From NCBI GenBank assembly GCA_965235115.1, contig OZ249440.1:7936001-8000000 (forward strand): a stretch of 64,000 nucleotides of DNA, given 5' to 3'. The stretch is from Laetmonice hystrix. Lineage: Eukaryota. The notes beneath the pieces are model-generated. The model was not told the DNA's origin. It ran no database searches and saw nothing but the letters and a program-made list of their open reading frames with translations. Below, piece by piece: positions 1-64,000 of this stretch (the first letter of the stretch is position 1; every line of letters begins with the position of its first letter). Both the position numbers and the translations under genes were made by a program.

Positions 1-158
1 TACTTCTTGTTTCACCAGATATCGCGATTAATTTGAAAAATAATCATATAGAAAGTAATCATCTTTATGTGTAAGAGTATTATTTTTCCCAGTTAAACGA
101 TGACATAATAGAAAGGAGCTCTATGGAAGCGATATCATGAGAATCGAGATGGTTGAAG

Positions 159-540
159 GATCATGATAAACCCGTCCGGTCATGGTTCTGTATACCACTC
201 CCAGCACTGCTCCAACACAGCTATACATGGACACGGACCCAGATCATGATAAACCTGTCCGGTCATGGTTCTGTATATCACGGTTCTGTATACCACTCCC
301 AGTACCGCTCCAACACAGCTATACACGGACACGGGCCCAGATCATGATACACCCGTCCGGTCATGGTTCTGTATACCATGGTTCTGTATACCACTCCCAG
401 CACCGCTCCAACACAGCTCTACACGGACACGGACCCAGATAATGATAAACCTGTCCGGTCATGGTTCTGTATACCACGGTTCTGTATACCACTCCCAGCA
501 CCGCTCCAACACAGCAATAAACGGACACGGGCCCAGATAA
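159..540. repeat. Minisatellite, 83/98-bp unit, ~4 copies
   Basis: Units begin GATCATGATA/GATAATGATA at 159, 242, 340 and 438 (periods 83, 98, 98, 98). The 98-bp form carries an internal 15-bp duplication of the GGTTCTGTATA segment. Confidence 0.9.
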
Positions 541-1307
541 TACATCAGTCAACACATCGCTTGTATAGAGGCAACAATTAGATGGGAGAAGACGGAGAGT
601 TTCCTGGCATTTATTAAAGAAAGAAATTCACCTTCCTTATAGAAGATAAACATTTCTTTCAAACATGCCTTGTGGCAATTTATTTATTTTGCCCGTTTTC
701 CCCACAATAATATTTATTTCAAAAATCGCTCAAAATATCCCTGGTCCTTTTATCGTCCCTCACTAGATAAGGAACGTTGCGGTACAGAAACAAATTCATC
801 AGATCCCAGCCTTTCTCTGCTGCTGACCGTCCTGTCAACGTCATAATATTATTCATGAATACATATGCTAAGTACATCGAGAATATGCATGTTGAGGAAG
901 TGTATACGGGCAAAACATTCCGAAAAACGACCTTAGACACGTCCGTGTACACGTGTATATTCTTATACATACATTCAACCGTAAAAGTGAACAGAATAAA
1001 ATCAGTATCCTCTGCTGACATCTTTTAACGCCAGTGTATTGCCAGACATGAATATGTTCTGCATACATACATGTATTCTGGTATATCTTTGGTTGTATAC
1101 CCCAGACACAGCGTCACTTTTGCTGCATACACTTACCCGACAAAAGTATTGCAACATGCCCTCTTTAGAAGTTCTCAGTAGGTCTAATACTAGACTCGCA
1201 CATTCAACCGTATCCTGTCAGTTTCACATTACATATTAGATGTCGAGGTTTGTTGTATAAAAGTCGTATGGAAATCTGAGTCAGAGGACGTTCACTTTGG
1301 TGTCACC

Positions 1308-1523
1308 ATGCCAAAAGAACGAGATCTTACAAGTGCAGAATGGGGAGAATTCGTCTGCCTCGGATAGGAAGGTATTCCGGCCCAAAATATTGCCAGACGG
1401 TTTCACTGCTGCCGCCAAACAGTTTACCGGGTATGGGCGAGGTACCAAGAAACTGCAGACTAGAGAAAGTTTTAGAGAAGTGGTCGGCCAAGAACGACCA
1501 GAGCGAGAGAAGATCGACGTCTC
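1308..1523 (+). pseudogene. Degenerate Tc1/mariner transposase N-terminus (paired-like HTH plus GRPR motif)
   Basis: Manual translation from ATG 1308 gives MPKERDLTSAEWGEFVCLG*EGIPAQNIARRFHCCRQTVYRVWARYQETAD*RKF*RSGRPRTTRAREDRRL. This matches the Tc1 pattern (IARR..TV.R.W.RY.ETG...RSGRPR.T..REDR.L). There are three in-frame stops; no TIR or downstream DDE domain was found nearby. Confidence 0.8.
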
Positions 1524-2821
1524 CCCGGGACAATGCTCAGAAGGATGGCCTATAGTTCGGTCACGTGGCTACCCTACAAAACACAAAATGGCTTGAGTCT
1601 CATCATGAAAAATAAAACCTATATACTGGTTAACATTGAATGTACTGAATGAAAGTGAAAACTAACAAAAACAGATTGTTAAAATGTTATTTTAAACTGA
1701 ACGTTGATGTCTCTCCAGCCTGCCAATGTTGCAGTACTCACAGTGTGTGTATTATGTTTTAATGCACTCTTCCACAGGCGTTTTTTGTCCCTATTCCGTG
1801 ATTCAGAGCGTTGACCTCGCAGGGCTATCATAAAGTTTGGCCTTTTGTACACGTGTGACCCGTTCCATTAGAAAATGATCAGAGATTCATAGTGTTATTC
1901 ATGATAAAAGACACGTGTATAATTAATTGGTTTGTTCATGGACAAAAAATGAAACTGAATGCATGTTAGCCTCACCTAACCTCATCTTTCCAATAGTTAT
2001 AATTATAGCCTAGAACGTTTTGAGACATTATTAAATATTGTGGTAACATAAAATGAATAATTTATAGCCGGTGTACGGTTTTATTTAGAAACAACCATAT
2101 TCAAAACCATTCTCTGTCGTGTGTTGGTGTCTTAAATAGGGTCTAATTCAGCACGGATACTGAAAACATGATCCTGAGGGCAAATCGTCCTCATCAAGTG
2201 TGAATTCCTAAGGTTTCTGTCAGAAGTAGATCGATCACGTAGCTTCAAGCTATACAGTGTCCTCACTGTTGTCGTCCGAGTATGGGGAGTCTGAGTGTAT
2301 GGTAGCAACGGCACAACACCTCATACATATCTACATACCCGACGACAACACAGCCGTCGGCCGTCGTCCAAGGTGTGGGCACAGATGTAAGTCGGCATCT
2401 GCACCTGAGATCACTATCAGCAGTATACCCAATGTACGTTATGCAAGCGCAAAGGAGGTTTGCAAAGATCAATCTCAGTGAACGTCATACTTTGATGTAG
2501 ACAATATTGGCCAAACATACATAATATAAGGTCTCTATGCATGCATGTATAGGACTATACAGTCAGGCATGTTCTTTATAATAAATGACAGTTGACACTC
2601 AAAAGCTTAGTATAGCACCGTACGCCGACAGGCAGTCCGGCTCCATACGACTAGACTTCTCGTAATCGATTCAACACAAATTAATCCGAGAAAGTGTTTA
2701 AGTCATCTTTCATATAAAACAAGAGTATGTATATGGTATACTAACTTTAAATAGTGTACACCCCTATTTCAGTCGACCGACCATTATGTATGTACGTAGA
2801 CCTCCCTGAAAGTCTGTCCGA

Positions 2822-2941
2822 TCGCTCGTTCACCGCATCGTTCAGTCGCTCGTTCACCGCATCGTTCAGTCGCTCGTTCACCGCATCGTTCAGTCGCTCG
2901 TTCACCGCATCGTTCAGTCGCTCGTTCACCGCATCGTTCAG
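2822..2941. repeat. Minisatellite, 24-bp unit TCGCTCGTTCACCGCATCGTTCAG x5
   Basis: Five near-perfect copies; explains the SFSRSFTA / LNDAVNER repeat ORFs. Confidence 0.95.
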
Positions 2942-3775
2942 ATGGCATGTCACCGATCGACACATGACTATTATGGTTGTATGCTGCGGAAATATAATGT
3001 ACTGCGTGTGTCTATAGCCTTGGTGAAACCATGCGGGGGTTGTTTACTTACACTTCACCCCAAAGGTTATAACCCCGTCAGCGGGGTGACAATGGGGCAA
3101 TCGTCGGAGGCGGCCTACCCATGGCGTTCTTGAGAAATTAACTTCAATAGAAGTAAATCGTACATAAAATGTTCAATATGTACATAACGTATGTACAGAT
3201 ACAGCAAACAGTCAGGGGAATAAGAAGGGAAAGATTGAAAGAAGACAAACTATCGGTGTAATAAAAGAAGAGGTATGCCAACTATGCGTGTGGTATATTT
3301 TAAAAGAAACGTCACTTTAATTATGGCGATCAATTTAAAACACGTGGTCAAGGAAGCCTGGCCCCTTACAGCGTGAACGGATCTCATTAAGGCTAAAATT
3401 AACGTGTGCATGTTGTGACAAGGTCTACCATTACACATACCCCCCTCGAGCAAGACAGCTAAATCCATGACCCCACCAACCCCAAACAGACAATGCCTTC
3501 TCAACAACCATTTGAAATTAAATATGGGGAGAAGGTTAAAAATGTCAAGCGTGTAGTTCAAAAGCATAAATCTTGAAGGGCTGTCAAACTAACAACCTTA
3601 ACAGCAATTAGAGGAGGCCGAAATGTAAAGCTATTATCGGAAATCTATACGTTTCAGGGACACACTTATACCGAAACAGTAGCTCCATATATTGGGTGTT
3701 TATAGAGTCTCACCTGTGGACCGATACAGCTATATTTAGGGCAGCGATCGGAAGTAAAACACCTGATGATCTCCG

Positions 3776-4559
3776 GCTCGGGTAGTGAAAGGGAAATCAC
3801 CCGCCTGACTAGCCGCTGGCTCGGGTAGTGGTAGGGAAATCACCCGCCTGACGACCCGCTGGCTCGGGTAGTGGTAGGGAAATCACCCGCCTGACGACCC
3901 GCTGGCTCGGGTAGTGGTAGGGAAATCACCCGCCTGACGACCCGCTGGCTCGGGTAGTGGTAGGGAAATCACCCGCCTGACGACCCGCTGGCTCGGGTAT
4001 AGAGGTAGGGAAATCACCCGCCTGACGACCCGCTGGCTCGGGTATAGTGGTAGGGAAATCACCCCCCTGACGACCCGCTGGCTCGGGTATAGAGGTAGGG
4101 AAATCACCCGCCTGACGACCCGCTGGCTCGGGTATAGTGGTAGGGAAATCACCCCCCTGACGACCCGCTGGCCCGGGTAGTGGTAGGGAAAACACCAGCC
4201 TGACGACCCGCTGGCTCGGGTAGTGGTAGGGAAAACACCCGCCTGACGACCCGCTGGCTCGGGTAGTGGTAGGGAAATCACCCGCCTGACGACCCGCTGG
4301 CTCGGGTAGTGGTAGGGGACACACCCCCCTGACGACCCGCTGGCTCGGGTAGTGGTAGGGAAATCACCCGCCTGACGACCCGCTGGCTCGGGTAGTGGTA
4401 GGGAAATCACCCCCCTGACGACCCGCTGGCTCGGGTAGTGGTAGGGAAATCACCCGCCTGACGACCCGCTGGCTCGGGTAGTGGTAGGGGACACACCCGC
4501 CTGACGACCCGCTGGCTCGGGTATAGAGGTAGGGAAAACACCCGCCTGATGACCCGCTG
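3776..4559. repeat. Minisatellite, 43/45-bp unit, ~18 copies
   Basis: Unit GGCTCGGGTAGTGGTAGGGAAATCACCCGCCTGACGACCCGCT, with 45-bp variants (GGGTATAGAGG / GGGTATAGTGG). Confidence 0.95.
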
Positions 4560-5235
4560 AAAACATCATTTTCCCCATTTGGGCATTTCGCACCTTCTTC
4601 ACCCACCGAGAAAAACAAAATTATATATTATATAATGTACTCGGTATACGTATACCATACTGCCAGCCCTTCTACGCGTGTGTTTGAGCGACAAATCAAA
4701 TGTCGAGCGTCTAAAACTAAATCAAAACGCCTCAGGCAACTATATATAGGATCAAACAGGAATAACGGTCGTCATACAGAATGTTATATATAATGGAGGC
4801 GTATATACCTGGCCGAAAATTGTCTAAGTCCGAAAAGGTACGCCATTGGTCGGGGGTAACAACCGATAACAGAACAGCCTATATCAAAACCAGGTCGTGT
4901 ATCTGTCACATTTTGAATAGGACATACTGAGCTGTTTGAAATTTGGGAATAGGACAGGTAAGTGGGGGATTAAGGTTGTCATGACTATACTTTATAATGA
5001 ATGGCTTCTATGCCTAAATAAGTTTTTAGAAATCCTTTCAAAGTATAGGCCTATACTTTACGGTTGCCCCCTTTGATCAAATATTTTACTGCAAGTATTT
5101 TATGCGGAAAGTCCCTGATAACAGCAGCACGTATTTTCTTACTTTACATACATGCTAAAAAAATGAAACGATCTGAGAGGATGTCAAACGGTGCAGTAAA
5201 AACGTCATGTATCCGGAACATTGCGGCGGAGAGGG

Positions 5236-5286
5236 GGAGGAGGAGGAGGAGGAGGAGGAGGAGGAGGAGGAGGAGGAGGAGGAGGA
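5236..5286. repeat. (GAG)n microsatellite, ~17 copies
   Basis: Pure GGA/GAG run; source of the poly-R and poly-L ORFs. Confidence 0.95.
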
Positions 5287-5469
5287 CGGGGGGGTTGATT
5301 TGTTGTTGATCACGCCTGATTATCATCATTGTCACGCATGATTGATCGATCTTTGCACCTCGTAACGTTAATATCTGCTGGTAATATCGGGCGTGAATGC
5401 ACGTCACGATATCTCCCGCTCTATACTCGGTCTAAACTCTAGGGTTCAAATGACGAGACGATATCTGTA

Positions 5470-5935
5470 ACACATGTGGGTGCCCTCGTCGGGGCTCCGG
5501 GGTAATGGGTATAAGCGGGTGCATGTCTGGGGTCCGGGATTGCCGGATGGCAGGGGTGATGGGGTCCGGGTGGCGGGAGTTCCCGGGTCCGGGTGGCCTG
5601 GGCTCGGGTGGCGGGTGCCAGGGCCCGGGTTGCTGGGATGCCCGGGTCCGGGTGGCCGGGGTGCCGGGGTGCCAGGGCCCGGGTTGCCGGTGTCCGGGAC
5701 CCGGCCGTGACTGGCGACCGGCGGACGGGGCGGGCGGGCGGCGTGGAGCCGGGGACGGGCAGCGGACTGGCTAACGGTGTCCCCCGTCGGCCTGGGCCGG
5801 GCAAGGGCCGCCTATCTCCCGGTGAACGATGTGTATGCGCGGCGTATACTTCCCGTACTCCGCCGGCTGAGTTGGTCAGCAGCCAAACATCCAGCGGGGA
5901 GGCCGGTTTGAAAGCGCGGGGATGGGATATATAGT
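5470..5935. other. GC/CpG-rich island with degenerate GGGTCCGGGTGGC-type repeats
   Basis: Abruptly GC-rich relative to its flanks, with many GGG tracts and CCGG motifs. The ORFs across it are low-complexity G/P/R/A. Confidence 0.6.
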
Positions 5936-6525
5936 TCGTTAAGTGAATATACTTAAAGTTTTGTGACTCTTGGATAGAAAAAGGAACGTATTTAGCGAAA
6001 GACGGGCAAACATTAAGCGGTATTTCTGTATTAGAATACACATAATTTCCTTGCCCTCTGTTCAAAGTTCAAGTATGATCGAGTTGTTTTGCTGGCGCAT
6101 TTTAACCAGCAGGTCACGCGGTTGTATTTTAAGCAATTCGAGTGTGCTGATTTTATAAGCGATGACCTCCATGGTTTGAAATTGTTGCATTTAAAAGATC
6201 GTTATCGTTTCGAAATTCTTGTTAAACATCATTAAAGACTGCAGTGACGGAGACAGGATCGAATGTGTAGCTTGCAGGTCCCTTGTATACTCCGAAGATT
6301 ACCTTTAATTAGGAATATTTGTAGGTGTTTTAGTGTAATTAAAGTAAATATCTCACCATTAGCAAGGCGTCCCTTCTTGACATGCGCATTTATCGGTGAT
6401 GTAAAAGCATTAATTAAGTGTTTCTCCTGATTAAGATGTTGTTAACTAAGATTCGTGCCATGCTGATATTATAGGCAGAGGTGACGTGTCAGCCTCAGTT
6501 GATAAATACTCAGGTTAAAATACAA

Positions 6526-7459
6526 GTGGAGAGGGTCGCCTTCTATCACTGAGACCTTCCCACATTAACAACACTCAACCCATGTGGAGAGGGTCGCCTT
6601 CCATCACTGAGACCTTCCCACATTAACAACACTCAACCCATGTGGAGAGGGTCGCCTTCCATCACTGAGACCTTCCCACATTAACAACACTCAACCCATG
6701 TGAAGAGGGTCGCCTTCTATCACTGAGACCTTCCCACATTAACAACACTCAACCCATGTGGAGACCTTCCCACATTAACAGCACTCAACCCATGTGGAGA
6801 GGGTCGCCTTCTATCACTGAGACCTTCCCACATTAACAACACTCAACCCATGTGGAGACCTTCCCACATTAACAACACTCAACCCATGTGGAGAGGGTCG
6901 CCTTCTATCACTGAGACCTTACCACATTAACAACACTCAACCCATGTGGAGAGGGTCGCCGTCTATCACTGAGACCTTCCCACATTAACAACACTCAACC
7001 TATGTGGAGAGGGTCGCCTTCTATCACCGAAACCTTCCCACATTAACAACACTCAACCCATGTGGAGAGGGTCGCCTTCTATCACTGAGACCTTCCCACA
7101 TTAACAACACTCAACCCATGTGGAGACCTTCCCACATTAACAACACTCAACCCATGTGGAGACCTTCCCACATTAACAACACTCAACCCATGTGGAGAGG
7201 GTCGCCTTCCATCACTGAGACCTTCCCACATTAACAACACTCAACCCATGTGGAGACCTTCCCACATTAACAACACTCAACCCATGTGGAGAGGGTCGCC
7301 TTCTATCACTGAGACCTTCCCACATTAACAACACTCAACCCATGTGGAGAGGGTCGCCTTTTATCACTGAGACCTTCCCACATTAACAACACTCAACCCC
7401 TGTGGAGAGGGTCGCCTTCCATCACTGAGACCTTCCCACATTAACAACACTCAACGCAT
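6526..7459. repeat. Minisatellite with interspersed 58-bp (13 copies) and 36-bp (5 copies) units
   Basis: Long unit GTGGAGAGGGTCGCCTTCTATCACTGAGACCTTCCCACATTAACAACACTCAACCCAT; the short unit lacks the 22 bp between the two GAGA motifs. Confidence 0.95.
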
Positions 7460-8070
7460 ACTGATGCACTTCAACTGTGCTTTCTCATCTGCCACCAATT
7501 AACCAAGGCTGACAGAAAGGCTTTTATTGGAAGCGTATCAAGTCCATTTGTTTAATCTTCATACATAGATTATAACCAACATTCTTCCACGTACTTTGGC
7601 ATACGCGTATTATAAATATACATGCATCCTCCGATTTAAACTAGCACATAAATTATATCCTGGTATACAGCTAGACTATAAACAGTCCCTCCTGGCGACA
7701 GTGTCCGGAGAGAATGCCTTATGTTTTCTGTCTGGTCGCCAGTGCCGAGCTATAGATCAGACCGCGTGACAAAAACAAATGACGCTTCAAACAGGTATAC
7801 ATGTACATGACGCTTCAAACAGGTATACATGGTACGGGGAATACATAGGTCTTAATATCGCCAAACTGTTTCTTAAAGGAAATATGTCATGGGGGTATCG
7901 ACCGAAATCTTCAGTTTTCTGCTTACCTGCTCACCACTGACGTACTTTATGGTACTGATTGTTTTTCATATTGATTCTGTTAACACATACTACGAGTAGA
8001 CAACTGTGAAATTCTCCCTAATGTAGAAAGATGAATAAAACTAGCCGCAGTGTCCGCAAAGTGCGATGAA

Positions 8071-8071
<1 letters not shown>

Positions 8072-8101
<30 letters not shown>
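8072..8101. repeat. (CTG)10 microsatellite
   Basis: Ten CTG copies followed by a poly-G run. Confidence 0.9.
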
Positions 8102-8102
<1 letters not shown>

Positions 8103-8760
8103 GCTGGTGTTGGGGGGGGGGGGTGAGACCATCTCGAGTAATACTAAATCCCGTATACATGTATATTCCCGATATAAGGTATAAGCAGTGGCCGACCTTC
8201 CACCTTAACCCAGAGGTCATGGCCTGGGGCACGGAAACAGTTGTGTATACTTACACCGTCACTTCGAGACCCTTCTAATTTATAGTACAAACATACTCTA
8301 TATCTATGGTACGCGTTATCTATAGACCTTTTATACATATAGGGCCGTATGTACGTGATACGAGTATGCGATCACAACCCATAATGCAGCCTACTCTCTG
8401 CAGATGAATAGAAACAGTTATTGACAGGAAAACAGTGGCTGTGACATGATATATTTTGTGAGGGAGGTATAAGAGTAACTTCTGAACGGAACATCTGAGT
8501 TCCAGGAAAATCATAGAAACTTTTCGAGAGCTTTAGAAAGACTGTCGCCCTTCACATAAGATTGTCAAGAAAACATGCTGAAAACATGCACTGTTCATGA
8601 ACAGATGGTCGTACATATTGACAGATATTACATTTACAAGACTATGCAGGAGCACATAACCGCGCGCTCTCATGATCGAATAGTCATAATACATCACGTC
8701 TTTACACATTATTGTTTTTCTGAAACCGTAAACATTTAAATCCGAATTCTAATGTGCTGT

Positions 8761-8777
8761 TTGATTTTGTTTTTCAG
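8761..8777 (+). promoter_or_regulatory. 3' splice acceptor of the last homeobox intron
   Basis: TTGATTTTGTTTTTCAG lies directly before GTGAAAGTATGGTTC. A phase-0 intron between Q and V of helix 3 is the known Emx-family intron position. Confidence 0.85.
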
Positions 8778-8891
8778 GTGAAAGTATGGTTCCAAAACCG
8801 GCGGACAAAACACAAGCGCGTCAAATCAGAAGAAGAGCAAGAAACTAAACGGAAAGATACAAAAAACGAGTCAAAGGAAGGATCTCAATAG
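8778..8891 (+). CDS. Emx: Terminal coding exon of an Emx/empty spiracles-family homeobox gene (helix 3 plus C-terminal tail)
   Basis: Translates as VKVWFQNRRTKHKRVKSEEEQETKRKDTKNESKEGSQ* (TAG 8889-8891). VKVWFQNRRTK(H/Y/F)KR.K.EEE is typical of Emx/ems. Vax (RRTKQKK) and Not (RRIKWRK) fit less well. The exon is too short for the ORF track. Confidence 0.85.
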   Translation: MKVWFQNRRTKHKRVKSEEEQETKRKDTKNESKEGSQ

Positions 8892-10778
8892 GAAATGTAT
8901 AATCAAGACAGTCGATATAGGAAATTGACTTCTTCAAAGAGAAGCTGAGCCGGCAGTTTGACAGGAGTTGGTGGAGAGACCGTCACCATGGTTGTCACCT
9001 GGCCTGCTTACATTCTAAATGACCTCAGATGAACAGTGTTTGTGAGTCACATGACCTAGATGGGACCCTAAAAAACACAGAAGGCGATAAACACGTGGAC
9101 AGATCGCCGAGTGCTATGGTGAGCGATTAGTGATTTAGTGAAATCCCTAACGTTGACGTTGTTGGAAGAGATGTGCATAACGTGGAGGCTGCCGTCAGTG
9201 TATCTCGTACGGCAATCGCCAGGGGCAATCAATCAATGATGGACACGATTCAAAGACTCCCTGATTGGAGAGAGAGAGAGAGTGACATTATACAAAAAAA
9301 CTGTCTTCCACAATTAGATGTTCCGACCATGGATAACTGAGGAATATATCGTGCTGCTATTTATAAATTAATTCCCAACGTTTAATCCCAAACATAATCG
9401 CCATTCGTTTCATCGGTTCATCGATACCTTAAGGTGCTTATCGACTCTCTGTGACGTCATTGATTCAGCTCTGACGTCACATTCATACATTCAGCATAGG
9501 CCTGCGTGCTTTGTATCAGTAGTCCAGTGCCATCATGTCTATAGGCCGACCCATACGTACATAGGTATCCCGACACCGCAGGAATCCCGCTACCATTTAA
9601 ATAGTGGAGATCCTAGGTGAGAGAAACACTTCATTCACAAGGCGTACGTTAGATTCAGGTATTTTCACTGTGTACAATGTACTTAATTGTCGTAATTGTA
9701 TATACTCTATGTCTAAAACATGATTCTTGTCTGTCAAAATGAACTCTGTCTTGTTGGCTTGTTTCTTTTTATTTGTATCTTCTCTGCATCGCCCTTTGCA
9801 TCATGATTCAAGGAAGAGGTCGTGTTATAAGAAAAGTGGGGAACATAAACACTGACAGCCTTTAGAGGATTTTTAGCACGACATAATCTTGTCTGCATAA
9901 TGATATAATCATTCGATTCCATAAAAGGAACTGTATTATAGGTCAAAATCGCTTGAAAACATTCAATAGAAAAGCCACTTGGCTTTCGTGTAAAAGCTAT
10001 ATTCTAACCTATATATTAATTTAATGTCTCATTCTAGCCAAACAGTGTTTCCTGAGAATGATGAATTGTAAGTCGACATGCAATAGGACCCGGTAACAGG
10101 TATAGCCGAGCGTAGGGTCACGTGACTACGGTCAGATTATCCAGGGACTGTTGGTGACAGATCGCAAGGCCCAGGGAATGCAAGACTCGGCTACTAACCA
10201 CGGCAACCATAAAAATGACATATAATATTAAGATCAAATATACATACATGCATACGTAGGCCTATAGAGACACATACGTACATCGACATGTATAATCCCG
10301 CCATATAAAAATCTATTTATGATGTTATTGCCGTTCAGACATTTCAAATTTTTATGGTCATCATACATCACGGTAAATAACCCTAAGTACCGCGACTTTA
10401 GACTAGTAAAGTCATATAGGGCCAGGAAAGGCCACACTAAAGATATGACACATATCTTTAATCAGCAATCATAAGACGAGAAAACCAGCTAGGCCACAGA
10501 AGAGTCAAAAAGCACTCTAATTTCATACATAACGTGCATTAATTTCACATGCAAAGCGAAGGGGGCAATGTTTATGTGGCTCTTTGGTCATGTCTGTAAG
10601 CAGTAACGTGACGTAGGGAGGAATGTCGATGGTGCTTACGTGTACAATGGGTCATATATTACAAAGATACCCTGACAGTACATGCATGGGTGTTAGGAGT
10701 GGGACAGTTTGTTGCCTTCCTTGCTCACTTGTATATGGGAGCCATGTAAGACCCTATATGTCTGTCTATCCTGTGTGC

Positions 10779-11375
10779 AATCAGTATGTCTTTAGTATGT
10801 CTTCTTGACCTCCCAATGTTACCCTTCCTGTTGGTAATCAGGATGGCTTTAGTATGTCTGATTGCCCTCCCACAGTTACCCTTCATGTTGGTAATCAGGA
10901 TGTCTTTAGTATGTCTTCTTGCCCTCCCAAAGTTACCCCTCCTGTTGGTAATCAGGATGGCTTTAATATGTCTTCTTGCCCTCCCAAAGTTACCCCTCCT
11001 GTTGGTAATCAGTATGTCTTTAGTATGTCTTCTTGCCCTCCCAAAGTTACCCCTCCTGTTGGTAATCAGGATGGCTTTAGTATGTCTTCCTGCCCTCACA
11101 AAGTTACCCCTCCTGTTGGTAATCAGTATGTCTTTAGTATGTCTTCTTGCCCTCCCAAAGTTACCCCTCCTGTTGGTAATCAGGATGGCTTTAGTATGTC
11201 TTCCTGCCCTCCCAATGTTACCCTTCCTGTTGGTAATCAGGACGGCTTTAGTATGTCTTCTTGCCCTCCCAATGTTACCCTTCCTGTTGGTAATCAGGAC
11301 GGCTTTAGTATGTCTTCTTGCCCTGCCAAAGCTACCTTTCCTATTAGCCTATTAGTAATTAGGATGGCTTTAACA
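10779..11375. repeat. Minisatellite, 57-bp unit, ~10 copies
   Basis: Unit approx. GTCTTCTTGCCCTCCCAAAGTTACCCCTCCTGTTGGTAATCAGGATGGCTTTAGTAT. CAGGATGGC and CAGTATGTC variants alternate in the middle; source of the 189/209-aa repeat ORFs. Confidence 0.95.
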
Positions 11376-14300
11376 TGTCGACCGACTCTCCTCCACAAAC
11401 TTACCTATATCTTGTCCTATCTTACCACACCGGGGGGGGGGGGGGTTGCGTTGGGATACATCCATACAGTTAGGTATGCATAAACGTATATATGTCTAGC
11501 CAAACAAGGTATACATACAGATACTGTATATATACCTCCTCATTACCTCGCATGTAATATCTAATATGCCGCAGAGCAGGTTGTGTACCGAGGCATGTAA
11601 GGAGGAGAAGAGGTCAACTTATATGTCTCATTAAGTGGGATACTGACATGTATCATTAGGGCTAACCTGGAGACAAAGTGTCTCTCCTTTCGGCCCACCG
11701 TCTCCAGCCTGGGTCTGGGTCTTCCACAGGTGATCGCCACCCATAAATCCCTCAAATATTTGGAGTTAATATATGGGATGTTTCCCCAGGTTATTGCAAA
11801 GATTGATCTTTTTGAGCTGTTTTGTTCTTACTGACTTACCTAGGGGAGAGACAATAATTAGAAAGCCCTGAAGGGGGCGCTGAAATAGGTTTAGAAATAG
11901 TAATGCTATAAATAGGTTGTAATGACCAACTTATAAGGCATTCTGTCTTATTTACCTTTCTTTCTCCTTCATCCATTCAGATCCCATTAGAAGCAAACAT
12001 CAATCAACTGATTCTAAGACCGTCTCTGTATACATGTATGTACTTTCCTAAAGCCGGTCTAAATGGCAGGACCACCTCGGAGTTGAGTGATCATTGGCCG
12101 CAGTTTGGCCCCAACCTTTGGCTCCTTGTGTCTGAACTTGCCTCCACGATGACCCTACCATTGTTTTATGTCTGACCAGGTCATTAGTAATGTGTGCAGC
12201 CAAATGTACCTACCTATACATTCATCATAGTTCGGTACATTGTTAGGGTCATCCATTTAAGGCTACTCTTTTCACGTCAGCTGCCACTTTGGATACCGTT
12301 ACGCGTCACGTGACATTCAAACTGAGGGACAGGAAGGCCACTGCATGTAAGGTTGCCAAATGCTTTGCGGCTTTGTTGTTAAAACATAAAACGAGCCAAC
12401 TTCTTAATTTCTTTGACTCCGCATAACTCTGTGATTACACACTATCTTGATCAAACTGATTTGTTACTTATTGAGTTCCCACCGAGAAGTGTGTGCTCTA
12501 TTAGTTCCATAATTAGATTGCAAGTCACCAATTTGTTGCCAATCCGCTACGATGATTTGTCACTCCTGCTTGTTTTTCGTTTTTCTAATAGGATAATGAG
12601 CGCTAGTAATACTAAAGTAATTGACGAGGACTTTCATCCCTCAAGCTACAACCCAACAAGACAGCCTGTGATACGAACGAAGCAGCTACTGTGGAGCAGG
12701 TGGGATGGCCTGGAGAAGTTGTTTTTCTGCTGCTGTGGAGGATACAAATGAACAGTGTCAGAATGACCAGCTAACCTGCCAGCCTGCCCGGACAACGAGC
12801 CAGCGTTGTCCTGGCTACAGTGCTGTTATATATAGGACAGTCAAAGATTCCTCTCCCAACAGACGATGAATGACACCTCCTGGCCGGGCGGCAGACCTGG
12901 AGCGAGGGAAGCTATATTGGACAACATGTGGCTCACATGCGGCCGTACATCATGACGAGATGGCCGACCTTGTGAATACCTTGGAGCCCTTTGCACTGAG
13001 GTTTCAGTGTCAACATACAGGCTTTGAACAGAACACGTTCTTTAAGAGACGTGAGGCTGACATACAAAGAGATATATGACCCATAAGTAAAACTGATTCA
13101 TGGTGTTGTCATGTTGCAAAATGTCAGTGTTTTAATTAATTATTCACATTTTGACTAATAAAAGTTATTTGCAGCGCCCATTATAGAAGACTCTACCTAA
13201 TGACAAAAAGATTTGTGCTTCGACACACTTTGATCCTGCTTTTAGGTGTATTATTGAGGTGTGATTCTCAAAATGAAGGGAAACGCAGGCCTTGAACGTT
13301 ACATAGACCTATTCAGCAAACATCTGTTTTAAACTCCTGAGACTCGTTCACAACAAGGAGAGACTATATACCGTTTAAAAACACATCGAGAGAAATCAAA
13401 ATCCATTGCCTCATAGAAGGTCTTGTAGAGGAACCGTTCTGGTAGTGCACCGGGTAGTGCATCCTTTACCAAAAGTCGTTCGGATGTGACTTCCTCCATT
13501 ACATTTGTCACAGCACCTCTCCTTGATCTCAAGTTCAGGTTAATTTTGAGAAGTTCATAACTAAAAGTAGATGATTATTGCCGTTAACTGTTTGCTAAGT
13601 GATAACTATTATTATAAGACTGACATGTACAGGTTGGCCTGGACTTTTCTGCCATCCTTCACTTGAGAAACGTATTGAGAAACTTGAGGAACGCTAACGT
13701 ACACCTCTAACTATAAATACACACAATCTGGTTCTTTCCGTGATTTCGTCATATTCTACATTCATTTACTTTCTGCAACAGCAAATCATCGATCAAGTCT
13801 TTTTAAGGAATCAAAGAAGAATGCGTTTATCAGCTGAAGCCGCCATCTATTAGAAGCTTTCGCGAAAACACCTGCTTCGAACGCTAGGCAATATAATATA
13901 CAAAGACATTTTGAGCAACTAATCTCTGTCATCTTTTCCCAGCAGTGCTTCCTTCGCCTATTAATTATTTTTTTTTCTAATCTACTACTGCCGTTTTTTT
14001 CTGACCTCCCCCTCACACTTCTTGATATGCCTCAGAATTATTCAAAATTCCGGTTCACTGAGGCAGAAACCATACGCTGTCTGTTAAGTAGTTGTTAGCC
14101 AAGTACGAGTAGAATCAGTGCCTGTTATAGAGAAGCGCACAACTTATAATTTATTCCAAAGGTCACTGTCCCGCCGGCAATAATCTACTACCCCCGCCCC
14201 CCAAGAATCGGTTTGATCAGGTTAATCTGTTTGTATCCTTCCCTTCTCGGTATACTGAAAATATTATTATTATATATCCTCGGACTTCCGAGTGGACGTT

Positions 14301-14597
14301 TGGTGAGGAGGGACGATTGTCATCCGGGGCCTATTAGGAGGAATCTTGCTGACCTCCTCCCTTTGGGAGAAAAAAGGGGGTGAAAAAAAGTTTGGCCGAG
14401 AGGTACTTCCTTCTAAAGATGGTATCAGTGACAGTCTGTGATGAATGGCTTCCAATTGGTGCCCGACTGACAGGAACAGACATCCTTTCATTATGCCGGG
14501 TTGTCAGAGGATGTATCTTAAATATCACCAGACCTGCGCGAAATCAACCAGTACCATCAAAAGGTATAATCCTAGAAAAATATGAGGAATACATGTA

Positions 14598-14598
<1 letters not shown>

Positions 14599-14670
<72 letters not shown>

Positions 14671-14717
14671 GAGACGAGAGAGAGAGAGACGAGAGAGACG
14701 TGAGGGAGAGGGAGGAG

Positions 14718-14763
<46 letters not shown>

Positions 14764-14776
14764 GAGAGAGAGAGAG
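14599..14776. repeat. (GA)n microsatellite, interrupted
   Basis: Long GA dinucleotide tract with GAC/GGGA interruptions. Confidence 0.95.
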
Positions 14777-15310
14777 AAATAAATAAAGGCTAACATAATG
14801 TAAAGGGTATAGGTAAATGTATCGCCATACATATCGCTGCCTACTTTATAAATGTCGACACTCAAGACCGGATAGGAGGATATATAACACAAAATCTTCG
14901 TCAAGTCACTAAATAATACATGTACATCTTAATTGATTAATCATATTAAAGGAAATGTTCGCACGACTATGACAGAAGATGTAGACTCCATGAAATGAAC
15001 AATGTGAAGTTATTTGAGTTTGAATGACCTGGCTCTGATCTACAGATGACAAACGGCATAATGTGGAGGATGACGCACACGTCCAAGTTGAAGCCACGTG
15101 CCGTGTCTAATGCCATTATATATGGTGTACAGGGAGGAGCTGGTTGGTCATCCCGCTCGAGGCCATGATGTGACCAAAACAAAGGCCACATACAGGGTGA
15201 CAGATACAGATCCATTTCATAATCTTTTCTATTTCACTAAAGTGACATGCAGACATGACAAAGAGGCCTAGGTTGGATGGAATCGGAGGTTCATGCCTAA
15301 ACAAAATTCA

Positions 15311-15358
15311 GGGTCATCAAGGCGGCCAGCTTTACTGGTGTGGGAAACCGGAGTACCA
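15311..15358. mobile_element. Possible short SINE fragment
   Basis: GGCGGCCAGCTTTACTGGTGTGGGAAACCGGAGTACC resembles the GGAAACCGGAGTACCCGG core I recall from invertebrate SINE families. This is recall only and is not database-checked. Confidence 0.3.
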
Positions 15359-16144
15359 GGGCCCGGTTTTTTTCCACCGTGAGCAAGGGTGAGCTGAGCT
15401 GAGCTGAGCACCATTTTCGTGGGTTTTTTTTTTTTGGGGGGGGGGGGAGGGGGGTCCCATGAGGCGTGCTCCTTCTCTTCGAGAATTCTGATTACATGTA
15501 CCATTTCTCTTATAAAGGGACAGAGACAGAAAATGGCGAAGAGTTTGGAATGTATAGGGTGTTTTCATAGTACACTGAAGTCTTTGATGTAGGCCCCCTT
15601 TTGGGCTACACGTATGTTTAGCCTAACGGCAACAGTTGGACTGCAGGAACTGGAACTGCTCAAGGCAATGAACTCCACTCTCCTGGGAGAAACAATATCA
15701 TCAAGTCACCTTCATCAGCGACTCGGCGGTAACCCAGCAGGAGTAGGTGTCACAGTCCCAGCTCGAGACCTCGAGACAGTACGATAGTATGTTCTCATGC
15801 CTGCCGATGACAACGTATTTGTCGCGTGTGGTCGCGAGGAGAGAGAGAGGACAGGGCCTCGAGCCAATCTACTTCTGGTTGAGGCTGATGATGCGCGCGC
15901 AGTGTCCACAACCCTGGCGGGGGGTCCGCACCACCGCCGTCCTGCGTCACCACTCCTTGTTATTGCTTTGTTAGCGAGTCTAAAGTGAAGCCAAACTTTC
16001 CAATTCGTGGTACTTTTGATCCTTGTTTGACAAACAAAGTGTGCCAACTCGGTCTGTAAAGACTGTGTTGGTTACCGCCGAGGGTTATCGAGGGTAAAAG
16101 TAAGGTACACACGTAAACGAATAAATGAAAGTACAGTTTGGGGC

Positions 16145-16266
16145 AAATACCTGAGCCAACCAGGGTATATACATCTCCTGCCTCCAAATACCTGAGCCAA
16201 CCAATGTATGTACATCTCCTGCCTCCATACCTGAGCCAACCAATGTATGTGCATCTCCTGCCTCCA
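16145..16266. repeat. Minisatellite, 39-41-bp unit x3
   Basis: Three copies of ATACCTGAGCCAACCAATGTATGTACATCTCCTGCCTCC. Confidence 0.9.
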
Positions 16267-16989
16267 AGCCCCCACAGTAAACACCACCTGAACTCGCCCA
16301 TATGTGATTAACCATGCCTTTCCTCAAACGCCACGCAGCTGGACTTTCTTCCTTTAGAAAACGATGCAAACAGATGTTTCACATCATCAGATTGTATTGT
16401 GATAACTGACATTATGACAGGCTTTATCTACCATTTTGTCAGACCGCGTTCGATATGGTGTGATTTATATGTAAGGAATATATTTGATATATTTATGCTT
16501 CATGTCATCAAAACTGGTAAAAATCCGTCGACATTTTATTATGCGTGCATGAATGCAGTTATGTGTGTGCATGGGGGGAGGAGTGCTACACAGAAAAGAA
16601 CAACAGTATTTCTCTTAGAAACGAGTGGCTGAATCCATGACGCACAAACGCTTTTAGAACATATCCTGCATGCAGTTATTCAAATTATCGGCAGTCAGGG
16701 AGAATTTCAGAAAGAAAAGGTGAACTTGGTCTTAGTTGACTAGATACGTTCATCCTACCGTTCGAAGATCTGGCGTCTGAGACGTGATAACCCAATGATA
16801 GCCGCCATACGGAACTGTGCATGCCACAGATCGACCCACTGACGGGGAACGGGTTGTAGTGCTATACATCCCTTTAGAAGAGTACGTCATGTCGCACTTT
16901 TCTCAGCCTTGCACCCTCCCGGCTCCAAGTGGACACTTCGTGACTCAGCATATATGTCACTGTCCTCACAACGCCGGTGCGGAAGACAT

Positions 16990-17453
16990 CCACTACGTAT
17001 ATACAGTGTGTCTGGGGCCGGGGGAGGCATCCACCACAGTGTGTCCGGGGCCGGGGGAGGCATCCACCACGTATATACAGTGTCTCCGGGGCCGGGGAGG
17101 GCCATCCACCACGTATATACAGTGTGTCCGGGGCCGGGGGAGGCATCCACCACGTATATACAGTGTGTCCGGGGCCGGGGAGGGCCATCCACCACGTATA
17201 CAGTGTGTCCGGGGCCGGGGGAGGCATCCACTATGCACGTATAGGGCCTACACAGTGGGTCCAGGGCCGGGGGAGGCATCCACCACGTATATACAGTGTG
17301 TCTGGGGCCGGGGGAGGCATCCACCACGTATATATATACAGTGTGTCTGGGGCCGGGGGAGGCATCCACTATGCACGTATACACAGTGGGTCCAGGGCCG
17401 GGGGAGGCATCCACCACGTACAGTGGGTACGAGGCGGGAGGCATCCACCACGT
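16990..17453. repeat. G-rich minisatellite, ~41-bp unit, ~10 copies
   Basis: CACGTATATACAGTGTGTCCGGGGCCGGGGGAGGCATCCAC with length variants; source of many overlapping ORFs at 16.8-17.6 kb. Confidence 0.9.
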
Positions 17454-18869
17454 GGCTTCCAACATTGATTCAGGTTTACTTATGCAGATGTACCTTGATA
17501 TAGAATTTTTCTTCCGATTCTGCGCTTTGAGTGTGAAATGAAAAGTGTGTACTGTGAAATGTAAATTTGTCTGTTGATTCGATTCAAGCCTCAATCATGT
17601 TTACGTCGGGTGGGAGGGCTGCTTAGGCATAATATTACGTTAGCTTACCCAAGTAGGCTACAGCTACGACCTTATAGGTATGATGGTATGTGTATAAATG
17701 GTGAGTACTTCAAATATAACCCTGTTCCTGGACGCCTCATTCGGATACTGTTAATATATATTTAGTCCATTTAATGAACGACCCTTCACGTACCATTAAC
17801 AAATAACATGAGAAAACTTTTATTATTTGAGCCGAGAGCTATAGGTGCGCGGTCTCTCACACCTTTTGTTTTCAGAGACTGAGAATTGATTTCTAACCGA
17901 GCCTGAAGGGGGGACACTAATTTGGGTTTAAAGCCGCCTGTGGCTTCAAAACCAAATATAACACTACTGCATTCTTATGTCCCCCTTTTTATAACAACTC
18001 AAACCAAAACTAAGCTCACAAGTAAGTGTATCATGCTTTTCTCAATGACAGCTCATGGTCACAACTTATGTTCTAGAAACTACTGTATTTATTAAACATT
18101 GGTACGAGAAAAGATTATTCTAATAAAAACCAACTCGTTTGTGATCTTGATGCATACTAACATCTTAGAATAAAACACAGAAAAATTACACCAAGTCGTT
18201 CAGTCGTTTAAAGTGATAGTCGTTCAGTCATTTAAAGTGTACGGCGTATAATAATTATTATTGCCCGTCAGAACAATCTAATGCGTCGGTAATAATAACC
18301 TACTAATGGATGTCTGAGTGGGGTTAATTTTGGTTCTATATAGACTGACCATAGACTTTCGTCCAGAGACGCCACCGGTTAGCCGAGCGACAAACGCCAC
18401 CTTGAGGTGTGTACTGACGGCAACTCCATCTAGTGGGCAGAGTTAGACTCATCATGCAGGCCCGAGACAATAAACGAGTCTGTCTACTATAACATGGCTT
18501 TACTGTAAAATTTCGGTTAGATCGAATGGTCGAATCATTCTATTTGTTAAATGACTGATTTAAATGAACGCATTTTGTGGAAATGCGCATAGAGTTTATG
18601 GTGCAAAATAAAGGGTATATTTATATATACAACTGCTGTGATCTTGTCTATACTAATATATACACTTTTTCCATATATCTCACAAAAGAATACTTACCTG
18701 AATACTTAACTGCTACTATTATTTTTGTACCTCAGTAAGGCTAGGTTAGCCGAACCCCAGGTCTGTGAAACTATGATATCCAATGTTATGATTGGACGAT
18801 CGTTAGGAGCGTCCCCATGCGGACAAACAGGAAATTACAAAATACTGGCGGTCATTGGCAGCACTGCCG

Positions 18870-19110
18870 GACGACCGTCAAAATGGGCCGGTCAGATGAC
18901 CGTCAAACTGGGCCGGTGGGACGACCGTCAAAATGGGCCGGCGAGACGACCGTCAAAATGGGCCGGCGAGATGTCTATCAAAATGGGCCGGCGAGATGTC
19001 CCTCAAGATGGGCCGGAGAGACCGTCAAAATGGGCCGGCGAGATGTCCGTCAAAATGGGCCGGCGAGAATGACCGTCAACATGGGCCGGCAAGTCGACCG
19101 TCAAAATGGC
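18870..19110. repeat. Degenerate minisatellite, ~21-25-bp unit GACCGTCAAAATGGGCCGGCGA, ~10 copies
   Basis: Repeated CCGTCAAAATGGGCCGG core with variable linkers. Confidence 0.85.
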
Positions 19111-20232
19111 GTCACAAGTATTAATTTGAAGCGATTCATGGAATACGTTTCGTTATAAAGGTGTTCTCAGCATTACCTTGACTTGCCCTTTGGACGGCAG
19201 TAACTCCCCTCGCTCTCCTGATACTGGACCTTTTAGGTGGGATAAGTCCCTAAACTTCTAACAAGGGTGTCGATTTAAAGACCCTCCAGTCCAAGTTCAA
19301 AAGTTTACTCTACAGAATTAGCGAGTAATTTGTCGAGTCCGACCTTTCCGGTCCATCTGGCGGTGGACGGTGGACGGCGCGGAATGTTGAAATGACCGCC
19401 GTCACTTTAGTCGGCATTAAAGGTGGACATATTTAATAGGAGCTGTCAGATATAGGTGGGTCACTTTCTCCGACAGCACGCCAAAGTGGCTGACATGAGC
19501 GCCTGGAGAGACGCTAACAAGACGCCGCCGATGATGCTACTATTAGTGACCGTTCTCATAATGAGTGCACGTGGCGCCTCTGATGACTGCCCGTCATGGT
19601 ACATGATGGCAATGTGTCAACATTGGCATGTTTATATATTATATCTTTCTATACCTTATAAGGTAAGGACGTGTTAGTGCACACGCGCGCAACAAATCAT
19701 AGGTCTCAAGTCCTCATTTTGTTGATTTTGTAAAACACACTGGACACATCTAACTATAGGCTCTAAAAACGTAAAATAATTATGTCTAAAAATAAAATAT
19801 AATGAAGTATTAAATTGCCGCGGAATTCGTATTGTAAAATCAAATTCGTTGAATGACGGTATATCTTCCTGTTTCCTGTTTTAATTTCTGTCAGCATTAT
19901 CTGCGTTACCCTGAATTTAACTCCAAACGACGCATGTATTATAGCCAGGAAAAGTTCATATTATCTTCGTATAATTGTACGTATACACGTATAATGCATG
20001 CGTATACTATACGAAAAGGAAAAAAAACGAATATCTCTAATTAGTCCAGGATAATTCTAACGTGAGTGGAGAATTTCAATAATCATAATTTCCTTAATAT
20101 TATATACACTTCACTTGCGTATGGGAAAATCTGAGCATGGCTTACTAGGGCAGTATAGTAGAGTGGAGTTGTCCAGGTGTATAGTTAACGGGGAGGCCAG
20201 GTGTCAGAATGGCGCCAGTCAGCCTGTCCGAG

Positions 20233-20588
20233 CGCTCTGCACATATTATATACAGGTTCATGTCCTTAATTTCAACCACGCTCCTTATGGCATTCAGACG
20301 CTCTGCCCATAGCACTCCATAATACACGTTCATGTCCTTAATTTCAACCACGCTTCTTATGGCATTCAGACGCTCTGCCCATAGCGCTCCATAATACACG
20401 TTCATGTCCTTAATTTCAACCACGCTCCTTATGACATTCAGACGCTCTGCCCATAGCGCTCCATAATACATGTTCATGTCCTTAATTTCAACCACGCTCC
20501 TTATGGCATTCAGACGCTCTGCCCATAGCGCTCCATAATACATGTTCATGTCCTTTATTTCAACCACGCTCCTGATGGCATTCAGACT
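20233..20588. repeat. Minisatellite, 72-bp unit x5 (first copy degenerate, 66 bp)
   Basis: Repeated CGCTCTGCCCATAGCGCTCCATAATACATGTTCATGTCCTTAATTTCAACCACGCTCCTTATGGCATTCAGA; explains the 24-aa-periodic minus-strand ORF. Confidence 0.95.
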
Positions 20589-21587
20589 TCGGACGTCAAG
20601 GTGTGCGATGAAGCTGGGCTGATGGATGACAACATTGCAATGATGGAATCACCAGGTCTTTATAAAAGATTGCCAATTATTGATAAGATGAAAAGCATTC
20701 TAATATTAGAGATTGTTACTTAATAACAGCATGGATAATGTGTGAGTAAAAGAAAAGGAGTAACAGTAACTGTGAAGTGAACAATAGATGCCATATACTT
20801 AAAATCGAATTCGAAAAAGGCATAGCACATAGATGGTATGCGGATAAAGGTATAATTGTGAACGAACAAGACTTTCGTGGCTGTGTTGTCCTGTGCTGGT
20901 TTCAAAGTGTGTATATTTATGCATGTTTATGGTTTTTGTGCTCATCATCTTCAATTCTAACGAATTATCAGATTATCAGCCTTTATCAACTCTCGCCTTT
21001 AGATATTTAACGATTCATGGCATGTCCTTTCTCATTTGACAGGACACCGCGCTAATGTGACGGCGGCTTTCATTGGTCTAGCTGACGCCAGAGTCCAGAT
21101 AAATTTCATTAGATTGGCTCTTTCTGCGAATGACGATGTTGCTACATATTTGTCCGTCGCCAAACGACCCATTGTTTTTGGCTCGTTTGCTACTGGCATT
21201 GTCGTCTGCGTACGCAGGCCGACATGTAAACTGACCTTTTGACCTTGCCATCTCGCCAGCTTCTCGTTGACAGACATTGGCGTCGTTTGTTCTTTTGGCA
21301 ACAGCGAGGTTCAAACTATTTAGCTGCAGTGAGCTCGCAACGTGTGACAGGTCACATGGCACATTCCAGCGGCGCCAATGGCGCACTCTGATGACCGCAT
21401 CTTTTGACATGATGCTTGGCGATCACGTCCGTTAAAGGACAATCGGCGATAAGTGGTCACAATTTACGTAATGATTAGACAGCTCATGTTGTCATCACTT
21501 GGCAATGCGACCCGACACCTTCTCAGCTGATGAAGGCGAGCCGGGAGTCATCTTATAATACCGGCTGTCTTTATACATTAATTGTTC

Positions 21588-21803
21588 ACCTTGTTCTCAT
21601 CAAGTTTAACTGAAACACAAATTAATAACTCTAACACCTTGTTCTTATCAAGTCTAACTTAAACACAAATTAATAACTCTAACACCTTGTTCTTATCAAG
21701 TCTAACTTAAACACAAATTAATAACTCTAACACCTTGTTCTTATCAAGTCTAACTTAAACACAAATTAATAACTCTAACACCTTGTTCTCATCAAGTTTA
21801 ACT

Positions 21804-21805
<2 letters not shown>
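21588..21805. repeat. Minisatellite, 48-bp unit, ~4.5 copies
   Basis: CTAACACCTTGTTCTTATCAAGTCTAACTTAAACACAAATTAATAACT starts at 21631, 21679 and onward. Confidence 0.95.
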
Positions 21806-21856
<51 letters not shown>

Positions 21857-21876
21857 GAGAGGGAGAGAGAGAGAGA
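21806..21876. repeat. (GA)n microsatellite abutting the 48-bp array
   Basis: GA tract starts directly at the end of the array. Confidence 0.95.
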
Positions 21877-24239
21877 TGTAGTACCCTGAAGATATTCAAA
21901 CCATATTAATCTTTAGTATCTTGAGCATGCTAATAATGCCTGTTCTGATGAGTGCGTGATATCTTTCTTCACACGACGTAAGAATTTCCTTCCATGGCTA
22001 AATTAATTCGTTACCTATAGCGCACTGCTCATGGTCATAGGTTCCCTATATGTCACTTTCAAGTTATAGAAGTATATGGCCCCAACTGTGTAAAAAGGAA
22101 AGAAAACAATAGACGCTCCAGGTCAGGAACCAGAATAAAGTATTACGGGCCGTGTGCCGACGACACCATGCACTGGACACCACGACCCGTATTAGACGCA
22201 AGTAAATATCCCATTCAGCCCGCAATTACGATAAATAATTTCTACCTGGCATCCATTTTTCATGCCATGGGAGGGGCTGGCGCATGATACACGTGTTATG
22301 TAATAAGTCCAATTGCTAATTAGCAATGTAGCCTGGAGATGGATCACGCATCTTGGAGATCAACCAGGGAATGTATGAAGTCCCTGCCTCCCTGGTATAG
22401 ATCGCCGCCCGTATACCGACTGGGACAGCTTACTTACACCCAGGCGTTTCTTCTCGTACTGTGTATACTCCCTACTATAAATACCACTATAGTTTACTAG
22501 ACCGGGATGAAAACGCGAGCGGAGTTTAGCTGATACCACCCTTTGACTTATCTGTAAATTCCGTGCACTCGGTGCGAGAAAGTGTTTTTGCATGTGTAAG
22601 CTGACAGAGAAATACACGCCTAGGTGTATTAGTGTAATTAATTAGTGACGTTTTTATGGCACCAGACTGGCAGAGCCTAATTTGATGGTGGTAAGGCCCG
22701 ACTGATGTGTTCCCCGAGAACAGTTTTGGCGGCGATGGCCTGCACCACAAGCCCGGCGTCTGGACAGCGAGGCGGGACGCTACAACTAAACTGAGCGCGC
22801 CCAATTTGTTTCAAAATTTACATAAAAAATACTATTAAAAAATAACCCGAACAGACAGACACTTAACTCTGATTAATGTCACAACTATACATGAACATAA
22901 TTATGTATACGCTACAAGCATACTTTCTATAACTATACAAACTATATGGTTCGATTGCGCCAAGTATATAACATGGCATACAGAATCATTTACTTTATTG
23001 GTTCATGACAAAATTGCATTATGACTATAAATTATGACAACTGAATATTTAAAATCAATGATCTTTACATTGGACATAAGCCAATGACAATAGGCTTACT
23101 TCATACCTTGGACTCATGAAGATTCATGAAGACCAAGTGTGTTAGCCGTTGCAATTGCTTAGATATCCACCATAGCTAAGACTATCTGAGACTATACAAG
23201 TACATAATAGAGTCAGATATTGTACCCCTTCTTTTCCTGTAGACACATATACACATAATAGTTGTTTTCAAACTACTTCTGCTCGTGTTTCGTATATTCA
23301 ATAACTGACTGCCATTGTGACTGCTGCCGATCCTGGCCGGTTCCCTCGATAGTTGTAACAACAGCAGAACATGCCTGTCAACACAAACAATGTCAGCACG
23401 ATTATTATTATCATTATTAACCTGACTGTGAAAGGTTGGGTCGTAATGTATGCGCCGTACATCAAAACGATCGCCTCCTCGTATTGTAGTCAGACCTTGG
23501 TAACTTAATACCAGGTACGGCGGACAAAACGGGCGGACAACCGGAGCGACCTCTGTCGGCCACAGTCGGAACTAAAGCTAGCTGGCGACCGTCAGCGTGT
23601 GCTGTTTGGTCGAGTGATCAGGGATGGTTACTCCAAACTATTACCTCTACATAATATCACCAATTAGATCGTAATGGTTCATTATACTTTAATAAACCAG
23701 GTGTTATAGACCATAATTCACCACACAAGAAGGGAAATCATACTTTTTTTGGTGTTTCTGACGTTGTAATGAAGTTGATGATCATTGAAATGGTTCCCCG
23801 CCCAAAATGAAGGAACAATAAGTATACGCACGGACGTGAACAGAATACCGGCTGTGTTATAATATTGCTGGCCACTTTAGGAAAAAGATGTAAAACCCTA
23901 AAATTCTATAGTATGAATAATTTTGAAACCTACAATGATCTATTCCAGCAAAGGTCAAGAAATTCGGTTTAATAGTACAATAGTAAATATTTATATGAAT
24001 AACATTATACTTATAATAATTGTATTCTGGGTGACATATCGGATACCATAGCGACAAAACGTAGTAAGATACTTTCGGAATGCCTACAGGTGACCATAAA
24101 AAGATGGTCGTCCTTAAGCTTGATATTAATGGCCTGATTTCGACCACTCGGCCGGTCTATAGCATGTGAAACCCAGATTTTGTATTCAGGCATGTTATAA
24201 TGTTGGGAGTAACAGGGCTGACGGAGAGCAAGGTGAGCT

Positions 24240-24565
24240 AGCCGGTCGTCATGCGGTCCTGTCCCGCCGGCCGGGAGGTCCTGTCCCGCCGGCCGGGAGG
24301 TCAGTGGTCTCGGTACACGACCCGGCCGGCCGGTCGGACAGGTCGGCGGGCGGGCTGAGGCCGTGCCGTCCCACCGCCACCCACACGGCCCGGGTCGGGA
24401 GGCCGCGCAGTGGTAGGCTCATCCCGGCCAATACAAAGGGTCGGTTGATGGATGGCGTGCTGAGAGGGGCACCACCTGGGTGCTGTCCCCGGGCCTCACT
24501 CCCCGCGGGGGCCGCCCGCCTGACACCGCTATCGCCGGTCTACATCACCGGGCCGAGGTGACAAC
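24240..24565. other. GC/CpG-rich island containing a 22-bp direct duplication
   Basis: GGTCCTGTCCCGCCGGCCGGGA occurs twice (24255-24298); high CpG density in an otherwise AT-richer region. Confidence 0.55.
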
Positions 24566-27405
24566 ATTTTGCTGATTGAATTTGTTACGGAGGCGCCTCT
24601 GGGATGTGTGTTTGTGTATTTATGGATGGGTCGGGGTAGGAGAGGACTCAGGTGGTGATCCCTACGGTCCTCTAGCAGGAGTTAGCTATCAATGATACCT
24701 TGTTTCTACCACGAACTGGTGACGAGAAGGACTGAGATAAGGTAGAGAGAGAGACGTGATAAGCATGGACAAGGATGTGGTGTAAGATTGAGGAGGTTTC
24801 CACGAGGTCCCATAGTTCCCACGTTTACCACGTGAACAGACAAAGCCAGGTGTTCAGCCTCCAGTACATTTACTATTCCAGCAACATCTTCAAAGAATAC
24901 CACATGAATAATTATACTTGTGGGAGGACAGTAGAGGTCTTTAGGGGATCATATTCTTCTACTCAATTATGTGCTTAACGTAGCCCATAGCAACGAGGCG
25001 AGAGACTGATCGGAGAGAAGATCAGGTGTAGATGTCCATTAAAACTACTTGTGTGTGACAGGAAAAATGTCACGCTAGCAATTAGTCTAAATGAAAAATA
25101 AACTGTGCACAAAAAACACATGGATCGGAGCCAACATAAAGAGGTCGTTTTCCCCCTTCAATTTCTCTTAGACCTGCTGAGGGCATCAGCGGAACTTATA
25201 GGCCCTCGGCCTGCATACATTCAACAATATCAGGCCTAGATAATATACAAACATACACATAATATTAATATAATATTATGATGTGGGTTTGGGGGTAATG
25301 GGCCTATGTCCCCAGATCTTTAGGAAGAAACTCAGGATTCGTGAATGCGTGTCGGTCAAAATGTCCTATGGGCCATGCAATGGTGAAATCTCTGCACATG
25401 TGACTCAACTGTAGGCCTATCTTCAACTTTTTAAACAAAATTGAAGAAGAATTTAATTGTGTTTTTGTTACATGATAGCGTAAAAAGGTCAGAAACAAAT
25501 ATCCTTATACCCTGAAAATAGCGTTGATTGGCCTGAAAGCAAGCCACAGTCAGCCCCCAAAGTGCACGGATTTCGGTGACCCCGTTGGAATTTAGCTATG
25601 GGATTTCTCGGCCAATACAACGGTTATCACCCAAATTTGTCATGTTTTGCATCTAACTACAGAATGCCTCACAAAAGATTAAAAACCCCTTCGAAAGTAC
25701 GATTCTTCCAATTGTGGCCCTTTACCTTAGATCTCTATTCACAGGCCCCTAACTCTTCTGCGAGCAGCTGATGGATCCAAGCGGTCAAGGGGACTTTTAG
25801 TTAGCTATAGTTAGTTTGGTTTTTTTATACTGCAATTCAAAAATCTTCAAACCATGAAAAAGTCTTGATGGATCTGCTCTTGTTTAGGTTTATGGATGTC
25901 TAGAGCCGTTGTCCTTCTGAAGACAACCTTTAATAGGTCTCCGTCTTCAAATGGTCCCGACATGCTTGCCCGGTCACGTGACTGCCAGGGGTGTCACACA
26001 AAAATGCACCACGGGGATTTTCCGTGACGCCGCAACATCAAAGCGACAGCTGGTCGTTACTTAGCGACGGCTTCAAATTGGATGCTGTGGCTTAGAGCGA
26101 CGACTATGGGAAACGAGTCGTCAACACAACATAATCCTAATTGAAGTTCAGTGTTTCTCTAAAGTGACACTAGATTGGATAAACGGAGTGACAGTCGACG
26201 ACATTGATAGGTTGACGAGCGGCCAATTAACGCCTATCGCGGCCACTGGAAGAGTCCAGCAAGTGTTTGCGAGACCGAAAACTGAGGCCCACAGGCCCAA
26301 ACTATTCACAGCCGCCCATGCACTCCTAAATGTTTCTTTTCATATTTATGCATGTAGACCTATATTTTCTGCAAACCGTATAGTAGGACCTATTTAGAAT
26401 TAGGCCCCTAAGAATTGGACCACTTCACGTAGGGCCTACCATGATGGGCCTCCTGTAGACAGTTAGGCTAAAGATCCACAGCTCCCATGGATGTTAAATG
26501 TCTTACCTCACCAAATGATTTGAATAATTTTCATCTTAAATAATATAGGGGCCTAGGCCTAATAGTTATACCAGATTAATTACACACACAGCATAGCCTC
26601 CATACATGTATATCGGGCTAAACTATCTTCAATACCTCGACAGCATAGGCCCTACATAGGCGAGGCCTAACACAGGCCTAGGCTACAGGTCATTTATGAT
26701 TGTGCTAGGGCCTCTATTAAACCATTACTATATTGTACCCTATTATTTAATTGTAATTCTACATCATGTACGGTAATTTGTTCAGTGCCTTGGTAATACT
26801 ATATGGATGAGACCATTAAAGTTCTTCTACAAAAATACAACATTCGCCTTGCACAATGGTGACGGTTAGTAACGTGCCACATACAAATATTCTGAAGCCG
26901 TCCTGCTTTCTATACTCTGACTGTGAGGGGAGGATGTACATGGTGCGCCTAGGGGTGGGGAGTGTCGGGGGTACGGGGTGTGGGGTGGCCTGGGCCGCCC
27001 CGTCACCCCACCGTGGGGGGTCTCCTACTACAACCCAGTTGACAATAGCCGAGCTTGTCTCACTGTCAAACCACGAGTCAATATACAGGTAGCTAGCCGG
27101 TAGGTGGCGCTGAGGAGGAGGGCCGTTTAGCCTGTGACGTATGAGTTGTAACACGCCACCTTAATCCTGGCGTCTCAATCAACCCTCTGAAGGCAGACAG
27201 ACCAGGGGGAGGTGAGAATTTATGTCAGCCGGGGGGGGGGGGCTCTATTGTTGTTTTATCCTATTGTAAGCGTCTTTAGTAATTTTAGTAATGTTACAAA
27301 GGAGGCAGTATATTCTCCGGTATCGCACACAGGAGGGGATGGGGGGGGGGGGTCGCTTCTTGTCGGTAACCTCTATATTCCATTTGTTCTCCCTCCTTTA
27401 TATAC

Positions 27406-27537
27406 NNNNNNNNNNNNNNNNNNNNNNNNNNNNNNNNNNNNNNNNNNNNNNNNNNNNNNNNNNNNNNNNNNNNNNNNNNNNNNNNNNNNNNNNNNNNNNN
27501 NNNNNNNNNNNNNNNNNNNNNNNNNNNNNNNNNNNNN
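27406..27537. other. Assembly gap / masked bases (132 N)
   Basis: Run of N. Confidence 1.
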
Positions 27538-27605
27538 TTTAAATTTTGCATATATCAGGTTGATGTTTCGTATCCTTCCATCAAATTATGTATTACATCT
27601 AAGAG

Positions 27606-27672
27606 AGTGAGAGAGAGAAGAGAAAGAGAGTGTGAGAGAGAGGGAGAGAGAGGGAGAAAAGAGAGTGTGTGG
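27606..27672. repeat. GA/GT-rich simple repeat next to a gap
   Basis: Degenerate (GA)n between two N runs. Confidence 0.8.
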
Positions 27673-28002
27673 NNNNNNNNNNNNNNNNNNNNNNNNNNNN
27701 NNNNNNNNNNNNNNNNNNNNNNNNNNNNNNNNNNNNNNNNNNNNNNNNNNNNNNNNNNNNNNNNNNNNNNNNNNNNNNNNNNNNNNNNNNNNNNNNNNNN
27801 NNNNNNNNNNNNNNNNNNNNNNNNNNNNNNNNNNNNNNNNNNNNNNNNNNNNNNNNNNNNNNNNNNNNNNNNNNNNNNNNNNNNNNNNNNNNNNNNNNNN
27901 NNNNNNNNNNNNNNNNNNNNNNNNNNNNNNNNNNNNNNNNNNNNNNNNNNNNNNNNNNNNNNNNNNNNNNNNNNNNNNNNNNNNNNNNNNNNNNNNNNNN
28001 NN
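27673..28002. other. Assembly gap / masked bases (330 N)
   Basis: Run of N. Confidence 1.
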
Positions 28003-30007
28003 ATATTAAGACAAAAGTCCCTCCTTAATGGGTCTACATGCTTGACTCACCATATGTATCATGCACACTACTGAAACATGCCGCGCGGTGAGAACAAACA
28101 AAGAAACAGAGGGTGTTGTGGTCCTTTAGATCTCTTTGCAGATACAGCGGTTCAACTGCAAATGACCAGGTATTGAAGAATATCAAAAGCTTTGTCGGTC
28201 TAAAGCCAATTGAGGTATTATTGTGTAGATTTGATAGAGATTAGCAAGGCTTTGTATGCACTGAAGTGTATTATCTGAACGGATGCAGCTGACACAGTTC
28301 CCCTTGATATGGCCCCGCCCCAATTAACGGTGTACAAGTAATATCAATCGTTACAGAGAGAAAACATTGTTTGTATGAGGTTTTTTTAAACGAATACAGC
28401 CGTTTTAATTGTGCTATTTATATGACACATGCCAGGTTTTACATTTGTATTATGCACGTTCTATGGCAGTGAACGTCAACCATCAACTGTAATGTGTTGG
28501 TTGTAGATTATTATCATCACGATGGTTATCTGATGCCCATAGCAACAAGGCAAACGCATCAGTTATGAAGGACCAATCATGTAATATATTACAGAAACAT
28601 TTGTTAGCCTAACTCTTTACCTAAAAAAAGGCCTTCCATAAAGGTTATCAAACTGACCTTTAAGGAACCCATTACCCATATTATAGTTACCAATATGGTT
28701 CCTTAATTTACGTGTAAATAGCCGTGTATGAACTATACAGGACCATTAGAAACCTTTGAAAAAAAACAGTCACAATTTGTCAAGGTACACGGGTCAGTGG
28801 GTTCAGCTCAGTGGAATCTTATGACAGCTATCTTGACATCTTAGTTGTTTATCTGACCGTGTGTGTTTCTATTTTCACATTTAACCCTAAGACTTCATCA
28901 AATGCGTTGACTAGATCAGATAGCATATAAACATGTATAACGTCAGGTCGGGTTTCATCTGTGCCCAAACAATTGCCTCAGGCCTATTGCTATATTAAAG
29001 GAAGCAAGTATCAAACGTCTTTTGACCTTCAACATGTTTCCATATCAGTTCAAAAGAAAGCCTGACCGGCGCCTGTCATTATGATATGACAACTCTATCT
29101 AATGACACGTTTGTGTCCAATTTATAATAAGAAACATCATAGTAATCCTCGCATGTCGTGTAGGTCTCACTGATCTGTATTTCCTTTCATATATTTTCGA
29201 AAATAACAGACCTCTGGGATATGACCTCCAGAGGGAATCATTGTATAAATGTCAGGGGCTGTGTGTCATCAGGTCGTGTCAAAGGAACGCCACAGATCTA
29301 CATTGTAGATATAAAGTTATATATATACAATGTAAATCAATGTAAATATTTCACACTGTAGCTTATAGTGCATGTCGAGATATGGAATAACTTTAAAACA
29401 ATATACAACTGTATCCTCAAAACCGGGTAACTGAGGCATCTGTTACATGCAGGTTATTAAATATACATGCACCTATGAGATATTACTTCTGAGAATCCGA
29501 GAGCTGAAGCCTCTTTAAATGTATACATGCATAGATATAGATGTCATTACTATCTCACTACGATCTCAGTATATGAACTAAGTGCATGATAATTAGAGCA
29601 AATGTAGGCACATGTACTATATTATTACATGTAATGGTTGTTATAATGTCCTGCCTGACACTGTCTTCGGGCATCCATGCATATACAAATGTGTAGAAAG
29701 AAAAATGGAAGGATATAGATATCAAGCACAGGCAATTAAATTGTAATTGTGATATTTTATAAAGGGCGCATGCTCACATATACAACCAAATACATGCTAC
29801 TGAGGACGTGAAAAAAAGAGCCCGTTTGATATCATGAATGATGTAACAATTATTTTGCAAAGTTTTATTTCGTTTAAAGAGTTAAAACATAACAATTACT
29901 GGTATAATTTGCCTTTATAGCGATGAATTGTATATGCCTGCATATTTATAGTACAGTCCCAATTGTAGGTCTATTGAATTTAATGGAAGCCCCCCCCCTC
30001 CCTGCCA

Positions 30008-32645
30008 TGCCCCCCATGCACAAAGTCACAGAGACAGGGGTGGACATGAACAGAACGAGGGGTTATGGGCTGTACCGGCTATACCGGCTAGATCGTCATT
30101 ATGGGACACGTTTTCCAGGGGACAAGACTTTATCCTATGTCCCCGATGCACAAAGTCACAGAGACAGGGATGGACAAGTACAGAACGAGAGGTTATATGC
30201 TACCGGCTATATCGTCATTATGGAACACGTTTTCCAGGGGACAAAACTTTATCCCATGTTCCCCATGCACAAAGTCACACAGACAGGGATGGACAAGTAC
30301 AGAACGAGAGGTTATATGCTACCGGCTATATCGTCATTATGGGACACGTTTTCCAGGGGGCAAGACTATCCCAGTCCCCCATGCACAAAGTCACAGAGAC
30401 AGGGGTGGACAAGTACAGAACGAGAGGTTATAGGCTATACCGGCTATATCGTCATTATGGGACACGTTTTCCAGGGGGCAAGACTATCCCAGTCCCCCAT
30501 GCACAAAGTCACAGCGACAGAGGTGGACAACGAGAGGTTATATGCTATACCGGCTAGATCGTCATTATGGGACACGTTTTCCAGGGGACAAGACTATATC
30601 CCAGTCCCCCATGCACAAAGTCACAGCGACAGAGGTGGACAACGAGAGGTTATATGCTATACCGGCTAGATCGTCATTATGGGACACGTTTTCCAGGGGG
30701 CAAGACTATCCCAGTCCCCCATGCACAAAGTCACAGCGACAGAGGTGGACAACGAGAGGTTATATGCTATACCGGCTATATCGTCATTATGGGACACGTT
30801 TTCCAGGGGACAAGACTTTATCCCATGTCCCCCATGCACAAAGTCACAGAGACAGGGGTGGACAAGTACAGAACGAGAGGTTATAGGCTATAGCGGCTAT
30901 AGCGGCTATATCGTCATTATGGGACACGTTTTCCAGGAGGCAAGACTATCCCAGTCCCCCATGCACAAAGTCACAGAGACAGGGGTGGACAAGTACAGAA
31001 CGAGAGGTTATAGGCTACGGCTAGATCGTCATTATGGGACACGTTTTCCAGGGGACAAGACTTTATTCCATGTCCCCCATGCACAAAGTCACACAGACAG
31101 GGGTGGACAAGTACAGAACGACAGGTTATAGGCTATACCGGCTATATCGTCATTATGGGACACGTTTCCCAGGGGGCAAGACTATCCCAGTCCCCCATGC
31201 ACAAAGTCACAGAGACAGGGGTGGACAAGTACAGAACGAGAGGTTATAGGCTATACCGGCTATATCGTCATTATGGGACACGTTTCCCAGGGGGCAAGAC
31301 TATCCCAGTCCCCCATGCACAAAGTCACAGAGACAGGGGTGGACAAGTACAGAACGAGAGGTTATAGGCTATTCCGGCTATATCGTCATTATGGGACACG
31401 TTTTCCAGGGGACAAGACTTTATCCCATGTCCCCCATGCACAAAGTCACAGAGACAGGGGTGGACAAGTACAGAACGAGAGGTTATAGGCTACGGTTAGA
31501 TCGTCATTATGGGACACGTTTTCCAGGGGGCAAGACTTTATCCCATGTCCCCCATGCACAAAGTCACAGAGACAGGGGTGGACAAGTACAGAACGAGAGG
31601 TTATAAGCTATACCGGCTATACCGGCTATATCGTCATTATGGGACACGTTTTCCAGGGGGCAAGACTACATCCCAGTCCCCCATGCACAAAGTCACAGAG
31701 ACAGGGGTGGACAAGTACAGAACGAGAGGTTATAGGCTACGGCTAGATCGTCATTATGGGACACGTTTTCCAGGGGACAAGACTTTATTCCATGTCCCCC
31801 ATGCACAAAGTCACACAGACAGGGGTGGACAAGTACAGAACGACAGGTTATAGGCTATACCGGCTATATCGTCATTATGGGACACGTTTCCCAGGGGGCA
31901 AGACTATCCCAGTCCCCCATGCACAAAGTCACAGAGACAGGGGTGGACAAGTACAGAACGAGAGGTTATAGGCTATACCGGCTATATCGTCATTATGGGA
32001 CACGTTTCCCAGGGGGCAAGACTATCCCAGTCCCCCATGCACAAAGTCACAGAGACAGGGGTGGACAAGTACAGAACGAGAGGTTATAGGCTATTCCGGC
32101 TATATCGTCATTATGGGACACGTTTTCCAGGGGACAAGACTTTATCCCATGTCCCCCATGCACAAAGTCACAGAGACAGGGGTGGACAAGTACAGAACGA
32201 GAGGTTATAGGCTACGGCTAGATCGTCATTATGGGACACGTTTTCCAGGGGGCAAGACTTTATCCCATGTCCCCCATGCACAAAGTCACAGAGACAGGGG
32301 TGGACAAGTACAGAACGAGAGGTTATAGGCTACGGCTAGATCGTCATTATGGGACACGTTTTCCAGGGGGCAAGACTTTATCCCATGTCCCCCATGCACA
32401 AAGTCACCGAGACAGGGGTGGACAAGTACAGAATGAGAGGTTATAGGCTATACCGGCTATACCGGCTATACCGGCTATATCGTCATTATGGGACACGTTT
32501 TCCAGGGGACAAGACTTTATCCCATGTCCCCCATGCACAAAGTCACAGAGACAGGGGTGGACAAGTACAGAACGAGACGTTATAAGCTATACCGGCTCTA
32601 CCGTTTTCCAGGGGACAAGACTTTATCCCATATCCCCCATGCACG
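30008..32645. repeat. Satellite array, ~110-130-bp monomer (~22 copies) with a 722-bp higher-order duplication
   Basis: Monomer ATCGTCATTATGGGACACGTTTTCCAGGGGACAAGACTTTATCCCATGTCCCCCATGCACAAAGTCACAGAGACAGGGGTGGACAAGTACAGAACGAGAGGTTATAGGCTATACCGGCTAT. Matching ORFs lie 722 bp apart (31034/31756, 31155/31877, 31273/31995, 31391/32113). Confidence 0.95.
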
Positions 32646-35600
32646 CCCCCATTTGTGTTGCTCAAACTATAAGATTACACTGCCTTCTGCTGTGACATAT
32701 TCTACAATTATCCCAATGTTATGAAGTGCCGCGGGCCTTCTCTTTGTCGCTGTGTTTCTAGTGGACCCTATTTAAGAAGGCTCAATGAGACTTGTCACTT
32801 TATTCCCGTGCATCCCTTTGTCTTGTTGAAGGGTAACCAGCGGGTCAGGTAAAGAGAGGGTCCAGCATCTGTCGACCGTGCACTCCAATGGTCGACCCCC
32901 GTGCCAGGTTCTGCCAGGACCAACCAGGCTATATGGTGTCAGTTACTGTCATAATTACAGTTTTCAAATCTTGTGGAACAAATTGTTCATTTGCTCAAAT
33001 TTCGGCGGACAAATTTGACTGAAGTGTATGGACAGTCAAGTGGGCCGGGCGGTATTTGAGCAAGGCGAAGTGGGTAATATACGAGGCTTGGTCGTCCCTC
33101 TCATCAAACATACCTGACGAGAGTGCCTTGTCACAGAAGAGATGGAGCTACTACTATCACTTACAGTAACATAGCCATATATTTCCGCCCTTTCTACCTG
33201 AGAAATGATCTCGATTCGATGTTTATATCGTCTATCCGGGTGTGGTGTGCCCCCCTCTGAGTGGGTGGTCTGGATGGGTTACTGGCCCGGTAGGCTGCGT
33301 GCCCTCTGTGCATTTTTCACAGTAGTCGTTGACAGCGCCCCTCCGCGGCGGCCCTGGGGGCAAGTCGACATAACTCAGTAGTTCGAGCCGACGTCGCGCC
33401 CTCAGTACAATCGCTCGACCAGTTTACGAGAAATGCCAATAAAGTTTATCTCCGGTTCTTGTACGCATTTGCAAAGCTTCCTTTGTTTGAAGTAAATGAA
33501 TCATGATCGTTCGCGACAGATTTTCAAAAACAAATACGGGACTACGTGTGAGAAAAGAAGGTTCAATGTCTTGAAACTGAACCCTTTACCGACGTGTCTG
33601 AACCAGCGGCCGACCGACCAATGATTGTACCTGTATATATTTACAGACCATATTACCTGTATTCATCGTCCACAATAGCCTCAATTTGGTCCCAATAAGT
33701 AGTCCCATGTTGTGCCAGCGTATTAAGACATCAGCGCAGGAATGAGACCCATTCAGCAATGCCGAGAGAAAGAGGATAATTTTGGCGGTCTCTGTGCGGT
33801 TCTCGTCTGCCTTTAATCTGACGTCATTACGGCAGGGGCAATGTGGGCGCGTTACGCCCCCTACCAACAAGAGGTGTCCGTCACATGCAATCAGAAGAAA
33901 AAATAATCGACCACCTGGCTATGACTATACCTTTCTTCTAGATTTTAAACATAGTGTAAGGTATACTGCGTTTTGTCTACACGCTGTTTTTGTGTGCACA
34001 GATTCCCATGATCCTGTCACGTTAAGGGAGGGACCATGGATACTATTACGGACTCTTAGAAAGCGAAGGATACGAAAAAACCTAGTATACATAAAAGATA
34101 CTACAGATACATTTGTATTTCACGTCAGGAAGAGTTGTCTAAAAGGTTCTGGCAAGTAATGTCGATATCAAAACCCTATCAATCTACATTATTATAATGG
34201 CATGTATACTGCTTTAAATTTTCCTGGAATTTTTACTAACCGGAGCTGGTCCAAATTTCTCGAAAATGCATTGGCAGCATCTCTCATATAAACCTTATGA
34301 CTGGATAACTCTCTATAATGCACCATATTCGAGAATTAAAAACAGTTTCTAAATATTAGAACAAAACTATAGGTCTATTCCGTATGTTAGCGACGGAGGG
34401 AGAGGGCGGGAAATAGGCCTATATACAAAACGGAGAGGCAACGTCGCTGGCCTTGCGTTTCGGATCGCGTGCCTCGCTAAGTGAGCCTGCATTATCGGCG
34501 TTCCGAGGTAGATAATCCTCTCTGTTAATCCCACTATAACTCCATGATTACCCGACCGCGAACGCCGACCGACTGTGTCGGGAATTAGATAATCACATAG
34601 GGTCACGCTTCAATTACACAAATTGAAGTGGGATGGGTTTTTTTTTTCAGACCGCATTCTGGAGAGTAATATAAACACATTTGCAGGTCCCATGTAACTT
34701 TTTTTTTATATGTTTCGGCTGTTTTCTAACCCGGCTTCGACATGTCTCCTCTCGCAAATTAATTATGGAATGAAATGTTAATTTGGCAGTTAATTGAAAT
34801 TGGCAGTTAAGTGTCATATGCAATGGGCTCTGTCTGCAAAGATATCTTCGCGCAAACTTCCTTCCTATATAGCTATAGGCCGATTATATATAGAGTTATC
34901 CCAGTATAAAATATATTCGTATTTCTGTTATTTCTATATATAGCCTAATATGGTAAATGCGTTAGGAGAATTTTCGTTAAAAGGGTCATGCATTCTTTGA
35001 AGGATCGCCTTTCAAGCTATGTCAGGATATAGCCACCTGTATATAATTATGCAGGCGTGTGTATCAGAAAAAGTCCTGGCATACCGGCAGAGACCCACCC
35101 TGTATGTGGTATGACATGCCTGACAGTGCACCACCTTGTGACCTGACTGGCGCCGATACCAACACTGATATATACCCAGCTGGAGAATGACGGCAATCGA
35201 ACCCACTGACGGCAGGATGTCTCTCTCAGCCTCCCCTCTAATGAGATGTACTTTGGTGAACGTCGGAGGCGCCTTGTGTCCGCGTCCAATCGCTATAAAG
35301 GCAATCTCAGGGGTTGTGTAGACGCTATCACCTCAAGCCGTCGCGAATATAACTTAGATGAACTGGACGATTTCTCTCGGGCGCTAGTCATATTTTAACA
35401 ATTAATCTTTGTGTAAGTCTTTATTAAACTCTACTAAATGACCATGTCGCAACCCAATCCCGCATCTGATTTCAGCGTTTGCCAAACGAAGTTAAGTCTC
35501 ACCGAGCAACATACAATAAGAACGGGTATATTTATTCTTACTATGTCGATAAGATGTTTATCATGGTTCTATCAAATAAATAAGAGTTTTCATGGCAGAC

Positions 35601-36400
35601 TGGCGTGCAATACGTGTATATGTATATCGATTGCCTCCGGAAATAGCCGAAAATGCATGGGCGCTGAAGGCCGACAGAGTTCGGTTGGCTGTATAGGTGT
35701 GGGATATAGGTGGGCCATGTTCACCAGTGGCAGATGTGGCTCGCTGGTCAGGATATATACGCTGACCATGCAGTGGTCAGTTAGTCGGTATAATGCAGGT
35801 CAGTATGCGCATATATACTTCCTCTGACCACAAACTGGAATAGACCGATATAGGAGAGCCATAATAAGGCCATGTGTATACATACATAAGCGCGGGAGAC
35901 ATTTTTCGCCGAGGGAGGGTTAGGCAAACGGAAAATATATGAGTTATTTGAAAGATACCAAGGTATAATAAACGTATATAGAATACCGAATAATCCACTA
36001 GGAATTTATGTGAAATGAAATAGACTGCTAACGAATATTATAAAAATACCAGAGTTCCAGTGGAAATGTGTCACCAAAACGTTTCGGAAGTAGCTCTGTA
36101 TATATTATGTATAGTATCGTTAGCAGGCTGACAGAATTACAGGGGAATAAACCTAAAAACTTATAGTTGAATATGTCAAGGCAGGCAGCCTATAGAGAGG
36201 CTCAAATTTTTCCAGGGGGATTGAGCCCCCCACCCCATGGCTACGAGCCTATTCTGAATATTTTATCCTGCATTTGCATGTTATATATACCTAACTATAT
36301 TTGGTAGACTTATCGAGAAGAGAAGAAAGATGTTGTAGAAATTTTGAAATTGTGATGTTTAAGGGAAATGGGAAGCGTTATTTTTATAATTGACCTCCCG

Positions 36401-36460
36401 ATAACATGTAAATAATTGAAGTAACATGTAAATAATTGAAGTATCATGTAAATAATTGAA
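36401..36460. repeat. 20-bp unit x3 (AACATGTAAATAATTGAAGT)
   Basis: Three near-identical copies. Confidence 0.85.
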
Positions 36461-39400
36461 TACAAATATCCAAGGCCGTTGCTTCATTAATACATGTATC
36501 GACTTTTAATTAGTTTGTTATAGAAAATAGAGCGTTCGTTTAGAAATCTTTGGGTGCAGTGATTACTGATATCTTCGGCACGACTGGCTACATTTGCTAT
36601 ATTAGTGTTTGTAAGTATATCAGTAATGGTTGGGAAGGCCACTTTCCGACACTGAGCGCATGAAAGCAAACAGTATACACTTCACCTGGGTGAACTAAAA
36701 ACGTATGTCCCTGGAGTCGGCTGTAGCGCCAGGCTGCCTGCCGGGTCACGGTGGTCAACCCACGGCGGGCCTGGCCCCAGCTCGGCCCGCCGGCCGGTCA
36801 GCGCCCGTTGACGCCGCCGACTGTCTGCAAGCCCTGGGCGCTCAGCCCAATATATGTTTAACAAATGATCCCTAATATTTTTACTCAGGCTTTCACGGCT
36901 ACGGCCTCAGGGTTTGGTGATAGGCACGCAGACGGCTACTTGTACAACATGCGGCCCATAGCCGTGTAGTATAAAGCCATTCAGTGGTTTCATTTACGTA
37001 TATGGACAGGTATAAGTTTAATGTCCTTATAGCCTAAGGAACTGTCGTGTCAACAATGGGACTTTCTGGTATTTGGTCAATAAAAATCGTCTTCTGAAAT
37101 CTTCAAAAATATCACATGCTTGAAATAAAGGTAAGAAGTGTGAATTATTAATTAACTAAGAGGTTCAAGGTAAATTCAATTATAGAAGGAAAGGTCAAGG
37201 GAAATCTTTGTACCCCCCACCCCCATGGTGGGGTTCTTTCTACTTTCATCCTCATTATCACCCCCTGGAGACTCAGGGATACATGTGGTAGGCCCAATGA
37301 ATGAACAAGTTATAACCATTTCATTTTCGCCCCGACTAAGGCTGAAATATATCGGCCTACTTCCGACCCTCATATCTCACTGTTCTTGTATTCAACCAGA
37401 AGTCCTTTTATTGCTTTAGGCTTGTACTAAACCTTATAAATCAGTACACAGTATGAGGATTACAACGAAACATTTAGGCATATTCCTATACTACATGGTC
37501 CAATTAACGAAGTTTGTAATATACGAGTGGTCCTTGGTCTATAGATTACCCTGCCCGTTTATGCAGCAGCCAGATTTTGTTTTGTTTTGTTTCTTTAGTT
37601 TTTCGTCTTTCTAGGAAAACCTACCATGACCCTTCAAGTTTTGAAATATGAGCGATAAGAAGATATGGGTTTTGCTGCGCCGTTAATTTATTAGTTCTGT
37701 AGATTGCCCCCTAGTGGCAGCACCTGCTAGTTGCCCGTCGCTAGGAGGCGCTACAGGCAGGACGGGCCGGCTGCGTTCAACACAACGGGTCTAATTAATT
37801 AAAGAACTTCACGGATGCCAATTTCCGAGCGGTAACGTCTTCATTAACACAGTCATTATTTTAGCTAACCTAAATGTTCTGATTGAGACAACTGTAGGAC
37901 CCATGAGTCAGGATAAGTTAAGTTGCACTAAGTTGCCTACCCTCTCCATATAAATGTGAATGCAAACAAACTTATGTAACTGGCATTCGTGTGAAAAGCG
38001 GGACTTTCAGTCCCGATCATGTACTTGACCAGTATAAATAAATGCTTAAAAAAATAAAAAAAAATAAAAAGTAATAAAACTATATCATCGAACAACTTTA
38101 ACTTAGATTCATCATCATCCCGTCTTATGCGGTGTACATATTAGTTTTCTATAATAAAATTTTATAAGAACAGGTAGTTGTTACAAATAGTCATGAGAAC
38201 TGCCTACAAATGACACATACTATTTCCTGTGCACTGACGTTAATTTGTTATCTTGAAATGAATAGGATAGTGTAAAACCATGACCGGGGTTTTCCTCAGT
38301 GGGAGGCCCGAGGGCAATGGAGAGGGTAATGATGGGTTAAGTTGCATCTTAAAACACAACCTGGAGTTTTCAATTTCAGCCCTCGTTCAAGATCAAAGGC
38401 ATCTATATTACATATAGTAATACTGGGTTGTGGAAGTTATTTGTTTACGGTCGGGTTTCTCAGCCCCAGGTCATACGTGAACGACCAGGTGTGCGGCTGT
38501 CACCGTAATCTCGGTTCGTTTCGAAACGACAATCAATGCTCCTCACAAAGAGGTTTGCAGTGGAGACTCCGTAAACGGTTTAAGATACCAGAAGCGTCGA
38601 AATCTTTCTCATTTGTTCGGCTATCCTGGACAATTAATTTCAACACGGTAACGCAGTCCCAGCCGCCTTTGGGAACGAGGCTCCGCGCTAATTATCACAT
38701 GACTGTAATCAAGTTGCCGCGAGGAACTTCGAGACAGGCTGATAGACTTCGGCTCGAGCGTGGTAAAAAGAAAAACACTTTGAATTCGATGAAAGCTCTT
38801 TCAAAAGGTTTAAGCGCTGATTACCGGTGCCCTAGCCTCCTGTAAAATGTGGCTCATATGGATAGAGGTGTTTTTTAGGGGCCAAGCTACGTGTAAAACA
38901 CCAAGACTGACAAATCTACGACCGACGTGCCGACACGCCCCTACTTCACAGCCACCTCGAACCGCTTGCCCTGCCCCCTAGCGGTTATATCTGGCGCTTA
39001 CAATGGCAAGTGTGTGACGATTTTGCCGTTTTACGTTGACAGTTTGGCCAGCAGTTACTTTCCTCGTCAAGGCTGTACAGCGAGGTACCTATCAGAGTAA
39101 ACAAAGGCGCCTTTTGTCGGTACTCCCTTGTCCCTGCGGCGTCTTCGCCCTGACGCCTGGCAACATATACCACTGCCAAACGACAACCTTCCCGTACATT
39201 GACTCTCTTACAGCGACACTTACCACAAGTTGACCAATCATGTCGAGCAAATGTCTCGCAAATATATTTTTTTAAACGGTTAGTTCTCATTCCATGTATG
39301 CTTAGGTTTCTAGTCCAGGTCTGATCACGGATAGCAATATATAGATCAAACATTTAATTAAAATAATAGCGCTCTTTAGAGAATTCAATAAAACTCACAA

Positions 39401-39469
39401 ATCTCAATAGACAGAAAGGTTGTGTGATGTGTTTTAAAAGGTGCCGTCGGGTGGTAGTAGACAAATTTG

Positions 39470-39952
39470 ACAAACGTCAGCTCTAATCAGCCTAGGCCTG
39501 CTATGATTGAACATAGTAACCTACATGGAATAATTGGCAAACGTCAGATGTAGTCAGCCTAGGCCCTGCTATGATTGAACATTGGGAGAACAAACTAGTA
39601 ACCTACATGGAATAATTGGCAAACGTCAGATGTAGTCAGCCTAGGCCCTGCTATGATTGAACATTGGGAGAACAAACTAGTAACCTACATGGAATAATTG
39701 ACAAACGTCAGATGTAGTCGGCCTAGGCCCTGCTATGATTGAACATTGGGAGAACAAACTAGTAACCTACATGGAATAATTGACAAACGTCAGATCTATA
39801 GTCGGCCTAGGCCCTGCTATGATTGAACATTGGGAGAACAAACTAGTAACCTACATGGAATAATTGGTAAACGTCAGATGTAGTCGGCCTAGGCCCTGCT
39901 ATGATTGAACATTGGGAGAACAAACTAGTAACCTACATGGAATAATTGGCAA
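39470..39952. repeat. Minisatellite, 82-bp unit, ~5.5 copies
   Basis: AAACGTCAGATGTAGTCAGCCTAGGCCCTGCTATGATTGAACATTGGGAGAACAAACTAGTAACCTACATGGAATAATTGGC; ACGTCAGA recurs at 39541 and 39623. The first copy is shortened. Confidence 0.95.
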
Positions 39953-40660
39953 AAGGGATGAGCTATCAACTTTAACAATTTTCATTGAAGTGAATTCTAC
40001 CGTATCCGACAATTCTGTGATCTTTGATGATTTATCGCCTTTAAACTTTTTTACCATTTATCTTCTGCTCAAGGCTGACTTATGATGGTGATGATTTTCC
40101 GTCGACACACTAGGACTGTTACATAATTACGGAGCTTCGGAACGCCGCCATATTGACGCCTGTAGGCGCCTCTATAAGCCGTGTATAGGTGGGGGATAGG
40201 CCGATCAGCCTTAAGCCCGTGACCACTGGCCAGACCATTTATATAGTCAGCTTTCCCCCCAGACCATTATTAATGCACTTAACCTTCTCTTAAAGACACC
40301 GTATTCGGAGTTCTGGTAATCTATGAGGACAGGCATACACGTTGGTAGACACCATTCCCATTCAATATGTTAATAAAACATCATTATTGTATAAACATTA
40401 GATTGTTTTCATTATAGGCATAAAACGTCAAAACATAAACATAATGTACTTGTATTAACGGATTTTAGTGTAATATTCGTTAACTTCTTCGTTTCCCTTT
40501 TTCAATTTGATTGAAACACTAATTTCCTCTTTCTCACGGTTTACCGAACAACCGAACCGCATCACTTGGAGGAGCACGTTCCATGGCGCCGTCTGGTGGC
40601 AACCGTCGAAACTATACCTTCGAGCAACTTTTTCGCATCAGCATGCCAATCTAGATTTGT

Positions 40661-40808
40661 NNNNNNNNNNNNNNNNNNNNNNNNNNNNNNNNNNNNNNNN
40701 NNNNNNNNNNNNNNNNNNNNNNNNNNNNNNNNNNNNNNNNNNNNNNNNNNNNNNNNNNNNNNNNNNNNNNNNNNNNNNNNNNNNNNNNNNNNNNNNNNNN
40801 NNNNNNNN
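40661..40808. other. Assembly gap / masked bases (148 N)
   Basis: Run of N. Confidence 1.
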
Positions 40809-41571
40809 TTATAAATGTACAATTAAGGTAGCATTGGAATCAGGGATCGTGACTATATGACTACGTGGTTTAGTTAGACCGCAAGTGCCCACATTTTATT
40901 TATACAATTAGACAGCGCACATGTTTTATGTATTTGTATCTTATCACATTTACCTTTTTTCAAAGTTATCGTTTGGATATGGATCCTGATAGGAAGACTA
41001 GCCGGCCTGCTGCACCCCTCGATATATACTGTACGTGCCAAGGGTTATATCCCAGCACCAGGTGTGGACGTAACCATCTGTCATATTTTTCTCCTTTCCT
41101 TATCAGCTATCCAGATGTCGGGATGTTAATGTCTTCACATCATAAATTAATGTTACTTCTGTTAAAGTGCCACCGCAGACGGGGCCCGCCTAGTCAACTA
41201 TTGGACGTGCCTTCATTCATCACCAAGACCGCCCCAGGTAATCTCGTGGTTTTTTTTATATTTTACCCTCCCTGAATGTAGGGGGAGGTGGGGGACGATA
41301 TGCAGAGACCAACCCTCACATCAGGGTAAAGACTGATGATGACAATCAGGGAAACGCCCATGGAACGCGCGCTGCTGTACGTCACGGCTACGTCTTGGGC
41401 TACAAATATCTGGGCCGTTAAAAAAATGACAGAGAGCGCAGAAAACGCGAAACATACAGCAGCCAATTTGTTTTCCGATGTGAAGTTTTTTAAATCAAAT
41501 CAGCCCTCTTCCAATGGCTCAACCTCCCTGTTTTTGTTATATAGCTCTGCTGATAACTGGCATATCAATGA

Positions 41572-42063
41572 CTGGAACCCAGTCAGGAACAGACCATGCC
41601 TTCATCCCTCACCATACGTCCTGGAACCCAGTCAGGAACAGACCATGCCTTCATCCCTCACCATACGTCCTGGAACCCAGTCAGGAACAGACCATGCCTT
41701 CATCCCTCACCATACGTCCTGGAACCCAGTCAGGAACAGACCATGCCTTCATCCCTAACCATACGTCCTGGAACCCAGTCAGGAACAGACCATGCCTTCA
41801 TCCCTCACCATACGTCCTGGAACCCAGTCAGGAACAGACCATGCCTTCATCCCTCACCATACGTCCTGGAACCCAGTCAGGAACAGACCATGCCTTCATC
41901 CCTCACCATACGTCCTGGAACCCAGTCAGGAACAGACCATGCCTTCATCCCTCACCATACGTCCTGGAACCCAGTCAGGAACAGACCATGCCTTCATCCC
42001 TCACCATACGTCCTGGAACCCAGTCAGGAACAGACCATGCCTTCATCCCTCACCATACGTCCT
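41572..42063. repeat. Minisatellite, 49-bp unit x10, nearly homogeneous
   Basis: CTGGAACCCAGTCAGGAACAGACCATGCCTTCATCCCTCACCATACGTC. The unit has no stop in any + frame, which produces the 175/204-aa repeat ORFs. Confidence 0.95.
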
Positions 42064-42526
42064 CACACACGAGTTTCTACCAATCACCTCGTAATCTCTC
42101 ATGTTATCTCTGTCAAAATGTAAACTAGTATGTTCTCTTAACGCGATATCTGTCATAATTATGTACCCTTAACTAAGTCGACCTAATAATCGCATATAAC
42201 AGTCGAACCTAACGGGCCAAAGTGGGAGCAACTGCGCGTGTATCGACATTTCGACACTAGGTGGCAGCAGTAGTGTGGTTTTCGTCTCGGCCTGACGACA
42301 TGCTGAAGGTGATCTCGACACAAGGTAATCCAGCCATCGAGAAAATACTGAATGAGCTTCAATATGAAATACTTATTCCTACATGTACTAAAATATGACG
42401 CACAGTAAATATACACTTATAAAACTCATATTCGCACCAACCATCTCTTCTACTGGTCTGAAATAGGCAGGTAATATAGGCCGAGCTTAGCCTAAAACTA
42501 TCAGTAGTTATTTGTTTAGCCATCTA

Positions 42527-42853
42527 NNNNNNNNNNNNNNNNNNNNNNNNNNNNNNNNNNNNNNNNNNNNNNNNNNNNNNNNNNNNNNNNNNNNNNNNNN
42601 NNNNNNNNNNNNNNNNNNNNNNNNNNNNNNNNNNNNNNNNNNNNNNNNNNNNNNNNNNNNNNNNNNNNNNNTGTGGTTGTACTATTATGAATTAAANNNN
42701 NNNNNNNNNNNNNNNNNNNNNNNNNNNNNNNNNNNNNNNNNNNNNNNNNNNNNNNNNNNNNNNNNNNNNNNNNNNNNNNNNNNNNNNNNNNNNNNNNNNN
42801 NNNNNNNNNNNNNNNNNNNNNNNNNNNNNNNNNNNNNNNNNNNNNNNNNNNNN
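42527..42853. other. Two N runs (145 and 157 N) separated by a 25-bp island
   Basis: N 42527-42671, sequence 42672-42696, N 42697-42853. Confidence 1.
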
Positions 42854-44029
42854 CAGGCTCCCACTTTTATTGGCAGGGCGACTAACGACTATTCCCCAGC
42901 ACCTATATATATATTTGTATGAATGTGTGTATATAAGAGATATAGTCGTTTGTCGGTCTTGTATATATCCCCAGCCTATAATCACCAACAGATTAGAAAA
43001 AGAACTGTCTACCCGGAGGGCGAGAGATGCAATACCCTGCCTGGAGTTTCTATTTAGTTCTGCTATTGGAATTGTGCGAAGCAGCTATTACTTATTGAAA
43101 TGATGGCGTAAGTACGACAATGCCATCACAATGGCGAAAACATGACGGCTACCTTCACTGACATCACAGCGTGGCTCGCGTCTTTGCTAACACATCATGG
43201 CATGTTTATGAAGCTTAAGGGCAATTATGGTCACAATCTCTTTCTAATTTGATGCGCTGTTCGGAGGCCTCGACTCTCCTATAGACTGCCCTTCCAAATA
43301 GTATACGTGTAAACACACCTGCGTATAATGAGATGTATAGTGTTTAGATGTCGGTACTTTGTGGTATGAGTTTGCGGTTGGTCCTATCGACCAGATTTAA
43401 CAGACAGTGTCAATATTACAGCGCCTCTCCTCACCATTTCTTGATCGCTCAGAATGCCATCTAGATCTCCGCGAAGCCCGCCTTTAAAGACACTTCTTTG
43501 TGCCCTTCATTGCAACCATGGAGAGTGAGGTTTTATTTAATATTATCAAATTTGGTGCGGCTTTTGAAATGCGTGGGGTCCTTCGTACGTCTTCCTATAA
43601 TGATGTATAATAGGTGACAAAATGACGCGACGCGGACCTCGTCAGAACCGGCGCCTTTGAAACATACGGCTCCTATCCACGCACAAATAGAGGCATTGAG
43701 TCAATATTTTATATGGGTAGGAGAGATCGGAGCTGTGAGTTTGGTTGTGAGTGGGACAGGGACACCTGCATGGTTTACGATCACAGGTAATGGGTGGCCA
43801 TACCGGACATCAGCTACTATATATAGATATACACCTGTATTGACAGGCTCGTATCAGGTTCCAAACTGTCATATTATACATTATCTAATAGTCAGAATCA
43901 ATTATACCTACAGGTATATACATTGACGCCCATGTCTACATGTATGTCATGAAGTTCAACACACTAAAGTCATTCATATAACATTGATATATGCATCTGC
44001 CTAACTGTACGAACTATAAGCCGCCTTTG

Positions 44030-44031
44030 TT

Positions 44032-44063
<32 letters not shown>

Positions 44064-44064
44064 T
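44030..44064. repeat. (TTTA)n microsatellite
   Basis: About 8 copies of ATTT. Confidence 0.85.
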
Positions 44065-44877
44065 CATTTTAATATCTTTGCCGAACTCCCTACATGTCAC
44101 ATTGTTATAAACCGTCTTCTCTGTTCCATTAAAGAAACCACTATGGATATACGATATTATGGTGTAGGTGTGGGCCTTTTACTGAACGAGGGCGTATTGT
44201 GCCTGCATTATAATACAATTGGATGCTAACGTAATGGTCGCCTATTTGTCGGCATGATATAAATGAGCACAGGTTGTTTCTAATAAAGGTATGCATGCAT
44301 GTTTAATGTTAGCTATAAACAAGTCTTTGCCTTGTAATGACCGCCATAGATGTGCTTCATAGACAACAATTAGCCAACATATTCTCCGCGTTTTACGGAA
44401 ACAAAACACGCGATCCAGGTACATCGCTGCAAGCGTCTACAAAATGGAGCTCACAAAGAACAAGAGTTATGCAGGTTCTTTTGTATTTTAAGGTGTTTGA
44501 ATAATAGAATATGAAACGCTACACGGAGGTTGGCCAGATGACACTACCCGTATTGAAGGACGCTTACCTTGCCTGACGTCATCATCAATGAAATGCAACT
44601 GTTGCCGCCATTTACCACTGTCAGCTGGGGACCGACTCATAAAGCACCTTCGCCAAAATGAGACCTAACACGCCAATTAGTTCGAGACAGTATTTCAACA
44701 AAGGAAGCTTGTCAAAAGCGCGATATTGTGTGTTAAACCTGTTGCCACGTCAGGATAATTTAATAACTTCATGCTGCATGAGATTCTGACAATGATAGTG
44801 GTGTTTTATAATAAGGGTTCGCCCTCAATGAAAGCCGACTGGTCGATAGTCGGTGTAGTACACACCCGACATCCGTG

Positions 44878-44948
44878 ACCCCCCACCCCCCACCCCCACC
44901 ACCCACCCACCCCACCCACACCCACCCACACCCACCCACCCCGCCCAC
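44878..44948. repeat. C-rich (CCCA)n/(CCCACA)n simple repeat
   Basis: Degenerate CCCACC tract (G-rich on the minus strand). Confidence 0.85.
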
Positions 44949-47420
44949 ATTCACGTGTTAAAGCATCGTGCCGCCCAAGGCGACAAACCCGAACAATTAT
45001 TATTTACGATAATAGAAGCATATGTTACAGAAAAACTTTAACCCAAAGAGCTTGTTGATAGTATAAGTTCTGAAGTATACACTTTTATAGCTCCGAACGC
45101 TTTCAACTACAAAAACCAGCTGTTCTTCTTAAATTGGATCATTCGTCGAATGGTAGTAGACAGGGATGGATTGATGAACTTTCCCCCGGGCGGGGGGGGG
45201 GGCACTGTAGGCTAAAGCTTGCCATGTGCTCATCCGCCCCCATCCGGGTGCCTTATAAGTATGACAGAACCTGGAATATTTCGTACAGTATTGTGGAGAT
45301 ACATGGGCAGGAAGTCCCCACAGAATACTGTAATCTGATTGGTTGGTGAAAACTTGAACACACATACGGGCATCATACATGCAGATTGACCTAGTAATTT
45401 CAACTTAGAAAAAAACGCGGTATACAGATAGCAGTATCTAAAAAAAACTCTCAGCAAATCAGTCTATAAAAACATTTCAACCCAACCCGATGACCAAACA
45501 ACATTTCTTTATATTTTGGAGGGAGGATGTTGTGGAGTGATACGCCTTATCACACCCCGCCTGTATAGCGCAGGGATACATTGACTACAGGAGGCAATAA
45601 AGTAGTTCCAGTTATAGATCTACGCTAGTCTCACACGTGTTTCTATATACAGTCCCACGATAACAGTTACTAGGTCCAAAATTGCTCGAGCCATGAAACC
45701 CCAAAGGGAGTCCCATTCAGAGCATGCACCCTGAATTGAACATAAAGCTCTCCCGGTTCCGACACACTACAAATACCGCTTAATAATAGCAACCTTTACT
45801 GGTAGAAATCCTTTGTGGTATTATGGGATGCATGACAGGCTCTCTGGCAGGAGGCCTGAAGAGCGCCAGAACACGAGGCTGCAATTGACTGTGGGGTCTG
45901 GTTAGGGCTAGTAGTGTCCCTATTGAAGGTACACTGTAGGAGTTTGACATTGACACATTGGTTGATTGCAGGACAAGAGCCCTGTCGATAACGGCTGACC
46001 TTACTAACAGCCTTACACCTCCCCAACACACCGTCATCTTATAATAACCACTATGTTACTCTGCCTACGGTCTCTGCCATTTACTGATAACCCATCTTAT
46101 GCCCTTTACCATTGTTTGAGGCCATGTGTCACTGATTCCTAATGTGCCGAAAGCCACTCTATGTTGAGATACTCATATCAGAGATGGTCTAAACAGCTGC
46201 AGGCTCTGCACTTGAAAAACTTGAAAAACTAAAATCAATGACTGACTCCGACAGGGCACATTTAATATTGTACGTAAACTTATATTTAACATTTAATGTT
46301 AATAATAGAAACTGACATTTATGTTTGCTATACGCTCCAAGTAGGCCTAATCGCGTAAAACAGACTGACCAACCAAGATTAAGGTGGACGATGTCAAATA
46401 TGTAATGATGCATGTATGCATGAACCTATACAGTCTCATCGATTAATATATATATATAACGGTTGCGTATTATGGGATGCCCGTTATTTAAAGATTGTAT
46501 CTACATCTAAAAGTACTTGCAATGCGACTTTTTTGTCTGAAGTTTTATAAAAAGAAAAGGGTGTTATCTAGCATGTTCTTGAAAGGTATTTTGACAGTGA
46601 CCAATAGTCGCCTATCAAAAATAGAGCCGGCGGTGTTTCGATTCTATATTTACAGTACATTTACGTTTCCCCTGTCTTTGCTGAAAATCACTTATTTTGG
46701 ACTCCTAAAAGGGACGTCGTGAAATTGCCTGGGGCCTTGTGGTTAGAGGTTCACTTATACTTGGTTCATTCTCAGATATAGGAGCGAAAAGTGAGATTCC
46801 ATGTGGAACTGCATGCAGCTATAGGCTATAGGCCGTGCCGTCAGGCGGACGGGTCAGGAAACCTGAGGGCAGCTCTAGTGTGAGTATATAACATGAGTGA
46901 AAACAATGACTGTATGAGAGGTTAGCGGTCAGTCATGGTCAGAGCTTGGTGGACGGCGAGGACTCCAGTCAGGTTAAATCGGGTTCACACAACCGAGATT
47001 AAACAAACACCGTCGGGAAGAGGCAGACCAAGTAGTGCATGGCTTCCATGCATGTATACCTGAATATTTCAATAAAAACGTTATGATTTAGACCTACACA
47101 CCATATTAACGCATCAAATCCGTAAGTATTAGATTAATAATTGCCAGCTTGCATTCTTTCTGGGGGAACATCCATTAATTCGACCTATCATAACCATAAT
47201 GAATATGACACAATTCGATATTTGATATTTCCGTTTTGCGTTTTCTTCGTAACCCGCGCAGTTCTTTGACTTGTTCTGAAGAAAATACCAAAGTTAATTT
47301 AGCTTGAAATGTCCGACCTGAAAGGTCAAGCGTTTTATTTATTTTCTACTGGTCAATTAAACTCGATAAACATTAACTGACTGGTCACATGCATGTACGT
47401 CGCTCTGGTGCCTTGTTATC

Positions 47421-48008
47421 ACGTCACACGGGAGATATAGCTAACATTGGTGAGCTGGGAAACATACACACGGGAGATATAGCTAACATTGGCGAGCTGG
47501 GAAACATACACACGGGAGATATAGCTAACATTGGTGAGCTGGGAAAGATACACACGGTAGATATAGCTAACATTGGCGAGCTGGGAAACATACACACGGG
47601 AGATATAGCTAACATTGACGAGCTGGGACAGATACACACGGGAGATATAGCTAACATTGGTGAGCTGGGACAGATACACACGGGAATATAGCTAACATTG
47701 GCGAGCAGGGAAACATACACACGGGAATATAGCTAACATTGGCGAGCTGGGAAACATACACACGGGAGATATAGCTAACATTGGCGAGCTGGGAAAGATA
47801 CACACGGGAGATATAGCTAACATTGGCGAGCTGGGAAAGATACACACGGGAATATAGCTAACATTGGCGAGCTGGGAAACATACACACGGGAGATATAGC
47901 TAACATTGGCGAGCTGGGAAAGATACACACGGGAATATAGCTAACATTGGCGAGCTGGGAAACATACACACGGGAGATATAGCTAACATTGGCGAGCTGG
48001 GAAAGATA
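47421..48008. repeat. Minisatellite, 42/41-bp unit, ~14 copies
   Basis: CACACGGGAGATATAGCTAACATTGGCGAGCTGGGAAACATA, with 1-bp-deleted GGGAATATAG variants. Confidence 0.95.
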
Positions 48009-48111
48009 TTTCGGATCACACTTGAAACGTCAAGTAATAATTTGCATAACGCGACAATTATCTACAAACTATATTAAGTTTTTTTCTGGAATGCTGTCAA
48101 AATGGATTACC

Positions 48112-48985
48112 CCCGCTAGCCCCCCGCCCGCTAGCCCCCCGTTTAGACAAGGCCGAAGGTGTGAGAAATCTGTGCCGGTAGCCCCCCGCTCGGCTGTTCC
48201 ACTCCCTGACACTACCCCCCCCCCCACACACACACACACACCACACACACACACACCACTGGGGCGTGGACGGAGTTGGGGGGGGGGTGTCAACGGCGGG
48301 ACTTGGCGGTTCATATGCTGCCGATGCAGGCAGGTCAGCCAGCCCCCCCAAAGAAAAAAAAAAGGGTTGACTCCCGATTGCACCAGTTAGGCTTAGACTA
48401 CGATATGCCACAGAATGATGGAGTCCTATATGAAGGCGGTTGGTCATATGATGGACAATACTACTGGTACTAAGTAAGGCAGTGGTTGAGTGTATAACTG
48501 TGATTCTAACGAACACGATAATACAGATTCAGTCTCGTAACACCCGTAATCAGTCATTTATATATCTAGTAACACCCCCTAATTATTTGTCGCTTGCCTT
48601 TTAGTTATCCCATAACAAAGAACTATACATTACAGGCGCGGATCCAAGGGGGGGGGGTCCAGGGGGTCCGGACCCCCCCCCCCCTGCTCAGGACCAACTT
48701 AGGTTTTTGCTATGGTGTCAGCGAAGGGCCCCAGAGTATTGCCCCCTCCCCCAGCGGCTCGCATCTTTCGGACCCCCCCCCCCTGCAAAAATTCCTGGAT
48801 CCGCGCCTGCATTAGGCCTACAATGCAAGTTCTTTGCCTTTACCATCCCTGACCGCTGACCACCCCAAATTTCATAAGGGGGTAGTGTCTGATAGTGGAA
48901 CAGCCGAGCGGGGGGCTAGCGGCACAGATTTCTCACACCTTCGGCCCTGTCTAAACGGGGGGCTAGCGGGCGGGGGGCTAGCGGG
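48112..48985. mobile_element. Putative non-autonomous foldback-type DNA element with ~92-105-bp inverted arms
   Basis: 48112-48203 (CCCGCTAGCCCCCCGCCCG...CTCGGCTGTTCCACT) is the reverse complement of 48894-48985 with 2 mismatches. Similarity continues inward (GACACTACCCCC / GGGGGTAGTGTC). No TSD was recognised. Confidence 0.75.
48633..48809. mobile_element. MITE, 177 bp, 14-bp TIR CAGGCGCGGATCCA, 5-bp TSD CATTA, nested in the larger element
   Basis: TATA-CATTA|CAGGCGCGGATCCA ... TGGATCCGCGCCTG|CATTA-GGCC, with internal poly-G/poly-C tracts. Confidence 0.85.
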
Positions 48986-49649
48986 ATGATACCGTCAAAA
49001 TAATCTTACAATGCGGAAGTATATCGTGGGCACAAGCCTGGTGCATGTCATATACACATTAAGTGTATTCTGTCAAAATATATGATCAAGAAATTTAATG
49101 ACCGTGAATAGCAACATTTCATGAAGAATAATATTGGCATACGGATTTTACGATTTCAATCACTCTATATGATTACAAGTAATGTCACAAATATCTGACA
49201 AAGGATGTCGGAGATCTGCCATCCACATGCTATATAAACCGCCGTCCTCCCCACGCCAGTGGTGGGTATCGTATACCTACTCTACCTTTTCACTTACACA
49301 AAGACTATACATGTCACTCGACCACCGGGTGTGAGGTTGACAACCTGTGCCTGTATAAAGTCGGTACAGTTAATTACAGACTCTGCCGGCGGAGCGGCCG
49401 CTGTACTGTCGTCTCAATCACAAACCTTGGCCACAGACCAACTTCCCGTTATCAAGAATGACATTTTGATTACGGTAAATCTCGTCCTTACCATGTAACA
49501 CGCACCCAGTTTCGCACCTGGTTCTTTTATTTAATCAGAATGGTTTCCACACCTGGGTAACATGCCCCACCCCGCCTCCCCAGGAACAGATACAATATAA
49601 CATGCTGAAACTCCAATATCCCGGAGCACTTCCTTCCAAATGTGGGTGT

Positions 49650-49801
49650 GTGGCGTAATATGCCACCTTTCGGACCCTATAATTATATACATGTAGACTA
49701 TGAACATGCAGTTTTTGTTGTACGGTTGCGTGGCGTAATATGCCATCTTTCAAACCCTATAATTATGTACGTGTAAACTATGAACATGCAGTTTTTGTTG
49801 T
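49650..49801. repeat. Tandem duplication, 80-bp period x2
   Basis: TGGCGTAATATGCC...ATGAACATGCAGTTTTTGTTG at 49651 and 49731. Confidence 0.85.
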
Positions 49802-50658
49802 TCCGTAATTAATTTCTTTGTTTGTTTTTTCTTTTCTTCTCGAAGCATATCTATATACATTAGATGTATCTGTTTCTCAGTGCATGCATGATTTTATTGT
49901 TCACTAAGGAAACATGTACTCGACATTAGTCATTCATTAACACTGCTTGTTCAAACTTGGCATACATGTATATTCTTAATACGTAACGCATGTACAGCTA
50001 TACTATCAGAGATTGTCGGACGTCCATATTATGACGTCCGTATACGATTTGAATTTTAAGACTGAACCTCCAGTATCGGGGATGCACCAGAAGGCATATT
50101 CCCAATTGAATTTCTGTTTTTGGCATTGCATGGGGAATCGCTTAAATTGCGTGTTTGGTCCTTTATTCTTTGCGTATACGAATGCACAAATACAAGGAAG
50201 ATCACGCAGGCAAAATAATATATATAGATTCATGCACGCAGACTGCAATAGATTTTTAAAACAAATACCCGTATATATAGGCCTATTATTCATATTCTCT
50301 CAATAATATCTGTTGCGTTCCTTTTAGACGAACAGCGGAACATTTTTTTCGGAAAGTTCTTGAAAAACAGACAGTTGCATGTAAGCATATACTTGGCCTT
50401 CATTGATAAGTTTCTTGGCCTTATCTTTAGGAAATCTTGACAGAGCGTTCTCATATAGTCCTCACATGCAAGAATCGTTAACTATCCATGTATGCCTCTC
50501 TTTGTTCCGCGAATCGATGCATTGCAAAATACTGCATTGTCGGACCAGCATAGCCCGGAAAACCGTCTTTCATCAAACACCATATAGACCTATAACTGAT
50601 AACCTTTACGTGCATACGTCGCCATTTCGTCTCCTTTTTATCGAATCGACCGCAGCTT

Positions 50659-51208
50659 CAAGGTTCTCTTTCCTGAAGGTTCTCTTTCCTGAATGTTCTC
50701 TTTCCTGAATGTTCTCTTTCCTGAATGTTCTCTTTCCTGAAGGTTCTCTTTAATTCCTGAATGTTCTCTTTCCTGAAGGTTCTCTTTAATTCCTGAAGGT
50801 TCTCTTTCCTGAAGGTTCTCTTTCCTGAATGTTCTCTTTCCTGAATGTTCTCTTTCCTGAAGGTTCTCTTTAATTCCTGAATGTTCTCTTTCCTGAATGT
50901 TCTCTTTCCTGAATGTTCTCTTTCCTGAAGGTTCTCTTTAATTCCTGAATGTTCCCTTTCCTGAATGTTCTCTTTCCTGAATGTTCTCTTTCCTGAAGGT
51001 TCTCTTTCCTGGAGGTTCTCTTTCCTGAATGTTCTCTTTCCCGAATGTTCTCTTTCCTGAAGGTTCTCTTTCCTGAAGGTTCTCTTTCCTGAATGTTCTC
51101 CTTCCTGAAGGTTCTCTTTAATTCCTGAATGTTCCCTTTCCCGAATGTTCTCTTTCCTGAAGGTTCTCTTTCCTGAATGTTCTCTTTCCTGAAGGTTCTC
51201 CTTCCTGG
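50659..51208. repeat. Minisatellite, 16-bp unit (G/T)GTTCTCTTTCCTGAA with 20-bp insertion variants, ~33 copies
   Basis: Repeated GGTTCTCTTTCCTGAA / TGTTCTCTTTCCTGAA and GGTTCTCTTTAATTCCTGAA; source of the 185-aa KRTFRKEN ORF. Confidence 0.95.
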
Positions 51209-53854
51209 AGAACAACTTGGAATTGGATACGGGGAAATGATGAGTTTACCCTGGCCTGTGATGGATCATCCTCAGTGTAAACAATGGCTGGGTTTTGATT
51301 ACACCGCCTTATCGTCTGCTGACGTTGCGTTCCCGTGACCCGCTAAACGACTGACGTTGCGTCCCTTTGACCCGCCAAACGACGGGCCAGCCACCTCCTC
51401 CTCCTCCTCCTCCTCATCCTCCTTCTCCCCGGACCGTTCCACTTTACTGGACACATGATGTTCTCACCAGACCGACCACATCTGTTGTTTCATCAACCAC
51501 ACCAAAGTGAGAAGCTTCCAAAAGGCCAGGTGCTTTCGTGCAAGTCCCAATCGCCGTCATCCCAGCCCTAATGGATCAATTTATGGCTCGTGTTTCCTTA
51601 ATAAGTAAATTATGAATCGCCATAATGGATCGATCAAACGTCCAGGTACCCGTAGTTAAGAGACAACGCCGTGGTCTCTGCGATCCTATCAGACTAATAT
51701 ACGTGACTATTATTTTAAACCGGTCCTACATTGTGTTTGGCAGCCAAAATTTTGGCAGCCAAAATCGTGGTCATCCTAACAGTTCCGGCCTTCTACACAC
51801 AGACTTTCAGCGACAGACAGGGCCATAAATCGCGTCCACGACAATGTAATTAAAGCGCTTTCTTGTCGCCCGCACCGTCCTCGATAGGTACATTTGAAAG
51901 CCTTGTTTATACCGCACAATGTAACTGAACCGAATACTCCACCTCATTTAAAACTCACAGACAATTCTGACACAGATATGCAGTGACAACCAAATTATGT
52001 GTTGAATGGCGGAGGTTTGGCTTTACATATTAAACAATATTAACTGAAATGGACACGCCATGCAGGCTGTAAACGCTGGTAGTTTAATACGGCCACTGAC
52101 AAGGATTTTTAAAGGTTAAAAAACAAGGTTTGTGAAAAGAAATTAAAAAAACAACTTCTAAACGTAAACTGTGAAGTGAATGGAAAGTGTCGAGTTATCA
52201 TGGAATTATAGAATCAGCTATTTCGTACCAATTAACAGAATTATATTTACAAAAGGTATCAATAACAAATTTAATTTAAAGAGAATAAGGCGGAGACAAC
52301 GTTTTTGAGAATGTTAATTCGTCAAAAGTGCTCAACAAATTGTCGACGTTTGATGAAATCATATAAACCTAATTTATACAACTGCAATGTGCGTTCAATA
52401 TTATAGGAAGGGGCCTATAGAGGCTATAGGCCTACGTTTGTCGGTGGAAGAACCCTTCGGGATGGGATAATGGGATAGCTCACAGCTTCACGCTTCACTA
52501 GCTCTTACGGGTTTTTTTTAAATAACAAAGTTCTTTTTAAATAAAGTATTTGATGACTGATTGATCCGTACAGCCCAGCCGTATAACTCGCACAGCGTCT
52601 CCTGATTGACAATTATTTCGGAAAGCGCTCCCTAGGTGGCGCCCCGGTTGTTATCCGTAGCCAAGGTCACGACGTTTACACAAATTTCAGCGATACTTCA
52701 GCCGACTGTCAACACACTCAGCCACATTATAGATCTCAACCTTCTAATTTTCGTCGATTACGTGGACGGAATAAGATAATACACACGGTCGCCGTTATGC
52801 ATTGGCCATGAAGGACACTGCAGTGGCTGTCAAGAGCCGGTGAAGTGGTAACTTCTGCTGAGAATTAATTCCGAGCATCGATCGTCTGCCTGAGGACGCG
52901 CGCGCCATCCTAACTTTGCCCGCGCTCCTTTACGTGTCGTCTGCCATTATTTTCCCTACATTTGACTCTTTTGTATCGCTTCCCCTGCCGAAGCGATTCG
53001 TTACACGATTACATGAGAGGTTAGTGCTCTGCCTGCCGCTTCCTCGGAAGGTTTCCATTACCTTACCATTAGCCTTGGAGATCTAGTTAAATATGCCAAT
53101 TCCAGGCGCAAGGCCCGCCTAAAAGCTCGGTGAATTTGGCCATTTGACAGCGGGTTCAGGTAACACCACGGGCCATTTGTCATCGCCAAGTGTCCGTGAG
53201 TTGACATCAAGCGCTCTGTTTAATTGGTGAATTAAAATCTATAAACCGTTAAAACAAGACCGCCAAGAGGCCGAGGGTGCTGTCACATGAGCCAGTCAGG
53301 CCGGGGACCCGATACGGCGGCGGCCGGGCCACCATACGGCCGCCCGGCTCGCACACATTGGCCGTGATTATTTTGCTCTTCAGAAGCAATGCTGTGCACT
53401 GCTCGGCCGTAATTGCTGGTTATCTGTCTTCATTGTCCAAACCAACATAGACATCCAGAAAGCAAGCACCATAATGGCTGCGTTAAAGTCTCACGTAAAG
53501 TATGGGAAATCACGTACTTAACTGAATTTGCGCAAAAACGCCGGGCGTCATTTTTCCATTTTGTCCTTGCTGTGATCACGCGATTTCAGTGAGCGACCAC
53601 TCGCCGCGGTGGCGTGCACACTGATTGGCATATCATGTGGATATATTATTTTGATATTAAGAAGAGATATGAGCGACAATTATGGACGACATTTGAGAAC
53701 AGTTCTCGGCACACATAAATAACTGTGATATACTGTTCACTGAAGTTGTGGTACATTATTCAATTTTCGAGAGACGATAGAAACATTATTATCGAGTGGG
53801 GCAGATTTTATGGACTGTAGAGGATGATATGCCTTCACTCATTTCTTTCAGAAA

Positions 53855-53970
53855 TTCTTCGTTTTCTTCTTCTTTTTCCTCTTCTTCTTCATTTTCTTCT
53901 TCCCCGCCCTCCTACTCTTCCTTCTCTTTCTTCTCCCTCTTCTTCGTCTTTTTCTTCTTTCTTCTTTCCA
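53855..53970. repeat. CT-rich low-complexity tract (TCT)n
   Basis: Polypyrimidine run. Confidence 0.85.
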
Positions 53971-55352
53971 ATACATGCATATTGTACTGTATACACGTTA
54001 CGTTTATACCATCGTTTAGATGTCCCTGAGACTGAGGTAATGAAAATACTCATCTAAAGTTACTGTGCCAGGCGGTCAAGGGCATGCGTTTATACGTGCG
54101 TGTCAGAGAGCATGTTGTAAAGGTATAAGATTAATATTTTATGTGATCATACGGCTAGCAGAACACTTTTTGTAAGCATCTCAGCCATAAACAAACATCT
54201 GGATTAAAACTATAAAGTTTTTTCTTAAGTCCCCCCCCCCCACCCCTTCATAAATAGGTCGGACATAATTACAGTGTCTGGGAGTCCTGGTCTCCTTAAT
54301 TTCTCCAAGGCGACACTGGTCTGGATGCATGCATGATATCTACAGACCAGGTTTATGTTTAGCCTTGGCGATTTATACAGTATATCCCCAAAAAATGATA
54401 GTCTAACTTTAGGTGTGCAATATACTTAGATATTTTAGAGCATTGTCGAATTTTGAATTTTGAAGTTGAAGTTGAACATAAAGTTTGATCCCCCTAGATA
54501 ACTCTCAGCAAGTTTGGTGTTGACAGGGTCACGCATTACTGATCACAACCAGTATCTCCTTTTGACAATGGAGCACAGACTATCATTTTTTGGGGACATA
54601 CTGTAGATCGACATGAGCATACTTTGGTACATAATTTGTATATCGGATGTTACTCGTTCTTGTCGGTCAACTGTAGCCGTCTTGGTTTCCCTCTCAGTAT
54701 AGGGAGCGTAAGTCTCGCGACCGAAAACGAGGTTCGGTCTAACTGGGTCAGACCGCTGGCGACATGCAACTTCCGTTACGTCACAATCCCCCACTGGTTT
54801 AACATAGGGCGAGCGTACACCTCTCCAAACATCGGCCTTTCTTTTGACAATTAAATATTTCTTAAGTATGAAATGTATTTTTTCTGACATAAGAGATGTT
54901 GGTTCTGATGTATAGTCAGTTTGATAACAAAGAGAACAGTATTTTTGGAGTTATCAGTTAGAACGTTTTTTCAATGGGCCTCCCAATGCTAAATGAACGG
55001 AACCGGAATTTGGCTGGCGCCAGTTTGGGCCTCCAAAGCGCATTTCTCGTCGATTCACGCATTGTGACGTGACATACTTACGCTCCCTATTGCTAAATGT
55101 CTGTTACATGAAAAGGGACAAAAGGAACAAACCGTATAAAACAGCTTGCTCTATGCACCTGGATATGATGGCAGGCGAGGTTTCCGTATCTGGTTACGTT
55201 TTGTCGGTCACTCTGTCACAGGTGTGACCACAGGGGGCTGGGAGACTCAGCGTGACCATCTTAGACAACACATATCTCCCGTTGGTAAACGGCATCCGTA
55301 CATCTATATCCTGGCCCTAGCCAAATCACCTTTGTTATCGGGATACCTAATG

Positions 55353-55770
55353 GGGTAGGCAGACCTCATGGGGCAGGCACACATCATGGGGTAGGCAGAC
55401 CTCATGGGGCAGGCAGACCTCATGGGGCACCGAAGGCAGACCTGGCAGGCAGATCTCATGGAGCAGGCAGATCTCATGGTGCAGGCAGACCTGGCAGGCA
55501 GATCTCATGGTGCAGGCAGACCTGGCAGGCAGATCTCATGGGACAGGCAGACCTCATGGGACAGGCAGACCTCATTGGGGCAGGCAGACCTCATGGTGCA
55601 GGCAGACCTCATGGTGCAGGCAGACCTCATGGTGCAGGCAGACCTCATGGTGCAGGCAGACCTCATGGGACAGGCAGACCTCATTGGGACAGGTAGACCT
55701 CATGGGGCATGCAGACCTCATTGGGACAGGTAGACCTCATTGGAGCAGATAGACCTCATGGGGCATGCAT
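55353..55770. repeat. Minisatellite, 18-19-bp unit GCAGGCAGACCTCATGG(T/G), ~22 copies
   Basis: Repeated GGCAGACCTCATGG core with short GGCAGACCTGGCA variants. Confidence 0.9.
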
Positions 55771-58700
55771 TTTGTATCCCGCTGATTGTGGTCTACAAGG
55801 AGAACTATTGACGATCACATGTCCATCGATCAACTTGTAAGTCCCGTTTCCGCCCAGCGCGGTTTCAAGTGTATCAAATTCACCGTGAACTCCTTCACCG
55901 GTGACATGATATCAGATTGATATATGTCTGGAATTAAACTGCTTCTTGGGCGGAGCATGCGGTACATTTTTCAGCTCTATTCTATACACCATCCTTCAGT
56001 AACCGGGAGCGTTGTTCGTAAAGTATAGGTGAATTTGGGACTAAATATTGATATCGTTCGTACAAGAGCTGAAGAAGCTAACTATAGCCTATCTCAAGTG
56101 AGGCAGGAAATGCCTGATTGGCTATATTCTGATAGGTCACCTGCCTGGGGCAGATATACAATCATCATTAACGATCAAGCGATAGGTATAGTTCCGTCAA
56201 CTTCATTTTCTCTCACTCCCTCTCTCTCCTCTGCTCACATGCGCACCTCCCTGCCGATTTCTTGAGAAGCCTCAGAGCGATAATTTGGCCCGTCTAAAGT
56301 GACGCTGACGTGTGTTTGTTTCCCAGCGTCCCAGTGGGAGCCAAATTACACCGCCCTACCCCCGCCCCGTCCCCAACTGTCTCACCGACACGACAGCAGG
56401 CGTATTGTGGGACGTTAAACAGTGCTCGGGGGTAAGTACCCCTCCATTACCCTACCCCCTCCTAGCTCCCGGTCAACAAACCAATCAAATTATCAACCTT
56501 CTATATTCTCTTTTCTCATCACAGTTTTTGGCCAGACCGTTGTCAATTTCTGCAAGTTGAGACTGCAGGAAGTATAGTCTCCCAAACGTCCTTACCGTAG
56601 TTCCGGTCAATCTCTGCACTGATGTACAATGGCGAACTGAGGGATGCCTGAGGTTTCATGTATTCCTGGCTGGTCCCCTGTCTCACTCCTCTCGGAGGCA
56701 GGGGACCAGCCAGACTCGATGGAGATTGGCAGTGTGGGCCGAAAGAATATAGGACAAGTCTAAGGGAAGTGGCTCGTAATTTCAATCGAATTATTGAGGG
56801 GCTAGACAATTTTCCATTGAATTATTTAGGGGGGGGGGGCTAGACGAACAGAGTCCATGGTTCTTCCTAGCAAAATAGGATAATTATTAGGGACCAATGA
56901 AAATACTGGGGGGGGGGGTAAAGCCCCCCCCCCCCCCCCGAATTATGGCCGTGTGATGTGTCCTCAGTTATAGTGGCCAGCCAAGGTTTCTGCTCAGTAT
57001 CATTTTGACACGTCAGAATGTCGCCGGTATCAGCCAATATCCCAATGGGTTGATCCCACTGTGGCGAATACCCTCAGGGTATCGAAGATGTAGAATCTTT
57101 CAGGGGTCAGCCCCCCGTGAAATTTGGGCCACCCCCTTATAATCTAGGGGCCTGAAACTAAGAACGTCTCACACCAGGCGCGCACACGGAGGCAAGTCTG
57201 TGTTGTGTTTGGTTAATTTGACTCATTAGGCATCGAATTACCACGGGTTTGGAGGCGAGTAATGGAGTCTGCCCTCGGGCAGGTGAAATTCCTTGTTCAT
57301 CTGACAGAGCAAACTGTGGTCTGATTGATAAATTAGCGCAAATTATAGCTTTGCGACGTGGCCCCAGCCTCTGGGTGGCTGGCCCCATTGCAGCCCCTTC
57401 TCAGCTTACCGTTGGACCGGCTGCGGTCCGCCGAGCACCGCCCTAAGTAGCGAGTTGATGTGCTGATCCCCTCCTTGACAACTGCCCGATTGCGAACAGC
57501 CCTCTGCCATTATACACAAGGTAAACAGTGGGAGAGACTCTCCCAGGAAACTTGAAAGAAAGAAGAAAAACTGGCCGATTTGTCACGGCCGCCTGACATA
57601 TGGGATGTTTAAACGCTAGGTGACAGAATTGCCAGTTCTCATGCATGCAGGGAGATATTTCACCACTAATTTCGTCTCGTTAGGGAAGTTAGTGTCCTTG
57701 TCTGAAAGGTTTACGGGACACCAACGTGTCCATTTTTTGTCCGAACAAAACTACAGTTCAGCATGAACCGCTGACCTCTAACTTTCCGTCCAATCAACTT
57801 CTACCGACATACATTTGGTTGCGAATGAACTGTGAGCAGAGAAAGGGCGAAGGATAGACCAGAAACGGGGAGGGGAAAGTGTCAAACAGTGGGGGTAATC
57901 ATCTAATTTGAGACACCGGAAATGAGCATTGACAACGGTAAGGTTGTAACTGTTGTGTGACCAAACCACGCCTGGATGTGTTACCGTAACGACTGCTCAA
58001 CCTACAACATGATTACACCATGATTAGAGTATTTATCTCGCTGTGAAGCAAAGGTCTTAAAGTAATAAAGTAATTAGCAGAGTGACCTCAGGGTTATAGG
58101 AACAGTAGACGATCGTTCAGCCCGTTTTAAACAAGGGATCCCTACTGTAGACCAGGTAGCTGGACGGCCTGGGGACAGACAGACCGGGCGAGCGAACAGA
58201 TATACGACCCTCGACTAATAGTTAGCTCACCGGGGCATCCACGTCTCTGCGAACACTGGTATATTAGCTTGTCAGGACGAGAAGGGCGTCCTACCAGGAG
58301 GTCCTGCGGCTATACGGCCGGTCCATGACAAAGAACTTTGTACCCATCCCATTACACTCGTCATCCGGGCTCCGAACGTCGTCGTCCTTCACGACGTGAC
58401 ATGCGCACTGAAGGAGCAACCGGTGCTGCCCTTGCGGCTTTGAAAGACGTGATAACGCTAACTATGGCCAGGCACTTTCTCACGTCAATGTCCGTGCCAA
58501 CTTGATTAAGGTAATGGAGGAAATAAAATGAGATTTCAGTGTTATATTGCAGGGCTCAGACAAAACAAATCGATTTAAGTTGAGGGTAAAGGAATGATTT
58601 GAGCTTACCTTGGGAATAAGATAAGCAAGCCTAAAACTTTAGGTAAAGCATTCACCGATAGCTGCTTAATAAATTGAGGCGGGTTACTCTAGACAGGACT

Positions 58701-60422
58701 ACACGTATACAAATATATATAAAAGAAAACTCGGTGCTACTTAATGTATTTCGAGGGTGAAAGGTGGAAGTCGACATCTCCCCTTTCATGAAAAACAGAT
58801 TCTCGTTAACAAATATAATCGGCCTTCACAGTGGCAGACACAGACTGCCGATACCGGCGACATCTCCGTTATCAAGGACAACATATTTTCACTACTCCAT
58901 GCTTGGTGTTCCAACAGTACATTACGTGAACGAGATCAGCCATGTCGGAACTGTGGATACAAATCTTCAACTCAGTGCTGATATGTGTCATACCTGAGGA
59001 AAGTAACACCAGATAATAACACCGCGTAAGATAGCGAGAAATATTCTGTCAACAGATAACGAGGCGAAGATGATGTAAGAAGCAGAGAGTGTCGGCATAG
59101 GGCGCCAGGTCCCTTTAACATTGGACACGTAAGTGGGACATTGAGTCAGCGGCGCTTCCCCTCGGACTGCCACAGTGGCGTGTTGGCTGCATGTATTACG
59201 TCTGACCTCTCGTGCTCTTCCGCAGGCCGCCGCACATGATGCCATACTTCAAATTATTGGTCCCTAAATCTCTGCTATCGAACTTATCAGGGCCGTAAGC
59301 GACCAGAACGCTGAGCTGGTCTACGTGTGAGGCTACACCAGTCTCCGTGCGCATGCCCTGTGACCTCAGAGGGAAGACGTCAGAGGCATTACTCGGCAAA
59401 TAGACGCATGATTAAAACAAAGCCGCATGCAATGCTCTAAAACCTCGAAACTACCCATAGCTAACGAGGCAGACCAAGATGCTGTCTGTTGGTAAATTTC
59501 TGAGATGAATCACTGCGGGAAGCCACCCACGTCTTGCCGCAACGTGAGCCTGTTTTGACGGCTCTGGTTGACCGATCAGAGACGTTTAATGACAACCTGT
59601 CAACCTCAATTGCTTGCCGAATTCTCTCACTAGGAGGCGCTGTTTCTGAAACGTACACACCGGAAAAAAGTATCAAAAGTGCATAATTAGGAAATGGTGA
59701 TAGGACAAACAGTAAAGACGAGTATAATTCGTTATCTCGCGGCATTTAGCCTCCTGTGGGAAGGAGATCTCGTGAGAGGTGATGTTCTCGCGAGACGAAT
59801 GGCGGAGGTAGTTGGTGAGGACGTCACAGTACATTCCGCGCAGTGGTGGTGGTCTCAGGGGAAGCCCTGGTAGTGTTTATAACACGGTCAGCCCTATGAT
59901 GTGGTTAACACATGTTCGTGTTAGAAGATAGACTAAAAACAAACAAATTGGCCATGTCAGTTGTCGCCGCCGCACTCATGTGGAAATGAAGGGGAGTAAA
60001 GATCAAGCTCCGCCAACGTAATGACGAATTATCCAAAGTGGGCACAAACCACGTGTGGCTTCATTTTCTGTCACGCATGAGTGGGTGACCCTTTCCGAGT
60101 TCAAGTACGCAGAGTAACGTAACTGAGGGTCAGCAACCAGGTCGCCTTTCAATGGAGTATTTTTTAACAGCGTCGATCAAGGGTCTGCTTATATTTCAAT
60201 ATATCTTATTATAGCAAACCCATGAGGTACGAGTGTAAAACGTTGGACTGTTATCGCTGTCATTGAGCTAATACTATAGACCTTATAAACGTCTACCCTT
60301 CATGCCATCTGTATATTGATATATCTATACTCACAATTTGCTAAGCATCACAAACTATTTTGAGACTATCCTAAAAATCATGCGAAAAAAAGTCAGTGTT
60401 TTTCCATTCAAAAGCATCAGGG

Positions 60423-61056
60423 TCAGTATTCAGTATGTCCCCCTCTGGTATTCAGCATTGGTTGACAACTTCTCGTCATCCCCTGGACCAATCTCCTAAA
60501 TGTCTCTTATGGCAGATTGTCCCATTCCTCAACAAGGGATTGCCCAAGTTCTTGGAGGCTATTGGGTTGGATTGGACGGGCTGACAGTCCAGCCTGGAGC
60601 TTGTATGGGGTTAAGGTCAGGTGAGCATGCTGGTCAGTTCATCCGGTCAATTCCCTCCTCCTCTAGATATTAGGTCACCAGTCTGGCGTTATCATTGACA
60701 AGGACGAAGTCTGGACCTATTGCACCTGCATATGGTCGAACAATGGGATCCAGGACCTCATCTCTGTACAATGGGATCCAAGATCTCATCTCTGTACAAT
60801 GGGATCCAAGATTTCATTACTGTACAATGGGATCCAGCATCTCATCTATGTACAATGGGATCCAGGATCTCATCTCTGTACAATGGGATCCAGGATCTCA
60901 TCTCTGTACAATGGAATCCATGATCTCATCTCTGTACAATGGGATCCAGGATCTCATCTCTGTACAGTGGGATCCAGGATCTCATCTCTGTACAATGGGA
61001 TCCAGCATATCATTTCTGTACCGTTCTCCGGTCAGAGTCCCATTCTGGATGATGTA
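60423..61056 (-). pseudogene. Degenerate Tc1-family transposase C-terminal half (DDE region), interrupted by a self-derived minisatellite
   Basis: The minus strand reads YIIQNGTLTGERYRNDMLDPIV-[array]-YRDEVLDPIVRPYAGAIGPDFVLVNDNARLVT*YLEEEGIDRMN*PACSPDLNPIQ. After a frameshift it continues ARPIQPNSLQELGQSLVEEWDNLP*ETFRRLVQGMTRSCQPMLNTRGGHTEY*. This matches the Tc1 motifs DNA, WP..SPDLNPIE and GGHT.Y*. Confidence 0.9.
60741..61020. repeat. Minisatellite, 28-bp unit x10, derived from transposase codons
   Basis: + unit CAATGGGATCCAGGATCTCATCTCTGTA; on the minus strand TAC AGA GAT GAG ATC CTG GAT CCC ATT G (YRDEILDPI-V). Confidence 0.95.
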
Positions 61057-62766
61057 GAATAATAATGGATAAAATAAACGAATGGTCACAAGTCATGTTG
61101 GGATAAATATTTCGTTCTCAAAGGAGGAAGTTTTTTTTGCGGTTTAACAGAAAAAAATATTTCCAGCCCTTCCTACCATAAAAAGAATTCCCATCTTCTT
61201 TCTGATAAAAAAGATGGCTGGACAAAAACTCCAGACCCCCTAGACATAGATAGATAATGGTAGCCCCTCGGATACTTGGGTAACGTTTTGCAGTGACTCA
61301 GTAAACTTCTCTGATAGCGTTTCTACCCGGCCGACAGACGGAGGAGGCGTGTCGACAGACAGACATACTTGTACATGCAGCCCTGAAAATAATCACTTTA
61401 TATATTGCGTGGTGTGAGGTCATAATTTATTTCCCTCTTATTATCACCTCGCACCTGTTTTCATGTGAGTTAGCCACAAATCCTCCGATGTAGTCGAGCA
61501 GATGTTATGAGGACATGCATGAGTCCCAACTCCTGCTCAAGTTGTAGGCCATCTCACCTCCTCCTCTTGTGGCTCCTCACGTGGAACTAAACACACACCA
61601 GATTGGTGCTAAATACCATTATTATCTCCACATTAGGGACCGCAGGCACACCTTGGCACTGGGTGAGTGCCACAAAACAAAGACGTCTTTGGCGGGAAGA
61701 GCGTGCTGAGAGAGTGGGTATATGACGGCGGGGCACATCACTGTAAGCAAGGGGACACGACCGGGGCAAACAAATCTACCCCCAGATCACGTCAGATATA
61801 TACCACCCACGTTTGGCCTTCCGTGCAGGTGTTGGCAAGGAGAGACTGCGTACTGGTTCTCTCAGGCAGTTCAGGACACTTGCGTGCTTGATCGTCGTAA
61901 AAAACAGTATCTTTTACATAAAACGTGCACCAAACGGTGAAAATGTACACATGAATATCGTCACACGAGCGCGTCCATATCTGAGATAGTGGTGGGGGAA
62001 ACATGCAACTACTTATCATTAAAGTCACTTTAAACCCTAACATAAGTAAATCTATTTCTATACTACTATACATAATGATATGTATGTATTCCTAATTTGA
62101 TTCTTATCGTTTATTTGTACAGGATGGACGAGTAAATCTTTGACCAGCTCCTCTGACACGTATATTTATAATCTCACACACCGTCTCACTTAGTGATTCA
62201 GATACTCACTTAATTACTCATTCACTGACTCGCCCACGCTCACTTTCCTTCGCTGTCGCTCTCTCTTCATGTCCCGACAGAAGCAGTGTGTTTGTATACC
62301 GCAGCTATCTTCATACCTGAGTGGTCGCCATTCAACAGAGCCGCAATGACTGCTAGTAATTACCACCCGTCACTTTGAATGATGTTGTAAATATTCGCCC
62401 TTTTGGGAGGCATCAAAACACAGACAAAGGTTACTTTATACGGTCCGTATAGCGGCCCTTCAGACGGGTGGTCAACGGAGGGATGAAATGACCACTAACT
62501 GACCACAGGTACATCAGACAAACACCTGTCATGAGTTCTCATTCTAAAGATTGACCTTTTAAAACCCTTGTATAACTAACAGTCAGCTTTACCCATCTTT
62601 GTATTCATTGTCAGTTTATGAGGAAGAAAGGACTTCATGCATGAATGAATACATGTACCATCTACCATACGTACTTACATACATGGGTAAAATGTAAAAT
62701 ACTAGTACATTTATAGTATACATCAATGCAAAGAAGTAACAACTATAGGACACGTCAAGGTGCAGG

Positions 62767-63020
62767 ACAAGGTAAGCTTGCCATAATCTGAGTGAACCTC
62801 AATGTGGGCCCATATAGACAAGGTATGCTTGCCATAATCTGAGTGAACCTCAATGTGGGCCCATATAGACAAGGTATGCTTACCATAATCTGACTAAACC
62901 TCAATGTAACCCATAGGCAAGGTGTACTTGGTCTGACTGAAGCTCAATTTGGGCCCATATATAGGCAAGGTGTGCTTGCTATAATCTGACTGAACCTAAT
63001 GTGGTCCGATGGGCAAGGTA
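62767..63020. repeat. Degenerate minisatellite, ~50-52-bp unit x5
   Basis: Repeated GACAAGGTATGCTTGCCATAATCTGAGTGAACCTCAATGTGGGCCCATATA with progressive divergence. Confidence 0.85.
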
Positions 63021-63350
63021 TATGATTGTGATAGGTCTATAGACACTGAGGGCACGTACATCATCACTGCACTTTCTGCTGCTCTGATTGCACCGGAAAC
63101 ATAAACATTGCTGGGAGTCCGGTACATGGTCATACATTAGACCTCAATCATGGGAGGTAGCCCTGCAGTACAACGTTTACTCTACCTGCAGGTTCCCTGG
63201 GGCTAAAGTTCATTCATGCTCTAATCATGCTGACAATCTGCAGGAGTTTCGGGGGAAACATCAGACTTTCTCTGCACTTTCAACCGGTCGTTTTATCCAC
63301 GACACGTGTTTTTTTTATATGTACATGGTAGGTCTTTCTTGATGGTATGT

Positions 63351-63590
63351 CGTCCTGTCTCAGAATGTCTCCTCCCGAGGCCTGCTGTCACAGAGGGCCG
63401 TTACACTACTTTCTGTGTAGTATTGACAGCCCAATGTAAATGTTCCGCGTACTAAGTTATTCAGTTTGTCCTGTCTCAGAATGTCTCCTCCCGAGGTCTG
63501 CTGTCACAGAGGTCCTATACACACTATTTTCTGTGTAGTACTGACAGCCCAATGTAAATGTTCCCCGTACTAATGTTATTCAGTTTGTGC
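63351..63590. repeat. Tandem duplication, ~117-bp period x2
   Basis: GTCCTGTCTCAGAATGTCTCCTCCCGAGG...GTTATTCAGTTTGT is present twice. Confidence 0.9.
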
Positions 63591-64000
63591 TGTATTCCTC
63601 CCTCGTCAGCTCTGTCATCCTGGTATGTCTCAGCTTTCCGAGCTATAGCGTCTCTGGTTCTGTGCTAGGATCGCTTTTATAGATTGTCCTATAGTTTGTC
63701 ATGTTTGAGGAGAACGACGACGAGCAGGAGGGTACAAAACAGGGACAAAATGTAAAACATATAGAGAACATAAAACGGCAAAATCTCAGCCTATAGGTCT
63801 ACAATTTCCGATCTTTAGGTATCGCCATGTTCAGACACAAAAGCGCGAATGATGTGACGCTAAAAGGCTTTATGCAAATCAGCCCCGAAACTCTAGCCTC
63901 GCCTGTTCTGTCTCCCATGTCATCAGTGTGTGTAAAACACCCGAGGGCAACTCGAGAACGCCATGCAGGGCACCTCGAGACCTCTCGTCGACTCTCGCGA

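What the first reader, a model, noticed from the sequence alone, without database searches (positions are those of the whole stretch)
60423..61056. Birth of a minisatellite caught inside a Tc1 transposase gene
The 28-bp unit is the transposase coding segment YRDEILDPI(V). Upstream, the frame reads YIIQNGTLTGER-YRNDMLDPIV; downstream, YRDEVLDPIV-RPYAGAIGPDFVL. Collapsing the 10 copies to one restores the canonical Tc1 sequence just before the second catalytic Asp (DNA motif). The ancestral ends share only a GT microhomology (CG-GTAC ... ATT-GTTC). The ancestral single-copy state can therefore be read directly, and a near-unique seed with minimal microhomology was enough to start an array. This is an internal control for how the other arrays in the window may have arisen.
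Basis: partly seen in the sequence, partly recalled or inferred. Interest (0 to 1): 0.72.

Follow-up and report, generated by a model that had tools for sequence, protein, structure and literature searches.

The report
Minisatellite grown inside dead Tc1 transposon
A 28-base piece of a long-dead, truncated Tc1-type transposon gene was copied ten times head to tail at this one place in the genome. It is a clean example of a known process in a genome full of such repeats, and it is an old array, not a newborn one.

Summary
Ten exact-length 28-bp units (60740-61019, plus 2 bp of the next unit) lie on the minus strand inside a 5'-truncated, stop-riddled Tc1-like transposase remnant (61059 down to the stop at 60423-60425).

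- A paralogous fragment on another contig has one unit with colinear, ungapped flanks.
- 538 public Tc1-type proteins match a 41-residue single-unit segment from that paralog, nearly all of the 150 listed as one stretch.
- Removing nine units in a script turns two overlapping protein matches into one ungapped match.
- The unit-to-unit junction occurs nowhere else in the 627-Mb assembly.

So the array grew in place from a single unit. The boundary microhomology is at most 2 bp, which is chance level.

Two points are overstated:
- "Birth caught" is too strong. The units differ from their consensus by 5%, about the per-lineage decay of the element itself, so the array is old.
- It is not special. 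22 minisatellites cover 15.7% of this window, and minisatellites derived from transposable elements (TEs) after insertion are already catalogued by the thousand in human.

Pfam DDE_3 does not detect the remnant directly. First-reader notes record similar transposase-derived arrays elsewhere in this genome.

The parts
60740..61019 (-). Minisatellite of 10 units of exactly 28 bp. The consensus on the minus strand encodes YRDEILDPIV in one of its three phases. Three units equal the consensus; the others carry 1-4 substitutions.
61020..61021 (-). 2-bp microhomology (GT on the minus strand) that repeats the last two bases of every unit. The paralog has AT here, so the ancestral microhomology may have been only 1 bp.
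61020..61059 (-). Upstream Tc1 coding flank (F/L-YIIQNGTLTGER). The element is 5'-truncated at 61059, so the HTH domains and the first catalytic Asp are missing.
   Evidence: tblastn with P0003, 61059-60988, E 5e-8
60426..60739 (-). Downstream Tc1 coding remnant, from RPYAGAIGPDFVLVNDNA to GGHTEY. It has in-frame stops at 60670-72, 60634-36 and 60507-09, a frameshift near 60600, a 5-codon gap after the DNA motif, and Q at the position of the catalytic Glu.
60423..60425 (-). Natural stop codon of the transposase reading frame.
60305..60422 (-). 3' untranslated or terminal part of the element, shared at about 80-90% with other fragments (L002, L004). No clear terminal inverted repeat or TA target duplication could be defined.
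61064..61267 (.). Unrelated old dispersed repeat that abuts the truncated end (71-72% identity to loci on two other contigs).

Best explanation
A Tc1-like DNA transposon copy, or a fragment of one, came to lie here and decayed. Within the dead coding sequence, one 28-bp segment (codons YRDEILDPIV, ending 16 residues before the D that aligns with the second catalytic Asp) was duplicated in tandem by an event that needed essentially no homology, with at most 2 bp at the junction. Once two adjacent 28-bp copies existed, replication slippage or unequal sister-chromatid exchange raised the number to ten. The array then aged: the units picked up about 5% substitutions. It has no coding or other evident function and is a by-product of a genome with a very high rate of minisatellite formation.

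Shown here: the anatomy, the single-unit ancestral state, the uniqueness of the array, and the minimal microhomology.
Inferred: the order of events, the molecular mechanism of the first duplication and of the later expansion, and neutrality.
For: - Array anatomy.
- The paralog at G000:C3:6089794-6089916 has one unit. It aligns to the window without gaps through the junctions and unit, at about 90% identity over 122 nt, once nine units are ignored. The array's consensus unit gives the best score.
- Only these two copies span the site in the genome.
- A 23-nt unit-to-unit junction, allowing up to 3 mismatches, occurs 9 times in 627 Mb, all inside this array.
- A 41-residue single-unit segment from that paralog matches 538 proteins at E<=1e-3, the best at 65-79% identity, nearly all of the 150 listed as one stretch.
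- P0003, P0022, P0028 and P0069 among these pass the Pfam DDE_3 cut-off.
- tblastn with P0003 hits 61059-60988 (E 5e-8) and 60768-60601 plus 60599-60426 (E 5.5e-28). The two sets of matches overlap on residues 27-37, which is the unit.
- With nine units removed, the match becomes a single ungapped stretch covering residues 14-87, E 6.6e-35.
- An intact Tc1-like ORF from the same genome also matches the downstream flank.
- Unit divergence is 14/280.
- A single unit has no hairpin potential.
- 22 arrays cover 15.7% of the window, and three other arrays tested are locus-specific.
Against: - Only two copies in this genome span the site, so the test 'other copies have one unit' has little power within the species. 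It leans on proteins from other organisms.
- The Pfam DDE_3 profile does not detect the locus.
- The array's age estimate rests on small counts (14 substitutions in the array, 12 in 122 nt between the paralogs). It also assumes equal rates and no homogenisation.
- The ancestral base at the upstream junction (G or A) cannot be polarised.
Confidence: 0.85

Rival explanations
1. The array formed in a donor Tc1 element before this copy was made and arrived here by transposition or by DNA-level duplication. It would then not be an in-place event at this locus.
For: Only two copies span the site, so a small array-bearing sublineage could have left just this copy. Both copies share Q at the catalytic Glu position and a gap after the DNA motif. 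This suggests they descend from an already defective template rather than from independent insertions of an active element.
Against: The junction 23-mer is absent everywhere else in the 627-Mb assembly. The paralog has one unit. The array's consensus unit is closest to the paralog, and it encodes YRDEILDPIV, close to the same segment in relatives such as P0022 and P0028.
Confidence: 0.07
2. The array is an assembly artefact, that is, a mis-assembled expansion of a shorter repeat.
For: Tandem repeats are a known source of assembly error (PMC6868369, title and abstract only).
Against: Seven of the ten units carry their own substitutions, in a fixed order and with no indels. That is not what collapsed or stuttered reads produce. 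The window holds 21 other arrays of the same kind.
Confidence: 0.03
3. The repeat is kept for a function, for example the 120-codon plus-strand ORF that runs through it, or a regulatory or structural role.
For: An ORF at 60695-61057 (+) is open across the whole array. A three-unit stretch of the plus strand folds slightly better than shuffled controls (z -2.8).
Against: The consensus unit has no stop in any plus-strand frame, so the ORF is a mechanical consequence of the repeat. It starts with TTG. Its Pfam hits are all below the cut-offs and none has a significant stretch. The units are drifting with no preserved frame. The array exists at one place only.
Confidence: 0.03

Closest known systems
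TE-derived tandem repeats that start and expand after an individual TE insertion (Ahmed & Liang 2012, PMC3389668; review PMC9659126)
   Same: The unit maps to an internal TE segment. Other copies of the TE carry one unit. The array is specific to one insertion, and the ancestral state can be read from TE relatives.
   Different: The host is an invertebrate genome that earlier notes of this scan call an annelid; I did not verify that. The substrate is coding sequence of a Tc1-type DNA transposon. The human survey found 7,276 TE-derived repeats. The review's table lists Tc1/mariner cases that involve MITEs, whole-element clusters such as Bari1, or a mariner found inside a satellite.
Haber & Louis 1998 model of minisatellite origin (unit flanked by 5-10 bp direct repeats), as summarised in PMC3389668
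   Same: A unique segment becomes a tandem duplication that later expands by slippage or unequal exchange.
   Different: The flanking direct repeat here is only 2 bp (possibly 1 bp). That is expected by chance in about 16% of random junctions, so the model's defining signature is missing.
[quoted passage not shown]
   Same: The array can formally be written as (GT + 26 bp) x 10 + GT, that is, with a truncated terminal unit.
   Different: The 'noncontiguous repeat' would be a dinucleotide, too short to count as evidence for that mechanism.
'Mirage' minisatellites of amphioxus, and the junction-copy arrays noted elsewhere in this genome (PMC3087553; notes s1-330509 and s1-306517)
   Same: The same genome-wide tendency to turn arbitrary local unique sequence, including functional or once-functional sequence, into locus-specific minisatellites.
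   Different: Mirages copy the exon-intron junctions of live genes. This array copies the inside of a dead transposase gene and touches no splice site.
P0023, a predicted 257-aa protein in public data made of about 4.4 tandem copies of a 59-aa Tc1 transposase segment
   Same: An independent tandem amplification of Tc1 transposase coding sequence that overlaps the same region (YRDDIL ... DDNARPH ... MDWSA).
   Different: Its unit is 177 bp and in frame, and the units are nearly identical.

Membership tests
Tc1/mariner (Tc1-like, DD34E) transposase remnant | Direct match to the Pfam DDE_3 (PF13358) profile | tested here: not met
   Six stop-free pieces of 24-47 aa gave no hit even at E<=10. The genome-wide DDE_3 search lists 115 matches at E<=10, none at this locus. 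The pieces are short and the remnant is broken, so this is low sensitivity rather than evidence against homology.
Tc1/mariner (Tc1-like, DD34E) transposase remnant | Significant colinear similarity to proteins that themselves pass the DDE_3 and Tc3-HTH cut-offs | tested here: met
   P0003 (DDE_3 42.5 bits), P0028 (DDE_3 plus HTH_Tnp_Tc3_2) and P0022 (DDE_3) match 61059-60426 at 46-62% identity, with E down to 5.5e-28, or 6.6e-35 with the array removed. An intact Tc1-like ORF of the same genome matches at E 1e-9.
Tc1/mariner (Tc1-like, DD34E) transposase remnant | Complete D,D,E catalytic triad | tested here: not met
   The first Asp region is lost to the 5' truncation at 61059. The second Asp is present (NDN aligned to DDN). 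The Glu position reads Q (DLNPIQ against DLNPIE). This is an inactive remnant.
Tc1/mariner (Tc1-like, DD34E) transposase remnant | Terminal inverted repeats and a TA target-site duplication | tested here: inconclusive
   The 5' end is missing. At the 3' end, homology to L002 and L004 fades around 60305-60350 with no recognisable terminus.
Minisatellite | Head-to-tail array of a 10-100 bp unit | tested here: met
   10 x 28 bp, 0% indels, TRF score 466.
Minisatellite (as VNTR) | Copy number varies among individuals | not testable with these tools
TE-derived tandem repeat formed after insertion | Other copies or relatives of the TE carry a single unit, and the array is confined to one locus | tested here: met
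   The paralog has a single unit. 538 relatives match the single-unit segment, nearly all of the 150 listed as one stretch. The junction 23-mer occurs only in this array.
Haber-Louis type initiation | Unit flanked by direct repeats of 5-10 bp in the ancestral sequence | tested here: not met
   Only GT is shared. In the 10 bp on either side of each boundary, 3 of 10 bases match, which is chance level.

The most novel reading that the evidence does not exclude
This genome may run an unusually active tandem-duplication process that needs no homology and seeds minisatellites from any unique sequence. Dead transposon copies, whose single-unit ancestral state can be read from relatives, would then give a genome-wide calibrated sample. 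From that sample one could measure the unit-length spectrum, the junction microhomology and the age of minisatellite 'births', which would make the old question of how minisatellites start directly testable. The present locus would be one data point: 28 bp, at most 2 bp of microhomology, and an array about as old as its host element.
Probability: 0.3. Interest if true: 0.5.

Novelty: new member of a known kind. Interest (0 to 1): 0.25.

Why it matters
Taken alone it matters little. It is a neutral repeat inside a dead transposon, of a class already catalogued in human and reviewed across eukaryotes. Its value is as a well-controlled example. Both edges of the array and the pre-duplication sequence are known, so one can say with some confidence that the first duplication needed no meaningful flanking repeat. 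That goes against the two classical initiation models for this locus. Because about 16% of this window is minisatellite, collecting all such TE-internal arrays in this genome could turn a single anecdote into a real measurement of how minisatellites begin.

Tried and rejected
- Pfam on the stop-free pieces of the remnant and on the paralog's ORFs gave no usable hit; the best was DDE_3 at E 0.3 on a paralog piece. The genome-wide DDE_3 search does not list the locus even at E<=10.
- The protein-atlas search on the 41-aa piece returned only unnamed eukaryotic clusters and a weak Transposase_1 row. It was not used as evidence.
- I looked for a third own-genome copy spanning the site. L002, L003 and L004 cover only the C-terminal and 3' part, and L003 upstream holds an unrelated 41-bp repeat.
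- I tested hairpin-driven slippage. A single unit has no structure (z +1.1). Three units fold modestly on the plus strand (z -2.8) and not on the minus strand (z -1.2). This was rejected as a driver.
- I looked for a higher-order structure or an edge-to-centre gradient. Mean differences by lag are flat (2.2-3.0), apart from 4.0 for the single pair of end units. Per-unit substitution counts fit a Poisson spread. Only three variants are shared between units.
- I could not define the element's 3' terminus or TIR.
- The plus-strand ORF through the array was rejected as a gene.
- TRF on 16 other Tc1-bearing loci found arrays in the flanks but none inside the matched transposase part.
Neither was retried by other means.

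Full report
**What is there.** TRF finds one array at 60740-61021: period 28, 10.1 copies, 91% matches, no indels, score 466. The repeat finder shows the copies in exact 28-bp register. Cut into units, the array is ten complete 28-mers (60740-61019) followed by AC, the first two bases of the unit.

On the minus strand the upstream edge reads ...FYIIQNGTLTGER|YRNDMLDPIV. The downstream edge reads YRDEVLDPIV|RPYAGAIGPDFVLVNDNARLVT*YLEEEGIDRMN*PACSPDLNPIQ. After a frameshift near 60600 it continues ...RPIQPNSLQELGQSLVEEWDNLP*ETFRRLVQGMTRSCQPMLNTRGGHTEY and ends at the stop at 60423-60425. The nine extra units add 252 bp, or 84 codons, so both flanks happen to share a frame. Every minus-strand frame still meets a TGA once per three units, so nothing is encoded across the array.

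Six stop-free pieces give no hit, and a genome-wide DDE_3 search lists 115 matches at E<=10, none at this locus. The pieces are short (24-47 aa), so I went through relatives instead.

- I searched a 41-residue segment that spans the site in its single-unit state, taken from the paralog described below, against 1.84 billion representative proteins.
- It gave 538 hits at E<=1e-3, the best at 65-79% identity.
- Four of them (P0003, P0022, P0028, P0069) pass the DDE_3 cut-off, and two of those (P0028, P0069) also pass HTH_Tnp_Tc3_2.
- In tblastn, P0003 matches the window at 61059-60988 (62% identity, E 5e-8) and at 60768-60601 plus 60599-60426 (59% and 46%, E 5.5e-28).
- An intact 355-codon Tc1-like ORF of this same genome (DDE_3 70.9 bits) also matches the downstream flank at E 1e-9.

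The remnant lacks everything upstream of 61059, that is, the HTH domains and the first catalytic Asp. It also has three in-frame stops, one frameshift, a 5-codon gap right after the DNA motif, and Q where the catalytic Glu should be. It is a dead fragment of a Tc1-like element. The unit ends 16 residues upstream of the D that aligns with DDN, which general knowledge of DD34E transposases places as the second catalytic Asp.

**Single-unit ancestral state.**

- A DNA search of the whole 627-Mb assembly with array plus flanks found one other locus, G000:C3:6089794-6089928. There the sequences left and right of the array overlap by exactly the amount expected for one unit.
- Its ORF reads GHTDLYIIQNGTLTGERYRDEILDSVVRPYAGAIGPDFV.
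- With nine units ignored, window and paralog align without gaps through both junctions and the unit, at about 90% identity over 122 nt. The array's consensus unit scores better than either edge unit.
- A protein search with the 41-aa segment finds only these two places in the genome.
- The two tblastn matches of P0003 overlap on residues 27-37, which is the unit. When nine units are removed in a script, they merge into one ungapped match over residues 14-87 (E 6.6e-35). That step was a test only: nothing was printed or saved as a repaired element, and the fragment stays truncated and broken.
- Nearly all of the 150 listed relatives match the segment as one stretch.

**Is the array unique?** A 23-nt pattern across the unit-to-unit junction does not exist in the single-unit state. 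Allowing up to three mismatches, it occurs nine times in the assembly, and all nine are the internal junctions of this array. The caveat is that this Tc1 lineage is nearly extinct here: two copies span the site, and three more fragments cover only the 3' part.

**Microhomology.** On the minus strand the upstream flank ends ...GAACGGT and every unit ends ...CCCATTGT. The downstream flank begins TCGACC and the units begin ACAGAG. Exactly 2 bp (GT) are shared, and the neighbouring ten positions match at chance level, 3 of 10 on each side. For random sequence the chance of 2 bp or more of junction homology is 1 - 9/16 - 9/32 = 0.16. The paralog has A instead of G at this synonymous Arg position, so the ancestral homology may have been 1 bp.

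PMC3389668 summarises two classical initiation models. One requires 5-10 bp flanking direct repeats (Haber & Louis). The other is slippage between noncontiguous repeats that leaves a truncated terminal unit (Taylor & Breden). Neither finds real support at this locus. A single unit has no hairpin potential. The first duplication is therefore best described as homology-independent, but the mechanism itself is inferred.

**Age.**

- The ten units carry 14 differences from their consensus in 280 bp, which is 5%. This falls to 11 events if the three shared variants are each counted once.
- Three units equal the consensus.
- Per-unit counts fit a Poisson spread, and differences show no clear trend with distance between units.
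- At every variable position but one the paralog agrees with the array consensus, so the variants are derived. The exception is position 8, where unit 6 happens to carry the paralog's base.
- The window and the paralog differ at about 12 of 122 aligned bases, roughly 5% per lineage.

Within wide error, the array is about as old as the copy itself. 'Birth caught' is therefore wrong in the temporal sense. What survives is a readable record of the ancestral state, not a nascent repeat.

**Context.** The window holds 22 minisatellites (period 10 or more, at least 3 copies) covering 15.7% of its 64 kb, about one per 2.9 kb. At that density, an array starting inside a roughly 500-bp transposon remnant is expected about one time in six. 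Three other arrays tested (49, 42 and 118 bp units) are found only at their own locus in the genome.

Earlier notes of this scan call the genome an annelid's, which I did not verify. They describe many locus-specific minisatellites in it, including two first-reader notes on transposase-derived arrays elsewhere (s1-311020, s1-337739) and the 'mirage' junction arrays (s1-330509). TRF on 16 other Tc1-bearing loci found arrays in the flanks but none within the matched transposase part.

**Comparison with what is known.** TE-derived tandem repeats that start and grow after an individual insertion are documented. The human survey counted 7,276 TE-derived repeats, of which only 159 and 300 showed the signatures of the two initiation models (PMC3389668). 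A review lists cases across eukaryotes (PMC9659126). Public protein data even hold an independent tandem amplification of an overlapping part of a Tc1 transposase (P0023, 59 aa x 4.4). This locus is a new member of a known kind.

**Limits.** No related eukaryotic genome is available in these tools.

**Verdict.** In-place growth from one unit with negligible microhomology is well supported (confidence 0.85). The array is old and ordinary for this genome. Interest 0.25.

Noticed in passing
window 1-64000: 22 distinct minisatellite arrays (period 10 or more, at least 3 copies) cover 15.7% of the window. Three of them (41572-42063, 47425-48008, 30011-32604) were searched in the whole assembly and occur only at their own locus.
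   Followed up: partly
window 60695-61057 (+): A 120-codon ORF with a TTG start runs antisense through the whole array, because the consensus unit has no stop in any plus-strand frame. Its Pfam hits are all below threshold. It is judged a mechanical ORF.
   Followed up: yes
L005 1501-1806 (G000:C3:6089641-6089946): The only paralog that spans the site is itself rearranged. The segment encoding YLEEGIDRKDWP...RPIQPN lies inverted directly upstream of the segment encoding GHTDLYIIQNG...NDNA, and the latter is joined straight to CSPDL. This may be the 'inversion junction' locus of note s1-311020, but no tandem array was found at it.
   Followed up: partly
window 60601-60603 and 60673-60690; L005 1506-1634 (-): Both copies have Q at the catalytic Glu position (DLNPIQ and DLNPTQ). 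By my reading of the sequences, both also have a 4-5 codon gap after the DNA motif relative to P0003 and P0028. Their common ancestor may already have been defective.
   Followed up: partly
protein P0023 (public data, locus unknown): A predicted 257-aa protein made of about 4.4 near-identical tandem copies of a 59-aa Tc1 transposase segment (YRDDIL...DDNARPH...MDWSA). It is an independent tandem amplification of Tc1 coding sequence in another organism.
   Followed up: no
window 61064-61267: An old dispersed repeat (71-72% identity to G000:C4:19623701-19623874 and C29:1770882-1771026) abuts the truncated 5' end of the Tc1 remnant and may mark the event that truncated it.
   Followed up: no
L023 and L025 (G000:C8:24451919-24452377, C19:12277760-12278218): A different Tc1-like family in this genome has identical uninterrupted open frames of 355 codons (the transposase starts at an internal Met) at two or more places, which suggests recent activity. 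L024 and L026 carry minisatellites (36 bp x 8.6, 39 bp x 17) within 1.5 kb of such copies.
   Followed up: no
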